This document shows positions 1 through 64,000 of a stretch of DNA of 64,000 nucleotides, one piece after another. Positions within the stretch are counted from its first letter, which is position 1. Each line of letters opens with the position of its first letter. Source of the DNA: a virus. The translations under genes were made by a program, and so were the position numbers. The stretch spans positions 1 to 64,000 of the IMG/VR virus record IMGVR_UViG_3300030104_004245; one strand, 5' to 3'. The notes under the pieces were generated by a model. The model was not told the DNA's origin and made no database searches. It was given only the letters and a program-made list of their open reading frames with translations.

Positions 1-516
1 CTTCTGATTTTTATCTCTCCTAACTTTTTCATCTTTTTCAGAAACCACAAGACCTTCTTTTGTGTATATCAAAGTTGAAGGAATACCCTTACGCTCTTGT
101 TCTATAGACCAATCAGCTCCTCTTCTTTCTGCTTCTATTTCATTTTTCCAAATAGTATTATATGCTCTCTTTAGAGCCGGCTCATTATGAACTTTATTTC
201 CATAACCAACTGGATTTAAATTTCTATTTAAATTATCTTTCCAATTTATAATATTATTTATTTTACTACCAATTCCTCCACCTTCTTGTTGTTTATTAGA
301 AAATTTATTATCCTTTAATGGTACTTCAAATACTGTATTACCTGGAAATGTATATCTTGCACCTGGCATCATAAGCTTAGTATTACCAAGATTATCTATA
401 CCAACAACAGGGTGTTCAACATTTTTCATAGTTATATCTCTTGAGTTAATTTCAAGCCATGGTTCATGTTGATCTACACTTCCTTTTTTATATCCGTTCT
501 TGCTGTATTTTTTCAT
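1..516 (-). CDS. Partial (runs off window) virion/cargo-type protein of crAss-like phage
   Basis: Not in ORF track. ATG overlaps the upstream stop (TAATG). Hand translation MKKYSKNGYKKGSVDQHEPWLEINSRDITMKNVEHPVVGIDNLGNTKLMMPGARYTFPGNTVFEVP...KQQEGG resembles an N-terminal domain I recall from crAss-like virion-associated proteins. Confidence 0.7.
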   Translation of the reverse strand, partial: MKKYSKNGYKKGSVDQHEPWLEINSRDITMKNVEHPVVGIDNLGNTKLMMPGARYTFPGNTVFEVPLKDNKFSNKQQEGGGIGSKINNIINWKDNLNRNLNPVGYGNKVHNEPALKRAYNTIWKNEIEAERRGADWSIEQERKGIPSTLIYTKEGLVVSEKDEKVRRDKNQK

Positions 517-3500
517 TATCTAAAAGATGTGTTAAGTTTTGTATTTGTTAATTTAAGAATCATTTTTTTATCTTCAGGTAAATAATGTTCTACTATTTCA
601 CCTTCTACCATTTCTATATAATCTAATTCAGGAGCTCTTCTTAAAAGTATTTTATGAGCATAATGTCTAAACTTTTTTTGTTCTTCATTTACTTTTTGAT
701 AATCTAAATTTTGTTGATTTAGTGATTTATGATATCCGTCTAGATCTGTAATAAATTGTGTTCTTGCTACATTTCTATTATCTGTAATATCCCAAAATTG
801 ATTAAATCTAAATTTATTTTCTATTTTAGAAAAAGCAATTTGATATGCATTAGTAGCTACATCATAAAAAGGATACTGTGTTAAAGTTGCAAGACTTTCT
901 AAATTTAATTTTAATAATCCTGAAATTTGTTCTGTGTTATAAATAATAGCTTCATTAAAGTTATGATTTTTAACATGATATCTATCTTCACATCTAGTAT
1001 CACTTGGTTCACCTAAATCAGTTGTAGGTGTATCATAGTTTCCAATATCTATTGCTAACTGTTGAAGATATTTATAAGACTCAAGTTGATATTCTACACT
1101 TCTTAATGTTTCTACACTTTGTCCAACAGATGCTACATATTCTATTTCCCAAGGATAAGCTTTATCATAATAGTTAGCAAATAAATCACATCTAGCATTA
1201 TGCTTCCAAATTCCACCACACATAAAACTGGCATCCATAGATATTTCACCATCATAAATACACATTCTAGGATTAGGATTAATATAATCTGAATATCCAA
1301 CTTCTATAAGATCATCACATTCACCAGTTTCTGTAAGAGTTAAATTACTTGCATCAACGCTAATTCCAGGAGTTTCTGGACAATAGCATTCAATTTTTCT
1401 ACATTCTACTTGATCAGGTCTACAATCTTCATCAGGTCTTGGATTAGTTGTTAGTACAAATTCTCCATCACTATTTGCCCAAAACATTTCCATATCATCA
1501 GGGCAAGTACAAAGTTGAGGTGGTTGACATGCAGCTAATTGTAATTGTTCTCCTAGCTGTAGTATATTATTCATTCCTAAATGCCACTGATTAAGTCCTA
1601 ATTGTCCTGTAACACCATCCATATCTACATTACTATATCCTGGATTTTCTGAAGAAGACACGTCATCAACATCAATAAAAACTGAATGAATTTCACAAGG
1701 AACTTCTGTACCATCTGGTAATGTATGTGTACCACCTTGATAATCACTAAAATTACCACCAACATTTTGTGTACTATCAGATACAACAATTGCTATTTGT
1801 TTATATCCAAATAAACCTGTTCTATCTCCTAATGCACTATTTGCTGGATATTTTAATGTAGCATCTAAAATATCTACTGCTAAACTACCACTTGTGCCTC
1901 CATCTGCATTAGGCATATATTGTCCCCAGTCTCCACCATCAGCATATGCGTCATTTGACATCCCTATATTCCATCTTTCATCAATAGAATTTTCTGTTGG
2001 TATATTAGTATTAGCATCATCACAATAATTTAGAATACAAAATCCTCCTGGAAATGGAAAATTTTCAGACACTTGATCATATATTGGTAATGCTGCTGCT
2101 ACATTTTCTGCAGGTAAATCATCTGCAAATGTATATAATCTTTGTGCATGTGGAGTACGTACTGCGCTATTAGGAACGTCAGAAGTAGGACTATTCCAAT
2201 TACCCCAACCTATTTGAACATATCCTGCAAGCATTGCGTCTTCATATTGATCAACAAATGCATTAAGGAAAGTTCTTTGATTATCAATAGCACAAACACC
2301 ACCTGAGCAAACACTAGAACCTGTTGAACCAGAAGTATCAATTGCAAGTACAAGATCTATTAAACATTCTGATCTTGCTAATTCAGCTGTTCCTGCTTCT
2401 TGTGTAACAACATTATTAACAGCTTCAACTGTACTAGATATGTCTTGAATACATTGATCGGTTTCTGAATCATAACTCCATCCTTCTGGACAATATGCCT
2501 CATTATTAAGTTTATCTTCTATTGACTGAGTTGTAAGAAAATGATTTAAACTTGGTAATGCAAGTTCTGGATGCCAATCATGGAATGAAATAAATGATTG
2601 AGATTTTGGATCATAACTTACAGTCCATGATACATCTTTAAAGTATTCACTATCTCCTAACTCAATTGGATATGTGCTATCTGTTAATGTAACATCTTTA
2701 CAGTTTATTGTACTAAGATCTTGAAAAGCTCTATAACATATTACATCATATTGTTCTGGTTTTAGACACATTGATTCATCCGCATCTGTTTGATATATTC
2801 CATCATCTATTACCATATTATATCCATAAGGACATACACAAGTATCAACTCTTATTGTTTCATATTCTTGTGTAGGAGTTGTATCAGTTGGTCCATCACC
2901 ACTACCATCAGTAGTATCACCATTACCAGTTGATCCGTCAGTTGATCCATCACTTGAAGGACCGCCAAAAGTAGATCCGTTACCTTGCTGACTAGCTGTA
3001 GTGCTACCTTGTATTGGTTCAAATATTCTCATATATTGTGCTAATACTAATCCTCTATCTGGATCACCATCATCAGCACCTTGAGCATAGTCTGCAACAA
3101 TCATTAATCTATTGTTAGTATATGTTTGAGTAGGGGTAAACTCAACATAGTATTCTTGCCAAACATATTTATTATATACGTAATTACCATTACCATCTTG
3201 TTGTAAACTAACATTGTTATTTCCTTCTGCTGATCCAGCATCACTTACATATATTGTAGCTATTTCTTGACGGTTAATAGTACCAGCAGAAGCTGAATCT
3301 TTATTTTCTTTCCAATTCAATCCATCTGCTACATCATCACCCCCAAGAAAAACTCTAACTAAAGTAGCTTCACCGTTTGCTATTTTACCAGTAGTATTTG
3401 TTCCTACATCACCACAACCTCCAACAAGAGAACCTGGTGATTGTCTAAAGCAACATGGCTCTGCAAAAGTATTAATTCTTTGTTCAGTATCCATTGCATA

Positions 3501-6500
3501 TGCTTTTTTAGGAAGTCTTAAACGAACAGAAAACGCATACGTTTGTCCCACTGTAAGATTAGGAAGAGCATCAACTGTAGTACCATTATCTGGATGATTT
3601 AAAGCTGCATCTCCAGTCCATAAAGCTGTTCCTGCAGGTATTCCAGCATAAGGCCAATCACCATTAGCACCAAGAGTACCAATTGGAGGTGTAGCTCTCC
3701 AAAAGTTTGGAGAATCTCCGGCAGAATTATTTTTCCAACCTGGTGTAGAAATATATCCTGTTAAACCTCCAATAAACCATGATGTAGTTGGATCAGGAAA
3801 AGTATTAGTACCCGCACTATAAAGAGGATTATTTACAGCAGAACAATAATCAGTAGGAGGAGTTACATCATAAATATTATCAGGACAAAATTCGTCTTGT
3901 GAACCCCATTGAAATGGTATTGGATCATCATATGGAGTAACGTCAGTTATAAAAAAGAAAGGTTGTGGTGGCATTGTTCCTCCTGCGCCCATTACATTTC
4001 CTCCTTCTAATGGGAAAGGGCCCCATGTATTAAGTGATGGACAAAATGGTACAGGTGTATCATTATAGTCATTTAGCCAATTAGTTTTCCAATTCCATGG
4101 TCCATTGTTAATATCATGTACAGTCCAAGGTTGACCTGTATCAGGATTGTCTCCTAGAGTAGTAGGATATTCATTTATAGGTTTTGCTCCTCCATATACT
4201 CTCCATCCAACATCTACTACAGAATTAGTACTGGGTTTATGATACCATCTAGGAACACAATTAGAATTAGAATCCCAATAAAAATATTTTAAACCCCCCA
4301 TGCTATTAGCCCAAATTTGCTGATAATCATCAGGGTTTATTGTAGAAGAATTGTTATCAGTAACTTGTTCGCTTCCTGGTTGAGATACTGGATTATCATC
4401 ATCATCATTATCAACAGGTACCTGTTCATCATAATAACCAAGAATAGGTTCTTCAGTATCTTCTTCTATAATGTTTTCATCATAATCACAACATGTAGGT
4501 TCTGCAAGAACTTCTCCTGTTCCAGGATGTGTATCTCCTACATCATACAATATATAACCGGTAGGACACTCCATTGTTTGCTCTCCACCACCACAAAGAG
4601 TAGAATTATAAACAAATCCTTGTTCTGGATCATATTCTATGCATTGAGTGTCAATAGGTGCATAATCCTTTTTACAGAAATAAATTAAATCATAATTTGG
4701 ATCATATATGGATTGACAACCTACACCAACTACTGGGTTATCTGCATCAACAGTTCCTTCTATTTCTGGGAAGTAATGTAATAATGATGAAGGTAAGTAT
4801 TTATTAAACCAATGTTTCATTCCATAGTTTGCAATATTACTTATACCTTGACCAGTATAATGGAATATTTTACCTTGAGCTTGTGATATATAATACAGTC
4901 CTGATGGTGTATTAACAACACTACGCATGCTTTCACAAGATCCATATTCATGAGATAGATCTGCATTAGTTACATTTTGCATTGGATTGCTAAACAAACC
5001 TCCGTCACCTATAGTTAACTTTGTTTTAAGATCTGTTGTTAATTGATCTACACCTTGGAACATTTGTGGAGCTAGATGTGGAAATAATATCATAGCACCA
5101 GACTTAGATATAGGTTTAACAACATTTACTTGATTCTTAAACTCTTTATAGTTGTTAGGTAAGAATACTTTCCAGAAATCTTTTTTAGATTCTTTAGAAG
5201 CTTGATTAGAATAAATTAATCTTTTAGGATAATAATCATAACATACTTCTGCAACTAATGGATCATAATCTCTTGGTTGAATAGTACCAAAAGTTATAAG
5301 TTGTGTAAAGAATTTATTTTTAGATAATGATTGATCATACTTATAGAAATTACCATCCCTAATAATCTTAGCATCAAATAATGCTCTTGTATCTGTATAC
5401 TCTAACCAATCATAATGTGTTTTTCCTGGAACATCTTCCCAGTCTCTTAATGCAGTATTTATTTCTGATTCTACAAAAAAGTCATTTACACCACTACAAT
5501 GAGTATACATATATTTACCGCTTAATACCCAAATACTAGGAGCACCACTACTTAACTCACCACCACCAGGATTACCACTAACAGCTGCAGATAATTCAGG
5601 AAAAAGACCTCCATCATCTAATTGTCTAAATGAACTAGGTATACCTCCGTTCATCCAGTTAAAACTTAAAGATGTTAAAGGCTCTACAAAACCAGACATA
5701 TCATATCTTTCAAAATTTGCCCAATATCTTGGATAAGGAACATTAATTCTATTTCTATAATCAAAAGGATATCCATCTGGTTGATCATATAAAAAGTCCC
5801 ACCAGAATGGCATTATAACTTTTTCTGTATATCTAGCTAAATAAGTATCACCACCAAAACATAAACGTGAATTAAATGTAGTATTGTTACTAACTTCAAG
5901 TTCACCATCTTCAGTAATTAAATTTCTTTTTATTAAATCATTTTCAAAATCTATATAACATGATGGTGCAGGTATTTGACGTATACCATCTAGTTGTCCA
6001 TATTGATTGCTAAAAGCTAATTTAAGACCTACATAATGTGCAGAAATTGCTCCAGATAAATCTCCACTAGGATTTCCAAATATTCCAGAATTAGTCCCTA
6101 AAGTAAATTTAGAATTATCCCCTGCAACATTACTTGACGGAGTTAAATTTGTACCTTCAGTTTTAAGAGCAACTGTAGCAGGTCTATTAAGATTATTTAT
6201 TTTAATATTTTGAGATAAATTTTGAAAACTATCTCCAACATATCTTGCTTTATCAATTTTAGCTCTATATACATCTCCTGTATTTTTAGTATTTAAATAT
6301 AATCCGTGTGAGCTATATTTTAATACATAATCTCTATAACTAGAAAGATTATAAATAAGATCTATAATTTCTTGTCCGCCTGTAGAAACATGATTCATAA
6401 ACTGATACAGTTTTGAAAATATTTGAACAAAGTTAGGTAGACTTTTATTTCTTGATCCTTCTTGTACAACTTCATCTTGAGGACCCATATGACCAGATGT

Positions 6501-9254
6501 ACTCTTTTTAGCTTTATTATGAGCTTTATTCATATTCCTCATATACTTACCTTCACCTGCTTTTGCAGAAGAAGCTACATTTGTACTAAACGGCCATGCA
6601 TGTGAATCCATTGCTGCCTCTGGATTTGTATCTTCAGTTGCATCTCCAGCAACTATTAAAGCAATGTCAGCAGGATTTCCAGCCGCTACTTGTTGACCTT
6701 CATTTCCATCAGAAGCAGAATTTTCAGTTTCGTGTGCTTCAACATTATCTTTAGCCATTTCCACCATATGTGGCTCTTGAGAAGGAGCATCTCCTCCACC
6801 GTATATTGGTGTATTAGCTTGACCAGGATAATTAACTTCTGCAACATCTGTGTCAGTATCAGTTGTATCAATAGTATCTGTAGTATTCCATGTATCTGTT
6901 AAAAGATATTTATCTGCTGTTGAAATACCTGTTACTTCACCAGTTACTAATCCATATATTGTTCCTTCTGCGCTTGCAACAAATGGAATAAAATCTACTT
7001 CTGCACTTACAGTTCCACCTGTTATTGTACCACCTGATGTTTCTGTTCCTAACGTTTTTACTGTTCCTGTAGTCTGAACTGTTCCACTTCTTTTTTCTGT
7101 ACCATCTCTATCTGTAATTTCATAAGGTCCTATATTTTTACCAATAGATAATGAACCTCCTGACTTTTGTTTCTTAGTTCTTTTACCACGCATTTCACCT
7201 AAAGCATAACCCATACCAATAATGGCTGCAACAAATGCTGATATATCTCTTAATAGTTTTTGACCTGGATGTTTTTCTGATTTATAAAATCTACCTACAG
7301 ACATACCTGAAGTTACACCATAACTTTTAACTTCATAAGGATTTAAGAAAGGTCTATTAAATGATGTTTCAGGTGAATGAAATGTAAATACATCTTTTTT
7401 TACATTAGCACTAGATAAAGGACCTCCTAAAGTACCAGGATTATCAATAGGATTATTAGTTGTTAAATAAGGATCTGAACCTAAATCATTAAATGGATAA
7501 TTAGGAAATACACCTTGTATAATACCTTGACCATCTGAGTCTTGTTCTGGTATTTGATATTTAAACATATTTCTTATTATTCCTTTTGCTATAATAGATT
7601 TATGTCCTTCTCTAGAACCCACTAAAATTTCAAATCCTTTTATATTTGGAATACGTTGACCATAGTTATCTGTAGGCCAAACAATATTTTCAAATTCAAC
7701 TGCTAATAAATATATACTTTGTGCATCTGATGTTGATCTATGACAAACATCATCTGTTTGTTCATCTGGCATTTTATGATGTCTTATAGGCACACCACAT
7801 AAGTCTCCCCATATATCAGGTTGTGTAGCAGGATATTTTTCTACTGATTCCCAATATCCCATATAACCTTTACCAGCAATATAACCTCCATCATTTAAAG
7901 TATCACCAACAGTATAACCTGGTAATGCATCAAGTCTAGATGCTGTATTTTCTACTTGCCATCTTAAGTTATCACTATCAATAACATTAGAACCACCTAC
8001 AACATCCATATCATTGCCATCTGGAGCTCTACCTGGTATATGATAAGATGAAGATTTTTCTCCAGTAGTATAAACAAACCTTATAAAAAATGAATATTGT
8101 TCATCTCTCATAAAAGTTGTTTTATTACCACCATTAGCATAATAATTAGCAGGATATCTTACAGATACCCAATGAGCTACTATTTCATTTGCTTGTTTTT
8201 GATAATTAAAATCAAATTGTGTAGTTGGTCCTTGCCTAATAAGATAGTCATTTACTACATACATCTTATCTGATTTTTCAAAAGCAGGAGTTCTTAATGG
8301 TAAAAACTCAATAGGCACACTTTCTAACTTCTGATCTATATAGCTTATTTCAATAAAAGATTGTTCTGTACTATACAAGCCAATTTTTTTAGCTTGCATT
8401 TGTCCTTGGTTATTACTAGCAATAACTAATTCAAAAAATTCAAACTCTTTATCTAAATTTGAAATTTCTAATGTTAATGAAGCTTGACCATCTTCGTGTG
8501 AAAATAAAGGTTGTAAATTAGATTGTCCAACATAATCACTTATTTTTTGTTCATTGAGTGTATAGGCTATAAAAGCTTGATATGATCCATTTCTTAATTG
8601 ACCACCTTTTTTTGATTTTTGTAAATCCATACAAGGTATATCAATAAAAGGAGCTAATCTTACTCTTTCACAATCAAGTCTTAAAGGTTGAGCATCTTCA
8701 TATATGACGCAATCAGATGTTGGATTACCGTCTTCATCAACAGGAGAAGTAATTATTTGTTTCCATGGTATGTTTCTATTAGAAGGTATATCATCTCCAA
8801 AACCTAAATTAAGCGTTCTAGAAGGATTTAAACCATCATCCCAATATATTTGCCAAGAGCAATCAAAATTCTCTTTAGAAGCTCCTGTAATTAAATATCT
8901 CTTATTAAAGTTTAAACATGTATCATTTACTAATGTAGTATATTCACATTTACTATCATCAAATAAAGCAATCTCACTAGTTTGATTATCAGTGGACATT
9001 ACTATCCATTTATCAGCATATAAATGTATAGCACCAATAATTGTATAGGGTGCACAACCACACTTCCAATTAGCTGGCTCATTTCCAATAGATCCTACAT
9101 CTCCTTTTTGTGAATTATTAACGCAGTTTCTACAATGAGTCCAAGCCTCCTTTCCTACCAAAGAGGTATTAGGATCCTTAACCATACCTTTAACAGGCAG
9201 TTCTGTATCTACTTTTGTAGTATTTTGAAGCTGTGGACGTTGTTGTTCTGCCAT
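516..9254 (-). CDS. Giant tail hub/muzzle (tail stabilization) protein with inserted vWA, lectin-like and Cys-rich modules
   Basis: 2912 aa, lies directly after the ring proteins. Has segments typical of crAss-like stabilization proteins (WTVSYDP..FISFHDWHP, PIRHHKMPD, FGGDTYLARY) and an internal DTSGS MIDAS motif. Confidence 0.75.
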   Translation of the reverse strand: MAEQQRPQLQNTTKVDTELPVKGMVKDPNTSLVGKEAWTHCRNCVNNSQKGDVGSIGNEPANWKCGCAPYTIIGAIHLYADKWIVMSTDNQTSEIALFDDSKCEYTTLVNDTCLNFNKRYLITGASKENFDCSWQIYWDDGLNPSRTLNLGFGDDIPSNRNIPWKQIITSPVDEDGNPTSDCVIYEDAQPLRLDCERVRLAPFIDIPCMDLQKSKKGGQLRNGSYQAFIAYTLNEQKISDYVGQSNLQPLFSHEDGQASLTLEISNLDKEFEFFELVIASNNQGQMQAKKIGLYSTEQSFIEISYIDQKLESVPIEFLPLRTPAFEKSDKMYVVNDYLIRQGPTTQFDFNYQKQANEIVAHWVSVRYPANYYANGGNKTTFMRDEQYSFFIRFVYTTGEKSSSYHIPGRAPDGNDMDVVGGSNVIDSDNLRWQVENTASRLDALPGYTVGDTLNDGGYIAGKGYMGYWESVEKYPATQPDIWGDLCGVPIRHHKMPDEQTDDVCHRSTSDAQSIYLLAVEFENIVWPTDNYGQRIPNIKGFEILVGSREGHKSIIAKGIIRNMFKYQIPEQDSDGQGIIQGVFPNYPFNDLGSDPYLTTNNPIDNPGTLGGPLSSANVKKDVFTFHSPETSFNRPFLNPYEVKSYGVTSGMSVGRFYKSEKHPGQKLLRDISAFVAAIIGMGYALGEMRGKRTKKQKSGGSLSIGKNIGPYEITDRDGTEKRSGTVQTTGTVKTLGTETSGGTITGGTVSAEVDFIPFVASAEGTIYGLVTGEVTGISTADKYLLTDTWNTTDTIDTTDTDTDVAEVNYPGQANTPIYGGGDAPSQEPHMVEMAKDNVEAHETENSASDGNEGQQVAAGNPADIALIVAGDATEDTNPEAAMDSHAWPFSTNVASSAKAGEGKYMRNMNKAHNKAKKSTSGHMGPQDEVVQEGSRNKSLPNFVQIFSKLYQFMNHVSTGGQEIIDLIYNLSSYRDYVLKYSSHGLYLNTKNTGDVYRAKIDKARYVGDSFQNLSQNIKINNLNRPATVALKTEGTNLTPSSNVAGDNSKFTLGTNSGIFGNPSGDLSGAISAHYVGLKLAFSNQYGQLDGIRQIPAPSCYIDFENDLIKRNLITEDGELEVSNNTTFNSRLCFGGDTYLARYTEKVIMPFWWDFLYDQPDGYPFDYRNRINVPYPRYWANFERYDMSGFVEPLTSLSFNWMNGGIPSSFRQLDDGGLFPELSAAVSGNPGGGELSSGAPSIWVLSGKYMYTHCSGVNDFFVESEINTALRDWEDVPGKTHYDWLEYTDTRALFDAKIIRDGNFYKYDQSLSKNKFFTQLITFGTIQPRDYDPLVAEVCYDYYPKRLIYSNQASKESKKDFWKVFLPNNYKEFKNQVNVVKPISKSGAMILFPHLAPQMFQGVDQLTTDLKTKLTIGDGGLFSNPMQNVTNADLSHEYGSCESMRSVVNTPSGLYYISQAQGKIFHYTGQGISNIANYGMKHWFNKYLPSSLLHYFPEIEGTVDADNPVVGVGCQSIYDPNYDLIYFCKKDYAPIDTQCIEYDPEQGFVYNSTLCGGGEQTMECPTGYILYDVGDTHPGTGEVLAEPTCCDYDENIIEEDTEEPILGYYDEQVPVDNDDDDNPVSQPGSEQVTDNNSSTINPDDYQQIWANSMGGLKYFYWDSNSNCVPRWYHKPSTNSVVDVGWRVYGGAKPINEYPTTLGDNPDTGQPWTVHDINNGPWNWKTNWLNDYNDTPVPFCPSLNTWGPFPLEGGNVMGAGGTMPPQPFFFITDVTPYDDPIPFQWGSQDEFCPDNIYDVTPPTDYCSAVNNPLYSAGTNTFPDPTTSWFIGGLTGYISTPGWKNNSAGDSPNFWRATPPIGTLGANGDWPYAGIPAGTALWTGDAALNHPDNGTTVDALPNLTVGQTYAFSVRLRLPKKAYAMDTEQRINTFAEPCCFRQSPGSLVGGCGDVGTNTTGKIANGEATLVRVFLGGDDVADGLNWKENKDSASAGTINRQEIATIYVSDAGSAEGNNNVSLQQDGNGNYVYNKYVWQEYYVEFTPTQTYTNNRLMIVADYAQGADDGDPDRGLVLAQYMRIFEPIQGSTTASQQGNGSTFGGPSSDGSTDGSTGNGDTTDGSGDGPTDTTPTQEYETIRVDTCVCPYGYNMVIDDGIYQTDADESMCLKPEQYDVICYRAFQDLSTINCKDVTLTDSTYPIELGDSEYFKDVSWTVSYDPKSQSFISFHDWHPELALPSLNHFLTTQSIEDKLNNEAYCPEGWSYDSETDQCIQDISSTVEAVNNVVTQEAGTAELARSECLIDLVLAIDTSGSTGSSVCSGGVCAIDNQRTFLNAFVDQYEDAMLAGYVQIGWGNWNSPTSDVPNSAVRTPHAQRLYTFADDLPAENVAAALPIYDQVSENFPFPGGFCILNYCDDANTNIPTENSIDERWNIGMSNDAYADGGDWGQYMPNADGGTSGSLAVDILDATLKYPANSALGDRTGLFGYKQIAIVVSDSTQNVGGNFSDYQGGTHTLPDGTEVPCEIHSVFIDVDDVSSSENPGYSNVDMDGVTGQLGLNQWHLGMNNILQLGEQLQLAACQPPQLCTCPDDMEMFWANSDGEFVLTTNPRPDEDCRPDQVECRKIECYCPETPGISVDASNLTLTETGECDDLIEVGYSDYINPNPRMCIYDGEISMDASFMCGGIWKHNARCDLFANYYDKAYPWEIEYVASVGQSVETLRSVEYQLESYKYLQQLAIDIGNYDTPTTDLGEPSDTRCEDRYHVKNHNFNEAIIYNTEQISGLLKLNLESLATLTQYPFYDVATNAYQIAFSKIENKFRFNQFWDITDNRNVARTQFITDLDGYHKSLNQQNLDYQKVNEEQKKFRHYAHKILLRRAPELDYIEMVEGEIVEHYLPEDKKMILKLTNTKLNTSFR

Positions 9255-9265
9255 TATACAAAAAT

Positions 9266-10177
9266 TTACCTTATACTAGCGTAGCTCTTAAACATATTAT
9301 AATAATTATGGTATTGAGCTCTTCTATTAACTTGCCATATTTTTTGCATTTCTTTAAAGTCAGGAGTGTTCACAAATCCTAATGCATTATTTCTAGCAGC
9401 TCTTAATTTACCTTCTATTAATCCTAATTGCTGTGCAACATTTTCTCCATTAAATAACATGTTTTCAAGTATTCTTTGTTTAATAGCGTATTCATAATAT
9501 TCATTACAATAAGGATGATCTAATACTAATAAATCTCCTTCTCCATTTTCCATAGCTCCTTGATAATTTAAATAAACATTTCCTGATTTAAAATTTGTTA
9601 TCAAATGTTTTCCTCTTATTTCTGCAATATCTACAGCTTGTTCATTAATGTTAGGACAACTATCTTCACAAAAAGTAGCATCCCCACGTGCATGATTTTT
9701 TATCCTTAGTGGAAAATATTCACTATACTCTCTATATTGTTGAGCACCTATATTTTGAATGAGCATGTATTGCCCTTCATTTTTTGTGCCTTCACATGTT
9801 TTAACTACACATACATCTTTACATGTAGGGTCATCACAAGGTCCTGTGTCACCTCCATCTGGAGAAGGAACATATGCAGGTTGTGTTGTATCAACATGAG
9901 TTCCTGATGGTGGAGTGCTAACTAATTTATATTTTCCACAAACCCATGCATAATTTAAATATTTAAAATCTGATGGAAGTTGTGCTTTATTATGTTCTAC
10001 TTCTATTACAGTATCTTTAGTTCTATTAATTCTTAAACCTAAATCATAATTAACTCTTATTGCAACTTTAATTAATTGCTGAGGTTCTATCATTCCTTCT
10101 AATGCATAAGCAGAAAAATCAATAGTTACATCATTTATTAATTGATCAAAAGTTCTGTATTTATGTGATAGTGCCAT
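9266..10177 (-). CDS. Tail tubular/ring protein (head-tail connector)
   Basis: 303 aa, immediately upstream of the muzzle gene as in crAss-like gene order. C-terminal helical region (YYEYAIK...RAARNNA). Confidence 0.6.
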   Translation of the reverse strand: MALSHKYRTFDQLINDVTIDFSAYALEGMIEPQQLIKVAIRVNYDLGLRINRTKDTVIEVEHNKAQLPSDFKYLNYAWVCGKYKLVSTPPSGTHVDTTQPAYVPSPDGGDTGPCDDPTCKDVCVVKTCEGTKNEGQYMLIQNIGAQQYREYSEYFPLRIKNHARGDATFCEDSCPNINEQAVDIAEIRGKHLITNFKSGNVYLNYQGAMENGEGDLLVLDHPYCNEYYEYAIKQRILENMLFNGENVAQQLGLIEGKLRAARNNALGFVNTPDFKEMQKIWQVNRRAQYHNYYNMFKSYASIR

Positions 10178-10848
10178 TATCTATTAATATTTTGTTTATT
10201 ATCTGCATCTTCAGCAGGTACTTTCATTGTGTTAAATAACTCTTGTAATACTTGTTGTTCTATTTCTGCATATAGGAATTCAGGTATAAATATTCTTTGT
10301 TCATGTCTAACTACACAATCATCATCTTCATCACATGTCCATTTAGATATATCACCTTCAAAAATACCTTCTAGTTTAAAAGCTTCCCAATCAACATTAG
10401 GCATGTAGATATAATCATTTAACCACCAAAAATATTTTGTTTTATTATATTTAAAAGAAGTTGTTTTGGTCATTGATGTATATGTACCTGGAGAAGTTGC
10501 TTGACATTCTACTGAACCATCTATACTAGATACAGTCCTAATAAGTGGTCCCCAATAACCTTCTAAAAATATAGGAAGTTTGTTTTTAGATCTTTTTATT
10601 GTACAACCACTTTGTATACCTGTACAACATGCTTCTACTTTATCTACATCTATTAATTCTATAAACGGTAGAGATTGCCATACGCTATTAAATTTCATTA
10701 ATTTATTAGCACTGTCTTGCCTTCTCATTAAAAGTTGTGCATATTTTTTTAACACACTATATAAAAATCTATCTGTTAAAAATGCATCTTGGTATTCTCC
10801 TTTTATTTGACCTCTAAGTCTAGATACCACATCTCCTATTGTTGTCAT
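10177..10848 (-). CDS. Ring/adaptor structural protein
   Basis: 223 aa, translationally coupled to the next gene. Size and position match crAss-like ring proteins. Confidence 0.55.
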   Translation of the reverse strand: MTTIGDVVSRLRGQIKGEYQDAFLTDRFLYSVLKKYAQLLMRRQDSANKLMKFNSVWQSLPFIELIDVDKVEACCTGIQSGCTIKRSKNKLPIFLEGYWGPLIRTVSSIDGSVECQATSPGTYTSMTKTTSFKYNKTKYFWWLNDYIYMPNVDWEAFKLEGIFEGDISKWTCDEDDDCVVRHEQRIFIPEFLYAEIEQQVLQELFNTMKVPAEDADNKQNINR

Positions 10849-10859
10849 AGTATGAACTT

Positions 10860-11375
10860 TTATTTTTTATAAATATCTGCCACTCTTTTTTTGCTTTCCA
10901 TAACAACGTATTTACTCCATTGTTCAGGATAAGTTTTAGCAACAGATCTTTTAAATTGCCTAACAGCAGTAAACTGCCATAATTCTCTATTTTTAAACCT
11001 ATATTTGGTTTTTAAATTTGTATAAAATATTTTAGCAATTTTACCATCAGTATTTAGATTTCTATTTTCTAAGACTTTACCATACTGTCTAGAAAGTGAA
11101 TAATTAGTATTAACACTTTTTGCAGCTGGACAAGTACCTATAAATAAATAACCTAATGAATCAGGAAGCTCAACACCATTTCTATTATCTATTACCTCTT
11201 TCCATAATTTTTCATTATATAAGGTAATAACTTTTTTAAGTTTATTATTATCTATATTTTCATATGCCGGATATTTTTCTTTAAATTCCTTAAAGAGATC
11301 CGCATTTAATAAACCAAACACCTTTTCTCTATATCTAGGTGCATTTAAATCTGGAGCTTTAAAATTACTTATCAT
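10860..11375 (-). CDS. IHF/HU-like DNA-binding protein
   Basis: Helix-helix followed by 'GVELPDSLGYLFI' beta-arm pattern; basic. ATG at 11375 preferred over the TTG at 11387 because a promoter motif sits at 11388-11401. Confidence 0.5.
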   Translation of the reverse strand: MISNFKAPDLNAPRYREKVFGLLNADLFKEFKEKYPAYENIDNNKLKKVITLYNEKLWKEVIDNRNGVELPDSLGYLFIGTCPAAKSVNTNYSLSRQYGKVLENRNLNTDGKIAKIFYTNLKTKYRFKNRELWQFTAVRQFKRSVAKTYPEQWSKYVVMESKKRVADIYKK

Positions 11376-11387
11376 ATTACTATACAA

Positions 11388-11401
11388 TATAATTTACAAA
11401 A
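11388..11401 (-). promoter_or_regulatory. Putative late promoter (TTTTGTAAATTATA variant)
   Basis: One-mismatch copy of the TTTTGTATATTATA motif found upstream of several structural genes. Confidence 0.5.
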
Positions 11402-11435
11402 AAAAGAGGACTAATAAAAGTTTAAACGTAAGAGA

Positions 11436-12644
11436 TTAATCTGGTGAATAAGTTAGTTCACATATGTTTCCTTTATTATAATCATGAAGTTCTATAACAC
11501 CTGATCTTTTAGATCCAACAAATTTATTATGATAATGCCAATAATCTGTTCTTGAAAGACTTGGTAATATTTTAAGCATAAACCCTGTACGTTCATTTGT
11601 AGTTATGTATTCTACTTTCTTTTTATGGTGTAAATGACCTGTAAACAAAGTTCTATTTTTAGTTATACCCCACTGTTGTGGAAACTCTGTAGCATAAAGT
11701 AAAAGTGAATTTTTAGTATTTACATCACCATGTTCAAAAGCAAAGAAGTTGTCACCCCATGTATATACTTTTCTTTCAAGATATGTTACATCCCAAAGTA
11801 TATTAGGATCATCTATAGCTCTAGATAAAGCATGAGTTAAATGAAATGAAGATAATCTATCATGGTTACCTGGTATATATACAACTTGAAGATCATCACA
11901 ATATTGTTTTATAAAATTAATACTCCAATATATTGCATCAAATGCTTGTGTATAAGCTTCAGTAGCAGTAGAACAATTATCTAATGGAGTACCACTTGTA
12001 GTAGTACCAGCCCAACTATCCATATTCATTAGATCTCCCCCTACTACATAAAATATTTTTTTAAGATTATGACTAGCATGTGCTCTTTCTACAAGATCCA
12101 TAATAGTTTCTTCAAAATCTTTATCTATAGTTTCATTACCTTGTTTTCCAAAATGAATATCTTGTAATGATAATACAGCACATACATCTTTTTTACCTTC
12201 ACTTTTAATTCTTTTAACTGGAGAGAATTTTTTAGGTTTCCAATTTTCAAGTAATTGCTCTATGTGAGCAGTATCATCATTCTTAAGTTTTGTAATTAAA
12301 GCTGATATACGCCAGTGATCTGACATTTGTTTATTCCAATATTGTGACAACTTCCATTGTGTTGTATCAATATTTAATATTTGTATAATCTCTTCTGGAG
12401 ATTTAGGTTCTGTTTGAGATATTCCAGTAATCTTTCCCTGACCACTTTCCATATCATATGAGGATGTGCAATCATCTGTTGCATAACCCATATCTCTTTC
12501 TTCTTTTCTTTTTTCTCTTCCTTCTGCTTGTATTTCTTTTTTTACTTTATCAAATTCTTCTTCCGTTATACCTAATCTTTCCGCACAATATTCTGAATTC
12601 TTTTTCCATTTAAGTGCATTTTTTACTTTTTCTTTTAAACTCAT
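11436..12644 (-). CDS. Calcineurin-like metallophosphoesterase with N-terminal HTH-like region
   Basis: Motifs DIHFG, GGDLMN, GNHD, HGD, GHLHH. Confidence 0.85.
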   Translation of the reverse strand: MSLKEKVKNALKWKKNSEYCAERLGITEEEFDKVKKEIQAEGREKRKEERDMGYATDDCTSSYDMESGQGKITGISQTEPKSPEEIIQILNIDTTQWKLSQYWNKQMSDHWRISALITKLKNDDTAHIEQLLENWKPKKFSPVKRIKSEGKKDVCAVLSLQDIHFGKQGNETIDKDFEETIMDLVERAHASHNLKKIFYVVGGDLMNMDSWAGTTTSGTPLDNCSTATEAYTQAFDAIYWSINFIKQYCDDLQVVYIPGNHDRLSSFHLTHALSRAIDDPNILWDVTYLERKVYTWGDNFFAFEHGDVNTKNSLLLYATEFPQQWGITKNRTLFTGHLHHKKKVEYITTNERTGFMLKILPSLSRTDYWHYHNKFVGSKRSGVIELHDYNKGNICELTYSPD

Positions 12645-12693
12645 GAGATAGCTATATTAATTAGTGCTGCTAATATATAAAAAAAATGTTAAT

Positions 12694-12727
12694 AAAAAAA
12701 AGAACCCTAGATTTACACCTAGGGTTC
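12694..12727 (-). terminator. Rho-independent terminator
   Basis: GAACCCTAG/CTAGGGTTC stem followed by a U-tract on the minus strand, after gene 12777-13523. Confidence 0.75.
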
Positions 12728-12776
12728 AGAGCGTTTTGCAGAGTAAAACCAACAAAAAAATCTCTACGCTTCGCTT

Positions 12777-13523
12777 TTAATCATTACTGCAATCTCTTGT
12801 TACAAAAGACTGTAAAACTGATGCAGGATCAAATACATCTCCTTCATTAGTAATTGTAACAAGCTTTACAGCATATACAGTACTAGGACTTAAACCTGAA
12901 AGAGTATAACTTAAGAAGTCACCAGAAGCTAGTTGTGCAGATGATAAATTTCCTGTTCCAGGAGCATTATCATAAATCCAATCATCACTAACTGCTGAAT
13001 TTTTAATCCATACTTGAATTTCATCTACCTTATCTAATACCCATCCTTCAAATTGTATTACAGCATTCCAACCTGAAGCTTGGTCAAAATACTTATCTGC
13101 TATTACAAAGTAAGGAACACCATATTCTAAACTAGCAGAACTTTGATGAAATAACATTAATCTTTGAATTGTCATCTCTACATGTTCACCACAATATCTT
13201 CTCCATATACCACCTTTAGTTTCAACTGACATATACTCTCCAGCATAACCAGCTATTGCACCAGATCCTGCACCGGTATTACTACCAAGAGCAACTATAC
13301 CAACATCCCTTCCTTTTGCTACATCCATTTCTTTGCAGCAATTGCATTTTCTAACACATTCTGTACATGTTAATTCATCACATGGTTCTGGTAAAGCATG
13401 TTGTCCACGGTTGTTTGTATTATCTTTACAATCAGTGTATAGTCCAGCACCTGACATTTGTAAAGGTCTGTCTTTACAAGCACAAGGTGATGATTTAGTA
13501 TGTCCACATGTTTTACAAGCCAT
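12777..13523 (-). CDS. Cys-rich structural protein with C-terminal FN3-like domain
   Basis: N-terminal CxxC/CxC clusters; C-terminal 'YTLSGLSPSTVYAVKL' FN3 signature. Confidence 0.6.
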   Translation of the reverse strand: MACKTCGHTKSSPCACKDRPLQMSGAGLYTDCKDNTNNRGQHALPEPCDELTCTECVRKCNCCKEMDVAKGRDVGIVALGSNTGAGSGAIAGYAGEYMSVETKGGIWRRYCGEHVEMTIQRLMLFHQSSASLEYGVPYFVIADKYFDQASGWNAVIQFEGWVLDKVDEIQVWIKNSAVSDDWIYDNAPGTGNLSSAQLASGDFLSYTLSGLSPSTVYAVKLVTITNEGDVFDPASVLQSFVTRDCSND

Positions 13524-13541
13524 TTCTTTATTTTTTAATTA

Positions 13542-16500
13542 TTATGTGCAACTTCCAGCTGCTATTGTTTCATGTCCTGCTGCACCAGCTGCATTACGCC
13601 AATAAGGAGCTGAAGTATTATATTGTGCAACTTTTCTACTAGTACTACCTTTAGATACAGGATTATATTGACAATACCATCTTCCATTTACTAATTCATC
13701 ATTAGTTACACCAGTACCACCATGAAGAGCTCCTGCTAATGTTGCATATGCTCTTTCATCTGATTTAAATTCAATTCCTGAAACATTATATATTCTTGAA
13801 CAACCTGTAGGTCCTCCTGCAGATGTTGATCCTGCTGTTTGACAAGTAGTATTACTTGCATACAAGTCTACTGCTTGTCCACCATCAGTTCCTGTCATAT
13901 GTCTAGCAGCTATTACGCTTGTTGCACATTTGTTAAATGCTGAGTTTGGAGTAGTTGTATAAGATTGCATTAATCCTAATACAAAGTTTTTAAAATCTGT
14001 ATTTGTTGATGCAAAAGTAAAATTACTAGTTATATTAGAGAATAAATTAAACCGAACATTTTGTTTTATTTTAGTTAAACCTGTCATTGTATTATGAGTT
14101 GTAGTTGCTCCATTATAAGGACATGCAATAGGAGCTATAGTATCAACCATAAAATTAGCTAGATTAACAGGTTTTTCAACATTACCTATCATTACACCAT
14201 TAAATTCTTGTTCTTTAACTCTTTTACCTATTACAGCACCATACATTTGTAAAGCTGTTGCAGCTGATTCATCTAAACTTCCAGTAATTAAAGGAACTAA
14301 TGTAAATTTAAATGATTGTGAAAATTGAGGAACTTGTACGTGTTTAGAAGAAGCCCATGTTGAATGTGCAGTTCCATTAAATAAATCTACTACTGAATCA
14401 TAATGATCTTTATAAACAGTTGTAGGTTGTGAAGCCCATCCTGCTGGTAAATTTGCACCAGAGTAATCTCCATTTGTATATCCACCATTAGTAAATGCTA
14501 TAACATTGGCTGCAGCAGGTACAGGTAAAGTAGTACCAGATCCCCAATATGGAGGTAATGATTTCCATGTATCCCAATTAACTGCTCCTACTGTACCACT
14601 TGCAACAGTAATACTACCAGTAGCACCAGCTTTCATATCCCACATTGCTCTTATATATTCTAGATAATTACTACTAGAATTAGCACTTGCAGCAGCTGTA
14701 TTTGAAACAGGTATATAATATACAGTCCCTGTCCAAGTCCTACAATTTTTTAACAATTGACCTTTTATATTTTCAAATTGAGTTTTAATATTATTAGCAT
14801 CAACATCTGAAATATTATTTGAATCTACAAATACATATACATCTTGATCTACATAAGTTATTCTTGAAGCTTCTTGAATTGGAACGCTGAACATATTGCT
14901 AGTACCACAATCATTAGTTACCTGAATTTTAAATGAGTCTGATCCCCAACCATTAGCTGCAGTAGATGTATATTTAAATCTACCTATAGAATTTTCTTCA
15001 CCTGTTGGAGAAGTTATTTGTTGTACAGTACCATTTACAGGTGATACAACAACTGACCAAGTAGGTGCTGTTTTTGAAGTTGTATTAGTTAAAATCTTAA
15101 TATCTGCAATAACTGAATTTCCTGCTTCACAATAATATTGTTTTTTATATGATGAATCTGTTGTAGTTATATCAGTAGAGTCAGAAATAAACACCCCTTT
15201 ACAATCACATGCATATACAACTTTATCTATTCTATGTAATGCATGATTATATAAAGCATATAAATAATAAACTACACCACGAGGAGAAGTTATAGGGGCT
15301 AAAAATCTCCATCCAGATCCTTCATTATCTCTAGCTATACCAGTTGCAGGATATAATTTTCCACCAAGATTTATTGAAGTTGTTGGATTTAAACTGATTG
15401 GATTTCCATATTTAACAAATACTCCATCTGCACAAGTTCCTCCAATTAATGCACCTTTGTATATAATAGGGCTATTAGTTGCATCAAAACCTGCTACAAT
15501 TTCTTCTGTTGTTCCACCACTTGTATAACAAGATAATATTTGTGTTGCACCTCCTTCAATAAAAGGTAAAGTTGTTGCACTTGTATTGTAATCAGCATTT
15601 AATATTTCAGTAACTGAGCATGCAGGAGCTGTTGTAGTTATACTAGACTTAGGACAAGTTGATATATTACCTGCTTTTGAAGTAGTCTCAACATACACAC
15701 TATACGTTGTTCCTGGATTTAATCCTTTAATTTCTTTAGTAAATGTAACAGCTGTTGTTCCAGGTCTTGCAGTTTCTATTATTGATCCTCCTGGATCTTC
15801 TATTTTAACCGCAAGTTCATAACCTGCTGTTATACTAATGTTATTTACAGTAACTGTAAATTTTTCATCTGTTGCACCTGATAAAACAACTGTTGGACAA
15901 GTTGTACTATTTGTAAGTGTATGCGTTTCTGTTTTAGCACATTCAGAACTACCGTTTGTAAAACAATAATCTATAGTTACTTCAAAATTACTTGATGTAT
16001 CTAAAGATCCAAGTTCATTAATTAAAAATCCTTTATCATTAGTAATAAAGTTTTTAATTTTTACATATTTTACTATACTATTTAATGAAGAATCTTTAAC
16101 TGTAATTTTACAACCTTTTGATTTATCACAATCTTCCCATCCTGTAGGTAAAACAGTATCTGTAAAAAATATACGTATTCCTGAAATTGTACCAGTAGTA
16201 TCTAATAAACTACATTTAGCACCAAAAGTTACAGCACTACAAGTTGTAGGAGTTGTATGTGTTTTAAGATCTGTAACAGCCTCTCTAATATCCATTAAAG
16301 TTAACCAAACATTTGTCATTGATTGAGATACATCAGCTGGAGCTTTATACCAAGATGGTAAATCATTTAAAGTTCCTTTATCTTTACCTAATAAAGACTC
16401 TGAACTTAAATTTACATTAGGAGTTCTAGTTGACTTAAGAAGATTTGCTGATCCTCCTAAAGCTTGTCTAAGTTGACCATAGTCTGCTTCTAATGCAGTA

Positions 16501-16889
16501 AGTAAAACATTCATGTCTACTGGTCTTCCTTTTTTTGAAGTTAAATATTTAGGAGAAACTTTTGGAGGGTTATATGGTTTAGTTACTGCTGTTCTTTCTA
16601 ATTTTGAAACTCTTTGTGTTAATTTATTTGTTTCTGATTGTAATTTATTTGTTGTACTAATTAATTCAGATGACTTTAAAGCAAGTCTTTTTAAATAATC
16701 TTCTACAGAAGCGTTAACTACTCTTTCTCCTAAAGCATTAATATACTGTAATTGAGAAGGTAGTGCTACACCTGTAGTTGAAGCAGTAGACGTAGCAGAT
16801 GTAGTAGTAGTAGTTATAGAACTTTTTGTAACTACTTTTCCATTGTATATTGTATACTTACTAGGAAGTTTTATAATTTCTACTTTCAT
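13542..16889 (-). CDS. Tail fibre/spike-like structural protein (coiled coil + FN3/Ig-like domains)
   Basis: 1115 aa, Thr/Ser-rich. N-terminal coiled coil, 'IKGLNPGTTYSVYV' FN3 motif, Ig-like 'SDSFKIQVTNDCG'. Confidence 0.6.
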   Translation of the reverse strand: MKVEIIKLPSKYTIYNGKVVTKSSITTTTTSATSTASTTGVALPSQLQYINALGERVVNASVEDYLKRLALKSSELISTTNKLQSETNKLTQRVSKLERTAVTKPYNPPKVSPKYLTSKKGRPVDMNVLLTALEADYGQLRQALGGSANLLKSTRTPNVNLSSESLLGKDKGTLNDLPSWYKAPADVSQSMTNVWLTLMDIREAVTDLKTHTTPTTCSAVTFGAKCSLLDTTGTISGIRIFFTDTVLPTGWEDCDKSKGCKITVKDSSLNSIVKYVKIKNFITNDKGFLINELGSLDTSSNFEVTIDYCFTNGSSECAKTETHTLTNSTTCPTVVLSGATDEKFTVTVNNISITAGYELAVKIEDPGGSIIETARPGTTAVTFTKEIKGLNPGTTYSVYVETTSKAGNISTCPKSSITTTAPACSVTEILNADYNTSATTLPFIEGGATQILSCYTSGGTTEEIVAGFDATNSPIIYKGALIGGTCADGVFVKYGNPISLNPTTSINLGGKLYPATGIARDNEGSGWRFLAPITSPRGVVYYLYALYNHALHRIDKVVYACDCKGVFISDSTDITTTDSSYKKQYYCEAGNSVIADIKILTNTTSKTAPTWSVVVSPVNGTVQQITSPTGEENSIGRFKYTSTAANGWGSDSFKIQVTNDCGTSNMFSVPIQEASRITYVDQDVYVFVDSNNISDVDANNIKTQFENIKGQLLKNCRTWTGTVYYIPVSNTAAASANSSSNYLEYIRAMWDMKAGATGSITVASGTVGAVNWDTWKSLPPYWGSGTTLPVPAAANVIAFTNGGYTNGDYSGANLPAGWASQPTTVYKDHYDSVVDLFNGTAHSTWASSKHVQVPQFSQSFKFTLVPLITGSLDESAATALQMYGAVIGKRVKEQEFNGVMIGNVEKPVNLANFMVDTIAPIACPYNGATTTHNTMTGLTKIKQNVRFNLFSNITSNFTFASTNTDFKNFVLGLMQSYTTTPNSAFNKCATSVIAARHMTGTDGGQAVDLYASNTTCQTAGSTSAGGPTGCSRIYNVSGIEFKSDERAYATLAGALHGGTGVTNDELVNGRWYCQYNPVSKGSTSRKVAQYNTSAPYWRNAAGAAGHETIAAGSCT

Positions 16890-16902
16890 TATCTATTATA
16901 AA

Positions 16903-17382
16903 TTACGTTAAAATTTTAATTTCTGCTCCTTCTGCTAATAACTTATTGTATTCATCATCACTAATTTCAGCAAGACCCTTTTCTCTTGTGCCTGCTGGCA
17001 TACTATGACCATGTCCTGGATCATCATGAGTAGGTCTATCTTCTTTATCACAGCATGCTAATGCTGCACAAACCATTTCATATATTAAATTAAAATGATC
17101 TTCTAGTGATGCAGTTCCATTTGACAAAGTAGTAAGATCATGTTGTGACAAGTCATAATCATTTTCTCCAGCCCAATCTTTTATACATGCTACATTACCA
17201 CTAACTTGCACTGATTCAATTAAATCACATAACTCTTGAGCTAATGTTGCTATTACTGTACTTATTGTATCTCCTGTGCATAAATCAATACAATCAATAT
17301 TTGGACCTTGCCATACAACACATTCTGATGTTGTTGTTAGACATCCATTTTTACTATTAGAACTGCTATTTGTTGAAATCAT
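16903..17382 (-). CDS. Cys-rich structural protein (CVVWQGPNIDCIDLC domain)
   Basis: 159 aa. The motif resembles the N-terminus of crAss-like Cys-rich tail proteins. Confidence 0.5.
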   Translation of the reverse strand: MISTNSSSNSKNGCLTTTSECVVWQGPNIDCIDLCTGDTISTVIATLAQELCDLIESVQVSGNVACIKDWAGENDYDLSQHDLTTLSNGTASLEDHFNLIYEMVCAALACCDKEDRPTHDDPGHGHSMPAGTREKGLAEISDDEYNKLLAEGAEIKILT

Positions 17383-17399
17383 CTTAATTCACTATATAT

Positions 17400-17413
17400 T
17401 ATAATATACAAAA
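17400..17413 (-). promoter_or_regulatory. Putative late promoter TTTTGTATATTATA
   Basis: Exact motif just upstream of the ATG at 17382. Confidence 0.6.
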
Positions 17414-17447
17414 CATTTATTTAAACTACAAGTCCTGATAAACAAGA

Positions 17448-18812
17448 TTACACTAATCCTCCTTTTGGTGGGTTAGTATGCCATAGATCATGAAGACCAA
17501 CATCTGGTACATGATGATCTTGTAAATCTGGTCTAGCAGGATATTCTGTTATTTCACATGTTGTACTTGGGTTTGTTATACTAATCTTTTCTTTACAAGT
17601 GTTTATTTTAACTTTTATTAATTGTTGGTTACAGCTTCCTGTTGTTGTAAAACAAAAACAATTTTGAAGGGTATGCTCTCTATTCCAATCAGAACCTGCT
17701 TGTTTCATTTCAAAAGCAAGCTCTCCTTTATAATCTGTTTTTCCTATATCTTTTCCATCTAAAATAATATTATATCCTTCTACAAGATCATCATGTTCAT
17801 CTGTAACAACAACTTTTATACATTCTGAATCATATACACAATTTCCATTTACAATACCACTACCACTTATACCACAAAAACTACAACCATATCCATGTCT
17901 CATACCCATTGAAAATGGAGCCTTTGGATCTTGAGGATGACAGTCCAAGCATGTACCTCTATCTTTATATCCCGTTACATATTCAGCACATGTCCAACAT
18001 TTCTCTGTCATTCCTAATGCCATAATTGCTGACCACCAAATATTAGGTGTAACATCAGGATCAGGAATTACAAAATCCCATGTGCTTAAACTTGAATCCC
18101 AATCATATACCCAAAACTCACCATTATCAGATGCAAAGGTTGCTTTTACTTGAGCACCTATAGGAACAGCTCCATTAAAGTTTACAGAATTAAAAGTATC
18201 ATCTGAAATATAAATAGTATGAACTACTTGTTGACCATCTGGTATAGGAATAATTGCAACAGTTTGAAAATAACTTTCATCATTATATGCTTCAAAATCT
18301 GTAGCAAGATATCTGTATGTTAGGTAAATTTTAGTAATGCCTATATTATTTAAACTAATTATATCAGAAGCAGGAATTGTTAAAGTAAAAGATTTAGTTG
18401 TAACAGGAACATTTGTAATACGAAGACAACTTCCAGGTGCTATTGTACCCCAACTTGTTCCTTGTAAATCTGCGTCTGTAAAAGCACCTTTATCACAATT
18501 TTTTATAACCCAATCAGGTATATCTTCTTTTAAGACAGGTGGGTATTCTGTAGGATAAGAAGCATTACAACCTTTATAATCAGTTATTGTAGGTAATATA
18601 AATTCTTCTGTTGAAAAAGTTGAACTAGGAGCAAAGACTTCACTATCTTGCCAATCACATAAATTCTTTTCAAAAATAGTACTATCTAGTTCTTCTATAG
18701 AACAACACGGAGCCATTCCAAATTGAACAGATCTCATTTGTTTATAGATTAGATCAGAAAACTTATTTTCTATATCTATTTTTTTAGTTATTTTATAATT
18801 TTCTTTTTGCAT
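17448..18812 (-). CDS. Cys-rich structural/tail protein
   Basis: ~454 aa in the structural operon with many Cys pairs. ATG at 18812 follows the upstream stop. Confidence 0.5.
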   Translation of the reverse strand: MQKENYKITKKIDIENKFSDLIYKQMRSVQFGMAPCCSIEELDSTIFEKNLCDWQDSEVFAPSSTFSTEEFILPTITDYKGCNASYPTEYPPVLKEDIPDWVIKNCDKGAFTDADLQGTSWGTIAPGSCLRITNVPVTTKSFTLTIPASDIISLNNIGITKIYLTYRYLATDFEAYNDESYFQTVAIIPIPDGQQVVHTIYISDDTFNSVNFNGAVPIGAQVKATFASDNGEFWVYDWDSSLSTWDFVIPDPDVTPNIWWSAIMALGMTEKCWTCAEYVTGYKDRGTCLDCHPQDPKAPFSMGMRHGYGCSFCGISGSGIVNGNCVYDSECIKVVVTDEHDDLVEGYNIILDGKDIGKTDYKGELAFEMKQAGSDWNREHTLQNCFCFTTTGSCNQQLIKVKINTCKEKISITNPSTTCEITEYPARPDLQDHHVPDVGLHDLWHTNPPKGGLV

Positions 18813-18814
18813 GA

Positions 18815-19378
18815 TTAGCAACAACTTACATCACATGTTATTTTCTTTAATCTTCCAAGAGCAAAAGTATATAAATCCATACCTTCTTTAGGACTATGAC
18901 CATATTCTACTTTTGCTTTTGCAGCATCAATCATAGTTCTAATAAATTTCATTTCTGATGTAAGTTTTTTTGTGGCATCGGTAGGTTCACAAGTTTGAAG
19001 ATTTAAGTCACATAATTTTTGATAATAATTATTTATAATTAATGTGGTTCTTAAAAAGTTATATTCCACATAAACTTTATCATGTGGAGAAACACTATAT
19101 CTTATAGTATATATACCATCTGGTAAAGCATTTCTACATTCATCACAACCAGAAATTTGAATACCTAATGCGCAAGCACTAAGATGTAAATCAAACATAG
19201 GTTTGACTTTTAACAATTTTTGAGGTGTTTCAAACCCAGGAGGTGTTATATATAAATGACCGCAATCTTTATTTAAGATATCTGCTGAAACATATTCACT
19301 AGTGTCTTTAATACTAAAAATATCACAATTAGATACACAATCAGGAATCTCTAAACTTAATATATGTTTTGCTGCCAT
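18815..19378 (-). CDS. Structural protein (crAss-like tail-associated, LPDGIYTIRY motif)
   Basis: 187 aa; 'LPDGIYTIRYSV' motif and position in the structural module. Confidence 0.5.
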   Translation of the reverse strand: MAAKHILSLEIPDCVSNCDIFSIKDTSEYVSADILNKDCGHLYITPPGFETPQKLLKVKPMFDLHLSACALGIQISGCDECRNALPDGIYTIRYSVSPHDKVYVEYNFLRTTLIINNYYQKLCDLNLQTCEPTDATKKLTSEMKFIRTMIDAAKAKVEYGHSPKEGMDLYTFALGRLKKITCDVSCC

Positions 19379-19404
19379 AAGATGAATTTATTATAGTACT
19401 CATA

Positions 19405-19418
19405 AATAATATACAAAA
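19405..19418 (-). promoter_or_regulatory. Putative late promoter TTTTGTATATTATT
   Basis: Motif lies just downstream of a terminator and upstream of the ATG at 19378. Confidence 0.6.
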
Positions 19419-19434
19419 AATGCTATTGATATAA

Positions 19435-19468
19435 AAATAAAAAGGGCAGGAATAAACCCACCCTTTTT
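19435..19468 (-). terminator. Rho-independent terminator
   Basis: Minus strand AAAAGGGTGGG-TTTATT-CCTGCCCTTTT followed by an AT/U-rich tail. Confidence 0.7.
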
Positions 19469-19491
19469 AAAAAGCTATGATTATTTAACTA

Positions 19492-20742
19492 TTATGAGTT
19501 AAATGAACCTAGATCTTGAATTGATACTTGACTAGCTGCAGCCCAGGTTTCAAGTCTTTTTAAAAGAACATTTCCACCACCACCCATTATAGTAGGGTCA
19601 GCTGCTTCACTATCTCTTGCAGCAATTTCATACACATATTGATCATTATCAAATACTCCAGTTGGATTGTTAAATCTTGGAACTGAATGTTTGATATAAT
19701 ATCTATTGTAATCAGTTGCTGTTCTAGATACTCCTGCTATAAGATCATCTGTTTGTTCAGTTTCTCTCATTCTAGCAAAGTCTCTATTACCAACTTTTAA
19801 TGGGAATTGTCTGTATCTATTAGTTAAAATAAGATCTCTTAAAACACCTTCACCATGTCCAGTTGCCATTGTAGGAGCAGTAGCTTCAGTAAATGTACCA
19901 CAAGATGTGCAAACTTCACCTGTTTCATCAATTACACCAGCAATAATTTTAACAGGTTCAGTTTCAAACATATCTCTAGGATCAAATGAACAATCTGCAA
20001 AGCTTGTAGTTAAATCTGCAACAGATTTAGCAGTTAAAATTAATTTACCTAAATAATTTGATGGAGTTGCAGGTTCAGCAGTTACAGCAGTATAAGTAGA
20101 TAAGTTAACAGGAGCATAACCACCACCACCTGTAGTACTTTTTTGAACAGTTGCTGCCATAAATTTAGATAACAACGGATCTGCATCAACACCAAGTGTT
20201 GTGTTACCATTAATTCTATTAGCAATGTCAACAAGAACTTTAACTGGATCTTGATAACCATTCATTGCAGTTTTACAACATACATTATCAGATGATACCA
20301 TTCTGTATAAATTGTGATTTAAAAGTCTCAACGCAGGTGATCCTTTTACATCAACTCTTATCATACCTAATGATTCACATGGGAAACATTGTCCCCATTC
20401 AGCAACTAATTCTCCAACACATGCAGTACCAGCTACAGCATCTTCATATGCTAACATATTAACATATCTAGGATTAATTGCTTTAGATTTATAAGTTTCT
20501 TGGTATCCTCCAAATGCAGGATTATTACCAACTGTGTCACTACCAAAATGTGACTTTTGAACTAACACTATAGGTTCTACGGGTATTACACCACTTGTAG
20601 CCTGTATTGATAGATTTGTTTTTGCGCTAAAGACACCTAATTGTTTTGCAGCTAATGAATCTGATCTATTACCAGGAGTATTATATACAATTACATCACC
20701 AGGTGTAAATATCTTTTTAAACGCGTGACCGAAATAAGACAT
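19492..20742 (-). CDS. Abundant structural protein (auxiliary capsid/decoration-type)
   Basis: ~416 aa from MSYFGHAF; the upstream extension in the ORF track overlaps a promoter. Has its own promoter and terminator. Confidence 0.55.
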   Translation of the reverse strand: MSYFGHAFKKIFTPGDVIVYNTPGNRSDSLAAKQLGVFSAKTNLSIQATSGVIPVEPIVLVQKSHFGSDTVGNNPAFGGYQETYKSKAINPRYVNMLAYEDAVAGTACVGELVAEWGQCFPCESLGMIRVDVKGSPALRLLNHNLYRMVSSDNVCCKTAMNGYQDPVKVLVDIANRINGNTTLGVDADPLLSKFMAATVQKSTTGGGGYAPVNLSTYTAVTAEPATPSNYLGKLILTAKSVADLTTSFADCSFDPRDMFETEPVKIIAGVIDETGEVCTSCGTFTEATAPTMATGHGEGVLRDLILTNRYRQFPLKVGNRDFARMRETEQTDDLIAGVSRTATDYNRYYIKHSVPRFNNPTGVFDNDQYVYEIAARDSEAADPTIMGGGGNVLLKRLETWAAASQVSIQDLGSFNS

Positions 20743-20817
20743 AATTAAAAATTTTATGTGAGGACCATTACCCCCACTGGTTAATACAAATAAATAAAAA
20801 AATTGGTTTTCTATATA

Positions 20818-20831
20818 TATAATATACAAAA
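20818..20831 (-). promoter_or_regulatory. Putative late promoter TTTTGTATATTATA
   Basis: Exact motif copy. Confidence 0.6.
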
Positions 20832-20853
20832 ATTAAATAATACTCTCTGTATA

Positions 20854-21597
20854 TTAATTATTTTTTTCTACTGCTGCTGATTCTCTCTGATATTGATTTA
20901 CATCAGTAATATCCCCTGCAAGTATACTAACAGCTTCATCAATTAATAATTCTACAATGTCATCTTTAAATTCACATTCTATATTAGCACCTGCTACATG
21001 TGTATAAGGATCTCTACAACCTTGAATTTGAATGTATCTAGGTTTTCTATAATATGTAAATTCAGTTGATGTAATATTAAAATCTTTTTTATATACTCTT
21101 AAAGTATTACCCTGCATAGTACAAAAAGTTTCACCCCATTCAAAATCTGGATTTTTATGAGGATCTCTCATTATAAGATCTACATTAGCAACTTCAGCTA
21201 AATATACTGTCATTGATCTAGGTTCAGTACAACAAGGAATATCTGTTTCTTTTCCATACTCATCTATTTCAAATTTAGTTGCATATGATGTAGTTCTTTT
21301 ATATTCAAAGTAATTCTCTATTGGACCTGGAATATCATATTCTACATAATCATCAGTTGTATTTGAAGGTAATAAATTATTAGTAACTAATAATCTTTGT
21401 AAATCATCTATTCTTTTTTTAGATGCTTCATCACCTTCTTTAAACTGATTAGATCCGTGTAGTTGTCTTCTACACCAATCTAATTGGGCCTTATTAAAAG
21501 ATTCAACAATTTGCCAGCATGATATATTATCATAGTCTTGACTATCAATTTTATTGATACGTTGCTTAAATTTTATTTGTAAAGTCTGATTATCCAT
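20854..21597 (-). CDS. Head-tail adaptor/ring protein
   Basis: 247 aa; 'FNKAQ', 'TYYRKP', 'CEF..DIVELLIDEAV' pattern of crAss-like ring proteins. Confidence 0.6.
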   Translation of the reverse strand: MDNQTLQIKFKQRINKIDSQDYDNISCWQIVESFNKAQLDWCRRQLHGSNQFKEGDEASKKRIDDLQRLLVTNNLLPSNTTDDYVEYDIPGPIENYFEYKRTTSYATKFEIDEYGKETDIPCCTEPRSMTVYLAEVANVDLIMRDPHKNPDFEWGETFCTMQGNTLRVYKKDFNITSTEFTYYRKPRYIQIQGCRDPYTHVAGANIECEFKDDIVELLIDEAVSILAGDITDVNQYQRESAAVEKNN

Positions 21598-21598
21598 A

Positions 21599-21952
21599 TT
21601 AAAAATCTCCAGGTGTTTTTATATTACAAGCTGTTATTTCTGTATTAAAATAGTTACTATTCGGTACATCTGCAATAACTACAGGATTAAATGTTTTATT
21701 AAATGTTCTCTCTATATATCTATACATAGAATATAATACATCATTCCCTTTATCAGCTGTATGAGTAAATACTATCCAAGCATTACATTGTTTAAGGTTG
21801 ATATTAACATAATCAAATACTAATACAGTTTGTGTACTAGATAAAGGAAATGCATTTTTAAAATCTGCCCATTTAAAAATATATGGTCCTAAACTTGTCT
21901 TTACCCCTAAATGTATTATACTCGCATCAGGTGCATTTTTACTATATGCCAT
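21599..21952 (-). CDS. Hypothetical protein (distant paralog of 40449-40928)
   Basis: 117 aa, tightly packed in the operon. Confidence 0.6.
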   Translation of the reverse strand: MAYSKNAPDASIIHLGVKTSLGPYIFKWADFKNAFPLSSTQTVLVFDYVNINLKQCNAWIVFTHTADKGNDVLYSMYRYIERTFNKTFNPVVIADVPNSNYFNTEITACNIKTPGDF

Positions 21953-23068
21953 TTATATATTCCAATATTGTTCAACTTTTCTCATAACATAAGCTAATAC
22001 CTCATCATTCAATGGACTCTTTAAAAACTCTAATGCATCTTCCATAGTTCTACCTATAAGAGCATGTGAGTCAGTATAAATTTTTCCATCAGATTTAGAA
22101 ACTATTATACCATAATAATTTGCATCTTTTAGTATAGCTTTTAATTTTAAATCTTCCATATTTTCCCTAGATGCATCTATAAATGTTTTAGCTGCTCTAA
22201 CAAAATTACTTTCACTACCTTCACCATCTATAAATAAATCCATATTTTCATAAACAACATCATTTGGTGTTGAATGATTATATTCGCTACTATTTACATC
22301 AACAACTTTTGCAACATAAAATAATTTTGTAGGATTTGTATCATACAAATTTTGTAATGCTGCAACAGCTTTATTTCTTAATTTAACAAGTTCAGTTCTT
22401 GTGCCAGCTGTTTCTTTTACTTCATCTAAATAAAATTTACAACCTGGTCCCTTTTTCTTAGCTGATGCTAAATCTTTTGCACATATAGAAAATCCTCCAG
22501 CTTTAATAGCAAAAAGCTTTATTAAATCATAAGGATCTTTACCTGGATCTAAGAACAAAGGTTCATTACCACATCTTAAACTTATTTTACTCCAGAATTC
22601 ATCATTATTAGGTCTAAGTAATTTAACCTTATTCCAAAACTCTGGATCATCTACTTTAATAACATTAGTTGCTAACATTTTTTCTAACTCTGCAACTGCT
22701 GTTCTAATTTGTCTAACTTTAGCTTCTCTTTCTGCTCTTGGTAATTGTTTTATTTCCGGAGCAAATTCATTTAAGCCAGTTATATATCTTCGTACACCAT
22801 TTACATCTAAACATGTAAGTTGTTCTTCATGATATACATTATCATATAAAGCCATTTTATAGTTTTCTAAACCCATATTTTCTGCACCAGTAATATAAGG
22901 TCTTACAGCTATAGTTTGATCTTTAGTTTGTTGATATTTTTCAATCATTGTAAAATCTTCCATTGAAACTTTTGGTTGTACAGTTTCAAAAGTAGGTTCT
23001 GCAATTGTAATTGTTTCTGCAACTTCTGCTTTTATAGTTGCTTTTTTAGTTGTTTTTTTCTTTGCCAT
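21953..23068 (-). CDS. Conserved crAss-like protein downstream of the major capsid gene
   Basis: 371 aa, helical; syntenic position after MCP. Confidence 0.55.
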   Translation of the reverse strand: MAKKKTTKKATIKAEVAETITIAEPTFETVQPKVSMEDFTMIEKYQQTKDQTIAVRPYITGAENMGLENYKMALYDNVYHEEQLTCLDVNGVRRYITGLNEFAPEIKQLPRAEREAKVRQIRTAVAELEKMLATNVIKVDDPEFWNKVKLLRPNNDEFWSKISLRCGNEPLFLDPGKDPYDLIKLFAIKAGGFSICAKDLASAKKKGPGCKFYLDEVKETAGTRTELVKLRNKAVAALQNLYDTNPTKLFYVAKVVDVNSSEYNHSTPNDVVYENMDLFIDGEGSESNFVRAAKTFIDASRENMEDLKLKAILKDANYYGIIVSKSDGKIYTDSHALIGRTMEDALEFLKSPLNDEVLAYVMRKVEQYWNI

Positions 23069-23114
23069 GATAAGTTTTTTTAAGTTTTTTAAATATAGTT
23101 TTTTTTAAAAATTT

Positions 23115-23141
23115 AAAAGAGGGATGCTAAGATCCCCCTTT
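23115..23141 (-). terminator. Rho-independent terminator after MCP
   Basis: Minus strand AAAGGGGGAT-CTTAGC-ATCCCTCTTTT. Confidence 0.7.
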
Positions 23142-23156
23142 CAAATTCAGTACATA

Positions 23157-24803
23157 TTAGAATGAACCTCCTGTAACAGGATTCTTCATAACTATTTTCA
23201 ATACCTTAGTCGGGTCTTTTACCCATACAGCAGGCATGGTTTGAGTCATATAAACTCTATAGCCATTGAAGTTTCCTGAAGATTGGAATCCTTGAGTTCT
23301 TCCCATATAATCCATAGTTCCATTTTGGTAGAACCATTTCAATTGATTATCCCAAGAAAGTTTCAACAAGTGAATGTTGTCATTTCCTTGATCAGTAATA
23401 TCAAAAATTATAAATGAATAAGAACTTAAAGGTCTTCCGTCTACTAGAGGATTCTCAATATCATTAGTATGTAAGTTATCAAACGCTGGATTCAGTACAA
23501 ATTGTACGTTAGCCAAGAATGGTATTACAAATGAAGTAAATGAAAAGCCATAACCCATATCCATACCAGAGCCTGTAACAGCACCAACATTATCAGCATT
23601 GATAACAAATGGATTTCCACCACCTGTACCACTATTAATCATACTAACATCATCTTTGATAGCTCTGTTAATTAACTGCATACCACCGATACCTGTTTGT
23701 ACAACTAAAGATCTTTTTGGATCTGGACCATCTAATTCAACTTTACCTTGATAGAAGTTATAAAGTTCAGACTTAAACATATCTAGGTTGAATGAAGACT
23801 TGTTGTAAACTCTTTTGTAAGAGTTGTCTAACTGTCTCCAAAGACCAATAGATAATCTAATATCATCTGGACCATCTTGTTTAACTCTACCTCCACGTCC
23901 CCACATTAGGTACGTTTCAATGTCACTTGCAACCTTAGAAAGGTGTGCAGCTTCCATATTAGTAAGGAAAGTTCTAGAAAGATTACCATTGTCAAATGCT
24001 CTTCTTACATAATCAGGACCCATAATTTCTACCATACTTTCTAAGGAAGAAACAGATGGATCTACATCTTGATCAAAAGTTCTCCAAATCTCTGTAACTG
24101 GAATAGAACCGTCAGCATTCATACCTCCTTTGATCATAAGATCTGCTCTAGAAGATACTGAATAATGAACGTGTGCTTCAGCTCCTCCTACAAAGTTGTA
24201 GAATTCTCTGAAACCTGTTCCTGTTGTAAGATCTGAAAATCTTTCACCATATTCACCACGTGCAGAACCTTTTCTGAAGTACTTAGTACCTGCAGCTAAA
24301 TAATCAGCTGACATTACACCTGTTGCAGTATTGTCATTGTTGACTAACTGAACGGTATAAATAAAGCCATCATTAGCTTGAATAATATCATCTGCTGTGA
24401 TATAAAGTTCCTTACCATTGTATTTATCATAAGTGATGATGTCACCATGTCCAAATGCCCTTTTGTTTATTTTTATTCTAAACGTAGTACCATCTAAACC
24501 TAGCTCTGAATCAGCCGCCTCAATATTCTTTACAATGAAAGGAAGGTCTTGTGCAACGGGAGTTTGCCACTTATACTCACCACGAGCATTGTCCACCATA
24601 ATTGTATTCTTTCCACCAAAAGACGCCATTTGATATAAAGGCATTTCTACCTTTTGAGCCATTGCCCATATATCAATTGGACCCATATCCATAGGCTCAA
24701 CGTCTCCTAACATATTTGTTAAGTGATAAGAATCAACATGTGAACTAGCTTTATAGTTAGTATCACGTAGGAAAATCCCATTATTTAAAACTGGAGTTGC
24801 CAT
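23157..24803 (-). CDS. Major capsid protein
   Basis: 548 aa; follows portal and scaffold-like genes; GLWRQL motif; biased codon use and downstream terminator. Confidence 0.85.
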   Translation of the reverse strand: MATPVLNNGIFLRDTNYKASSHVDSYHLTNMLGDVEPMDMGPIDIWAMAQKVEMPLYQMASFGGKNTIMVDNARGEYKWQTPVAQDLPFIVKNIEAADSELGLDGTTFRIKINKRAFGHGDIITYDKYNGKELYITADDIIQANDGFIYTVQLVNNDNTATGVMSADYLAAGTKYFRKGSARGEYGERFSDLTTGTGFREFYNFVGGAEAHVHYSVSSRADLMIKGGMNADGSIPVTEIWRTFDQDVDPSVSSLESMVEIMGPDYVRRAFDNGNLSRTFLTNMEAAHLSKVASDIETYLMWGRGGRVKQDGPDDIRLSIGLWRQLDNSYKRVYNKSSFNLDMFKSELYNFYQGKVELDGPDPKRSLVVQTGIGGMQLINRAIKDDVSMINSGTGGGNPFVINADNVGAVTGSGMDMGYGFSFTSFVIPFLANVQFVLNPAFDNLHTNDIENPLVDGRPLSSYSFIIFDITDQGNDNIHLLKLSWDNQLKWFYQNGTMDYMGRTQGFQSSGNFNGYRVYMTQTMPAVWVKDPTKVLKIVMKNPVTGGSF

Positions 24804-24850
24804 AATTGAAATCTATTTTTAAATTTGTTAAACATTAATTAAACTATATA

Positions 24851-26176
24851 TTAAAATCTCTTAAATATATTTTTATTTGCTCTAGGTAGTGTTCTACCTC
24901 TCTTTGCTGCCTTTTGCTCTTTAACTGGAGTTGTTGCTCCTCCCTTTTGACCTTGGGCAGTTTTAAGTTTTCTAACTGTTTTTTCCACTGCTTTATTTTC
25001 TCCCTTCTGCATGATATTAGATTTATATCCCTTTGGATCAGCTAATAACCACAGTGCTTCAGTTATTAAATTATAATTTGGTTCAACAAACTGATATTTT
25101 TCTAACAGATGTCCAAGCAAATTAGTATTTTCTCCTGTTATAGATGGATAGTTAGGGTTGACTAATCCGTTATATAATAAAGATTGTGTTTTTCTGTCAA
25201 TCTTTGTATCCCCTATCTTACCATCTTTTAATGTATTATATACATTGCTCATATATTTTTCAGATGCTTGTTGTTGTTGTTTCTGTTTCATTTGTTGCTC
25301 TTCCAATCTTTGTGCAACAACTTTTTCTTGCATCTTATCTAATTTTGGTTTAAACTTCATTGCTTGTTTTTCAAGCTTACCTAAGTCTTTCCAAATTTCT
25401 ATTTCTTCTTGTATCTCTTCTGCATTTCCATAACCAGTAGCTCTTAAATAATCACTTATTATTCTTTCTTGTCCCGCTTCTGATTTAGGATCAATCTCTC
25501 TTACTTCTTCAACTTTTGCTAATGCTCCAAATAAACCTTTTAAATCTGTCCCACCATCTGCAACATATCTTGCTGCTATTTGTAATTCTTCAGGTAAACT
25601 ATTGAAGAATTGTTTTGGTGTTTCTCTTCTTACAGCATTAGTTCTTTCTTCCAGATTGGCTTGAATTAATTCTTCCCAATCTTTTGGTGTATATTCATCA
25701 AGAGGTTTTTCATCATCAAAAGGAATAATTTTTTCAGTTTTTATTAATCCTTCAAATACATCTGCAATTCCTTCTATCTTTTTTCTACCTCTTTTTGCAC
25801 CAGTTTCTTCTATTTCTTCTTCTGTTAAACCTAAAACTTTATCAACATCAACATCTGTTGTTTTAGATTTTGATTTTGGTTTAACATTTACAGTTTCAGC
25901 AGCTTTTTCTAAATCCTCTTGTTTAACTTCATCCTTTACAGGCTCTTCTTTTTTTGTAGGAGTTTTTGTTATTTCTTCTACTTTTGGATCTAAAAAACTT
26001 ACATCAACATTTTTCTTTCTAGTAAAAACATTAGGTTTTTTTTCCGGTGTTTCTACATTTGTTTCAGGCAACGTTATGGAATCTGCTCCAGGTGCTGCGT
26101 TGAATATATCATCTAAATTGACATCTACCTTTTCTACTTTAGTATTATCAACAGTTTCAGTTTTATTTTCAGCCAT
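24851..26176 (-). CDS. Putative scaffolding protein
   Basis: Acidic low-complexity N-terminus and coiled coils; lies between portal and MCP. Confidence 0.6.
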   Translation of the reverse strand: MAENKTETVDNTKVEKVDVNLDDIFNAAPGADSITLPETNVETPEKKPNVFTRKKNVDVSFLDPKVEEITKTPTKKEEPVKDEVKQEDLEKAAETVNVKPKSKSKTTDVDVDKVLGLTEEEIEETGAKRGRKKIEGIADVFEGLIKTEKIIPFDDEKPLDEYTPKDWEELIQANLEERTNAVRRETPKQFFNSLPEELQIAARYVADGGTDLKGLFGALAKVEEVREIDPKSEAGQERIISDYLRATGYGNAEEIQEEIEIWKDLGKLEKQAMKFKPKLDKMQEKVVAQRLEEQQMKQKQQQQASEKYMSNVYNTLKDGKIGDTKIDRKTQSLLYNGLVNPNYPSITGENTNLLGHLLEKYQFVEPNYNLITEALWLLADPKGYKSNIMQKGENKAVEKTVRKLKTAQGQKGGATTPVKEQKAAKRGRTLPRANKNIFKRF

Positions 26177-26201
26177 GGTTTTTGGTTTTAATGGTTATAT
26201 A

Positions 26202-26215
26202 TATAATATACAAAA
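26202..26215 (-). promoter_or_regulatory. Putative late promoter TTTTGTATATTATA
   Basis: Exact motif upstream of the scaffold-MCP operon. Confidence 0.6.
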
Positions 26216-26279
26216 GATTTATGAGTAAACCTTAAAAATTTTTTTAAATTTAAAAAATTGTTCTAGTATATAGCTATCA

Positions 26280-29048
26280 CTATTTTTTCTTCTTCTTTTT
26301 ATCTTTTTCTTGTTTTGACTTAACATCATATTTATTTTTATTTTCTCTTGCAATTTGAAGTTGTGTATCTGAAATTTGACGTTGAGTAGTTAATTTTTCT
26401 CTTTCAAGATCTAATTTTTTTGAATCATATGATGACTTTCTAGCACTTTCTTCTCTTTTAAAGTTCATTGTATCCTGATATTCTTCTCTTTTTTGTATAT
26501 CTTGCATTGCATCACGGAAATCACTTTGTTGATTTTGATCAATATCTTGCATTGCTCCATATCCGGATGCTCTAATTTCTGCAACCATAAGATCTTTTTT
26601 ACGTTCAGCTTCATTTTCTTGTTGCTCAAAAGCTCTTTGTTCAGATTTTTCTTTAGCTTGTGCCTCAATTTGTTGTTGTTGCATTTGCTGTTGTTGTTGC
26701 ATTTCTTGTTGTTTTTGAGCTGTTTGTTTATCTTCAGCAGCTTTAAGTATGTTAGATACTTCAGCAATTGAATCAGCTTTAATAAGATTTCCTAGATCAT
26801 AGATACTTGCACCAGAGGTATTATTAGTCATTGCTAATTGTTTTAATTGTTCTAATGTTTGTCTATGATTTGTTTTTGTTGTACAGAAAATATTAAACTC
26901 TCTCATTAATAAATCCGTCCCATTCATTTGAAAATTTACTTTTTCTGCTTCACTAGATATATAATTTAATCTTACACTAGGTTTAGTACTGTGATAGTAT
27001 TGAGAAAGATCTGTTCTCATTTGATGTACTCTAGGCATAAGATTATCTGAATGTTGTATAAAATACATTTCTGTTTGTGAATAAGATGCCTGTACAGCTT
27101 GTTGTACTCCTGTAGCTGTTTGTCTTGCTACTTCTTGTCCTAAACGTTGTGGATTAATACCAATAGCATCAAATGCTTGTTGTTTAAAATGATTAGCTAA
27201 TTGTATTCTAGACATTAATCTTTGTGATTGTTCTAGATTTAAAGTTTGATAATGATTAAAATTTGTAGCATTTTCTGTATTAGTAATTGAAGTATCTAAT
27301 GGTAACATACCAAAATCCTTCATTGCCACATATGCTTTTGCCATATTATTCTTACCCCAATCTTCTCCCATTGAATGACGTGGTAGTGCATTTTGATCAA
27401 ACATAATAACAGTACCAAGTTCATCTACAAGTATATCAGCTATTTGATTATTAACCATATTATAACCAACTTGATATGCTTTCATTAAATCAACTAAAGA
27501 TGTTGATCTAGTATTTCTATCTGAAAATACTCTTCCTTCTACAGGAAGCTTACATCCATATAATGAACTTTCTCCTTTAAATTGAAATTCTAGTTTTCCT
27601 GGTTTACTTTTATTTATTCCAATATATATTGGATTTACTTCAGAAGATGTTTGTCTCCATGTTGCAGGAAGATTAGGACCTATTTTAACACCACCCCATA
27701 CTTCATTAATCCATATCCAATCTATATGTTCTCCAAATACTAAGTTATCTCTTGTTTTTTCTTTAAATAAGCTTGTATTGTATATTGGTTTTTCTGTTAA
27801 CTTAAAATTTTCGTCAACAATTTTTTGAGTCATTTGACCATCTTCATCTAATCTAATTAAATGACCTACTTTTCTTTGACTTTTCCAATATATAGTAGAT
27901 ACCCTTAACATATCTTTTTCTCCCCATATATGTACATCTTCTCCTTCATTCAAAATCCATTTAACTATATCATCTCCTGATCTTACATCATTTTGCCAAA
28001 AGCTAACAAATTGTCTATATCCTAATGAAGGCATTTCTGTATTCCATTTATGTGATTTTGTTGGATCATAAAATGAACCATCATTTTGATATCCTTGAAT
28101 TGGATATTTAGCGTTCTTAGCAGGATATATATTTTGTAATGATCTTAATTGATCTTCTGTCATAAGATATCCAAAGTTATCTACAACATCTGCAACAGTC
28201 ATCATTTCACATTTACCTACGTAATTAGAATCAGATATATATCTTGAGTTAGGAGATTTTTGATAGAATGTTAAAGCTGGATTCCAAAGTTCAACTTCAT
28301 AATCATCTTCTAACATTTTAAAATGCCAAAACTCTCTATCACAAATAAGCATATCTTTAAATGCTCTTTCTTCAAGCTCTTGCATTTTAAATCTTTCTTC
28401 ATCAACTTTCATTTGATGTGATGCCCATTCTTCAACAAGACTTCTATAATCTTTTGAAAAAAATTCTTCTATTTCAGGAAGTGTTTTTAATGATTCAGGA
28501 GCTAATTGTTTTTGAACTTCTTCATTTTGTATATCTGCACCCATAGAATGTAATTTTAATAACATTTTATTACGTGCATCAGATAATAAATTTTCTTCAA
28601 TAAGAGCTCTTTTAGATTCAATCATCTCATTATATGAAAGATCATCAACAGCTCTAAATTGAACTCTGGCAAATCTTTTAGAAAATTCACCTGATAAAAC
28701 ATTAACTACGTTTGGTATTATAGGATAAAATTTTAATTCTAAAGCGGAAGAATCTTCCTTAGTAAGGACATCCATTAAATCTTTATAGTCATTATCTTCT
28801 TCAACTATATAATCTGATTTATCAATAATTCCTTTTGCTAGTTTATAATTTTTTAAAATTTTTCTAGCATTATGTCTTAAGTAATCTAAACCTTGAACTT
28901 CTAACCAATCTAAATTCCATGCAGCCCAATCATCATTTTTTTTCTTTGCAGAAATAAATTGCATAGGTTGCGTTAAGCTAGCACTAGAAGGATAAGCTTT
29001 ATCCGCTTTAGCACCTTTCTTCATTTGTAAGGCATTTAGTACTCTCAT
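26280..29048 (-). CDS. Portal protein
   Basis: 922 aa after TerL; YPIIPNVVNVLSGE, WIWINEVWGG and GINPQRLG motifs; Q-rich coiled-coil C-terminus. Confidence 0.85.
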   Translation of the reverse strand: MRVLNALQMKKGAKADKAYPSSASLTQPMQFISAKKKNDDWAAWNLDWLEVQGLDYLRHNARKILKNYKLAKGIIDKSDYIVEEDNDYKDLMDVLTKEDSSALELKFYPIIPNVVNVLSGEFSKRFARVQFRAVDDLSYNEMIESKRALIEENLLSDARNKMLLKLHSMGADIQNEEVQKQLAPESLKTLPEIEEFFSKDYRSLVEEWASHQMKVDEERFKMQELEERAFKDMLICDREFWHFKMLEDDYEVELWNPALTFYQKSPNSRYISDSNYVGKCEMMTVADVVDNFGYLMTEDQLRSLQNIYPAKNAKYPIQGYQNDGSFYDPTKSHKWNTEMPSLGYRQFVSFWQNDVRSGDDIVKWILNEGEDVHIWGEKDMLRVSTIYWKSQRKVGHLIRLDEDGQMTQKIVDENFKLTEKPIYNTSLFKEKTRDNLVFGEHIDWIWINEVWGGVKIGPNLPATWRQTSSEVNPIYIGINKSKPGKLEFQFKGESSLYGCKLPVEGRVFSDRNTRSTSLVDLMKAYQVGYNMVNNQIADILVDELGTVIMFDQNALPRHSMGEDWGKNNMAKAYVAMKDFGMLPLDTSITNTENATNFNHYQTLNLEQSQRLMSRIQLANHFKQQAFDAIGINPQRLGQEVARQTATGVQQAVQASYSQTEMYFIQHSDNLMPRVHQMRTDLSQYYHSTKPSVRLNYISSEAEKVNFQMNGTDLLMREFNIFCTTKTNHRQTLEQLKQLAMTNNTSGASIYDLGNLIKADSIAEVSNILKAAEDKQTAQKQQEMQQQQQMQQQQIEAQAKEKSEQRAFEQQENEAERKKDLMVAEIRASGYGAMQDIDQNQQSDFRDAMQDIQKREEYQDTMNFKREESARKSSYDSKKLDLEREKLTTQRQISDTQLQIARENKNKYDVKSKQEKDKKKKKK

Positions 29049-29052
29049 GTTT

Positions 29053-29154
29053 TTATTTCTTTATAATATACTTAATTGATACTTTTCCATACGTAGATAT
29101 AGTATGCCAAGATGGAATATAACTTGTTGATGTAGTTGTCCAGTAATTATTCAT
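29053..29154 (-). CDS. Small hypothetical peptide (33 aa) between TerL and portal
   Basis: MNNYWTTTSTSYIPSWHTISTYGKVSIKYIIKK*; ATG directly after the TerL stop, ends 4 nt before the portal ATG. Confidence 0.5.
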   Translation of the reverse strand: MNNYWTTTSTSYIPSWHTISTYGKVSIKYIIKK

Positions 29155-31344
29155 TTATTTGATATTTTTAAAGGGAGAACTCCTTTTTTTCTTCTCAAAT
29201 AGCTTTTTACGCCTACCTAAGTTTTTAAAAGGTCTCATATTTAATTTATACATTTTTTGTGATTTTTCCAAGTTATCCTTAGACTTATCCTCTTCTTTAC
29301 GCTTAATATAACCTCTATTGGCTTGTTGAAGCTTTGCAAATGCTATTAATGCAGAAAACGCTACAAGTCTATCCACGTTTAAACCTGGGAAGTATTGCAT
29401 CATTTCTGTTAGTAACATTTTATCAGGAATTCTTTCAACTCCTAGTTTTCTTTTTATCACTTCTCCATCTTTATCTGTTTCTTGATCTATCTCTTCTCTA
29501 AGAAACTCAATAGCATAAGATACTAAGTGATTTTTAAATAGTGTACCTGTATTTTTCCAACCATATTCTTGAAATACATTTGAATTAGATCCTAAGTCTT
29601 TTAAGAATACAATCTGTTGTTTTGGAACTAAATACTTTTGTTTTTTTCTAGCAATCATATGTTGAATAAAAAGAGATATGTTATTCTCTACTAAAGTCCA
29701 AGCATTATACCATTCTATAATTAATTCTAATTGTTCGTGTGTTTTATTTATATCATCATATCTACCACACCATGCAGCTACAATTTTATCACCTTCAACA
29801 AAAGTTTCTAAACCATCTGATGTTTCTCTTGTTATTTCTACGGGATTTTTATAAACAAATATGCTACATAAAGAATCTGATGTTGTTGTTTTACCTTCTG
29901 ACACAGGGTCAATAGATGCATAATACATACTAAAGTTTGGATCCTTTACTGGTTTTTCCCATACAACTAATGATCCTGTTTTATCCTCTCTTTTTTTATT
30001 TACAGGAAATTCAGATATAGGTAGCTTGTCTGTTTTACTAGCTTTAATTCCTTTATCTGTTCTTTCTAATTTTACAAACTCATAAGCATATTCCTTTTCA
30101 TCAATTCTTTTAAGTTGTTGTGATATTACAGCTTGAGGAAATATTGCTTCTTTTCTATAGGCAAAAGCTTCTGCAATATCTATAGGTTTCTGAGAAATTC
30201 TTAATTGATATTGTTCTGGTGTTAAATCTTTTTTCCATTGGGCTCTTTCTTCCTTTATAGAGTTTAATGCTTGCTGTAATAAAGAATTTCCATAATCATC
30301 TATATATGGAGGCATTGACCATTGTTCTGGTATAAATAAACCGCATTTACCTATAGTTCCTTTATCATCCATTAGGTTTGTTTCTACAGCATATATATCA
30401 TTTCCTTCAGGATTTAATATCATTTGTTTTAATGGTTCGCATTGATCAAGATCACCTACTGATCCTGCAGCAATAAACATACCAGTAGTTATCATACCTG
30501 ATGTCATTGCAGGTCTAATATACTCAAATGTTTGATCCATTTTAGGAGCAATACCAGCCTCTTCATGAAAGAAATAAGTACAAGGTCCACCAACACCTGT
30601 TGTTGGATTCTTTTCAAAAGAAGCACCTTGTATTTTAGACATAAGACCTTTATTAGTTTTTCTATTGTTTATTCTAACTTCAATTTTTTGTTCCCATAAT
30701 AAAACCTTTTCTGGAGTACAAGGTCTATACCAAGCAGTATGTTCATTAAGAAATGTTTTATATTCATCTAAAAATTTCCATGAACCTTTATCATTTATAT
30801 AGTCTTTAAGTGATGCACCTATTTTACATATAGATCCCTCTTCAAACCAAAATTGATTTAATACTTTAGCCATATGAAAATAAGAAGAAGCTATCTGACG
30901 TTTTTTAAGAATAGCCACATGTCTATGATGTAGTTCAGCTAACAGTTCATATAATGCCATATGATATTGTGCATCTCTAACTTTAGCAAATCCATACTTT
31001 TTTTCTTCTTTATCAAAGATTGGTAAAAAGTTTAACCACATATAGTAATCTCTAGTTAAATACCATACTTGTTTTTTACCTATATATATTACACCTTCTC
31101 TACATTTTTCTTTTTCAAAATTCCAATATTTAATATAGTCTTTAGATCTAAAAGGTTTATTACAATAAAAACCTTGATCATTAAATATTCTAGCCTGTTC
31201 ATTAAACAGCAGAGCAGTACCATCAAATTGATACTGCCCTGGTTCTATAAAGATTGTAAGAAGAAAATCTATAAAGTCATCTTTAGTTTTAAATTCTCTA
31301 TAAGACCATTCTCCATCTTTGTATGTAGGAATTTTTTTATACAT
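29155..31344 (-). CDS. terL: Terminase large subunit
   Basis: Walker A-like LKKRQIASSY, Walker B FFHEEAG, RNase H-like nuclease motif ASIDPV, C-terminal NVDR. Confidence 0.9.
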   Translation of the reverse strand: MYKKIPTYKDGEWSYREFKTKDDFIDFLLTIFIEPGQYQFDGTALLFNEQARIFNDQGFYCNKPFRSKDYIKYWNFEKEKCREGVIYIGKKQVWYLTRDYYMWLNFLPIFDKEEKKYGFAKVRDAQYHMALYELLAELHHRHVAILKKRQIASSYFHMAKVLNQFWFEEGSICKIGASLKDYINDKGSWKFLDEYKTFLNEHTAWYRPCTPEKVLLWEQKIEVRINNRKTNKGLMSKIQGASFEKNPTTGVGGPCTYFFHEEAGIAPKMDQTFEYIRPAMTSGMITTGMFIAAGSVGDLDQCEPLKQMILNPEGNDIYAVETNLMDDKGTIGKCGLFIPEQWSMPPYIDDYGNSLLQQALNSIKEERAQWKKDLTPEQYQLRISQKPIDIAEAFAYRKEAIFPQAVISQQLKRIDEKEYAYEFVKLERTDKGIKASKTDKLPISEFPVNKKREDKTGSLVVWEKPVKDPNFSMYYASIDPVSEGKTTTSDSLCSIFVYKNPVEITRETSDGLETFVEGDKIVAAWCGRYDDINKTHEQLELIIEWYNAWTLVENNISLFIQHMIARKKQKYLVPKQQIVFLKDLGSNSNVFQEYGWKNTGTLFKNHLVSYAIEFLREEIDQETDKDGEVIKRKLGVERIPDKMLLTEMMQYFPGLNVDRLVAFSALIAFAKLQQANRGYIKRKEEDKSKDNLEKSQKMYKLNMRPFKNLGRRKKLFEKKKRSSPFKNIK

Positions 31345-31612
31345 CTTTTATTTTAGCAATAATAGTAGAATCAGAAAGAACTAAATGTAATTCATCTTCA
31401 TGCATAAATTCAATTTCATCAGTCATAGCCATAAGCCATCTAACTGTATCTCCTATTTGAAGTTCTTTTGTAACTTCGTCTCCTCTAGCTACAATAACTC
31501 CTTGTGGAGGTTGTTTCTGTTGTGATTCAGGAAGATATATCCCACCTTTAGTAGTTGTCTTCTTTTCTACTGGTTTTACTAAAACCTTTTTTCCAATTGG
31601 TATTACTTGCAT
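31337..31612 (-). CDS. groES: GroES/Cpn10-like co-chaperonin
   Basis: 'PIGKKVLVKP..KTTTKGGIYLPES...GVIVARG...IGDTV...IIAKI' Cpn10 pattern. Confidence 0.85.
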   Translation of the reverse strand: MQVIPIGKKVLVKPVEKKTTTKGGIYLPESQQKQPPQGVIVARGDEVTKELQIGDTVRWLMAMTDEIEFMHEDELHLVLSDSTIIAKIKDV

Positions 31613-31629
31613 AGTTTTAAAATTTAAAT

Positions 31630-32148
31630 TTATAATTGATCATAAGCTAAACCCTGACCACCGCGGACAGAGCTTTGTTGTTCATTTTTCATATCAGTAT
31701 ATGCTCCTTTAAAGGATTGTCTTATTTGATCAAACTTAGCAGCAGTATTAACTAATGCAGTTAAATTACCATCTCTACCATGATCAATAGCTGTAGTTTC
31801 CATATACCTTGCTAGTCTATCTAGCATACTTTTTATTCCCTTATATGCTCTATATGTTGGAGTTTCATATAATTCTTTACATGTATCTATAGCATGCCTT
31901 ATAGCTCCATCTTCTGATGATTCTTCAAATCCTATTTCTTCTATAATAAGATCTTCTTTTTCATGTTCAGGAAGATTAAAAAAAGGATTTAAATCAGGGT
32001 CAGGACATGTCATATAAAATACATATTGGTATACAGATAAATATGTATCTGGATATTTTTCCATAATATTTTTTAAAGACTTTAATGTGTAACAATGTTC
32101 ACTAGGAACAACCTTACCATTTTGTATATCAAATAATTTTATTAGCAT
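31630..32148 (-). CDS. Conserved hypothetical protein (possible small terminase)
   Basis: 172 aa, helical, upstream of TerL. Confidence 0.45.
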   Translation of the reverse strand: MLIKLFDIQNGKVVPSEHCYTLKSLKNIMEKYPDTYLSVYQYVFYMTCPDPDLNPFFNLPEHEKEDLIIEEIGFEESSEDGAIRHAIDTCKELYETPTYRAYKGIKSMLDRLARYMETTAIDHGRDGNLTALVNTAAKFDQIRQSFKGAYTDMKNEQQSSVRGGQGLAYDQL

Positions 32149-32975
32149 ATTGGGTTATCTTTTAACCACATTATAAGACTTTGTACTTCATCTTTTAAAT
32201 ATGGTAAATTATACATTTTAATTTCTTTTATTATAGGTTCTCCTTGATCATTATATTTGTTTATTGGATATCCAAATTTATCATCTTTTTCTTTTTCAAA
32301 TATAACATGTTGAACTGTTAACTCTCCTATTTTAAGTTTAGGATTATGTTTTTTAATAACATAAGCATATAAACTTAATTGAAGATTATAATGTTTAAGA
32401 TTGCAATCATCTAAATGACTAACAGGATTATACATTTTTGATGTTATACCTTCCCAATTAGTAAATCCTTTTTGTTTTATTTCTTTGTTAGTTTTATAAT
32501 CAAGAATATTTATTTTACCATTTACTATTGTAACAAGATCAGCTTGTCCACATAATCCAGCAGATTTTAAATAAACAAAATGTTCTGGGTAAACTCCTTC
32601 AGATAACTTTTGTTCTGGTGCAATTTTTATTCCATTTTGATCTACTATAGGTTTTATTATTGGAACTTCTGTACCATCTCTTTCTATTGTAGAAAACTCT
32701 AATAATCTTTTTTCTCTTTCATCATGATACCAATTACCTAAACCTATAGCTCTTTGAGATTCACCATCCCAAGCAGCTAATATTTCTTTTGGTGTCATAC
32801 CATACCATTTAGATCTTTTATTTTTAGAAGATTTTTTAGCTTGTTTTTCTGCATCAAATTTAGGTTTAAACATTCCTACAAATGATGTTACACTTGTCCA
32901 TTTAATTTTATCTTTTTCAAGATCTTCATTAAGTGTTTCATATACGTGTCCGTCTGCTTTAAATATTACTGGCAT
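32142..32975 (-). CDS. PD-(D/E)xK exonuclease
   Basis: SVT, G..H, 'CGQADL...ILDYKTN', 'YNLQLSLYA'. Confidence 0.8.
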   Translation of the reverse strand: MPVIFKADGHVYETLNEDLEKDKIKWTSVTSFVGMFKPKFDAEKQAKKSSKNKRSKWYGMTPKEILAAWDGESQRAIGLGNWYHDEREKRLLEFSTIERDGTEVPIIKPIVDQNGIKIAPEQKLSEGVYPEHFVYLKSAGLCGQADLVTIVNGKINILDYKTNKEIKQKGFTNWEGITSKMYNPVSHLDDCNLKHYNLQLSLYAYVIKKHNPKLKIGELTVQHVIFEKEKDDKFGYPINKYNDQGEPIIKEIKMYNLPYLKDEVQSLIMWLKDNPIC

Positions 32976-33294
32976 CTTTTTCTTCTTTTATTTGTTCTTT
33001 TAACATTTTTTCTGATGCAGGATCCATAACTGCTTTCCATTTTCCTTTAGGACAATCAGATGATAAAGCTCTTAATTTAAGACCTAAACTACAACCACAA
33101 TCAGCGCAGCAAGGTTGAGTTCCATTAACTGCACATTTTGATCCTACATTATCTAGTGCTGGACACATTGAGCATTCTTGCCATCTTAATTTTGCAATAG
33201 CTTCAACATCTTCATTTTTAAAAATTTTGTTTTTAACACCTTCAGCAATTTGTTTTACATTACCAAGTGCGCTTATTAATTTATTTATTCTCAT
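32959..33294 (-). CDS. Small Cys-rich (Zn-binding) protein
   Basis: CxxC...C...CCxxCGC...CPKGKW. Confidence 0.65.
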   Translation of the reverse strand: MRINKLISALGNVKQIAEGVKNKIFKNEDVEAIAKLRWQECSMCPALDNVGSKCAVNGTQPCCADCGCSLGLKLRALSSDCPKGKWKAVMDPASEKMLKEQIKEEKDASNI

Positions 33295-33640
33295 TTTTAA
33301 ATTTTTTCTTTTTACTTATTAAAGTATTTAACTTTTCTAACATTTTTTCCATTTTTTCTAATTTAGCTTTTACAGGTACATATTTATCATAATCTTTATA
33401 TTTCATTTTTTGAAGATTACCTGCTATATCTTTATTTTTTTTAATTGCTTTTTCTAGTTTAGTTTTTCTTAAACTAAAAGTACCTAAATTAGAAACAGAT
33501 ATTGAAGTATGTTCTAAATTAGATAATGTTTTTCTTACTTTTGCATAGTAAAATGTAACTAAATCATCTACAACATCTTTATGCACACCAACCTCTTCTG
33601 AAACAGATTTAAAAAAACTTTTATGATTCTTTGGTATCAA
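33281..33640 (-). CDS. IHF/HU-like DNA-binding protein
   Basis: 'VSEEVGVHKDVVDDLV...ISVSNLGTFSLR' HU-fold pattern. Confidence 0.65.
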   Translation of the reverse strand: MIPKNHKSFFKSVSEEVGVHKDVVDDLVTFYYAKVRKTLSNLEHTSISVSNLGTFSLRKTKLEKAIKKNKDIAGNLQKMKYKDYDKYVPVKAKLEKMEKMLEKLNTLISKKKKFKNENK

Positions 33641-33992
33641 CTCCTAAAATTTTATAATCCAATAAAATAGTACCTTCTGTTTGTATATTCATACTATCAT
33701 TTAAATATATAGTTTTTTTATTAGATCCATCTTTAATAATTAGTTTTTTCTTTTCTGCTTTTGCAATAGCATTTCTACAAGACTGAGAGCTTTTAAATAT
33801 ATTTTTTTTAGATATATACTCACAAAATTCTGTTAACTCTTTTCTTCCTTTTTTAGCTAATTCACATAAGCAATTTAAATCAGAATTACTTATTTGTATA
33901 TTATTTAAAAAGCAATAAGTAAGGATTTGGTATTTAATAACCTCATCCTTACTTGTTTTTACTCTTTTATCTACTTTATTAACTACAGCCAT
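33621..33992 (-). CDS. Winged-helix DNA-binding protein
   Basis: 'SSQSCRNAIAKAEKKKLIIKDG...IYLN' wHTH pattern. Confidence 0.5.
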   Translation of the reverse strand: MAVVNKVDKRVKTSKDEVIKYQILTYCFLNNIQISNSDLNCLCELAKKGRKELTEFCEYISKKNIFKSSQSCRNAIAKAEKKKLIIKDGSNKKTIYLNDSMNIQTEGTILLDYKILGVDTKES

Positions 33993-34606
33993 GTTTGTAA
34001 TAGTTTATCACTTTCTAGTAGTGTATATGTAAAATTATTATTCCATGTATCTCTAGCTTTTCTACAAATTTTCATAAATAGTTTCCAATCATCATTACTT
34101 GCTATTACTTGACAACCTGCAGACCATTTATCTACTTGTGTAGATTTTTTTCCAGCCCATTTAGTTGCTCTATGAATATTAATACCAAATAAACCTTCTT
34201 GCACAGAATCTTCATTTAAGTTATAATATCCATCACGGTTATTATCTCTGTAAACTTTAACAGGTTTTTGCTGACCTAATGCTTCATATCTACCTTGATG
34301 TTTTCTAATTTTATGACTACTTCTATACTGTCCAGGTTTTAATATAGCAACACCTTCCTTTCTCATTATGTTTTCAACCCAATGAGTTCCAGGATCTGTT
34401 GTACAATCAAAACAATGGAATTGCCATTCACCATCTACTTTATAAGACAAAGTGATCTTGTCATCAAATCGGTTTGTAACTTTACCTTTTGTATTTGAGT
34501 TTCTTATACCCACAATATTAAGGTTATAGTCACCTTTTTCAAACCATTTGTAATCAGTCATTTGCTTAATAGTTTGTTCTATTTGTTCACGTGTAACTTT
34601 TAACAT
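33983..34606 (-). CDS. Putative endolysin (YkuD/L,D-transpeptidase-like Cys peptidase)
   Basis: 'FGINIHRA...WSAGCQV' HxxxSxGC-type catalytic motif. Confidence 0.65.
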   Translation of the reverse strand: MLKVTREQIEQTIKQMTDYKWFEKGDYNLNIVGIRNSNTKGKVTNRFDDKITLSYKVDGEWQFHCFDCTTDPGTHWVENIMRKEGVAILKPGQYRSSHKIRKHQGRYEALGQQKPVKVYRDNNRDGYYNLNEDSVQEGLFGINIHRATKWAGKKSTQVDKWSAGCQVIASNDDWKLFMKICRKARDTWNNNFTYTLLESDKLLQTWL

Positions 34607-34608
34607 AA

Positions 34609-34959
34609 TTAAGTAGTTTTTTTAAGAGTTCTTTTTTTAGCTTCTAATTCCTCTTTGCTATCTTTTTTAATTTGCTCAGCTAAATTTCTAGCTCTAGTTT
34701 CTATTTCTGCTTTTTGAGCAGCATCAAATTCTTGTTTTGCAGCACTAGGTGCATCAGGAGGTCCAGCCATTGCATTTTGTACAAACATTTGAGCTTGTAA
34801 TCTTTCAGCACGTACTTTTTCAATATCTTTTAAAAGAGTTTCATACTCTAATTGAACTTTTAAAGAAGGAATATGATCATTATAATACTGAGTAATTTCT
34901 TCTCTCTTAGTTTCCAGTTCTTCTTTTGTAAGTTCTGGGTTTGGATTTTCATTTGCCAT
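34609..34959 (-). CDS. Hypothetical coiled-coil protein
   Basis: 116 aa ORF preceded by a promoter motif. Confidence 0.6.
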   Translation of the reverse strand: MANENPNPELTKEELETKREEITQYYNDHIPSLKVQLEYETLLKDIEKVRAERLQAQMFVQNAMAGPPDAPSAAKQEFDAAQKAEIETRARNLAEQIKKDSKEELEAKKRTLKKTT

Positions 34960-34987
34960 TTTATAAATTTTTAAATTAATAACTAGG

Positions 34988-34995
34988 CAAATATA
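34988..34995 (-). promoter_or_regulatory. Bacteroidota-type -7 promoter element TATATTTG
   Basis: Matches TAnnTTTG in an intergenic gap. Confidence 0.6.
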
Positions 34996-35038
34996 TATAA
35001 AAAAAGTTTAAATAAAAAAAGTTTAATGAAAAAATTAA

Positions 35039-35386
35039 TTATACATCAAATGATCTTACTATTTCATAGTTAAGAAAACTTGCTGCAGTATGTCCAGTAT
35101 CTGTTGATAATCTTAGTTCAAAAGTACCATCATATGAAAAAGGTGTTTTATCAAATATATCAGCACTATAATTTACTCCCATTCTAAACCATGCTCCAGT
35201 ACCTCCTAAAATATAAAAATCATTAGTTCCGTTTGTTAACCATAATCTTAATCTAATAGAACTGTTATCAGTATTATTAATTACTAAAGACTTTACATCA
35301 AGTTTTGTTGTTGAAGTATAGGTATTTCTAACTGGTCCTATTACGTTTGTTGCTCCTCCTGTATGATTAGTCTCTATTGTTTTCAT
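35039..35386 (-). CDS. Hypothetical beta-rich protein (tail fibre-associated)
   Basis: 115 aa, downstream of the tail fibre genes. Confidence 0.55.
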   Translation of the reverse strand: MKTIETNHTGGATNVIGPVRNTYTSTTKLDVKSLVINNTDNSSIRLRLWLTNGTNDFYILGGTGAWFRMGVNYSADIFDKTPFSYDGTFELRLSTDTGHTAASFLNYEIVRSFDV

Positions 35387-35392
35387 TTCTTA

Positions 35393-35863
35393 TTATGTTA
35401 AAATTTGTGTTCCTGTATATGTTACTGGAGCTTTACCAGTAATATCTGTAACAGTCCATATTAATACTGCAGTTCCTTTTTTTTGTCCCTTTTGTGGAGG
35501 CATTAATCTTACTTGTACGTCTAAAGAAACTCCTACTGCTATAGTAACTGTAAGACGTGGTATATTATTTCTATTAGTTGCTATATCTGCTATGTTAGTT
35601 GAAATCTTACCATTATTAACAGTAATATTTGTAGCATTGGCATCTATTCTTCCTTTTTCTTCAGTTCCAGAAAATTGTCTTAATGCATCAATATCATTTG
35701 AAATATTTTGTATTTGATATGCTAATGCTGCTAATTCCGGATGTGAATCTTTCATTTCTGAAAGTGTATTAAGATGACCCTCATCATAAAGAGCTTTTAG
35801 TTCATCTTTATCTGATCCTGTCATAGAGTGTATTGTTCCTGTTTCTTTTGCTGTTAATGCCAT
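35393..35863 (-). CDS. Tail fibre-associated coiled-coil protein
   Basis: Heptads NATNITVNNGKISTNIADIATN. Confidence 0.55.
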   Translation of the reverse strand: MALTAKETGTIHSMTGSDKDELKALYDEGHLNTLSEMKDSHPELAALAYQIQNISNDIDALRQFSGTEEKGRIDANATNITVNNGKISTNIADIATNRNNIPRLTVTIAVGVSLDVQVRLMPPQKGQKKGTAVLIWTVTDITGKAPVTYTGTQILT

Positions 35864-35867
35864 AATA

Positions 35868-38354
35868 TTAATCTGTTAAAGTTACTGATAAGTTTGCACG
35901 TCCATATATTTGCGTTCTTATATTTCCTGATCCACTTGTTTGTCTCATGTAAAAAGTTAATGCATCTCCTACATCTAAAGTTCTATTAGCTGTTGTACCA
36001 TTAAATGTAAAAGTTTTTTTGTATGGAACATTTTCATTATAAGTTGCAGAAGCTATATTAGTTGCAGTTACTGCTGTTAAAGTTACTGCTGTTGTTGTTC
36101 CATCTCTTAAAGTATGTTTTGTAAAACCAAACTCTTGATCAGCAGTTGTAGGTGTATAAGTAGAAGAAGCCCAATACCAAGAAAATAAAAGTGAATCTAA
36201 TAAAACCTTTTCTGTGGCTACAAAACATGGCATTCTAGCTGAGTATTGATCATAACTTGTACTTAATGTAGTATTAGGAGCAACTCCACTTCCAAAAATA
36301 GAAAGAGTAGATGTACTACTTGTAGCCCAACTACTAGCATTCCATAAATAGAATTGATAAGAGTAAGGACTTTCTATAGAAATTATTTGTTTATAACCTT
36401 TAGATTGTAAAGCAAAGGTTCCGCTTTCTTCTGGTAAAACTATTGCTTTATCAGCACTTACAACATCTGGAACTTTAACTGTAATACTATGAGAACTATC
36501 TTCATCTTTAAATACTAAATTAGCTCCACCACTTCCATTATTTCCATATAATGTTGTAATACCAAGTTGTATTTTAGACATAGGGGTAGCACCATCCTTA
36601 AAATCAACATCTCCACCATCAGCATTTATTTCTATATCACCGGCAGAATCTAGTATAATAGCTGGTGCGGTTATTGCTACTTCAACTGGAGAAGAAATTT
36701 CAAGTTCTCCAACAGTACCTGGAAAAAGAGATGCAGGAGTATTTCCACCTTTTCTTAAGTCTATACGTCCATTAAAAGCATCTAAATCTATAGGACCTGC
36801 AGAATCAATTGTAATTCTACCATTAGCACCTCCATGATCATTATTCTTCATTATAACTGTTCCGTCAACTCCATGATCTATTCTAAAAAAGTTTCTACTA
36901 TTATCTAGATTCTTCATAAAGAATACATTATCAGTAACTATACCATTAGGATTAGCAAAAAAACTAAGCATTTCTGTCAAACTTCCAACAGAACTTCCTC
37001 CTCCAGGATTAGGAGCCTTATGACCCATAAACGTATAATATCCACCAACTCTTGCTCCTGTACCACTACCACTACTAAACTGCATTCTTCCTGCTCTTAT
37101 ATCTGTACCAGCACCACTATTACCATTTGTTAGAAAATAATCTGTTCCCCTATTTCCAGTAGATTTATTTGGAGATGAAAGATTACAACCTATTGCAACT
37201 GTATCTCCTATTACTGCTGTACCAATTGTACCAGAAATTGAATATTTAAAAGTAGCTTCATCAGTAACTGGACTTGTACCACTTCCTGTAAGTACACTAT
37301 TAGAACCTAAAGTATTTTTTCCTGTACCTCCGTTAGTTACTGGTAAAATACCTGTAACACCATGAGTATTATTAGCTGTACCATCAAAACTTACAGCAGA
37401 TGTACTAGCTAAATCTGTTTGAAAATCTCTTGCTGTAGCTAAAGCTGTTGCTGTAGCAGATGTACCAGAATATCCTGCTGAAGTTATACATCCTAAAGAT
37501 GTACCATGATCTTTAAAGCATATATTACCTGTATCAGCATCTAAAGTTATATCTCCATCTGCATCTAATGTAATATGACCAGTCATTGCAGTATGATCAT
37601 GACTACTTATTGTAAATGCTCCTGTATTAGACATTGCTAATTTAGCATAATCAGCAGTACCACTAGCAATAGTATGTCCAGGACCATATAAAGTAAATGA
37701 AGATTCAGTAGTGGCAAGTTGTTGTAATGTAGCTAGATCAAATATATTTTGTGCCGTAACACCACTGGCTCCTAGTACATTTGAACTTTTAAAAGTAAAT
37801 TTTCCAGGAGTACCTGTTCCAGTACCTAAACCTGCTCTAAAATCAATATCCCCTCCAGCTACATCAGTACCTGCTCCATTACCGCCTATTAAAGTTAATT
37901 CACCTCCAGCTCCAGTTGTATTAGCTGATCTTTCTATTTCCACCCTGCTAGATGATGCATTAGTGCCTAATGTTAAGGTACTACCTGAAAATCTAAGTCT
38001 TCCTTCAGCAGTTAATGTACCATTACCGTTTGATGTTAAAACTTTATCTGCAGCATCACCAGTAATAATTTCTGTAATATCTAATTCTATTGTATCTGCA
38101 GCACTACCATCCCATGTAGATCCTCCAGAAGTAAGATCTAAACCAGTTCCTACAGTTAATGCATAAGGTGTAGCAACGCCATTAGGTACCCAACTTAATG
38201 CACCACTTCCGTTAGTTTGTAATACTTCTCCAGCATTTCCATCAGTAGTTGGAAGAGTTAAAGTGTAACTATAAGCATAGGGATCTGGTGGTTTAATAAG
38301 AACCCCACCAATTAATAGATCATCAAAATATTGATGTTTTCCTAACCATCTCAT
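35868..38354 (-). CDS. Tail fibre / receptor-binding protein
   Basis: 828 aa, G/T/S-rich; fibre motifs 'YTLTLPTTDGNAGEVLQTNGSGALSW', 'GILPVTNGGTG', repeated ITLDADGDI. Confidence 0.8.
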   Translation of the reverse strand: MRWLGKHQYFDDLLIGGVLIKPPDPYAYSYTLTLPTTDGNAGEVLQTNGSGALSWVPNGVATPYALTVGTGLDLTSGGSTWDGSAADTIELDITEIITGDAADKVLTSNGNGTLTAEGRLRFSGSTLTLGTNASSSRVEIERSANTTGAGGELTLIGGNGAGTDVAGGDIDFRAGLGTGTGTPGKFTFKSSNVLGASGVTAQNIFDLATLQQLATTESSFTLYGPGHTIASGTADYAKLAMSNTGAFTISSHDHTAMTGHITLDADGDITLDADTGNICFKDHGTSLGCITSAGYSGTSATATALATARDFQTDLASTSAVSFDGTANNTHGVTGILPVTNGGTGKNTLGSNSVLTGSGTSPVTDEATFKYSISGTIGTAVIGDTVAIGCNLSSPNKSTGNRGTDYFLTNGNSGAGTDIRAGRMQFSSGSGTGARVGGYYTFMGHKAPNPGGGSSVGSLTEMLSFFANPNGIVTDNVFFMKNLDNSRNFFRIDHGVDGTVIMKNNDHGGANGRITIDSAGPIDLDAFNGRIDLRKGGNTPASLFPGTVGELEISSPVEVAITAPAIILDSAGDIEINADGGDVDFKDGATPMSKIQLGITTLYGNNGSGGANLVFKDEDSSHSITVKVPDVVSADKAIVLPEESGTFALQSKGYKQIISIESPYSYQFYLWNASSWATSSTSTLSIFGSGVAPNTTLSTSYDQYSARMPCFVATEKVLLDSLLFSWYWASSTYTPTTADQEFGFTKHTLRDGTTTAVTLTAVTATNIASATYNENVPYKKTFTFNGTTANRTLDVGDALTFYMRQTSGSGNIRTQIYGRANLSVTLTD

Positions 38355-38563
38355 TTTTTAGCAAATTTCTCAACGCCGCTAATTCCAAAGCAGCCAAGAA
38401 CTACCCAAACAAATGAATCATAAACAAATTCATTAATTACTAAGTCTTTACCTACCCAGCCTGTTACAAGATCAGCAACCATTATTAAACACATTATTAA
38501 AAAAGCTACAAAACCTATTATAGACTTTTCATTCCAATTGTTATTATCTTTAAATATATTCAT
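38351..38563 (-). CDS. Putative holin (2 TM)
   Basis: 70 aa with two hydrophobic segments and a basic C-terminus. Confidence 0.55.
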   Translation of the reverse strand: MNIFKDNNNWNEKSIIGFVAFLIMCLIMVADLVTGWVGKDLVINEFVYDSFVWVVLGCFGISGVEKFAKK

Positions 38564-38567
38564 GATG

Positions 38568-38575
38568 CAAATATA
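38568..38575 (-). promoter_or_regulatory. -7 promoter element TATATTTG (near-leaderless)
   Basis: 4 nt upstream of the ATG at 38563. Confidence 0.55.
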
Positions 38576-38598
38576 ATATAAATTATCTAGTTAGCAAA

Positions 38599-38898
38599 TT
38601 ATAAAACATTATTAGGACCTATTTGCATTCCATAAGGACAGCCGCAACCTTGAACAGAACCTCCATGCCCTTTTTTATACTTGCTAACTCTACCTTTTGT
38701 TTTCTTTTCTTTTTTAGCAGCAGCTTTTTCTGAGTCACTTAATTCACTCCACGTAGAAGGAGTATCTTTACTTACTTTTTTTGTAGGTCTAAATGTAGTA
38801 TCTCCACCACTATAATCTTTATCACCAGATGGTGTTCTCCAATCCTCTTTAAACCAACGTCTAAGAGCAGCTCCTTTTGCAGATTTACGTACAGCCAT
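38599..38898 (-). CDS. Small basic protein (LRRWFKEDW / RPTKKVSKDTP, DUF5872-like)
   Basis: 99 aa; motif recalled from small marine phage proteins. Confidence 0.6.
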   Translation of the reverse strand: MAVRKSAKGAALRRWFKEDWRTPSGDKDYSGGDTTFRPTKKVSKDTPSTWSELSDSEKAAAKKEKKTKGRVSKYKKGHGGSVQGCGCPYGMQIGPNNVL

Positions 38899-39077
38899 TA
38901 TTTTTTCTTTTTATTACCCCAGTTAGCAGCACCAACTTTACGGCATTTAGCTAAGGCACCACTAGCATATGCAGATGGCCAAACACTATATCTAGATTTT
39001 ACTTTACTATAGCATGCATCTTTAGTTGCACCACCTTTCTTTTTTTTATCTTTTAAAACTTTTTTAAGTACACTCAT
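38898..39077 (-). CDS. Small basic protein (WPSAYASGAL motif)
   Basis: ~59 aa from MSVLKK; 'KDACYSKVKSRYSVWPSAYASGALAKCRK'. Confidence 0.6.
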   Translation of the reverse strand: MSVLKKVLKDKKKKGGATKDACYSKVKSRYSVWPSAYASGALAKCRKVGAANWGNKKKK

Positions 39078-39079
39078 AA

Positions 39080-39394
39080 TTAACAATTCCACTTTTTTAG
39101 AGATAGACTTAATCTGTCTTTCCCTGTGTTATTACTAGGTTTTTGTCTTTTTCTCATACCGCGCATTCTAGCACAAAATGATTTTTTTCTTTTTTTCTTT
39201 TTACCTTTAGGGTTTTTTTCAGTTACAGGAGGTTTTAAATTATCTCCTTGTTTTTTTGCAGATGCCCTGCCTTTAGCATTTAATCCACCAGAAGGACTTT
39301 GACCTTCTTTACGTTGCCATGCAGGAGTAGATCCTCCTTTTTGGTACATACCTGGCACACGCATGCCTCTATCATTATAAACTGGATTCATCAT
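39080..39394 (-). CDS. Small basic protein (DUF6321-like, GGLNAKGR...SFCARM)
   Basis: 104 aa; 'TPAWQRKEG..PSGGLNAKGRAS...RKKSFCARM...LKKWNC'. Confidence 0.65.
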   Translation of the reverse strand: MMNPVYNDRGMRVPGMYQKGGSTPAWQRKEGQSPSGGLNAKGRASAKKQGDNLKPPVTEKNPKGKKKKRKKSFCARMRGMRKRQKPSNNTGKDRLSLSLKKWNC

Positions 39395-39627
39395 TTCTTT
39401 TTCTTTTTAGGTTTATCATGCCCCCAACCTTTAGCACTTAAATCTAAATGTTCTTGGCAAGATTTTGTCATTTTACTTTTACCAGTTTTAGAATCATACA
39501 TCATATGATTTTTATAACCTTCACAATTTACTTTATTTGCTATTTTTCTTTTTTCTCCTCCTTTTTGATATTTTTTAGAACCACCCTTACCATAGGTCAT
39601 TCCAGCTTTTTTCATGTTATTTGGCAT
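39391..39627 (-). CDS. Small basic protein with two YxKGG motifs
   Basis: 78 aa; 'HMMYDSKTG...HLDLSAKGWGH'. Confidence 0.6.
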   Translation of the reverse strand: MPNNMKKAGMTYGKGGSKKYQKGGEKRKIANKVNCEGYKNHMMYDSKTGKSKMTKSCQEHLDLSAKGWGHDKPKKKKK

Positions 39628-39645
39628 AATTTTAAATTTTAATTG

Positions 39646-40026
39646 TTAAAAACTTTTACGTTTACCTCCATCATATTTAACGGCATGACCTTCTTTTACG
39701 AGACAGTCATTTACGCAAACTTGAGTGAGTGTTTCTTTCCCAGCTAGTTTGTTTATATGTAATCTACCAATAACTCTACCAAATTTACCAAGCTCTGTAG
39801 ATTCTAATTCAAAACAGTTAGCAGCTCCTTCCATTAATTCTTTTAATCTTTCTTTTGCAGCCAACCCTAATTTCTTTTCAACTTTATTTCTTGTTCTAGA
39901 CTCAGGAGCGTTAATACCTCCTAGTCTTATTCTTTTAGTAACCTTAATATCAAAACCAAGATCTATTTCTGCATCAATAGTGTCACCATCCACTACTCTG
40001 ATACATGTTGCATTATAATTATACAT
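39646..40026 (-). CDS. Thermonuclease (SNase-like)
   Basis: 'RVVDGDTI', 'IRLGGINAPE', 'GKFGRVIG'. Confidence 0.85.
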   Translation of the reverse strand: MYNYNATCIRVVDGDTIDAEIDLGFDIKVTKRIRLGGINAPESRTRNKVEKKLGLAAKERLKELMEGAANCFELESTELGKFGRVIGRLHINKLAGKETLTQVCVNDCLVKEGHAVKYDGGKRKSF

Positions 40027-40330
40027 TCTTCAATTCTTTATTTTTTAACTTTAGCAACTCTGCACACTTTTCATAATCTTCATGATATTCAAAATGATCT
40101 ATCATATCATCATAAAGATCTTCATCAGGCTCTTCACCTGGATCATGCATAAGCATTGCCTTCATTCCAAATTGTGATTTTTTTTCCATCAACACATCCA
40201 TTGTTGTTTTTTTTGTAATTATAAGGTACGAGTTCTCAAACGCTCTATCAAGCAACATCTGCTCAACCTCATATTTTTCTGTTTCACTCATTTCCGGGAG
40301 GAAATCATCTGGATCCTGATCTTTAGACAT
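40019..40330 (-). CDS. Acidic protein with C-terminal UVR-like motif
   Basis: 'HFEYHEDYEKCAELLKLK'. Confidence 0.55.
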   Translation of the reverse strand: MSKDQDPDDFLPEMSETEKYEVEQMLLDRAFENSYLIITKKTTMDVLMEKKSQFGMKAMLMHDPGEEPDEDLYDDMIDHFEYHEDYEKCAELLKLKNKELKNV

Positions 40331-40370
40331 AGTTTATTTTTTTAAGGTTGCTAATATAATGAAAAAAAAT

Positions 40371-40441
40371 TGAAGAAGTAGAGACTTGTTAGTTATATAA
40401 CTAGATTGGGCCCGCCCTAACAGAGGTCTCTATAATCTTCA
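40371..40441 (-). terminator. Long hairpin / terminator after 40449-40928
   Basis: Nested TGAAGA/TCTTCA, TAGAGAC/GTCTCTA and TGTTAG/CTAACA stems followed by a T-tract on the minus strand. Confidence 0.5.
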
Positions 40442-40448
40442 AAAAATG

Positions 40449-40928
40449 TTACGGAGTAAGATCGTTGCCAGCCTCATCATTAAGAGCTCTTCTGTCAACG
40501 TTAATACTAGCACATGCTGAAATACTTGACGAAAGGAACTCACCAGCACCTTGCGAATCTGCAACCGTAATAAAGCCACTTGCATCAGCAGATCTTTTCC
40601 ATGCAGGATCATCTCCGCTAAAACCAGAGTTAATTGCATTTACAATCTCTTTAAATACTGCAGGGCCTAAACCCGAAGCAACAGTTAAAACAACTTCAAT
40701 GTTACCTGAAGTCTGTATAACTGGATCAGTAGCACCAATAGCTCCGGCTGTCAATGTTTTCTTTTGGGCCAGATGTCTAATAACGCTCCCGTCAAATATT
40801 AAACTAAGTGATAAAGCTGTTTTCTTACGCATAGCTAATAACTTATCTGCACGAACACAGATACTGTTATCATTAGCCACCCTAAAGAATAGATACTTAT
40901 CACTAGTTCCATAATTTATGTTTGCCAT
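40449..40928 (-). CDS. Hypothetical protein (paralog of 21599-21952)
   Basis: 159 aa; first gene of the minus-strand block. Confidence 0.65.
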   Translation of the reverse strand: MANINYGTSDKYLFFRVANDNSICVRADKLLAMRKKTALSLSLIFDGSVIRHLAQKKTLTAGAIGATDPVIQTSGNIEVVLTVASGLGPAVFKEIVNAINSGFSGDDPAWKRSADASGFITVADSQGAGEFLSSSISACASINVDRRALNDEAGNDLTP

Positions 40929-41263
40929 GATTAAAAATTTTAAAGTTAATAAATATTTATATACTTGTTGTTTTTTAAATATACGCCCCCGTCAATTATC
41001 TACGATGTTATAAAAAACCCAATCACACACAATATCAAGGTTAATATATTATTTCAAAGGGCAGCACAAACCTTTTTGTAAAGGATGGGTATGCCCCAAA
41101 AACTCTTTCTATATATATAATATAATAAAAAATTGTCCCATATAAAAACAAAAGTTGTGTGTTTTGCATTCTGAGTGGGTCCCTCTGTGCTACTCCCCTA
41201 CTTAAATTCGGTGGGCATGGTGCCCCCATAATTAAATATTTATAAATTAAAATCTTAAAACAA

Positions 41264-41737
41264 ATGAAAAATTTATTAGAGCTTGGTAAACAAGTAAAAC
41301 AATGGTACGTTCACTCAATTACAGATAAAGGTATGATTACTTTGAGATCTACAATTGATAAACCTACAGAGAATGTAGTGGAATTCTTCAACACTGATAC
41401 AGGCAAGAAAGAGAAGTTATATACGCCATCAGGCGGGGATACTATCTATGCTTGTGCTGTAATTAGAAAGAAGTTAGCACAAAAGGTTAAAGATCCTAAC
41501 ACAGGTAAGATGGTTAACAAGAGAGTAACTCGCACAAAGAAGGAACTTCTTGCATTAGCTTACAGTAAGAAAGGAGAGAAAGTAATCCAAGTAGGTAAAG
41601 AACCATTAGGTCCTAACGGTGATCCATTATTTGTTTGGAAGAATGAAATGTGCATGGACACTATTGTTGACAAGGAAACAGGTGCTAAAACCAAAGTTCC
41701 TTCTGATACTTTCCAATGGCTTAAGTTTAACTCTTAA
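41264..41737 (+). CDS. Hypothetical early protein (Lys-rich)
   Basis: 157 aa; first gene of the plus-strand block with an A-rich start context. Confidence 0.7.
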   Translation: MKNLLELGKQVKQWYVHSITDKGMITLRSTIDKPTENVVEFFNTDTGKKEKLYTPSGGDTIYACAVIRKKLAQKVKDPNTGKMVNKRVTRTKKELLALAYSKKGEKVIQVGKEPLGPNGDPLFVWKNEMCMDTIVDKETGAKTKVPSDTFQWLKFNS

Positions 41738-41745
41738 GTCTATTG

Positions 41746-41769
41746 CCTGTAGTTAATTCTACAGGTTTT
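41746..41769 (+). terminator. Hairpin/terminator
   Basis: CCTGTAG-TTAATT-CTACAGG-TTTT. Confidence 0.55.
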
Positions 41770-41786
41770 GGTGAAGAAGATGGATT

Positions 41787-41861
41787 ATACATACTGAAAA
41801 TAAAAGAATGAGGTATTTAATGTTACTTGAGTACTTTATTCTTTTATTTTTTTGTGTGTGT
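41787..41861 (+). ncRNA. Long G-U-rich RNA hairpin (candidate structured RNA or processing site)
   Basis: 24-bp stem 41797-41820/41827-41850 is fully paired only if 4 G-U pairs are allowed; extended by ATACATAC/GTGTGTGT. Confidence 0.5.
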
Positions 41862-41881
41862 CTCACAGTGTGGGAGTCAAT

Positions 41882-42078
41882 ATATCCACATTTTACCACT
41901 TTGTTACACATCCAATCAATCAACTCATAGTAATAATTAATATAGCTATAACTAGAGTAATGACTCAAGTAATGGCTCATATTACCAAGAACATAGGTTA
42001 TTGTTCTCTCTCTATAGGATAAGAGACATAGTAACCGCAACTCAATAAATAATAACTCACTTAATAGGTAGTGGCTCA
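41882..42078 (+). repeat. Degenerate iteron-like repeats
   Basis: Three 9-mers at 10-bp period (ATATCCACA, TTTACCACT, TGTTACACA) and four RRTARTRRCTCA 12-mers (41956, 41968, 42048, 42067). Confidence 0.4.
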
Positions 42079-42092
42079 CCACTAAAATAAAA

Positions 42093-42263
42093 ATGGCAAA
42101 TCTTAAATCAAAACTAGTAGATGAACTACTAGAATTAACAGCTGATAGTCCAAAGCCTAACCTAGATGGTTACTTAGACTATAAAATGTTTTTATATACT
42201 TTAACTACTAACCAATTGTTAGATAGTATAGAGTATGAACAAAAACAATTAAAAACCCATTAA
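42093..42263 (+). CDS. Small hypothetical protein (56 aa)
   Basis: MANLKSKLVDELLELTADSPKPNLDGYLDYKMFLYTLTTNQLLDSIEYEQKQLKTH*; A-rich start context; below the ORF-track cutoff. Confidence 0.6.
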   Translation: MANLKSKLVDELLELTADSPKPNLDGYLDYKMFLYTLTTNQLLDSIEYEQKQLKTH

Positions 42264-42266
42264 AGG

Positions 42267-42424
42267 TGACACCAGTGTCATACTAACAATACCAGAGTAT
42301 TAAACCTTTGGTATTGTTGTTAATGGTATAGTTGAGTAGACAATCATGTCTATTCTGTTTGAGTGAGTAGCGATTGAAGGGATGATTATAGCTACTTCAT
42401 CCCTTTAGTCCAGCTTGCTATTTA
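42267..42424 (+). ncRNA. Tandem-hairpin structured intergenic RNA
   Basis: Four consecutive stems (13, 9 and 14 bp plus an outer 8-bp helix and a small one) containing G-U pairs. Confidence 0.45.
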
Positions 42425-42457
42425 ATAAGAATCACTAATTTAATAGATAATAATAAG

Positions 42458-42898
42458 ATGAATATAGAAAGAATAACATATAAACTGATAAGTGATACAC
42501 TTGAAAAAGGAGAAATTACTCCATTCATAGTAAAAATGATGATATCGTATCTTACAGATGAACAAAGAGGTACAATCCTAGATGAAATAGTAAATGAACT
42601 TCCATCCATAGAATATAAAAAAGATATGAAAGTATGGTTTAATCCTAAAGATAATACATATGATCTTAAAGGTTTGTTTGAAGAAGATATGATGAAAGAT
42701 AAAAAACTTATGGATGAACATGGTAATATTAAAGGCACAATTATAGATGATTGTAGTTATAAAGATGGAGTTAATCCATATGCAACAGAGTATAAAGTAA
42801 ATGCTTGGATAGGGTATAATGATGATGGATTTGCTAATACTAAAGAAATAAGAGTAAAAAGATCTAATATTTTAGCATTATGGAAGCCTTTGGGATAG
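42458..42898 (+). CDS. Hypothetical protein
   Basis: 146 aa ORF in the plus-strand block. Confidence 0.65.
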   Translation: MNIERITYKLISDTLEKGEITPFIVKMMISYLTDEQRGTILDEIVNELPSIEYKKDMKVWFNPKDNTYDLKGLFEEDMMKDKKLMDEHGNIKGTIIDDCSYKDGVNPYATEYKVNAWIGYNDDGFANTKEIRVKRSNILALWKPLG

Positions 42899-43119
42899 TA
42901 AATAAAGATGTAGTTACTGATCCAGAGCTATCAATACAAGCAAAAGGTGTGTATGCAATCATATGCACCTTTGCTAATAAAGAAAGGTCTTGCTTTCCTT
43001 CAATCAATACAATTGCAGACTTGGCTAACACACATCCAAGAACAATTAGTAGAAAATTAAAGGAATTATCATCAAAAGGTTACATACATAGAAAAGGTAG
43101 AAAATTATTTTTAAAGTGA
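42880..43119 (+). CDS. Helix-turn-helix (HTH_36-like) DNA-binding protein
   Basis: 'LSIQAKGVY...CFPSINTIADLANTHPRTISRKLKELSSKGYI'. Confidence 0.8.
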   Translation: MEAFGIVNKDVVTDPELSIQAKGVYAIICTFANKERSCFPSINTIADLANTHPRTISRKLKELSSKGYIHRKGRKLFLK

Positions 43120-43187
43120 TAGCTATACTACTATTAATTATTATTAGTAGTGACTGAAAATCATTAGGTAATATCTGTTCAATCACA

Positions 43188-43195
43188 TATATTTG
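43188..43195 (+). promoter_or_regulatory. -7 promoter element TATATTTG (near-leaderless)
   Basis: 3 nt upstream of the ATG at 43199. Confidence 0.55.
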
Positions 43196-43198
43196 CGT

Positions 43199-43474
43199 AT
43201 GATTTATCAATTACCAAATGGACGTATTATAGAAATGAGTCTAGAAACTTATCTTGATCTTGATGATGATGAGATAAGAGAACTTAATGGTCTTGGTAAA
43301 GAATTCACTTCAGATATAACTAATCCTTTTCACAAATCTACTCTACAGTCTAATAGGACTGAGAAGCCTGAAGAACCAGAAGTATGGGAATTTCAGGAAA
43401 GAGAACCAAGTCTTGATGAAATCAAGGATATAGAAAAAATGGAAGACAAGTACTTCCATCGTGATGACACGTAG
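43199..43474 (+). CDS. Hypothetical acidic protein
   Basis: MIYQLPNGRIIEMS...; ATG at 43199. Confidence 0.65.
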   Translation: MIYQLPNGRIIEMSLETYLDLDDDEIRELNGLGKEFTSDITNPFHKSTLQSNRTEKPEEPEVWEFQEREPSLDEIKDIEKMEDKYFHRDDT

Positions 43475-43523
43475 TCATCAAAATTAATTAATTATTTATA
43501 AACTCAAAACAAATTTTAAAAAG

Positions 43524-44114
43524 ATGAAAAATCAACAAGCTGTCAGCATACAAGCTGATGAACAAGGAAACGTAGTAAGAGTATCTAATAACAACCCAGA
43601 ATTTGGTCATGTTAGATTAATCCAAAGCAAACGTGTAATAAGAGGTGGATGGGTAAACAAAAAAGAAAGAAGCGCATTATTACAAGGTACAGTAGAGGAT
43701 TTAACTGCATGCAGCTATGAAGCTGGTGAAGTATTAGATGGAAATATCATTATAAAAGAATCTTTTACACCATTTAATAAAAAGAAACCAGAAATGCATC
43801 TTAAAGTAGCAGGTGACAGTGGTGTTACATGCAAAGGTGTAGATCAAGAAACTGGTGAAGTAAGAGACATTTACAGAACTACTGAGTATGATGACACTGG
43901 TCTATTAAAAGATCAGTTAATTCCACATGTTAATGGTGATGAAATTAAAGCAGCATTAACTGGTGAAAGTATGTCTAAATCAGACTTAAATGATGTTCTT
44001 GCAAAAGGAACAAAGAAAACTAAGTCTAAAGAGACACCTGTAAAAGAAGAGGAGGTTATTGAAGAACCTGCTGAAGAAGAAGTAGTCATGGAAGATGAAA
44101 CTTTTGAATTATAA
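43524..44114 (+). CDS. Putative ssDNA-binding protein (beta-rich core, acidic tail)
   Basis: 196 aa ending EEEVVMEDETFEL. Confidence 0.4.
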   Translation: MKNQQAVSIQADEQGNVVRVSNNNPEFGHVRLIQSKRVIRGGWVNKKERSALLQGTVEDLTACSYEAGEVLDGNIIIKESFTPFNKKKPEMHLKVAGDSGVTCKGVDQETGEVRDIYRTTEYDDTGLLKDQLIPHVNGDEIKAALTGESMSKSDLNDVLAKGTKKTKSKETPVKEEEVIEEPAEEEVVMEDETFEL

Positions 44115-44274
44115 TTAATACATCCTGAGTAAATACGGTATCTGCAGTACCTGTTAATAAGCTTAAGTATTTACTTGTATCAGTCCTGGCCAGTGTTAAA
44201 TAAGGTAAAAGAGTTGGATTAAACTCCAATGTTCCCTTATTTAAACGAGAGGTACCAGTGGATGTATAATTATA
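44110..44274 (+). ncRNA. Candidate multi-branched ncRNA
   Basis: Closing 15-bp stem 44110-44125/44260-44274 (one bulge); inner 10-bp stems 44127-44136/44167-44176 and 44196-44205/44235-44244. Confidence 0.55.
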
Positions 44275-44338
44275 GGAATGATCAACCTTAACTGATCACA
44301 CGTAATTTTAATAGTATTACGTTTAAATTTTTTTTACT

Positions 44339-44374
44339 GAAGAGGGAGTGACCGGAACCGGTTGCTCCTTTTTC
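44339..44374 (+). terminator. Rho-independent terminator
   Basis: GAAGAGGGAGTGACCG-GAAC-CGGTTGCTCCTTTTTC. Confidence 0.75.
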
Positions 44375-44404
44375 TATATATAAACCTTTTAAAAATTAAT
44401 AAAA

Positions 44405-44914
44405 ATGCTCACTCAAGAAGAATATCAAAAAATAAAGCCTGGTTTAGATAAACTAGACGAACAAAGACAAATTGCAAGATACACATATTTAGGTATCTTA
44501 AATGAATATCAATTATACTTAAAAGAACCAAAACAAAAACTCGTTTACACAAAACTTAATCCACATCAACATTTCTTATTTAAAAGAATATTACATGGAT
44601 TAAAGATGTATAAGCCAAAAGAAATAGAGACTATGCATTGGGATAAAAAGAGAAGAATAACTAAAGTATGGAAGCGTGGTCAAAATGTGATAAATGAGTT
44701 TAAACAATACGTTGCTTGGCAACAAGTTAAGCCTATTTTTCGTATATTTGCTCAATCAGAATTAGGTAGAGAAATATATGAAATGCCATTTGAATATTTA
44801 CCTGATTATAGGAACAGAATGACCTTACAAGAGTTAGGTATAAACTATGAAGACTTGATCTTAAAGTTTATAGGTTTAAAATTGTTACCAAAAAACTATT
44901 TAAGTTTAAAATGA
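44405..44914 (+). CDS. Hypothetical protein
   Basis: 169 aa ORF. Confidence 0.65.
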   Translation: MLTQEEYQKIKPGLDKLDEQRQIARYTYLGILNEYQLYLKEPKQKLVYTKLNPHQHFLFKRILHGLKMYKPKEIETMHWDKKRRITKVWKRGQNVINEFKQYVAWQQVKPIFRIFAQSELGREIYEMPFEYLPDYRNRMTLQELGINYEDLILKFIGLKLLPKNYLSLK

Positions 44915-45174
44915 GACAAAAATCTAAAAAAATGCAGAGAATTGATGCAAAGTATAGTCAATTGAGGAGGGTATTCCTCACTGATTATCCTTTGTGTCAA
45001 GCTGCTCTGCCTAAATGTACTAATAAATCCACTGATGTACATCATAAAAAAGGTAGAGGTATACATCATAATGATGTAAATACCTGGTTATCAGTATGTA
45101 GAAGCTGTCACAATTGGATAGAGTTAAATCCAATAGAGGCAGAAGAATTAGGATTTTCAATTAAAAGAATATGA
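44911..45174 (+). CDS. HNH endonuclease (small, Zn-binding)
   Basis: 'CQ...C...TDVHHKKGR...WLSVCRSCHNWI'. Confidence 0.8.
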   Translation: MRQKSKKMQRIDAKYSQLRRVFLTDYPLCQAALPKCTNKSTDVHHKKGRGIHHNDVNTWLSVCRSCHNWIELNPIEAEELGFSIKRI

Positions 45175-45434
45175 TTAAATTATTAAAATACTTAGCAACA
45201 AGTTTACAAAAGGAAGATTTATATAATCTTGCAATGTTTTTGTCAGATAATCCTGACGTTATAGATCAAGAAACTTTACTACATGTAATAAATGAAGTTA
45301 ATGACTTTGAAATGCATGTATTACCACAAGAATTAAATGAAAAACTTGATAAAATTCAAGAACATTTTAATGAAATGGATAAACATGAAGAATTACATAA
45401 AATATTAAAAGATAATAATATAGGTTTAAATTAA
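45171..45434 (+). CDS. Hypothetical protein
   Basis: 87 aa, ATGA-coupled. Confidence 0.6.
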   Translation: MIKLLKYLATSLQKEDLYNLAMFLSDNPDVIDQETLLHVINEVNDFEMHVLPQELNEKLDKIQEHFNEMDKHEELHKILKDNNIGLN

Positions 45435-46541
45435 ATGGAAGTGAAAGAAATCTCAAGAGATAAAGTACAATCAGATGCTTTAGATGTAGCAATAAATAAT
45501 AATAGAGCAACGCTCGGTATATCTATGGGTGTTGGTAAAACAAGAATTGCTATCCAACATCTAATGAAACTATATGATCCCTTTATAAGGGTGTTAGTTG
45601 TAGTTCCAAAGTGGTCTGTAAAAGACTCTTGGGAAGATGAATTACAAAAGATGGGTAATCTTAAACTTATACATCATATAGAATTTTCAACATATTTATC
45701 ATTAAATAAACTTAATCCACTAGACTATGATATAGTTTATTTAGATGAATGTCACAGTTTATTAGAAACACATGAAACATTTCTCTCTGAATTTAAAGGT
45801 AGAGTATTAGGTTTAACTGGTACACCACCTAAATCCGGTGAGAAATTAAAGATGGTCAACAAGTATTGTCCTGTTAAATACACATTTAGTGTAGATGATG
45901 CAGCTGATAATGATATACTTAATGATTATCAAATTATAGTACATGAATTAGAATTATCTAGAGTAAAAAATGTTAAAAAATCTACAAAAGATGGAAGAAC
46001 ATGGTATACTTCAGAACTATCTGATTATCAGTACTATACAGGTGCATTGGGTGATTCTCAAACACCAAAACAAAGACAATTCCTATCTATTATGCGTATG
46101 AAAGCCATGATGGACTATCCAACCAAAGAAGCATATGCTAAAGGTTTGGTAAAAAACATAGGACAGAAATGTATTGTCTTTGCTAATACACAAGCACAAG
46201 CTGATAGAATGTGTCAACACAGCTATCATTCTAAAAATACCGCATCAGAGGATAACTTACAGTTATTTAGTGATGGTAGAATAGATAAGCTGTCTTGTGT
46301 ATTACAATTAAGTGAAGGAGTTACTATACCTAATTTACGTCAAGGTATTATTATGCATGCATATGGTAATGAACGTAAGTCAGCACAAAGAATAGGACGT
46401 TTGCTGCGCCTAAATCCAAGTGAAACTGCAACATGTCATATATTATGCTATAAAAATACTCAAGATGTAAAATGGGTAAACTCCGCACTTAATACTTTTG
46501 ATAAGGATAAAGTTAAATATTATAATCCACTAAATAAATGA
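45435..46541 (+). CDS. Superfamily 2 DExH helicase
   Basis: MGVGKT, LDECH, GLTGT, LSEGVTIP, QRIGRLLR. Confidence 0.9.
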   Translation: MEVKEISRDKVQSDALDVAINNNRATLGISMGVGKTRIAIQHLMKLYDPFIRVLVVVPKWSVKDSWEDELQKMGNLKLIHHIEFSTYLSLNKLNPLDYDIVYLDECHSLLETHETFLSEFKGRVLGLTGTPPKSGEKLKMVNKYCPVKYTFSVDDAADNDILNDYQIIVHELELSRVKNVKKSTKDGRTWYTSELSDYQYYTGALGDSQTPKQRQFLSIMRMKAMMDYPTKEAYAKGLVKNIGQKCIVFANTQAQADRMCQHSYHSKNTASEDNLQLFSDGRIDKLSCVLQLSEGVTIPNLRQGIIMHAYGNERKSAQRIGRLLRLNPSETATCHILCYKNTQDVKWVNSALNTFDKDKVKYYNPLNK

Positions 46542-46660
46542 TAGAATTAATTACACACGGTATAGCTCTTATTATTGCAATAGGAGCTGGTATCGCAATA
46601 GGAATATATATAACAACACAAATAAGTTGTTGGATAGATAAGAATATAAAAAATAAATAA
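46538..46660 (+). CDS. Small membrane peptide (40 aa)
   Basis: MIELITHGIALIIAIGAGIAIGIYITTQISCWIDKNIKNK*; ATGA overlap with the helicase stop. Confidence 0.55.
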   Translation: MIELITHGIALIIAIGAGIAIGIYITTQISCWIDKNIKNK

Positions 46661-46661
46661 T

Positions 46662-46811
46662 ATGGGGTTAATGAAAGAGATTTACCTAGAAATGATACGT
46701 AGAGAGTTTCAAGGTACACCACATGAATTTATGAATATATGGTTTAAAGAAAATAATATAAAAAGAAAATACAAAAAAAATGCCAAGAAACACATACACA
46801 AAAAAAATTAA
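46662..46811 (+). CDS. Small hypothetical protein (49 aa)
   Basis: MGLMKEIYLEMIRREFQGTPHEF...; fills the gap in the operon. Confidence 0.5.
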   Translation: MGLMKEIYLEMIRREFQGTPHEFMNIWFKENNIKRKYKKNAKKHIHKKN

Positions 46812-47040
46812 TGAATGGGATCTAGATATAGAATATAATTACGTACCAGCTGAACCATCTACACATGACTATCCAGGTTATGGATCACATGTAGAGATAG
46901 AGGCTATTTACTTATGGAATGAAGACATAAATGTATCAACAGATGAACAAGTTGATATGTCTGATTTTTTCTATGAATTATGTCCAGACACAATGAGAGA
47001 GTTAGAAGAAGAAATAGTAGAAGATCATGAAAATTCTTAA
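46780..47040 (+). CDS. Hypothetical acidic protein
   Basis: 86 aa with a 'YxPAEP.T.DYPG' motif. Confidence 0.6.
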   Translation: MPRNTYTKKINEWDLDIEYNYVPAEPSTHDYPGYGSHVEIEAIYLWNEDINVSTDEQVDMSDFFYELCPDTMRELEEEIVEDHENS

Positions 47041-47043
47041 ATT

Positions 47044-47151
47044 ATGATTAAGTATTGGAAAAATTTAAATGAAGAAGATAAAATTAGTTTTATAATTGTA
47101 TCAATAACATTGATATTATTAATATCATTATTTGCTTTAGCAATATTATGA
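47044..47151 (+). CDS. Small membrane peptide (35 aa)
   Basis: MIKYWKNLNEEDKISFIIVSITLILLISLFALAIL*; ATGA overlap with the next gene. Confidence 0.5.
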   Translation: MIKYWKNLNEEDKISFIIVSITLILLISLFALAIL

Positions 47152-47531
47152 AAAACAATTTTTTCTCAATATTAAAGAAAGTGGATAGGAAGCTCATCCA
47201 TACTATAAAGGCTAAAGGTACACTCTATGACAATTGGATCAAAGAGTTACCTGAAGGAACTAAAATAGAAATATTTGCCAGTGTATCTGGTGAAGATGGA
47301 ACTAATGCACAACTTGCAAAGATTCATGCTATGATTAGAGAATTAGCTAATGAAATAGGTCATACATTTCAAGAGTTAAAACTTGAAGCTAAAAGAAAAA
47401 CAGGTTTATGTTTTGTTAGAGATAAACAAGAATATTGTAAATCATTTAAAGATTGTAGTAAACAAGAGTTAAATCTTGTTATACAAGCATTAATAGAGAT
47501 GGGGGATTTTACGGGGGTTAACTTGAGGTAG
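47148..47531 (+). CDS. NinB/Orf-like recombination mediator
   Basis: 'TNAQLAKIHAMIRELANEIGHTFQELK...KSFKDCSKQEL' pattern. Confidence 0.55.
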   Translation: MKNNFFSILKKVDRKLIHTIKAKGTLYDNWIKELPEGTKIEIFASVSGEDGTNAQLAKIHAMIRELANEIGHTFQELKLEAKRKTGLCFVRDKQEYCKSFKDCSKQELNLVIQALIEMGDFTGVNLR

Positions 47532-48045
47532 AGATATCTTCTCCAAACTCTTTGTTACTAAAATCCCTTACATCATCTATTACTGCTTCCATAGTTTGTT
47601 CATTCATATTATTAAGAACATTAGTTAAACTTTCTTTAACTGTTTCTTTAACAGCAACTGTTTTTCCTTGATCAGCAGCTTGTAAATTTATTTCAGATAA
47701 AAGTGACATGAGTGTCCATACTGATTTATCTATAATAGTTATTTTATCTTCAGGTAGAAGTTTACCTTCTTCATCTCTAAAGTTTGCTTTAATTTTGTGC
47801 ATAGTAGCAACTATTTCATCTGCTTGCATTGGAGCTAATATAAAATTTAGAGTATCTTCAATGGCTTTTCTAAAGTTTCCTGAGATAGGTATTTGAATTA
47901 TAGCGTCATCTGGAATGATAACCGAAGCAATATCTAATTCTGATAATTTTTCTTTATTATCAATAGTATTTTGAATAAGCTCATTAGCTTTTTTAGTTTT
48001 TGTAATAGGTTTTATTTCCTTTGATTCTTTTTTCTTTTTAGCCAT
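47518..48045 (-). CDS. Hypothetical protein, opposite to its block
   Basis: 175 aa with a clear ATG and its own upstream promoter-like motif. Confidence 0.7.
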   Translation of the reverse strand: MAKKKKESKEIKPITKTKKANELIQNTIDNKEKLSELDIASVIIPDDAIIQIPISGNFRKAIEDTLNFILAPMQADEIVATMHKIKANFRDEEGKLLPEDKITIIDKSVWTLMSLLSEINLQAADQGKTVAVKETVKESLTNVLNNMNEQTMEAVIDDVRDFSNKEFGEDISTSS

Positions 48046-48067
48046 TATAAATAGTATTAATTATACA

Positions 48068-48095
48068 TAAAGATACAATAAATTTAGTATCTTTA
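48068..48095. promoter_or_regulatory. Divergent promoter pair / inverted repeat TAAAGATAC-N10-GTATCTTTA
   Basis: TATCTTTA (TAnnTTTG-like) on both strands between divergent genes. Confidence 0.45.
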
Positions 48096-48115
48096 CAAAC
48101 CTTAAAAAATAAACC

Positions 48116-48661
48116 ATGTTCAAAGAAGATATTTTAGAAATGACAAATGAGATTCAAAGATTTAAAAATGAATTTGAGTCAAAGTATGAAAAAAATATTA
48201 ATATATTAGTCAGTGATAAATCTGACATAGTTGTCAATGTCAGACAATGGGAGGATGAGTTAATTGCAATGAAAGAAGCTCATCAAATAAAAACTATAGA
48301 AATACTTGAAAAACTAGTATTAGGAACAATGAGAGAATTGTATCCTGAATTTAAAGGTTGGAGATCTTTAGGTAAAGAATGTAGAAGAAGAGAGTTTGTA
48401 ATATTCAAACAAATCTTTTGTTATATATGTAATAAAATAGGATTTACATTACAATACACAGGAGCATATATTAATAAACACCACGCAAGTGTAATACACA
48501 GTATTAAACAAACGGAAGGTTTATTAGATATAGGTGATCCACAAGTATGTGAAGCTTATGATAAATTAAAAGAAAATATTAGAAATTATGTTAGAACTAT
48601 TCCAGAAGATATTAAAAGACAAACTTACACCGAACCAATTACTTCTCTTGTATGGGATTAA
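48116..48661 (+). CDS. Protein with DnaA C-terminal (domain IV) HTH-like domain
   Basis: 'RRREFVIFKQIFCYI...TLQYTGAYINKHHASVIHSIKQ' resembles the Bac_DnaA_C consensus. Confidence 0.65.
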   Translation: MFKEDILEMTNEIQRFKNEFESKYEKNINILVSDKSDIVVNVRQWEDELIAMKEAHQIKTIEILEKLVLGTMRELYPEFKGWRSLGKECRRREFVIFKQIFCYICNKIGFTLQYTGAYINKHHASVIHSIKQTEGLLDIGDPQVCEAYDKLKENIRNYVRTIPEDIKRQTYTEPITSLVWD

Positions 48662-49187
48662 GAATAAAATCTCTTTTCCTATACAAAACAAACAATATGA
48701 TGTAGGAGCATTAATTAAATTAGGTTTAGTAGTATATAAAGAAGGGCCAATGTATTCATTGACACCAAAAGGTAAAAGTATATGTGTTAAATATAATCAA
48801 TACTTTAAAGTCTCTAAAAAGAGAACTACCACACAACTATTAGGTAAAGGATATGTAGAAATGCTTAAAATATACAGAGAAGCATGGCCTGCAGGTAAAT
48901 TACCAAGTGGTAAACCAGGTAGACAAAATGTTAAAACATTAGAAAATGCATTTAGATGGTTTTTTGATACATATGATTATACTTGGGAAGAAGTTAGTCA
49001 TGCAACAGTTATGTATCTTACTGAATATAAAGCAAAAGATTATATGTATATGAAAACTAGTCAATACTTTATATGTAAAACAGATAAATATAAAGTAAAG
49101 CATTCAGAATTAGCTGATTATTGTGACATGGTTCGTGATGGTGTTAAAATAGAAGATCAAGATTATTTTAAAGAGAAAGTAGTATGA
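48588..49187 (+). CDS. Putative replication initiator / helicase loader (wHTH N-terminus)
   Basis: wHTH-like 'LIKLGLV...YSLTPKG'; directly upstream of DnaB. Confidence 0.5.
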   Translation: MLELFQKILKDKLTPNQLLLLYGIKNKISFPIQNKQYDVGALIKLGLVVYKEGPMYSLTPKGKSICVKYNQYFKVSKKRTTTQLLGKGYVEMLKIYREAWPAGKLPSGKPGRQNVKTLENAFRWFFDTYDYTWEEVSHATVMYLTEYKAKDYMYMKTSQYFICKTDKYKVKHSELADYCDMVRDGVKIEDQDYFKEKVV

Positions 49188-50140
49188 GTAAAATAAAACC
49201 AGCATGGGACGGACAATATCAGTCTTTTAATGAAGCACTGAAATATATGCTTGCTAGGCAAAGTGGTAAAGAGAAATCTATACAAACACCATGGCCTAAG
49301 TTTAATGATGCTATCACAGATGGATTAGAATGGAACACCCTTACTGTTATCGGGGGAAGACCTGGATCAGGTAAAACTTTGATCAAGGATCAGATAGTAA
49401 GAGAATCTTTCATTCTAAATCCAGCTGAAGATTATAGAGTATTAGAATTTAGCTTTGAAATGGTAGGTAGAACTACAGCATTAAGAGAGTTTTCATCTTT
49501 AACTGGTAAAAGTTATAAGGAATTATGTAGTGCAGGAACAAAACTAACTAAGGATACATTTGACAAATGTCATATATATGCTAAAGATAGAATAAAAAGT
49601 CCTGTAGATATCATTACTACACCAATGACTGTAAATCAAATGAGAGATCAAGTAGATATATATATGAATTTACATCAAGGTAAAAAGACTATTATAACTC
49701 TTGATCATAGCATTTTAGTAAAAAGAGCACCGTATCAAAATAACAGATTAGATATGTTATTTGAATTAGGTGAATTTTTTACTCAATGTAAAAGAGATTA
49801 CCCTTGTATGTTTATATGTTTATCACAATTAAATAGAAATATAGATAATCCAGACAGAGCAGTAAATGGTAAGTATGGTAACTATGTATTAGAATCAGAT
49901 ATATTTGGTTCAGATGCAATGCTACAACATGCTGATACTTTAATAGGTATCAACCGACCTGCTAAACAAAAGATTAGATATTATGGACCTGATAGATATA
50001 TAATAGAAAATGATAGAACTTTAGTATTACACTTTCTAAAAGCAAGAAATGGTGATACAAGAATGAGTTTTTTCAAAGCAGAATTTGAAAGAATGCAAAT
50101 AACTGAGATGGATACACCACCTCAAGAACAAAGAAGATAA
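49184..50140 (+). CDS. dnaB: DnaB-like replicative helicase (C-terminal ATPase domain only)
   Basis: GGRPGSGKT, FSFEM, TLDH, LSQLNR, QHAD, LKARNG. Confidence 0.9.
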   Translation: MSKIKPAWDGQYQSFNEALKYMLARQSGKEKSIQTPWPKFNDAITDGLEWNTLTVIGGRPGSGKTLIKDQIVRESFILNPAEDYRVLEFSFEMVGRTTALREFSSLTGKSYKELCSAGTKLTKDTFDKCHIYAKDRIKSPVDIITTPMTVNQMRDQVDIYMNLHQGKKTIITLDHSILVKRAPYQNNRLDMLFELGEFFTQCKRDYPCMFICLSQLNRNIDNPDRAVNGKYGNYVLESDIFGSDAMLQHADTLIGINRPAKQKIRYYGPDRYIIENDRTLVLHFLKARNGDTRMSFFKAEFERMQITEMDTPPQEQRR

Positions 50141-50143
50141 TAT

Positions 50144-50617
50144 ATGACACCACAAGAGCGTAAAGCAAAAGTATTTGAATTAAGAAAAGAGCATCAAAGT
50201 TATTTTGAAAAATCAAATAACAAAAATGCATTATATATACCAAAGATGGCATACAGACCTCATGGTAAAGATGAGTTACATGTATCTTTCTTTCCAAGTG
50301 AATTACAAAAAGGTAGAGATATATTTACTGAATTTGTTAGTATTGATTATGACTCAGAAGATCCTAAAAGAACATTGTATTTATTTAAACACAATGCTCA
50401 TTGGGCTGAAGAATATGAAATAGTAACAAGTAGTTCAGGATTTGAAAGACATATTGTACCTGTATCTGAATTAAAAGTAATTAATGATGTAACTGATAGA
50501 AATATACCTATTAAAGAACCAGAATTAGTTAAAAATCCAGAAAAAAGAGAAATAGTAGATGTTCTTATTGGAATTGAAAGAGCATTATTAAGTATAAATC
50601 AAAAATTAAGTAAATAA
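50144..50617 (+). CDS. Hypothetical protein
   Basis: 157 aa ORF. Confidence 0.65.
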   Translation: MTPQERKAKVFELRKEHQSYFEKSNNKNALYIPKMAYRPHGKDELHVSFFPSELQKGRDIFTEFVSIDYDSEDPKRTLYLFKHNAHWAEEYEIVTSSSGFERHIVPVSELKVINDVTDRNIPIKEPELVKNPEKREIVDVLIGIERALLSINQKLSK

Positions 50618-51300
50618 TGGCACAATCAGTATTAGTTATAGCTGACTCCGGGTCAGGTAAATCAACATCAATTAGGGACTTAGAACCTAAAGAGACATTT
50701 ATTATTAACATTGCTAATAAACCTCTACCATTTAAAGGATGGAAGAAAAATTATACAGTAATTGGTAAAGATAATTTAAAAGGAAACATGACAGCAGTGT
50801 CTAGTTCTGCAGGAATTATTAAAGCCATGATGCATGTTAATGATAAAATGCCTCATATAAAAAATCTAGTAATAGATGATTGGCAATATATGTCAAGTTT
50901 TGAATATTTTGACAGAGCCAATGAAAAAGGATATGATAAATTCACTCAAATTGCAGCTAATTTAGCACAAGTAGCTAAATTACCTAAAGATATGAGAGAT
51001 GATTTATATATATTCTTTTTGACACACTCTGAAGAATCAACAGATGTGAATGGACATAGAAAAGTTAAAGCAAAAACTATTGGTAAAATGATAGACAACA
51101 CTTTAACTTTAGAAGGTTTATTCTCTATAGTTTTATTTGGCAAAGTAGTCAAAGATGAAAATGATAAGTTAAGTTATGTATTTGAAACAGTTAATAATGG
51201 AGAAAATACTTGTAAATCACCAGACGGTATGTTTGATGATGCACGTATAGATAATTCATTAAAAGTTGTTAAAGATGCAATTATTGAATATGAAAATTAA
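50617..51300 (+). CDS. AAA_24/Sak4-like ATPase (single-strand annealing)
   Basis: ADSGSGKST, VIDDWQY, KTIGKMID, CKSPDGMF. Confidence 0.8.
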   Translation: MAQSVLVIADSGSGKSTSIRDLEPKETFIINIANKPLPFKGWKKNYTVIGKDNLKGNMTAVSSSAGIIKAMMHVNDKMPHIKNLVIDDWQYMSSFEYFDRANEKGYDKFTQIAANLAQVAKLPKDMRDDLYIFFLTHSEESTDVNGHRKVKAKTIGKMIDNTLTLEGLFSIVLFGKVVKDENDKLSYVFETVNNGENTCKSPDGMFDDARIDNSLKVVKDAIIEYEN

Positions 51301-51307
51301 TTAAAAG

Positions 51308-52027
51308 ATGAACGAAACAAATTTAAAAAATAAAGTTATGTTAAATACTAAAGACATGTCTGCAGGAAGTGGACGAACTAAACCAGTTTTAGAACCAGGT
51401 AATCATGAAATAAAAATTAATTCTATTACCTTAGATCAAACACCGTATGATGCTGATTCATACAATATACATTTACACGTAGAAACACAACCAGTTGGTG
51501 GTGATTTTGAAGGTTTCTTTAGAGATTATAATAATCAATCATTAGGTAGATATGATGGTCAAGTTGGAAGAGTAAGAATAAGTCCTTTTCCATTTAAAGA
51601 CACTACATTACCAAGTGGTAGAGAAATTAGTAGAGATCAAGAGATTCTAAAACATATGATTACTCTTGCTGAAACATTAGATATGAGAGATGGATTAGAT
51701 TCTATTGAAGCAGAAACTATAGAAAAGTTTATGACTGAATGTAATACTTTATTTACAGGTGAAAAAGGCTCTAAGTTTATAAATATGTGTATAGGTGGCC
51801 GTGAATGGGAAAATAAAGAAGGTTATGTAAATAATGATCTTTTCTTACCACGTATATCTAAAGATGGTATTGCAATGGAAGCAGTAGATGCAGAAAACTC
51901 TAGATTACTTAAGTTTGATCGTGCTATGCATGTAAAAGCTTTAGTTAAGAAAAGTGTTAATCCAAATGGTGCTGAAGAAATACCATTTAAAGCAGACTCA
52001 GGATCAGGTTCTGATTTTGAGCTTTAA
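51308..52027 (+). CDS. Putative ssDNA-binding protein (Sak4 partner)
   Basis: Follows the Sak4-like ATPase; 'LEPGNHEIKI' start and acidic-aromatic tail SGSDFEL. Confidence 0.55.
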   Translation: MNETNLKNKVMLNTKDMSAGSGRTKPVLEPGNHEIKINSITLDQTPYDADSYNIHLHVETQPVGGDFEGFFRDYNNQSLGRYDGQVGRVRISPFPFKDTTLPSGREISRDQEILKHMITLAETLDMRDGLDSIEAETIEKFMTECNTLFTGEKGSKFINMCIGGREWENKEGYVNNDLFLPRISKDGIAMEAVDAENSRLLKFDRAMHVKALVKKSVNPNGAEEIPFKADSGSGSDFEL

Positions 52028-52053
52028 TAATTATATTAATTATTAAGTTAACA

Positions 52054-52090
52054 GGAAGAAGGGAGGTTTAATCAAGTACCTCCCTTTTTC
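52054..52090 (+). terminator. Rho-independent terminator
   Basis: GAAGGGAGGT...ACCTCCCTTTTTC. Confidence 0.7.
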
Positions 52091-52098
52091 TATTAGCC

Positions 52099-53052
52099 AT
52101 GATAAGTACAAAGAATCTCATATTAGATGGATCTAAAGTTCCAAGTACATGGGTGTTTGAGTTCTATCTGGATTTACCAGAAAGACTAAACGGACAGAAT
52201 GTACAGATTAAATCTGTATTTCATCCTACTGAAAGAACTCCAAGCATGTGGGTATTTGTGGACAAAGGTCAATATAAATTCAAAGATTTTTCAACCGGTA
52301 AAGGTGGTAATAAAATTGATTTAGTTAAAGAACTATTTAGTGTAGATTATTCTAAAGCAGTATTTAAAATAGGTCAAGATTATAATAAATTTATCACAGA
52401 AAAAGGTGAATATTCTCAATCTACTATAAAACCAGAAGCTAAATATAAAGTTGATAGTGTAAAAATAAGAAATTGGAATAAATATGATAAAAGATTTTGG
52501 TTACAGTTTAATATAGGTGAAGATATATTATATAAATATAATGTAAAACCACTTGAATTTTACCATATGGTTAAAGAAGATAACAAGATAACTATCCAAC
52601 AACCTTATATATATGGTTACTTTACTAAGAATGAAATTTATAAGATTTATCAACCAAGAAATAAGAAGTTTAAATTTATCAAAGTTAAACCTCATCTTCA
52701 AGGTATAGATCAATTAGAATATAAACAACCTTATCTTGTTATATGTTCTTCTTTGAAAGATGCAATGTGTTTAAAACAATTTGGATATAATATTGAAGTT
52801 ATTGCACCTGACTCAGAGAATACTATGATAAAACCATATATTATTGAAAATCTTAAGAAAAAGTATGAAAAAGTTGTAACTTTATTTGATAATGATGTTG
52901 CCGGACATGCAGCTGTAAATAAATATTTACTGCATTTTAACATAAAAGGCACATGGTTAGACAGTAGCAAAGACATTGCTGATCTTGTAAAAGAGAAAGG
53001 TTTTGATGCTGCTCATAAAGAAATTAAAGTTAAACTTAAAAATGTTTTATGA
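52099..53052 (+). CDS. DnaG-like DNA primase (TOPRIM)
   Basis: Degenerate Zn-ribbon (SVFH..ERTPS..KDFSTG), SSLKD, LFDNDVAG, KDIAD. Confidence 0.8.
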   Translation: MISTKNLILDGSKVPSTWVFEFYLDLPERLNGQNVQIKSVFHPTERTPSMWVFVDKGQYKFKDFSTGKGGNKIDLVKELFSVDYSKAVFKIGQDYNKFITEKGEYSQSTIKPEAKYKVDSVKIRNWNKYDKRFWLQFNIGEDILYKYNVKPLEFYHMVKEDNKITIQQPYIYGYFTKNEIYKIYQPRNKKFKFIKVKPHLQGIDQLEYKQPYLVICSSLKDAMCLKQFGYNIEVIAPDSENTMIKPYIIENLKKKYEKVVTLFDNDVAGHAAVNKYLLHFNIKGTWLDSSKDIADLVKEKGFDAAHKEIKVKLKNVL

Positions 53053-53456
53053 AGTGGTTTATACCAGGTAACGTTCCAAGTAGTAAAAATGGAAGAAGAT
53101 GGACAGGAAGATATTTTGTGTCCAGCAAAGCAACAACTAAATATAGAAAAGCAACAGCTAAGTACTATGATCAGTTTAGAAAAGGCTTTAGGAAGCAATT
53201 ATCTAAACTAGAATTACCGGTAAAAATATCATTTAAGTTCATCAGAGGATCTAAGCATAAGTTTGATTATATTAATCCTGCACAGACAGTGCAAGATGAT
53301 ATGGTTAAACATCATTGGATAGATGATGATAATTGTGAAAACATTCTACCTGTATTTGAACCTTATGAATATGATAAGGAGAATCCAGGCGTAGAAATTA
53401 AGTTAATTAAAAATGGAAACAAAACTAAAAAGAAACCTAGCAGTTCAAGTGATTAA
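53049..53456 (+). CDS. RusA-like Holliday junction resolvase
   Basis: 'PGNVPSSKN', 'FDYIN..Q.VQD.M...WIDDDN'. Confidence 0.7.
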   Translation: MKWFIPGNVPSSKNGRRWTGRYFVSSKATTKYRKATAKYYDQFRKGFRKQLSKLELPVKISFKFIRGSKHKFDYINPAQTVQDDMVKHHWIDDDNCENILPVFEPYEYDKENPGVEIKLIKNGNKTKKKPSSSSD

Positions 53457-53787
53457 AGATCACAATATATCAAAAATAGAAATAGATTATAGTGGTGGTG
53501 GTGATGACGGATGTTTAGATGCAGTTAGATATGAAGACATTAATGGTAATAATATTGATGTTAAATTAGATGGTGAAGTAGAAGCAGAATGGGATGACTT
53601 ACTATATAATATGTTAAGTGAAAACATAGAGTGGGATTGGATTAACAATGATGGAGGATACGGTCAAATGACAATTGATTGTACAAAAACTCCATGGAAA
53701 GTTAATATTAATCACACACAACGTGTTTGTGAAGATCATTATTATGATTGTGATTTTGATACTGAAGATAAACAACATTTCTTTTAA
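53413..53787 (+). CDS. Acidic protein (YSGGGDDG motif, DUF6878-like)
   Basis: 'IDYSGGGDDG', 'DWINNDGGYG'. Confidence 0.6.
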   Translation: METKLKRNLAVQVIKDHNISKIEIDYSGGGDDGCLDAVRYEDINGNNIDVKLDGEVEAEWDDLLYNMLSENIEWDWINNDGGYGQMTIDCTKTPWKVNINHTQRVCEDHYYDCDFDTEDKQHFF

Positions 53788-54134
53788 TGGCACACCCAAA
53801 TATTCATGCCAAATCTTCTGTAAAGAAGTTTGGTGGGTGTCCTGATGATTACATACATATACATAACTGGTTAGATGCAACAAAAAGTTGGGTGGGCAAT
53901 CACTTACACAGAATGTTTCGTCATCACAGTGAAGGTATATTTGAATGTGAAAGAAAATTTGGGCCAGTATTTAAAAATTCAGATGGTAAACCTGTTTATA
54001 CAAGATATGTTGCAGAGCAGCATGTAAGAGAGGATTGTAATAACTACATTCCCTCTGCAAAAGAATGGTTGGACAATATACACAAGGAAAAACTACCCTT
54101 GTGGATGATTAAAACAATGAAAATCAATGATTAG
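53787..54134 (+). CDS. His-rich putative metal-binding protein (DUF6915-like)
   Basis: 'HPNIHAKSS..KFGG...IHNWLD..K...HRMFRHH...AEQHVRED'. Confidence 0.65.
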   Translation: MAHPNIHAKSSVKKFGGCPDDYIHIHNWLDATKSWVGNHLHRMFRHHSEGIFECERKFGPVFKNSDGKPVYTRYVAEQHVREDCNNYIPSAKEWLDNIHKEKLPLWMIKTMKIND

Positions 54135-54549
54135 TTTAAAAGAATATAAAAAATTAAGAGAACTCCTCCACGGATCTGATGAAGATTATAACGTAGGCTG
54201 TGAGAATATAAAAAACATGAAAGAAGTAACATCTATTACAAAAATGCTATTTGCTAAATCTTTAATGTTTGGTAAAAGGCAAGACTTTTGTGAAAAGTTT
54301 AAAATAGACTACCATAGTGTTAAAGAATGGAATGATATGTTTAAAGATCTTAATGATACTTTAGGTATAAGAATTGAACAAGAAATTATAGAGTTTGAAG
54401 TACACAAACAGATGCTTCCTGTCTTTACAAGTACTTGGAAGTTTATTAAAAATGTTAAAATTGAACTTGATTGGGATCATCAGAAACCAATTGAACCAGT
54501 TAGTAAAGAAGAACAACGTGAAATAGACAATATAGCAAATAATTTATAA
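54127..54549 (+). CDS. Hypothetical protein sharing a helical motif with 56981 and 58036
   Basis: N-terminus ISLKEYKKLRELLHGSDEDYNVGCENIKN. Confidence 0.6.
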   Translation: MISLKEYKKLRELLHGSDEDYNVGCENIKNMKEVTSITKMLFAKSLMFGKRQDFCEKFKIDYHSVKEWNDMFKDLNDTLGIRIEQEIIEFEVHKQMLPVFTSTWKFIKNVKIELDWDHQKPIEPVSKEEQREIDNIANNL

Positions 54550-55715
54550 TGGATATACAAGATAAACTAGCAAGAGCTTGTAAGTCACTAATATTAAGAG
54601 AGCCCTTTTATGGGCTCTTTTTAATTGGACTTAACAAGAAAATAAGAAAAGACGTCCCAACAGCGGGTGTCAGTAAAAATGGTATAGGTATACAATTATC
54701 TATTAACCCGGATTTCTTTATGGGAATACCAGATGAGCACCAGATAGGTCTACTTAAACATGAACTACTGCACGTTTCATTTGGGCATCTTATGATGAGA
54801 GACTCTTATCCTAACAAGAAGTTGTTTAATATTGCTGCAGATCTTGAGATCAATCAGTATATAAGTACAAGCATGCTTCCTGAAGGTGGATTAACTTTAG
54901 ATAGTTTTCCTGAGTTAAAATTACCAAAGAAAGCCGGTACTAAAAAGTATTATGATTTATTAGAACAAGAATGCAAGGATAATCCTTGTCAGTCACTAGA
55001 ATCTATACTTGATCAAATGGATGGTGACAGTCAATATGATCATAAAACATGGGAAGAGTTTGAAGATCTTACAGAAGCAGAGAAGAAGTTAGTTGAAAGA
55101 CAAATTGAGCATCAACTAAAAGAAACTGCAGAACAAACTGAAAAAAGAAGAGGAAATATTCCAGGTGAATTAGCTGAATTAATTAGTAAGCTAAGAACCG
55201 TGCTCCCTCCATCATTTGATTGGAAGGGCTATTTAAAAAGATTTGTGGGTAACTCCGTGTTTACTTTCACAAAGAAGTTGAGAAGAAAATTCAACAAAAG
55301 GTATACAGATAATCCAGGTCTAAAGATAAAACACAAAAATCATATATTGATTGGTGTTGATACTTCAGCATCTGTTAACACGAAGGAACTAGAACATTTT
55401 ATGAGTGAAATGGTTCATGTTCAGAAAACGGGACATCAAATAACTGTAGCACAATGTGACACAGGTATAAGTGATATATCCCCTTTTAATAGTAAACAGG
55501 ATTGGCAAATAAAAGGTAGAGGAGGTACAGACTTCCAGCCGGTTATTGACCACTTCAATGAGATGAGAGGTAGATATACTGCCCTTATATATTTAACAGA
55601 TGGTGAAGCACCAGCTCCAGAGAACTGCCCAAAGAACACATTATGGGTTCTTAGTGCAGATTCTAATTGGACTGATCATTTACCAGGAAAAACAATTCAA
55701 TTAAACACACATTAA
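54549..55715 (+). CDS. Metallopeptidase (HExxH) - vWA fusion (DUF2201-like)
   Basis: LKHELLH, NIAADLEINQ, VDTSAS MIDAS-like motif, GRGGTDF, YLTDG. Confidence 0.85.
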   Translation: MDIQDKLARACKSLILREPFYGLFLIGLNKKIRKDVPTAGVSKNGIGIQLSINPDFFMGIPDEHQIGLLKHELLHVSFGHLMMRDSYPNKKLFNIAADLEINQYISTSMLPEGGLTLDSFPELKLPKKAGTKKYYDLLEQECKDNPCQSLESILDQMDGDSQYDHKTWEEFEDLTEAEKKLVERQIEHQLKETAEQTEKRRGNIPGELAELISKLRTVLPPSFDWKGYLKRFVGNSVFTFTKKLRRKFNKRYTDNPGLKIKHKNHILIGVDTSASVNTKELEHFMSEMVHVQKTGHQITVAQCDTGISDISPFNSKQDWQIKGRGGTDFQPVIDHFNEMRGRYTALIYLTDGEAPAPENCPKNTLWVLSADSNWTDHLPGKTIQLNTH

Positions 55716-55716
55716 A

Positions 55717-56979
55717 ATGGCACAAGTAAATTTAAATATAGATGAACTAAACGGTTTTGTAAACCATATAATAAAGAATAATAGATTTATTCAAGAACAA
55801 GGAAAAAATCCAGTTGCTGTAGAAGTAGTTGGTGAATCAGGTATAGGTAAAACTTCAGCTGTACTACAATTAGCTAAAGATAATGATTTAGATTTTGTTA
55901 AACTTAATTTAGCTCAGATAGAGGAATTAGGTGATTTAGTAGGTTTTCCTGTAAGACAATTTCAAATGTTTACTGAAAAACAAGTTACAAAGAAGATTGA
56001 TGATCTTAATTATACAGTAGCTCAAAGAGCTGCAGCATCTGCACAAGTTGCAAATGCTTCTATGACTAAGAAAGTTGGACAATGGGTTGATGAACTAGCA
56101 GTTGAAGAGTATCTTAGAAAAGGATGGAAGATGACCGGTAAGAATAGAATGTCTTATTGTGCACCAGAATGGATTGCAGACAAAAAGAAAGGAGGTATAC
56201 TTCTTCTTGATGACTGGAACCGTGCTGATGTTAGATTTATTCAAGCAGTAATGGAGCTGGTTGACAGACAACAGTATATTTCTTGGACATTACCTGAAGA
56301 TTGGCACATAATTTTAACTTCAAATCCAGATAACGGTGATTATATGGTTAACAGTGTGGATTCTGCACAAAAAACTAGATATATCACTGCTAATCTAAAG
56401 TTTGATGTAAACGTATGGGCAAGATGGGCTGAAGAGCAGCATATTGACACTCGTTGTATTAACTTCTTATTACTTCATCCTGAATTAGTTAACAAAGAAA
56501 CAAATGCAAGGGCTATAACAGCATTCTTCAATTCTATTTCAAGTTTTGAAAAATTTGAAGATGACCTGAGCATGATCCAAATGATTGGTGAAGGTTCAGT
56601 TGGGGACACGTTTGCTTCTATGTTTACTACGTTTATTAACAACAAGCTGGACAAGCTGGTCACGCCTAAAGATATGTTGACACATGAAAACCAAGATTGG
56701 GTTATTGGAGAACTAAATAGTGTTCTAGGAAAAGGTGACACATATAGAGCAGATATTGCATCTACTCTTGCAACAAGGTTGGCTAACTATTCAGTTGTTT
56801 ATGCTAATGAAAATACTGTAACACCAAAGATAAATGAAAGATTAATAGCATTATGCACAAAAGATGTATTTGCTAATGATCTAAAATATCTTATTGTTAG
56901 AACTATTTTCAACGGTAATAAAACTAAGTTTAACAAAATGATGATGAATCCAGAAATCATCAAGATGACAATGAAATAA
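55717..56979 (+). CDS. MoxR-like AAA+ ATPase
   Basis: GESGIGKT Walker A, LLLDDWNRA Walker B, TSNP sensor; adjacent to the vWA gene. Confidence 0.85.
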   Translation: MAQVNLNIDELNGFVNHIIKNNRFIQEQGKNPVAVEVVGESGIGKTSAVLQLAKDNDLDFVKLNLAQIEELGDLVGFPVRQFQMFTEKQVTKKIDDLNYTVAQRAAASAQVANASMTKKVGQWVDELAVEEYLRKGWKMTGKNRMSYCAPEWIADKKKGGILLLDDWNRADVRFIQAVMELVDRQQYISWTLPEDWHIILTSNPDNGDYMVNSVDSAQKTRYITANLKFDVNVWARWAEEQHIDTRCINFLLLHPELVNKETNARAITAFFNSISSFEKFEDDLSMIQMIGEGSVGDTFASMFTTFINNKLDKLVTPKDMLTHENQDWVIGELNSVLGKGDTYRADIASTLATRLANYSVVYANENTVTPKINERLIALCTKDVFANDLKYLIVRTIFNGNKTKFNKMMMNPEIIKMTMK

Positions 56980-56980
56980 G

Positions 56981-58039
56981 ATGAGTAAAGTTTATAATTG
57001 TACTTTGGGTGCTATTAAAGAGCAGTTAGAAGACTTTGGTTTAGATGGGCAGCCTGTATATCAGGTTGCTCTATCTAGACAAAGTTGGGATATGGGTCAA
57101 GCCATATTCTCTGATCTAAATAACACTTATAAAGTATTTCAGAGATATTTTAATGATGAGATAGATGTAGTAGATCTAACTCAATATAAAAAAGCTTTTG
57201 TGTTTCCAGGATGCCCGGTATCACTACCTAGGTTAAAGGAAGCATTAAGAGAGCACAAAATCACTGTAACAAATGATTTTAGTAAAGCTGATTTCTTTGT
57301 AACCCATAACGAATGGAGTAAATACCATAGTGATGGTGAGTCAATTAGAACTAACACCATGATGTTTAAAGCTATGAACTATGAAGCTATGGATATTAGT
57401 GCAAGTGAGAACTTAGCTCTTAAAAATGAAGAGCCAAATGTTGATCCTGCTATTCAAATTGTATTTGATGATAAGATGGCAGAGACATATAGTAGAAATA
57501 GTTTAGATTATGAAGCTGATTTGTATGAAAAATGGGTATTTACACCATTAGCTATACAAATTGCATATCGTATTAGACATGAACAAATACCGGTTATATA
57601 TGCTGAAACATGTTTAAATGAGTCAGCAAATAAAACAGTTCTTGATGAACAACTATTAGATGATGTTATTAGAATGATTCAACATGGTAGTGAAGAAGAA
57701 AGAGAAATGGTTAAAAAAATTGTACCAGCTATTGACTATAGAAAGAAAAAACATCTTCTATGGAAACTAGCAAAAGAGACAAGTGGTTATATGTATAGGT
57801 TTAATAGAGATAAAGATTTAAATTATTGGGCAGATAAAGCTCGGTTTCATACATATGGACGCCATAATGCTGAGGACATGATTAAACAGTTAGAGGAAGA
57901 AGAATGTCTTGATGCAGAATCATTTAGATATCTTGAACCTATTGTTCGTAAAGAGATTAGTATTAATAATAGAGAACTATATACCTTTAAAGTGCAAGTT
58001 AAAGAGGAGTATAGAAAATATTTAAAAATTAAAAAATGA
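56981..58039 (+). CDS. Hypothetical protein, BRCT-like N-domain + shared helical motif
   Basis: 'FVFPGCPVSLPRLKEALREHKITVTNDFSKADFFV'; paralogous to the next gene. Confidence 0.6.
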   Translation: MSKVYNCTLGAIKEQLEDFGLDGQPVYQVALSRQSWDMGQAIFSDLNNTYKVFQRYFNDEIDVVDLTQYKKAFVFPGCPVSLPRLKEALREHKITVTNDFSKADFFVTHNEWSKYHSDGESIRTNTMMFKAMNYEAMDISASENLALKNEEPNVDPAIQIVFDDKMAETYSRNSLDYEADLYEKWVFTPLAIQIAYRIRHEQIPVIYAETCLNESANKTVLDEQLLDDVIRMIQHGSEEEREMVKKIVPAIDYRKKKHLLWKLAKETSGYMYRFNRDKDLNYWADKARFHTYGRHNAEDMIKQLEEEECLDAESFRYLEPIVRKEISINNRELYTFKVQVKEEYRKYLKIKK

Positions 58040-59304
58040 CAGATTTAAAACAAATATGGTTAATTAGTATTGACCCAAGTAAAGTAGATAAAGTAAGTAA
58101 CGCTTTGGTAATGCAAAATGGTAGTGTTAAAGTAAAACAATTGGGTCATTATATAGAATCAGGTGATAATAGTGGTAGGTATAGAAATAAAACTAATAAC
58201 ACAAAGATTAAAGAAATAATGGATGATATTCCTACTATTACATCTGATGATCTTAAAAATGCCACGGCACTATTTAGATTTCCTAGACTTAGTTTATCAA
58301 GAGATAAGGTAAAAATACTACAAGAAAAGTTTGATCTTAAGTTGAAAAGAGATTTTCACCAGGCAGACTATGGTATTGTATCTGAAAAGTATTTTGATGG
58401 ATTATTTGTTACTAGATGGTTAGCATCAGCAGATCCTGCAGATGTACTTTCTTGGGCACAAGTTTATCAAGATTGTTTTGAAGAGGATCTTTTTGATGAA
58501 ATTGTAAATGAATTAAATAAGATACCTGCAGATGCTCATGTTGTATATGAATCAGAATGGTTTAGTTCATATTACCACGAGGGTGCTAGTAATCTTGATA
58601 GATATTCTAAGATGTCAGAAAAAGTAAGAAATGTAGGAGGTAGTAGTAAGTATCATTATTACATTGAATCATTAGATCAATGGAATGATATACAAGCTAA
58701 TTTACCTAAACTTGTTTGGGATAGTAATATTAATGAACTTGCTACAGAAGACTCTGAAGTATTAACAGAAGAAATGTATATACAACTTAAAACTATGCTT
58801 GGTTGGGAAAAGACCGAAAGTGGTTGTGGTTGGCAAGGTACTAGAGACAAAGAGAATATGAATCTAGCTTTGAGCATTATTGCTAATTGTAATATTCAAA
58901 AGTCTCATACATATTTAGCACTATTATTTTCATTCTTAAGTGACTCTATGAAAGATTCATCTGTTTGGAATACTGTTAACTTTAAGTCCGTAAGGAAGAA
59001 GTTTGAAAAGTATATACAAATGAATGGTTGGAACTGGTGTCATAATTATAATTATTTAATTGAATATTTAGTTAAAGATAATGCATTAACTAAAATTGCT
59101 TGGAAAGAAGTTGCTCAAAAAATGTATGATGATGTATTGTCATCTCAAATGGGTGTTGATAGTAAAAATGTATTTAGTATCAGTCCTGAGAGTATCCAAT
59201 TAAAACCGGAACTTAAAAAAAGAGTAATGCCAAGTCAAGAAGATCTACAATATATGGAAGATCTTGTTGATATGCACACTGAATCACATGATTATGCAAG
59301 ATAA
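58036..59304 (+). CDS. Hypothetical protein, BRCT-like domain + shared helical motif
   Basis: 'FRFPRLSLSRDKVKILQEKFDLKLKRDFHQADYGIV'. Confidence 0.6.
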   Translation: MTDLKQIWLISIDPSKVDKVSNALVMQNGSVKVKQLGHYIESGDNSGRYRNKTNNTKIKEIMDDIPTITSDDLKNATALFRFPRLSLSRDKVKILQEKFDLKLKRDFHQADYGIVSEKYFDGLFVTRWLASADPADVLSWAQVYQDCFEEDLFDEIVNELNKIPADAHVVYESEWFSSYYHEGASNLDRYSKMSEKVRNVGGSSKYHYYIESLDQWNDIQANLPKLVWDSNINELATEDSEVLTEEMYIQLKTMLGWEKTESGCGWQGTRDKENMNLALSIIANCNIQKSHTYLALLFSFLSDSMKDSSVWNTVNFKSVRKKFEKYIQMNGWNWCHNYNYLIEYLVKDNALTKIAWKEVAQKMYDDVLSSQMGVDSKNVFSISPESIQLKPELKKRVMPSQEDLQYMEDLVDMHTESHDYAR

Positions 59305-60286
59305 AATTAAAGAAGGCTTGTTTTACAAGGAAGAGTTTAACTTCAGTTACTCTTCCTTAAACAGGTTATTATTTTCACCAAAACTTTTTTATAAAGATTA
59401 TATCCTTAAAGAAAGGGAAACCAAAATGGAAAAACATCTAATAGAAGGTAGGTTAATACACCTGCTACTATTAGAACCAAATAGGTTTGAAGAAGAATTT
59501 GTTATGTCACCATTAAAAATGCCAACAGATTCAGTCAAAAAAGTATTAAGAAATGTCAGCAGTAAAATTGTTGACCCAAATAATTATATGAAGTTAAAAG
59601 ATTTAGATGTTCAGATACTAGAAGCTTTAAAAGAAGAGAACTTGTATCAATCATTTAAGGAAGACCAAAAAAGATTAGATAAAATAATAACAGAAGAGAG
59701 TGAAGCGTATTTTAAATTCTTACAAACAACAGGTAAAACTATAATTGATGCAGATACATTTGCACGTTGTATGGATCGTGTTGTTATAATCCGGGCTAAT
59801 AATGAAGTAAATAACTTATTGATGGAAGAAGGCACTGATTGGGATTTAGATCATATTCAAGTATACAATGAAAAGAAATTAGAGTGTAAATTAAATAACT
59901 ATAAATTTGGATTAAAAGGTATAATAGATAAATATATAATAGATGATGAAGAAAAGACAATAACCATTGTAGATCTTAAAACAACAGCAAAACCATTAGA
60001 AAATTTTGCTGAAACAGTAGATTTTTACAATTATTGGTTACAAGCGGCTGTATATTCACTACTTGTCATGAAAAATGTTGATGAAAATCAACAAGATTAC
60101 AAAATTATTTTTAAATTTGTTGTGATAGACAAGTATGACCAGGTCTACGTCTTTCCTGTATCGGAAGAAACCTTACTAAAATGGACAAACGGATTAAGAG
60201 AAGCATTAACTGAAGCAAATTATCATTACAGTGAAAGAAAATATGAACTGCCATATGTATTTGCTAACGGTAATGTAACCTTATGA
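59288..60286 (+). CDS. PD-(D/E)xK exonuclease (RecE/DUF3799-like)
   Basis: FSYSSL, GRLIHLLLLEP, KGIIDK...IVDLKTT, YWLQAAVY. Start approximate. Confidence 0.8.
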   Translation: MIMQDKIKEGLFYKEEFNFSYSSLNRLLFSPKLFYKDYILKERETKMEKHLIEGRLIHLLLLEPNRFEEEFVMSPLKMPTDSVKKVLRNVSSKIVDPNNYMKLKDLDVQILEALKEENLYQSFKEDQKRLDKIITEESEAYFKFLQTTGKTIIDADTFARCMDRVVIIRANNEVNNLLMEEGTDWDLDHIQVYNEKKLECKLNNYKFGLKGIIDKYIIDDEEKTITIVDLKTTAKPLENFAETVDFYNYWLQAAVYSLLVMKNVDENQQDYKIIFKFVVIDKYDQVYVFPVSEETLLKWTNGLREALTEANYHYSERKYELPYVFANGNVTL

Positions 60287-60843
60287 AAAAAATTTATGCA
60301 GATTATTTCCAAAAGAGCAAAGTATTCTTATACCCTTTGATAGGAATAAAAAAGGGTGTAAGATTCGTGCCTATAGAAACATATATAGAGTGGGATCAAT
60401 TAAACAATCCTAATACTTTGTATTGTTTATACATGGTTCCTAAAAAAGAACAAGACAAAAAAGTATTTCAAGTATTTATTGAAATGCATGTAAAAAATAG
60501 AGAATTTTTTGATCAATATTTTTATTTAAATAATGATAAATATATTCTTTGTAGTTTTAATTTAAGTTTATTCAAAAAAGATTTAAAAAAATTTAGAAAT
60601 GGAAAGTATTCAGAATTTTCAGAATACACCAAAAATATTATTATTAAATTTTTTGGAAATAAAGGAACAATTTCTGAATATATTGAAAGTTATTTATATC
60701 CTGAATATTATCATGAAACATATTCTAAAATATTAAACATTGATGTAAGTGTTTTAAAAGAAGTAAATGAATTGTGTGATATACCAGATATAGCTAGAGA
60801 AACTTTTATAAAAGAATCAATTGAAATTAAATTATTTAAATAA
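60283..60843 (+). CDS. Hypothetical protein
   Basis: 186 aa; 'F.NGKYSEFS' motif. Confidence 0.6.
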   Translation: MKKIYADYFQKSKVFLYPLIGIKKGVRFVPIETYIEWDQLNNPNTLYCLYMVPKKEQDKKVFQVFIEMHVKNREFFDQYFYLNNDKYILCSFNLSLFKKDLKKFRNGKYSEFSEYTKNIIIKFFGNKGTISEYIESYLYPEYYHETYSKILNIDVSVLKEVNELCDIPDIARETFIKESIEIKLFK

Positions 60844-60849
60844 ATATTA

Positions 60850-60857
60850 TATATTTG
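60850..60857 (+). promoter_or_regulatory. -7 promoter element TATATTTG
   Basis: Intergenic, upstream of the ATG at 60880. Confidence 0.55.
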
Positions 60858-60879
60858 TGTTTTTAAAATATTATTAATT

Positions 60880-61317
60880 ATGAGTATAGGAAAAAATATG
60901 ATTATTGTAAATGCTCCAGATTTTCAGAGCATGGAAAAATCTTTTAAGTTAGTCCCTATAACAATGGACTGCCCTTATGTTGAATGTTTATTTTCAGCAA
61001 AAGATAAAGTTTTAGCTGTTATAAGTAAGACTATGAAACAAACTTATCACATGGTCCCTAAGTTAGATGACAATGGAGATCAAGTACCTGTTAAAGGTAA
61101 AAGGCCTGGAAACAAGCCACCATACAAAGAAGAGAGGAGATTAGTAGATACATTTTCAGAATTCTACTTAATGACTCCTGAAGAAATTAATGGATTTATT
61201 GAATCATTTGCAGTTAATGCAAAAGAATTTGATTATAAGTCTTTTACACAACCAAAAGAAGACAAAGAAAAAATCATTCAAATGAAAAAACCTGATTTAG
61301 TAACTAAACCAGAATAA
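60880..61317 (+). CDS. Hypothetical protein
   Basis: 145 aa with its own promoter and terminator. Confidence 0.65.
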   Translation: MSIGKNMIIVNAPDFQSMEKSFKLVPITMDCPYVECLFSAKDKVLAVISKTMKQTYHMVPKLDDNGDQVPVKGKRPGNKPPYKEERRLVDTFSEFYLMTPEEINGFIESFAVNAKEFDYKSFTQPKEDKEKIIQMKKPDLVTKPE

Positions 61318-61380
61318 GTTTGGTCAACTATAATGACTTTGTTTTGAGTGGGCCTTAGATCAGCCTTAATGATCTTTTCT

Positions 61381-61417
61381 AAGGGAGCTGGTTTGTGTGA
61401 CAGCTCCCTTTTTTTTT
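61381..61417 (+). terminator. Rho-independent terminator directly upstream of the DNA polymerase
   Basis: AAGGGAGCTG-N10-CAGCTCCCTT-TTTTTTT. Confidence 0.8.
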
Positions 61418-61429
61418 AAATTAAATTAT

Positions 61430-63334
61430 ATGAATCACTGGGTAATGGATTATGAAACATTATCTAATTGTTTTGTGGGCGTATTTACACATTACAAAAC
61501 TGAAGAGACTAAGATCTTTTCAATATGTAAACTGCAGAATGATTTTGATAAGTTCATAGAATTCTTAAAAGAAAACATACGGAATAAAGAGTGGCATATA
61601 TCCTACAACGGATTGGCATTTGATGCACAGATCACTCATTATATAATAAAAGAATATGGGAATTTAAAACTCATGGATGGAGAAGAAATTGCTCAAGAGA
61701 TTTATGGTTGTGCACAAAAATGCATAGAAAAAAGTAATGCTCATGAATTTCAAGAGTTTCCTGAGTGGCATATGTCTATCAAACAAATAGATGTATTTAA
61801 ATTAAACCATTGGGATAACATGGCTAAGAGATCTAGTCTTAAATGGATAGAATATACTATGGACTGGGATAATATTTTAGATATGCCTATACATCATGAA
61901 ACATTAATAGAAACTCAAGGTCAATTAGACCTTGTTATTGAATACTGTATTAATGATGTAGAAGCAACTAAAGAGATCTTTAATAGATGTAAACCTTTAA
62001 TAGCATTAAGAAAGAACTTAACTGAAAAATATAATATTAACTTGTTTAGTGCATCTGAACCAAGAATAAGTAAAGAGATCTTTGCTTACTATCTTAGTAA
62101 AGAGCTAGACATGCCAAAATATGAAGTTAAAAAATTAAGAACTTTTAGAAATGTAATTAAAGTAAATGATCTTATACTAGACTATATTAAATTTGAGACA
62201 CCTGAATTTAAAACTTTATTAGAAAAGTTTAGGACAGTAGAAGTAAATCCTAATTACACTAAAGGAGGGTTTAAATCTTCTGTAAAATATAAAGGTGTAA
62301 AAACTGATTTCGGATTAGGTGGTGCCCATGGTGCTACTAAAGCTGGAGTGTATGAGTCTGATAATGAGAAAGTTATAATGTCTTCAGATGTTACTAGCTT
62401 TTATCCTAATTTAGCTATTGTTAATCAATATGCACCGGCTCATATACCTAAAGAAAAGTTTTGTGAATTATATAAATGGTTCTTTGATGAAAGAAAGAAA
62501 ATACCAAAGAGTGATCCAATGAACTATGTATATAAAATTATCTTAAACTCAACTTACGGGTTAAGTAATGATAAGAACTCTTTTCTATATGATCCACAGT
62601 TTACTATGTTTATTACAGTTAATGGTCAACTTACATTAATGATGTTGTATGAGATGATTATGACCAGAATACCAGATGCTGTTGCTTTAATGCAAAATAC
62701 TGATGGTGTTGAAACCATCATACCAAAAGAATATGTTAATACATATATGGAGGTATGTAAAGAATGGGAACAAATAACCGGTCTTAATCTTGAACATGAT
62801 CAATATAGTAAACTAGTATTAGCTGATGTCAATAATTATATAGCTGTTGACACTAATGGTAAAGCTAAATGTAAAGGTAGATTTGAATATGACGGGTTAG
62901 CTCTTCATAAAAACAAGTCTAAACTGATCATTCCAAAAGCATTGTATGCGTACTTTGTTGATGGAACTTTACCAGAATATACATTAAAACATAATAGAAA
63001 TATTCTTGATTATTGTATAGGAGCTAAATCTAAAGGTGCATGGAGGCAACATGCTATATATGTTAAAGATAAAATTGCACAAAAAGATGAACTTCAAAAA
63101 ATTAATAGATATTATATTTCAAATAAAGGTTGTAAAATTGTTAAGATAAATAAGAATGATCAAAGAGAAATACAGTTAGAATCTGGGCAATGGGTTCAAA
63201 CTGTAATGAATAAGATAGAAGATAAAAAATGGTCAGACTATGACATTAACGAGAAATATTATCTTAATGCAATTGAGAAAGAAATAAATAACATAATTGG
63301 TGTAAAAAACAACCAATTGTTATTGTTTCAATAA
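61430..63334 (+). CDS. Family B DNA polymerase with 3'-5' exonuclease
   Basis: Exo DYET, YNGLAFD, YCINDV; PolB DVTSFYPN, KIILNSTYG, NTDG. ATG at 61430 (the GTG extension runs through the terminator). Confidence 0.9.
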   Translation: MNHWVMDYETLSNCFVGVFTHYKTEETKIFSICKLQNDFDKFIEFLKENIRNKEWHISYNGLAFDAQITHYIIKEYGNLKLMDGEEIAQEIYGCAQKCIEKSNAHEFQEFPEWHMSIKQIDVFKLNHWDNMAKRSSLKWIEYTMDWDNILDMPIHHETLIETQGQLDLVIEYCINDVEATKEIFNRCKPLIALRKNLTEKYNINLFSASEPRISKEIFAYYLSKELDMPKYEVKKLRTFRNVIKVNDLILDYIKFETPEFKTLLEKFRTVEVNPNYTKGGFKSSVKYKGVKTDFGLGGAHGATKAGVYESDNEKVIMSSDVTSFYPNLAIVNQYAPAHIPKEKFCELYKWFFDERKKIPKSDPMNYVYKIILNSTYGLSNDKNSFLYDPQFTMFITVNGQLTLMMLYEMIMTRIPDAVALMQNTDGVETIIPKEYVNTYMEVCKEWEQITGLNLEHDQYSKLVLADVNNYIAVDTNGKAKCKGRFEYDGLALHKNKSKLIIPKALYAYFVDGTLPEYTLKHNRNILDYCIGAKSKGAWRQHAIYVKDKIAQKDELQKINRYYISNKGCKIVKINKNDQREIQLESGQWVQTVMNKIEDKKWSDYDINEKYYLNAIEKEINNIIGVKNNQLLLFQ

Positions 63335-63344
63335 GTTTTATTAT

Positions 63345-63352
63345 TATATTTG
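63345..63352 (+). promoter_or_regulatory. -7 promoter element TATATTTG
   Basis: Intergenic, followed by a GC-rich leader hairpin (63362-63403). Confidence 0.55.
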
Positions 63353-63422
63353 TAATTAAGTCCAAGGGGGTCAAGGTTCCATTCGTGCATGGCCCCCCTC
63401 TGGCAATTTAAACCAATAAATT

Positions 63423-64000
63423 ATGGGATACACAAGACCAACAACTACTACAAGAGATATGTTAGTGGCAGCACCACTACCTAATCATGGAAAAACTTAC
63501 ACAGTTATTCCTCATAAAGATGTCATAGATGTTACTAAAACTCTATTAGGCAATAGCGGATTTACAATTACAAAAGAACTTTACAGAGCAAATATGAATG
63601 CTAAAGTAGCACAAGGAGTATATCACCTTGCTTCAGATCAAGATCCAGAAATGGGCATGATGTTTGCTTGGACCAACTCTTATGATAAAAGTACACGTTT
63701 TCAGTGTGCTGTAGGAGCTTTTGTAAATGTATGCAGCAATGGTATGTTATGTGGAGACATGGCAAATTACGCTAGAAAACATACAGGTAAAGCAGATCAT
63801 GATATTCATGCTCAAATAAGTTCACAAATTAAATCAGCTAATAAGTACTATACCAAGTTAATTGATGATAAGAATAATATGAGAAAAATATTCTTACCTA
63901 AGAAAAGTCAAGCTGAATTAGTGGGCAGATTATTTTTAGATGAAGAAATCATTGATGCATCACAGGTTTCTATTATTAAAGCAGAAATGAAAGATCCATC
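63423..64000 (+). CDS. DUF932-like protein (partial, runs off window)
   Basis: Hand translation MGYTRPTTTTRDMLVAAPLP...YTVIPH...NSYDKS...VCSNGM...RKHTG matches the DUF932 pattern. Confidence 0.7.
   Translation, partial: MGYTRPTTTTRDMLVAAPLPNHGKTYTVIPHKDVIDVTKTLLGNSGFTITKELYRANMNAKVAQGVYHLASDQDPEMGMMFAWTNSYDKSTRFQCAVGAFVNVCSNGMLCGDMANYARKHTGKADHDIHAQISSQIKSANKYYTKLIDDKNNMRKIFLPKKSQAELVGRLFLDEEIIDASQVSIIKAEMKDP

Follow-up and report, generated by a model that had tools for sequence, protein, structure and literature searches.

The 290-nt intergenic gap described here lies in a 64,000-nt stretch of viral DNA (hereafter the window) and is made of two parts. The first part is a discrete insertion of 161 nt, referred to as element A, which comprises helices P1 to P4 and is missing from all eight syntenic relatives. 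The second part (44279-44374), to judge from the aligned relatives, corresponds to the ancestral end of the upstream gene, with one conserved hairpin followed by two that resemble terminators. Element A is mobile, as near-identical copies of its inner sequence occur at different sites in different phages. In the sequence-only reading, the whole gap was filled by a single multi-junction RNA; this does not hold, and mobility is the feature that it had missed. We see about an even chance that A represents an undescribed family of mobile elements from marine, probably crAss-like phages, with a fold that functions as RNA.

The borders of the insertion are defined by comparison with empty alleles. 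The gap measures 290 nt in the window versus about 97-149 nt in the eight IMG/VR relatives with the same gene order. In all eight, ..TTTGAATTATA runs directly into GGAATGATC.. or AGACTGATC..; across the empty site, the sequence is TTTGAATTATA|GGAATGATC for L003-L007 and ..TTATAAGACTGATC for L001, L002, and L008. In the window, AATTATA stands on each side of the additional 161 nt (44114-44274, plus strand, as are all features below), and the insert is closed by inverted ends. The left copy of this 7-nt direct repeat, to which no strand is assigned, occupies 44107-44113, and the empty alleles contain a single copy. Because of the flanking repeat, 44107-44267 is an equivalent description of the insert. 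At this position (site 1) the direct repeat is exact in three of four copies, set beside eight empty alleles, and the length of this target-site duplication can be fixed only to 5-7 nt. The terminal inverted repeats of A (ATACATCC/GGATGTAT and variants) span 8-11 bp and can be extended to 15-16 bp in the window. Presence and absence alternate among close relatives: L004, which is empty, and L054, which is filled, have the next 46 nt in common.

The remainder of the gap is found in relatives that lack A. Hairpin H1 (TGATCA..TGATCA, 44279-44298) is present in seven of the eight aligned relatives, the exception being L003, in which TTAAC/GTTAA takes its place. Hairpin H2 (ACGTAAT/ATTACGT, stem 44300-44322), followed by TTTAAATTTTTTTT (the whole at 44300-44335), resembles a first terminator; in relatives, this place is taken by hairpins with other sequences. 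A G+C-rich hairpin followed by TTTTT (44339-44374), the putative terminator of the upstream gene, is present in all eight relatives. This assignment is made by eye from the hairpin, the T-run, and their conservation, as a simple terminator scan of 43800-44600 listed no site, probably owing to the T-run being drawn into the longest stem. The motif TATAAAC (44379-44385) is kept 3' of the terminator in relatives and may be a promoter element of the next gene. A repeat family resembling this motif was also observed (D10, D20).

The upstream gene (43524-44114) encodes a protein of 196 aa with an acidic tail (..EEEVVMEDETFEL). It was called SSB-like from the letters alone, and this is weakly backed: the N-terminal part of the model is OB-like and the tail is acidic, but the protein has no Pfam, PHROG, or PDB-sequence match. 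Its AlphaFold model has a pLDDT of 71, the best Foldseek rows are SSB and PriB at weak scores (E 0.04-0.3), and model residues 5-72 compared with SSB/PriB give VIA Z values of 4.0-4.8. The downstream gene (44405-44914, 169 aa) has no family match. The neighbours of site 1 further include an HTH protein, two proteins without a family match, an HNH endonuclease, and a helicase, while Sak4-like, DnaB-like, and primase genes adjoin the other sites. The acidic-tailed proteins next to A show no clear homology to one another (BLASTP among three of them, E 0.008 and 0.55). One of them, of 239 aa, has an AlphaFold pLDDT of 33.5, and DUF669, which occurs in 17% of one ESM Atlas cluster, is a lead only.

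Pattern scans recovered eight further copies of A in marine viral and metagenome contigs (three from IMG/VR, five from six metagenome matches), so that nine copies in four insertion positions are available, all scoring 157-192 bits with model R1. At site 2 (L034, L053), A lies directly 3' of the stop codon of a different gene, which encodes 235-241 aa ending in ..SGSGSDFEL. The direct repeat there is TTATAAT; L034 has it exactly and L053 in imperfect form, and L065, L066, and L067 supply the empty alleles. In both site 1 and site 2, A begins at the stop codon. In L047, L055, and L059, A ends 23-30 nt upstream of the start codon of a primase gene. Site 3 is without a clean empty allele, since L086 and L087 have a different, poorly folding 117-nt segment (z -1.4) in the place of A. 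The inner sequences of L054 (site 1) and L055 (site 3) differ by one base, as do those of L047 (site 3) and L053 (site 2), and the outer P1 sequence follows the site, not the inner sequence. This near-identity across sites shows recent movement and thus mobility between sites.

In eight of nine copies, A is flanked on the left by TTATAAT or TATAAT; the phage genome contains 122 and 88 occurrences of the target heptamers. All nine copies lie near the ends of genes for acidic-tailed (..FEL or ..PFSN) replication proteins, and all four insertion positions adjoin such genes; one intergenic region accounts for three of the positions, in different phages. The order of A relative to terminators and to element B varies by site (before, after, or between), and P1-P4 is found at other sites without the later hairpins of the window.

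A is a single-copy element. The complete 121,758-bp genome contains one copy by BLAST and covariance model, and G009 and G010 contain one each. The records of the eight relatives, five of which cover both sites, contain none. BLAST retrieved no match to A from 50,697 phage records or from 72,556 plasmids, and none to the 3-kb neighbourhood from the same phage records. Pattern scans of 185,579 bacterial and archaeal species genomes gave no match in one case and 13 in another, of which none was confirmed. So far, the family is seen only in contigs of marine, probably crAss-like phages. The scans also returned candidates that were rejected. The sole match of the ends-only pattern (L011) is a chance match inside a coding region, and nine loci from the P4-stem pattern are unrelated to A. 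The P2-stem pattern gave 31 loci with two true copies (L034, L047); L022, L027, L031, L033, L040, and L045 have 17-18 nt in common with the P2 5' strand and no score with model R1. The P3-pattern matches (L052, L071-L083) and a 21-mer match (L057) are all due to chance. A left-end 18-mer scan of IMG/VR returned only L047 and one chance match (L085). No published description of A was found; the supplementary list of viral MITEs that accompanies PMC11602168 might include it.

The gap folds into the helices that had been read from its sequence, and all are present in the minimum-free-energy structure. P1 pairs the left inverted end (44110-44125) with the right inverted end (44260-44274), the last 7 nt of which (44268-44274) are the right copy of AATTATA; as proposed, it covers the stop codon of the upstream gene (44112-44114). 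The P2 domain (44127-44176) consists of a 10-bp stem (44127-44136 with 44167-44176), hairpin P2a (GGTAT/GTACC, 44137-44151), an asymmetric internal loop, and a possible mini-hairpin at 44153-44162. The P3-P4 arm (44186-44258) is built of P3, P4a, an internal loop (TAAAAGAG / TGTTC), and a distal hairpin (44213-44218 with 44225-44230). In P3, CTGG(CC) at 44186-44191 pairs with GG..CCAG at 44251-44258 (paired positions 44251-44252 and 44255-44258). In P4a, TTAAATAAGG at 44196-44205 pairs with CCTTATTTAA at 44235-44244 and encloses the distal hairpin. The folding energy of 44105-44380 is -77.8 kcal/mol versus -54.0 +/- 4.6 for 200 dinucleotide shuffles (z -5.23), none of which folds as well, which bears out the expectation that the gap folds better than chance. 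P1-P4 alone gives z -3.05. The minus strand of the gap also folds well (z -3.74), so folding energy cannot name the strand; for each copy of A the two strands fold equally well and are not discriminated.

The nine copies indicate that this fold is conserved. In the alignment, 361 of 369 cells (97.8%) are paired versus 93.7 +/- 0.6 in shuffles, a value that none of 500 shuffles reaches. Changes on both sides affect eight of 41 pairs (reached by six of 500 shuffles) and 22 cells (reached by none of 500), and the covariation score is 0.202 versus 0.113 in shuffles and 0.04-0.07 for slid partners. For related sequences this shuffle control overstates significance, the sample being nine copies with about five P4 variants in four positions. 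In P1, both bases are replaced in pairs 10-177 and 12-175 of alignment A1. P4a occurs in three different sequences, all of which pair, and the distal hairpins all differ yet pair. Covariation among homologs, which the sequence-only reading had put forward as a check, is seen as compensatory changes, and comparison of the copies shows that pairing in P1 and P4 is kept by them. The interior behaves in the opposite way. In a near-invariant block (44122-44193), 69 of 72 alignment columns are identical across the nine copies. The block contains the P2 domain, junction J2/3, the 5' strand of P3, and three invariant palindromes, CTGCAG, TAAGCTTA, and CTGGCCAG; 17 of the 18 pairs of the P2 domain never vary, and the P2 arm is without covariation. 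Six-base palindromes with G or C are mildly enriched in A (five, a count reached by 1.6% of sequence windows). An invariant core combined with covarying ends and a covarying peripheral arm is the reverse of a transposon, and so points to a working RNA or a working single-stranded DNA.

Several observations bear on the strand. In all nine copies A lies in sense orientation relative to the adjacent genes, and A is therefore expected to be transcribed together with the flanking replication genes; no sigma-70-like promoter is present at the TATAAT abutting A. Across the nine copies there are 39 G.U cells versus 7 A.C cells, so that the mirrored minus-strand fold pairs only 329 of 369 cells. Genes and GC skew share one direction in this arm of the genome, and replication presumably does likewise. 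Sense orientation is thus also expected of a single-strand-DNA transposon on the lagging-strand template. A 447-nt metatranscriptome contig (run X7) is identical to window positions 43899-44345, from the end of the upstream gene through the insert and both later hairpins, and ends just past H2; its strand, ends, and level are not readable from a contig, and DNA carry-over could account for it. A second RNA run (X19) holds diverged flanks only. The contigs of four runs contain no joint that skips A, and contigs alone are uninformative on excision. Antisense matches of A within the 121,758-bp genome are at chance level (33, 12, and 3 matches of 11, 12, and 13 nt versus 29.6, 8.0, and 1.8 in shuffles).

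Based on these features, a mobile element with a functional RNA fold could work as follows. A inserts into A+T-rich, TTATA-containing sites and leaves a direct repeat of 5-7 nt, and its inverted-repeat ends form P1. As the phage encodes no integrase or transposase of the families searched, movement has to rely on a factor provided in trans, or on recombination with a co-infecting phage. The predicted product is a compact three-way-junction RNA, consisting of the closing helix P1, the near-invariant P2 arm, and a P3-P4 arm in which the stems vary and pairing is kept around a conserved internal loop. Most likely, a conserved partner, either protein or RNA, would bind the invariant P2 arm in a sequence-specific manner. 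The RNA would act while still within the untranslated region of the replication-gene mRNA, or after excision from it, and RNA rather than DNA would be the working form of A. Certain findings weigh against this. A P2 arm without covariation fits protein recognition of DNA equally well as an RNA surface, and the invariant palindromes resemble sites of dimeric DNA-binding proteins. A is also dispensable, since at least five relatives do without it in both sites; the independent events are few, and no antisense target exceeds chance.

It is possible, and deserves serious consideration even if we think it somewhat improbable, that A is a purely selfish, non-autonomous DNA element of MITE-like or PATE-like type, in which the hairpins and the invariant block serve enzyme recognition and the RNA is functionless. 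The inverted ends, the 5-7-nt direct repeat in two independent sites with empty alleles, the alternation between L004 and L054, and the near-identical copies in different sites are what such an element would leave. The constant left flank in eight of nine copies is as expected from a target-specific inserter. The palindromes within the invariant block and the equal folding of both strands also agree with it, and viral genomes are known to hold MITEs (PMC11602168). However, A is present once per genome and in none of the bacterial genomes searched, unlike the viral MITEs of PMC11602168, which were tied to hosts by copies found in both. Its ends vary by compensatory pairs around an invariant interior, which is the reverse of a classical MITE. 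The complete phage genome has no Phage_integrase match above cut-off and no DDE_Tnp_1, rve, or Y1_Tnp match. The target heptamers are plentiful in the genome, yet all four positions adjoin acidic-tailed replication genes, and the asymmetry of G.U pairs between the strands is also against a purely DNA-level role.

A bolder proposal, which we regard as unlikely, is that A represents a new class of functional RNA that is carried by phages and travels in a cassette of its own, either a self-cleaving ribozyme or a decoy (sponge) that titrates a conserved host or phage factor. One example would be a protein of a defence system able to sense the single-strand-binding proteins of phages. The near-invariant 72-nt core would then be the active or binding site, and phages would swap A between the untranslated regions of replication genes. 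It is still more doubtful that A is only a cis-acting part of the message, similar to REP or ERIC, that stabilizes the upstream mRNA as a barrier to 3' exonucleases or tunes read-through or translation of the next gene. A is always sense and in transcribed intergenic space, it begins at the stop codon in two sites, P1 covers the stop codon in the window, and A ends shortly before the primase start in three copies. But its placement relative to terminators and element B varies, a plain barrier would need no 72-nt block with 69 invariant columns, and relatives do without A. A single undescribed ncRNA from P1 to the terminator is very improbable, despite the z-score of the entire gap and the one RNA-library contig that covers P1-P4 with both later hairpins, because these hairpins and the terminator persist in relatives without P1-P4, P1-P4 occurs elsewhere without them, and parts that each occur without the other have separate histories.

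To our knowledge, few small non-coding mobile elements have been described from the genomes of lytic-type phages. Most of the known ones have been traced to the host (PMC11602168). For A, filled and empty alleles are cleanly resolved, four positions are documented, and copies that hardly differ occur in phages with unrelated backgrounds. At about 160 nt it is a concrete short candidate for ribozyme or decoy assays, and it is also a candidate for studying the movement of ncRNA cassettes between co-infecting marine crAss-like phages. Even if A is only a MITE, it extends this class to phage-restricted, single-copy elements.

With respect to known RNAs, the expectation that the gap holds neither a tRNA nor a catalogued ncRNA agrees with the searches. 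ARAGORN finds no tRNA or tmRNA gene in the window, and Rfam 15, with families that include hammerhead, twister, pistol, hatchet, HDV-like, retron msr, Y RNA-like, and riboswitches, gives no gathering-score match in the 64-kb window or in the eight other copy-bearing loci. In E-value mode over 43900-44500, nothing up to E 10 falls inside 44110-44274, and the only weak rows are FopS and GibS (22 bits versus 56 and 115) on 44302-44378. Rfam includes orphan structured RNA motifs of phages and metagenomes, the function of which was unknown when first discovered, and small self-cleaving ribozymes associated with phage genes. A resembles these in being intergenic and linked to phage genes, with a conserved core and variable peripheral stems; it differs in the lack of an Rfam match and in its clear insertion boundaries and empty alleles. 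In retron ncRNAs (msr-msd), inverted repeats at the ends form a closing helix, and a conserved stem-loop domain is followed by a long variable hairpin. A also has a closing helix formed by its ends, a conserved domain, and a variable hairpin, but no copy adjoins a reverse transcriptase gene, and Rfam gives no retron match.

PATEs are hairpin-bearing miniature derivatives of IS200/IS605 that are moved as single-stranded DNA by a Y1 transposase. They insert 3' of a fixed short target without duplication and have similar subterminal hairpins at both ends. Similar to PATEs, A has a fixed orientation, a constant short left flank, and hairpins near both ends, and its end sequence counts for less than the structure of one strand. 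In contrast to PATEs, the two subterminal hairpins of A are dissimilar, its ends pair together, a direct repeat flanks it, and the phage genome is without a Y1 transposase match.

In classical MITEs, the ends are the best-conserved part, as the transposase binds there. A shares with them terminal inverted repeats and a direct repeat confirmed by empty alleles, but lacks several copies per genome and ends that are its best-conserved part; as to a parent transposase with the same ends, the complete phage genome shows no match (for Phage_integrase, none above cut-off) to the four families named above. Some bacterial MITEs (ERIC/IRU, Correia/NEMIS) are transcribed into RNA that folds. MITEs also occur in viral genomes and are linked to hosts via shared copies (PMC11602168). 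A is like these bacterial and viral elements in being non-coding and of the 150-190 nt size class, in ending in inverted repeats flanked by a short duplication of an A+T-rich target, and in being intergenic, co-transcribed, and present or absent between relatives. It differs from them in that it is single-copy and in none of the bacterial genomes searched, its ends covary around a nearly invariant 72-nt interior, this interior is a three-way junction rather than one long left-right palindrome, and it is inserted only at the ends of replication genes.

The 196-aa open reading frame (ORF; 43524-44114) is separated from the next ORF (44405-44914) by a 290-nt gap, which the sequence-only reading had assigned to one compact multi-junction ncRNA. 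As a structural observation this is confirmed: each helix listed is found in the sequence and in the minimum-free-energy fold. The plus strand of 44105-44380 folds at -77.8 kcal/mol (z -5.23), whereas 200 dinucleotide shuffles average -54.0 ± 4.6 and none equals it; z is -3.74 for the minus strand and -3.05 for helices P1-P4 alone on the plus strand. That reading had recognised no tRNA, hammerhead, or riboswitch core, and the searches agree: no Rfam family reached its gathering score across the 64-kb window, E-value mode gave no match up to E 10 within 44110-44274, and ARAGORN detected no tRNA.

A protein-guided scan of IMG/VR gave eight syntenic loci with a common gene order (HTH protein, 93-aa ORF, 196-aa homologue, 169-aa ORF, HNH, 87-aa ORF, helicase). 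In all eight, the 196-aa homologue terminates in ..TTTGAATTATA, directly joined to GGAATGATCAACC.. (variants AGACTGATC.. in three and GGTTCATTAAC.. in L003 and L005). The window meets this post-gene sequence not before 44275, and thus holds 161 additional bases, 44114-44274, here called element A. AATTATA stands on both borders (44107-44113 and 44268-44274), and the closing helix P1 is the inverted ends of the insert. Common to window and relatives are hairpin H1 (44279-44298), a second hairpin of varying sequence with a T-rich run (44300-44335), a G+C-rich hairpin with TTTTT (44339-44374), and then a TATAAAC motif. A rule-based scan listed no terminator at the gene end; the 44339-44374 hairpin is called one by reading the sequence and from its conservation. 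Judged from these alignments, the gap is two things, an insert and a remainder common to relatives. A single ncRNA across it is not supported, as all eight relatives lack the 161 bases and the later hairpins persist in relatives. Over the ancestral second hairpin and terminator (44302-44378), FopS and GibS, two sRNA families of Bacteroidetes, match weakly and below threshold (22 bits, E 0.5-0.9, against gathering scores of 56 and 115), probably by chance. A small HNH endonuclease gene (44911-45174) lies two genes 3' of the insertion; every relative has it, whether or not A is there, and it therefore does not track the insertion.

BLAST and the covariance model both find one copy of element A in the complete 121,758-bp record of its virus; phage and plasmid collections gave no match. 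Patterns from its stems and core found three further copies in IMG/VR (L034, L047, L053) and six matches in metagenome contigs, five of them true copies (L054, L055, L056, L058, L059); two scans of 185,579 species genomes gave no match and 13 chance matches, respectively. The nine copies occupy four positions, always sense to the adjoining genes. At site 1 (window, L054, L056, L058) A starts at the stop codon of the 196-aa gene. At site 2 (L034, L053) it starts at that of another gene, 235-241 aa long and ending ..SGSGSDFEL, and lies ahead of a second structured element, B. In L059 it lies in the site 2 intergenic region, past the gene's terminator and 25 nt 5' of the primase start. At site 3 (L047, L055) it lies past a 257-aa gene (..LPFSN) and past B, with the primase gene directly next.

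Site 2 is empty at the window's own 239-aa gene (51308-52027, ending ..SGSGSDFEL) and in L065, L066, and L067; against the empty alleles, the direct repeat TTATAAT is exact in L034 and imperfect in L053. Together with site 1, this makes two independent sites at which inverted ends accompany a direct repeat of 5-7 nt. In the records of the eight relatives, five of which cover both sites, the covariance model found no copy, and A is thus dispensable. At site 3 of the close relatives L086 and L087, an unrelated 117-nt segment occupies the place of A (L087 5016-5132, minus strand). It is G+C-richer, has an internal ATG in frame with the primase start, and may lengthen the primase N-terminus.

Element B, 114-121 nt, is a second conserved element between an acidic-tailed gene and the primase gene (plus strand, L047 1543-1656, L055 9238-9354, L053 7328-7448, L034 5129-5248; minus strand, L065 1378-1493, L066 1377-1493, L067 1155-1272). 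Its fold looks like a pseudoknot, with a covarying stem 1 (GCGGG/CCCGC, GCAGG/CCTGC, GTAGG/CCTAC) crossed by a longer stem 2 that covaries too. One hairpin loop is AGUAAG, and the last hairpin has a constant loop, CUUACU. Rfam gave no match in the four of seven loci scanned (L034, L047, L053, L055). B may regulate the primase gene. A candidate phage promoter is the motif TTTCTATATATA.. (repeat families D10 and D20; TATAAAC in relatives), which recurs at 20807-20847, 26192-26216, 41106-41130, and 44370-44410, directly 3' of terminator-like hairpins.

By tblastn, the best matches to the DnaB-like helicase gene (49184-50140) are in crAss-like phages (31-36% identity). Genes fall into two divergent blocks, and two ORFs of the genome are giant (2912 aa at 516-9254, minus strand; 5293 aa near 102 kb of the complete genome), both fitting a crAss-like phage. 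All sequencing runs holding the stretch are marine. Taken together, these features point to a probable crAss-like phage of marine origin; a Bacteroidota host we can only infer. The SSB-like label of the upstream gene is tentative: the 196-aa protein has a predicted OB-like N-terminal part and an acidic tail, but its SSB/PriB matches are weak. The 239-aa gene lies between a Sak4-like annealing-protein gene (5') and the primase gene (3'), and the ESM Atlas gave a DUF669 lead and nothing else. The two proteins are unrelated by BLASTP (E 0.55) and have a common tail, ..(T/D)FEL, which suggests a common docking partner in the replisome. In G005:C1 (2664-3340, minus strand; L067, L068) the 239-aa homologue is in two pieces (residues 1-152 and 166-239), suggesting a frameshift or insertion in the record.

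The nine copies agree at 69 of the 72 positions of alignment columns 13-84 (window 44122-44193); P1 and the P3-P4 arm vary. In P1, U-A becomes C-G in two copies and C-G becomes U-A in two; P4a has three unrelated sequences, all pairing; the distal hairpin differs in every variant, and two hairpins take its place in L059. On the model-guided alignment, 97.8% of base-pair cells are paired (93.7 ± 0.6 in shuffles; 0/500 reach it), 22 cells are changed on both sides (0/500), and the covariation score is 0.202 (0.113 in shuffles, 0.04-0.07 with slid partners). Both sides change in 8 of 41 pairs (reached by 6/500 shuffles). These controls are indicative only, because the copies are few and related. 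The inner sequence differs by one base between L054 (site 1) and L055 (site 3), and between L047 (site 3) and L053 (site 2); outer P1 tracks site. Such near-identity reflects a recent transfer or else gene conversion among the copies. Three palindromes, CTGCAG (44143-44148), TAAGCTTA (44157-44164), and CTGGCCAG (44187-44194), are invariant in all nine and could be RNA kissing or dimerisation sites, or sites for dimeric DNA-binding proteins.

The strands of A are not separable by folding energy. The consensus fold has 39 G.U against 7 A.C cells, and 361 of 369 cells pair in the plus-strand fold versus 329 in the mirrored minus-strand fold; derivation of the structure on the plus strand biases this count. 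One metatranscriptome run holds a 447-nt contig, identical to 43899-44345, that bridges the gene end, A, and both hairpins and terminates 10 nt past the first T-run; it is uninformative on strand, ends, and level, and may be DNA carry-over. Because GC skew and gene direction agree in this genome arm, the folded strand is probably also the lagging-strand template. Single-strand-DNA transposons (IS200/IS605) prefer that template, so orientation alone does not decide between RNA and DNA.

We give an even chance to A being a mobile element that bears a working RNA fold. Its RNA would form a three-way junction, the invariant P2 arm would bind a conserved partner, and A would be transcribed within messages of replication genes. 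Clearly less probable is the main rival, a selfish MITE/PATE-like DNA element with hairpins serving transposition. Inverted ends with direct repeats, polymorphism among relatives, and palindromes within the invariant block fit it, but A is single-copy per genome, lacks host copies, and keeps its interior constant while its ends vary; moreover, all four insertions lie by acidic-tailed replication genes, though the genome offers 122 and 88 occurrences of the target heptamers. That A is a new functional RNA class, ribozyme or decoy, is unlikely. A purely cis-acting mRNA element is quite unlikely, and the single RNA highly improbable; both fit less well than the mobile-RNA and MITE/PATE readings. 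No antisense target of A was found in the phage genome. Searches of that genome for mobility enzymes gave no Phage_integrase match above cut-off and none to DDE, rve, or Y1 transposases.

No description of A was found in the literature, a comparison made apart from the supplementary lists of PMC11602168. That paper, the closest one, reports MITEs in 0.01% of viral sequences, most of them common to hosts. We class A among non-autonomous mobile elements, with a pattern of conservation like that of an RNA.
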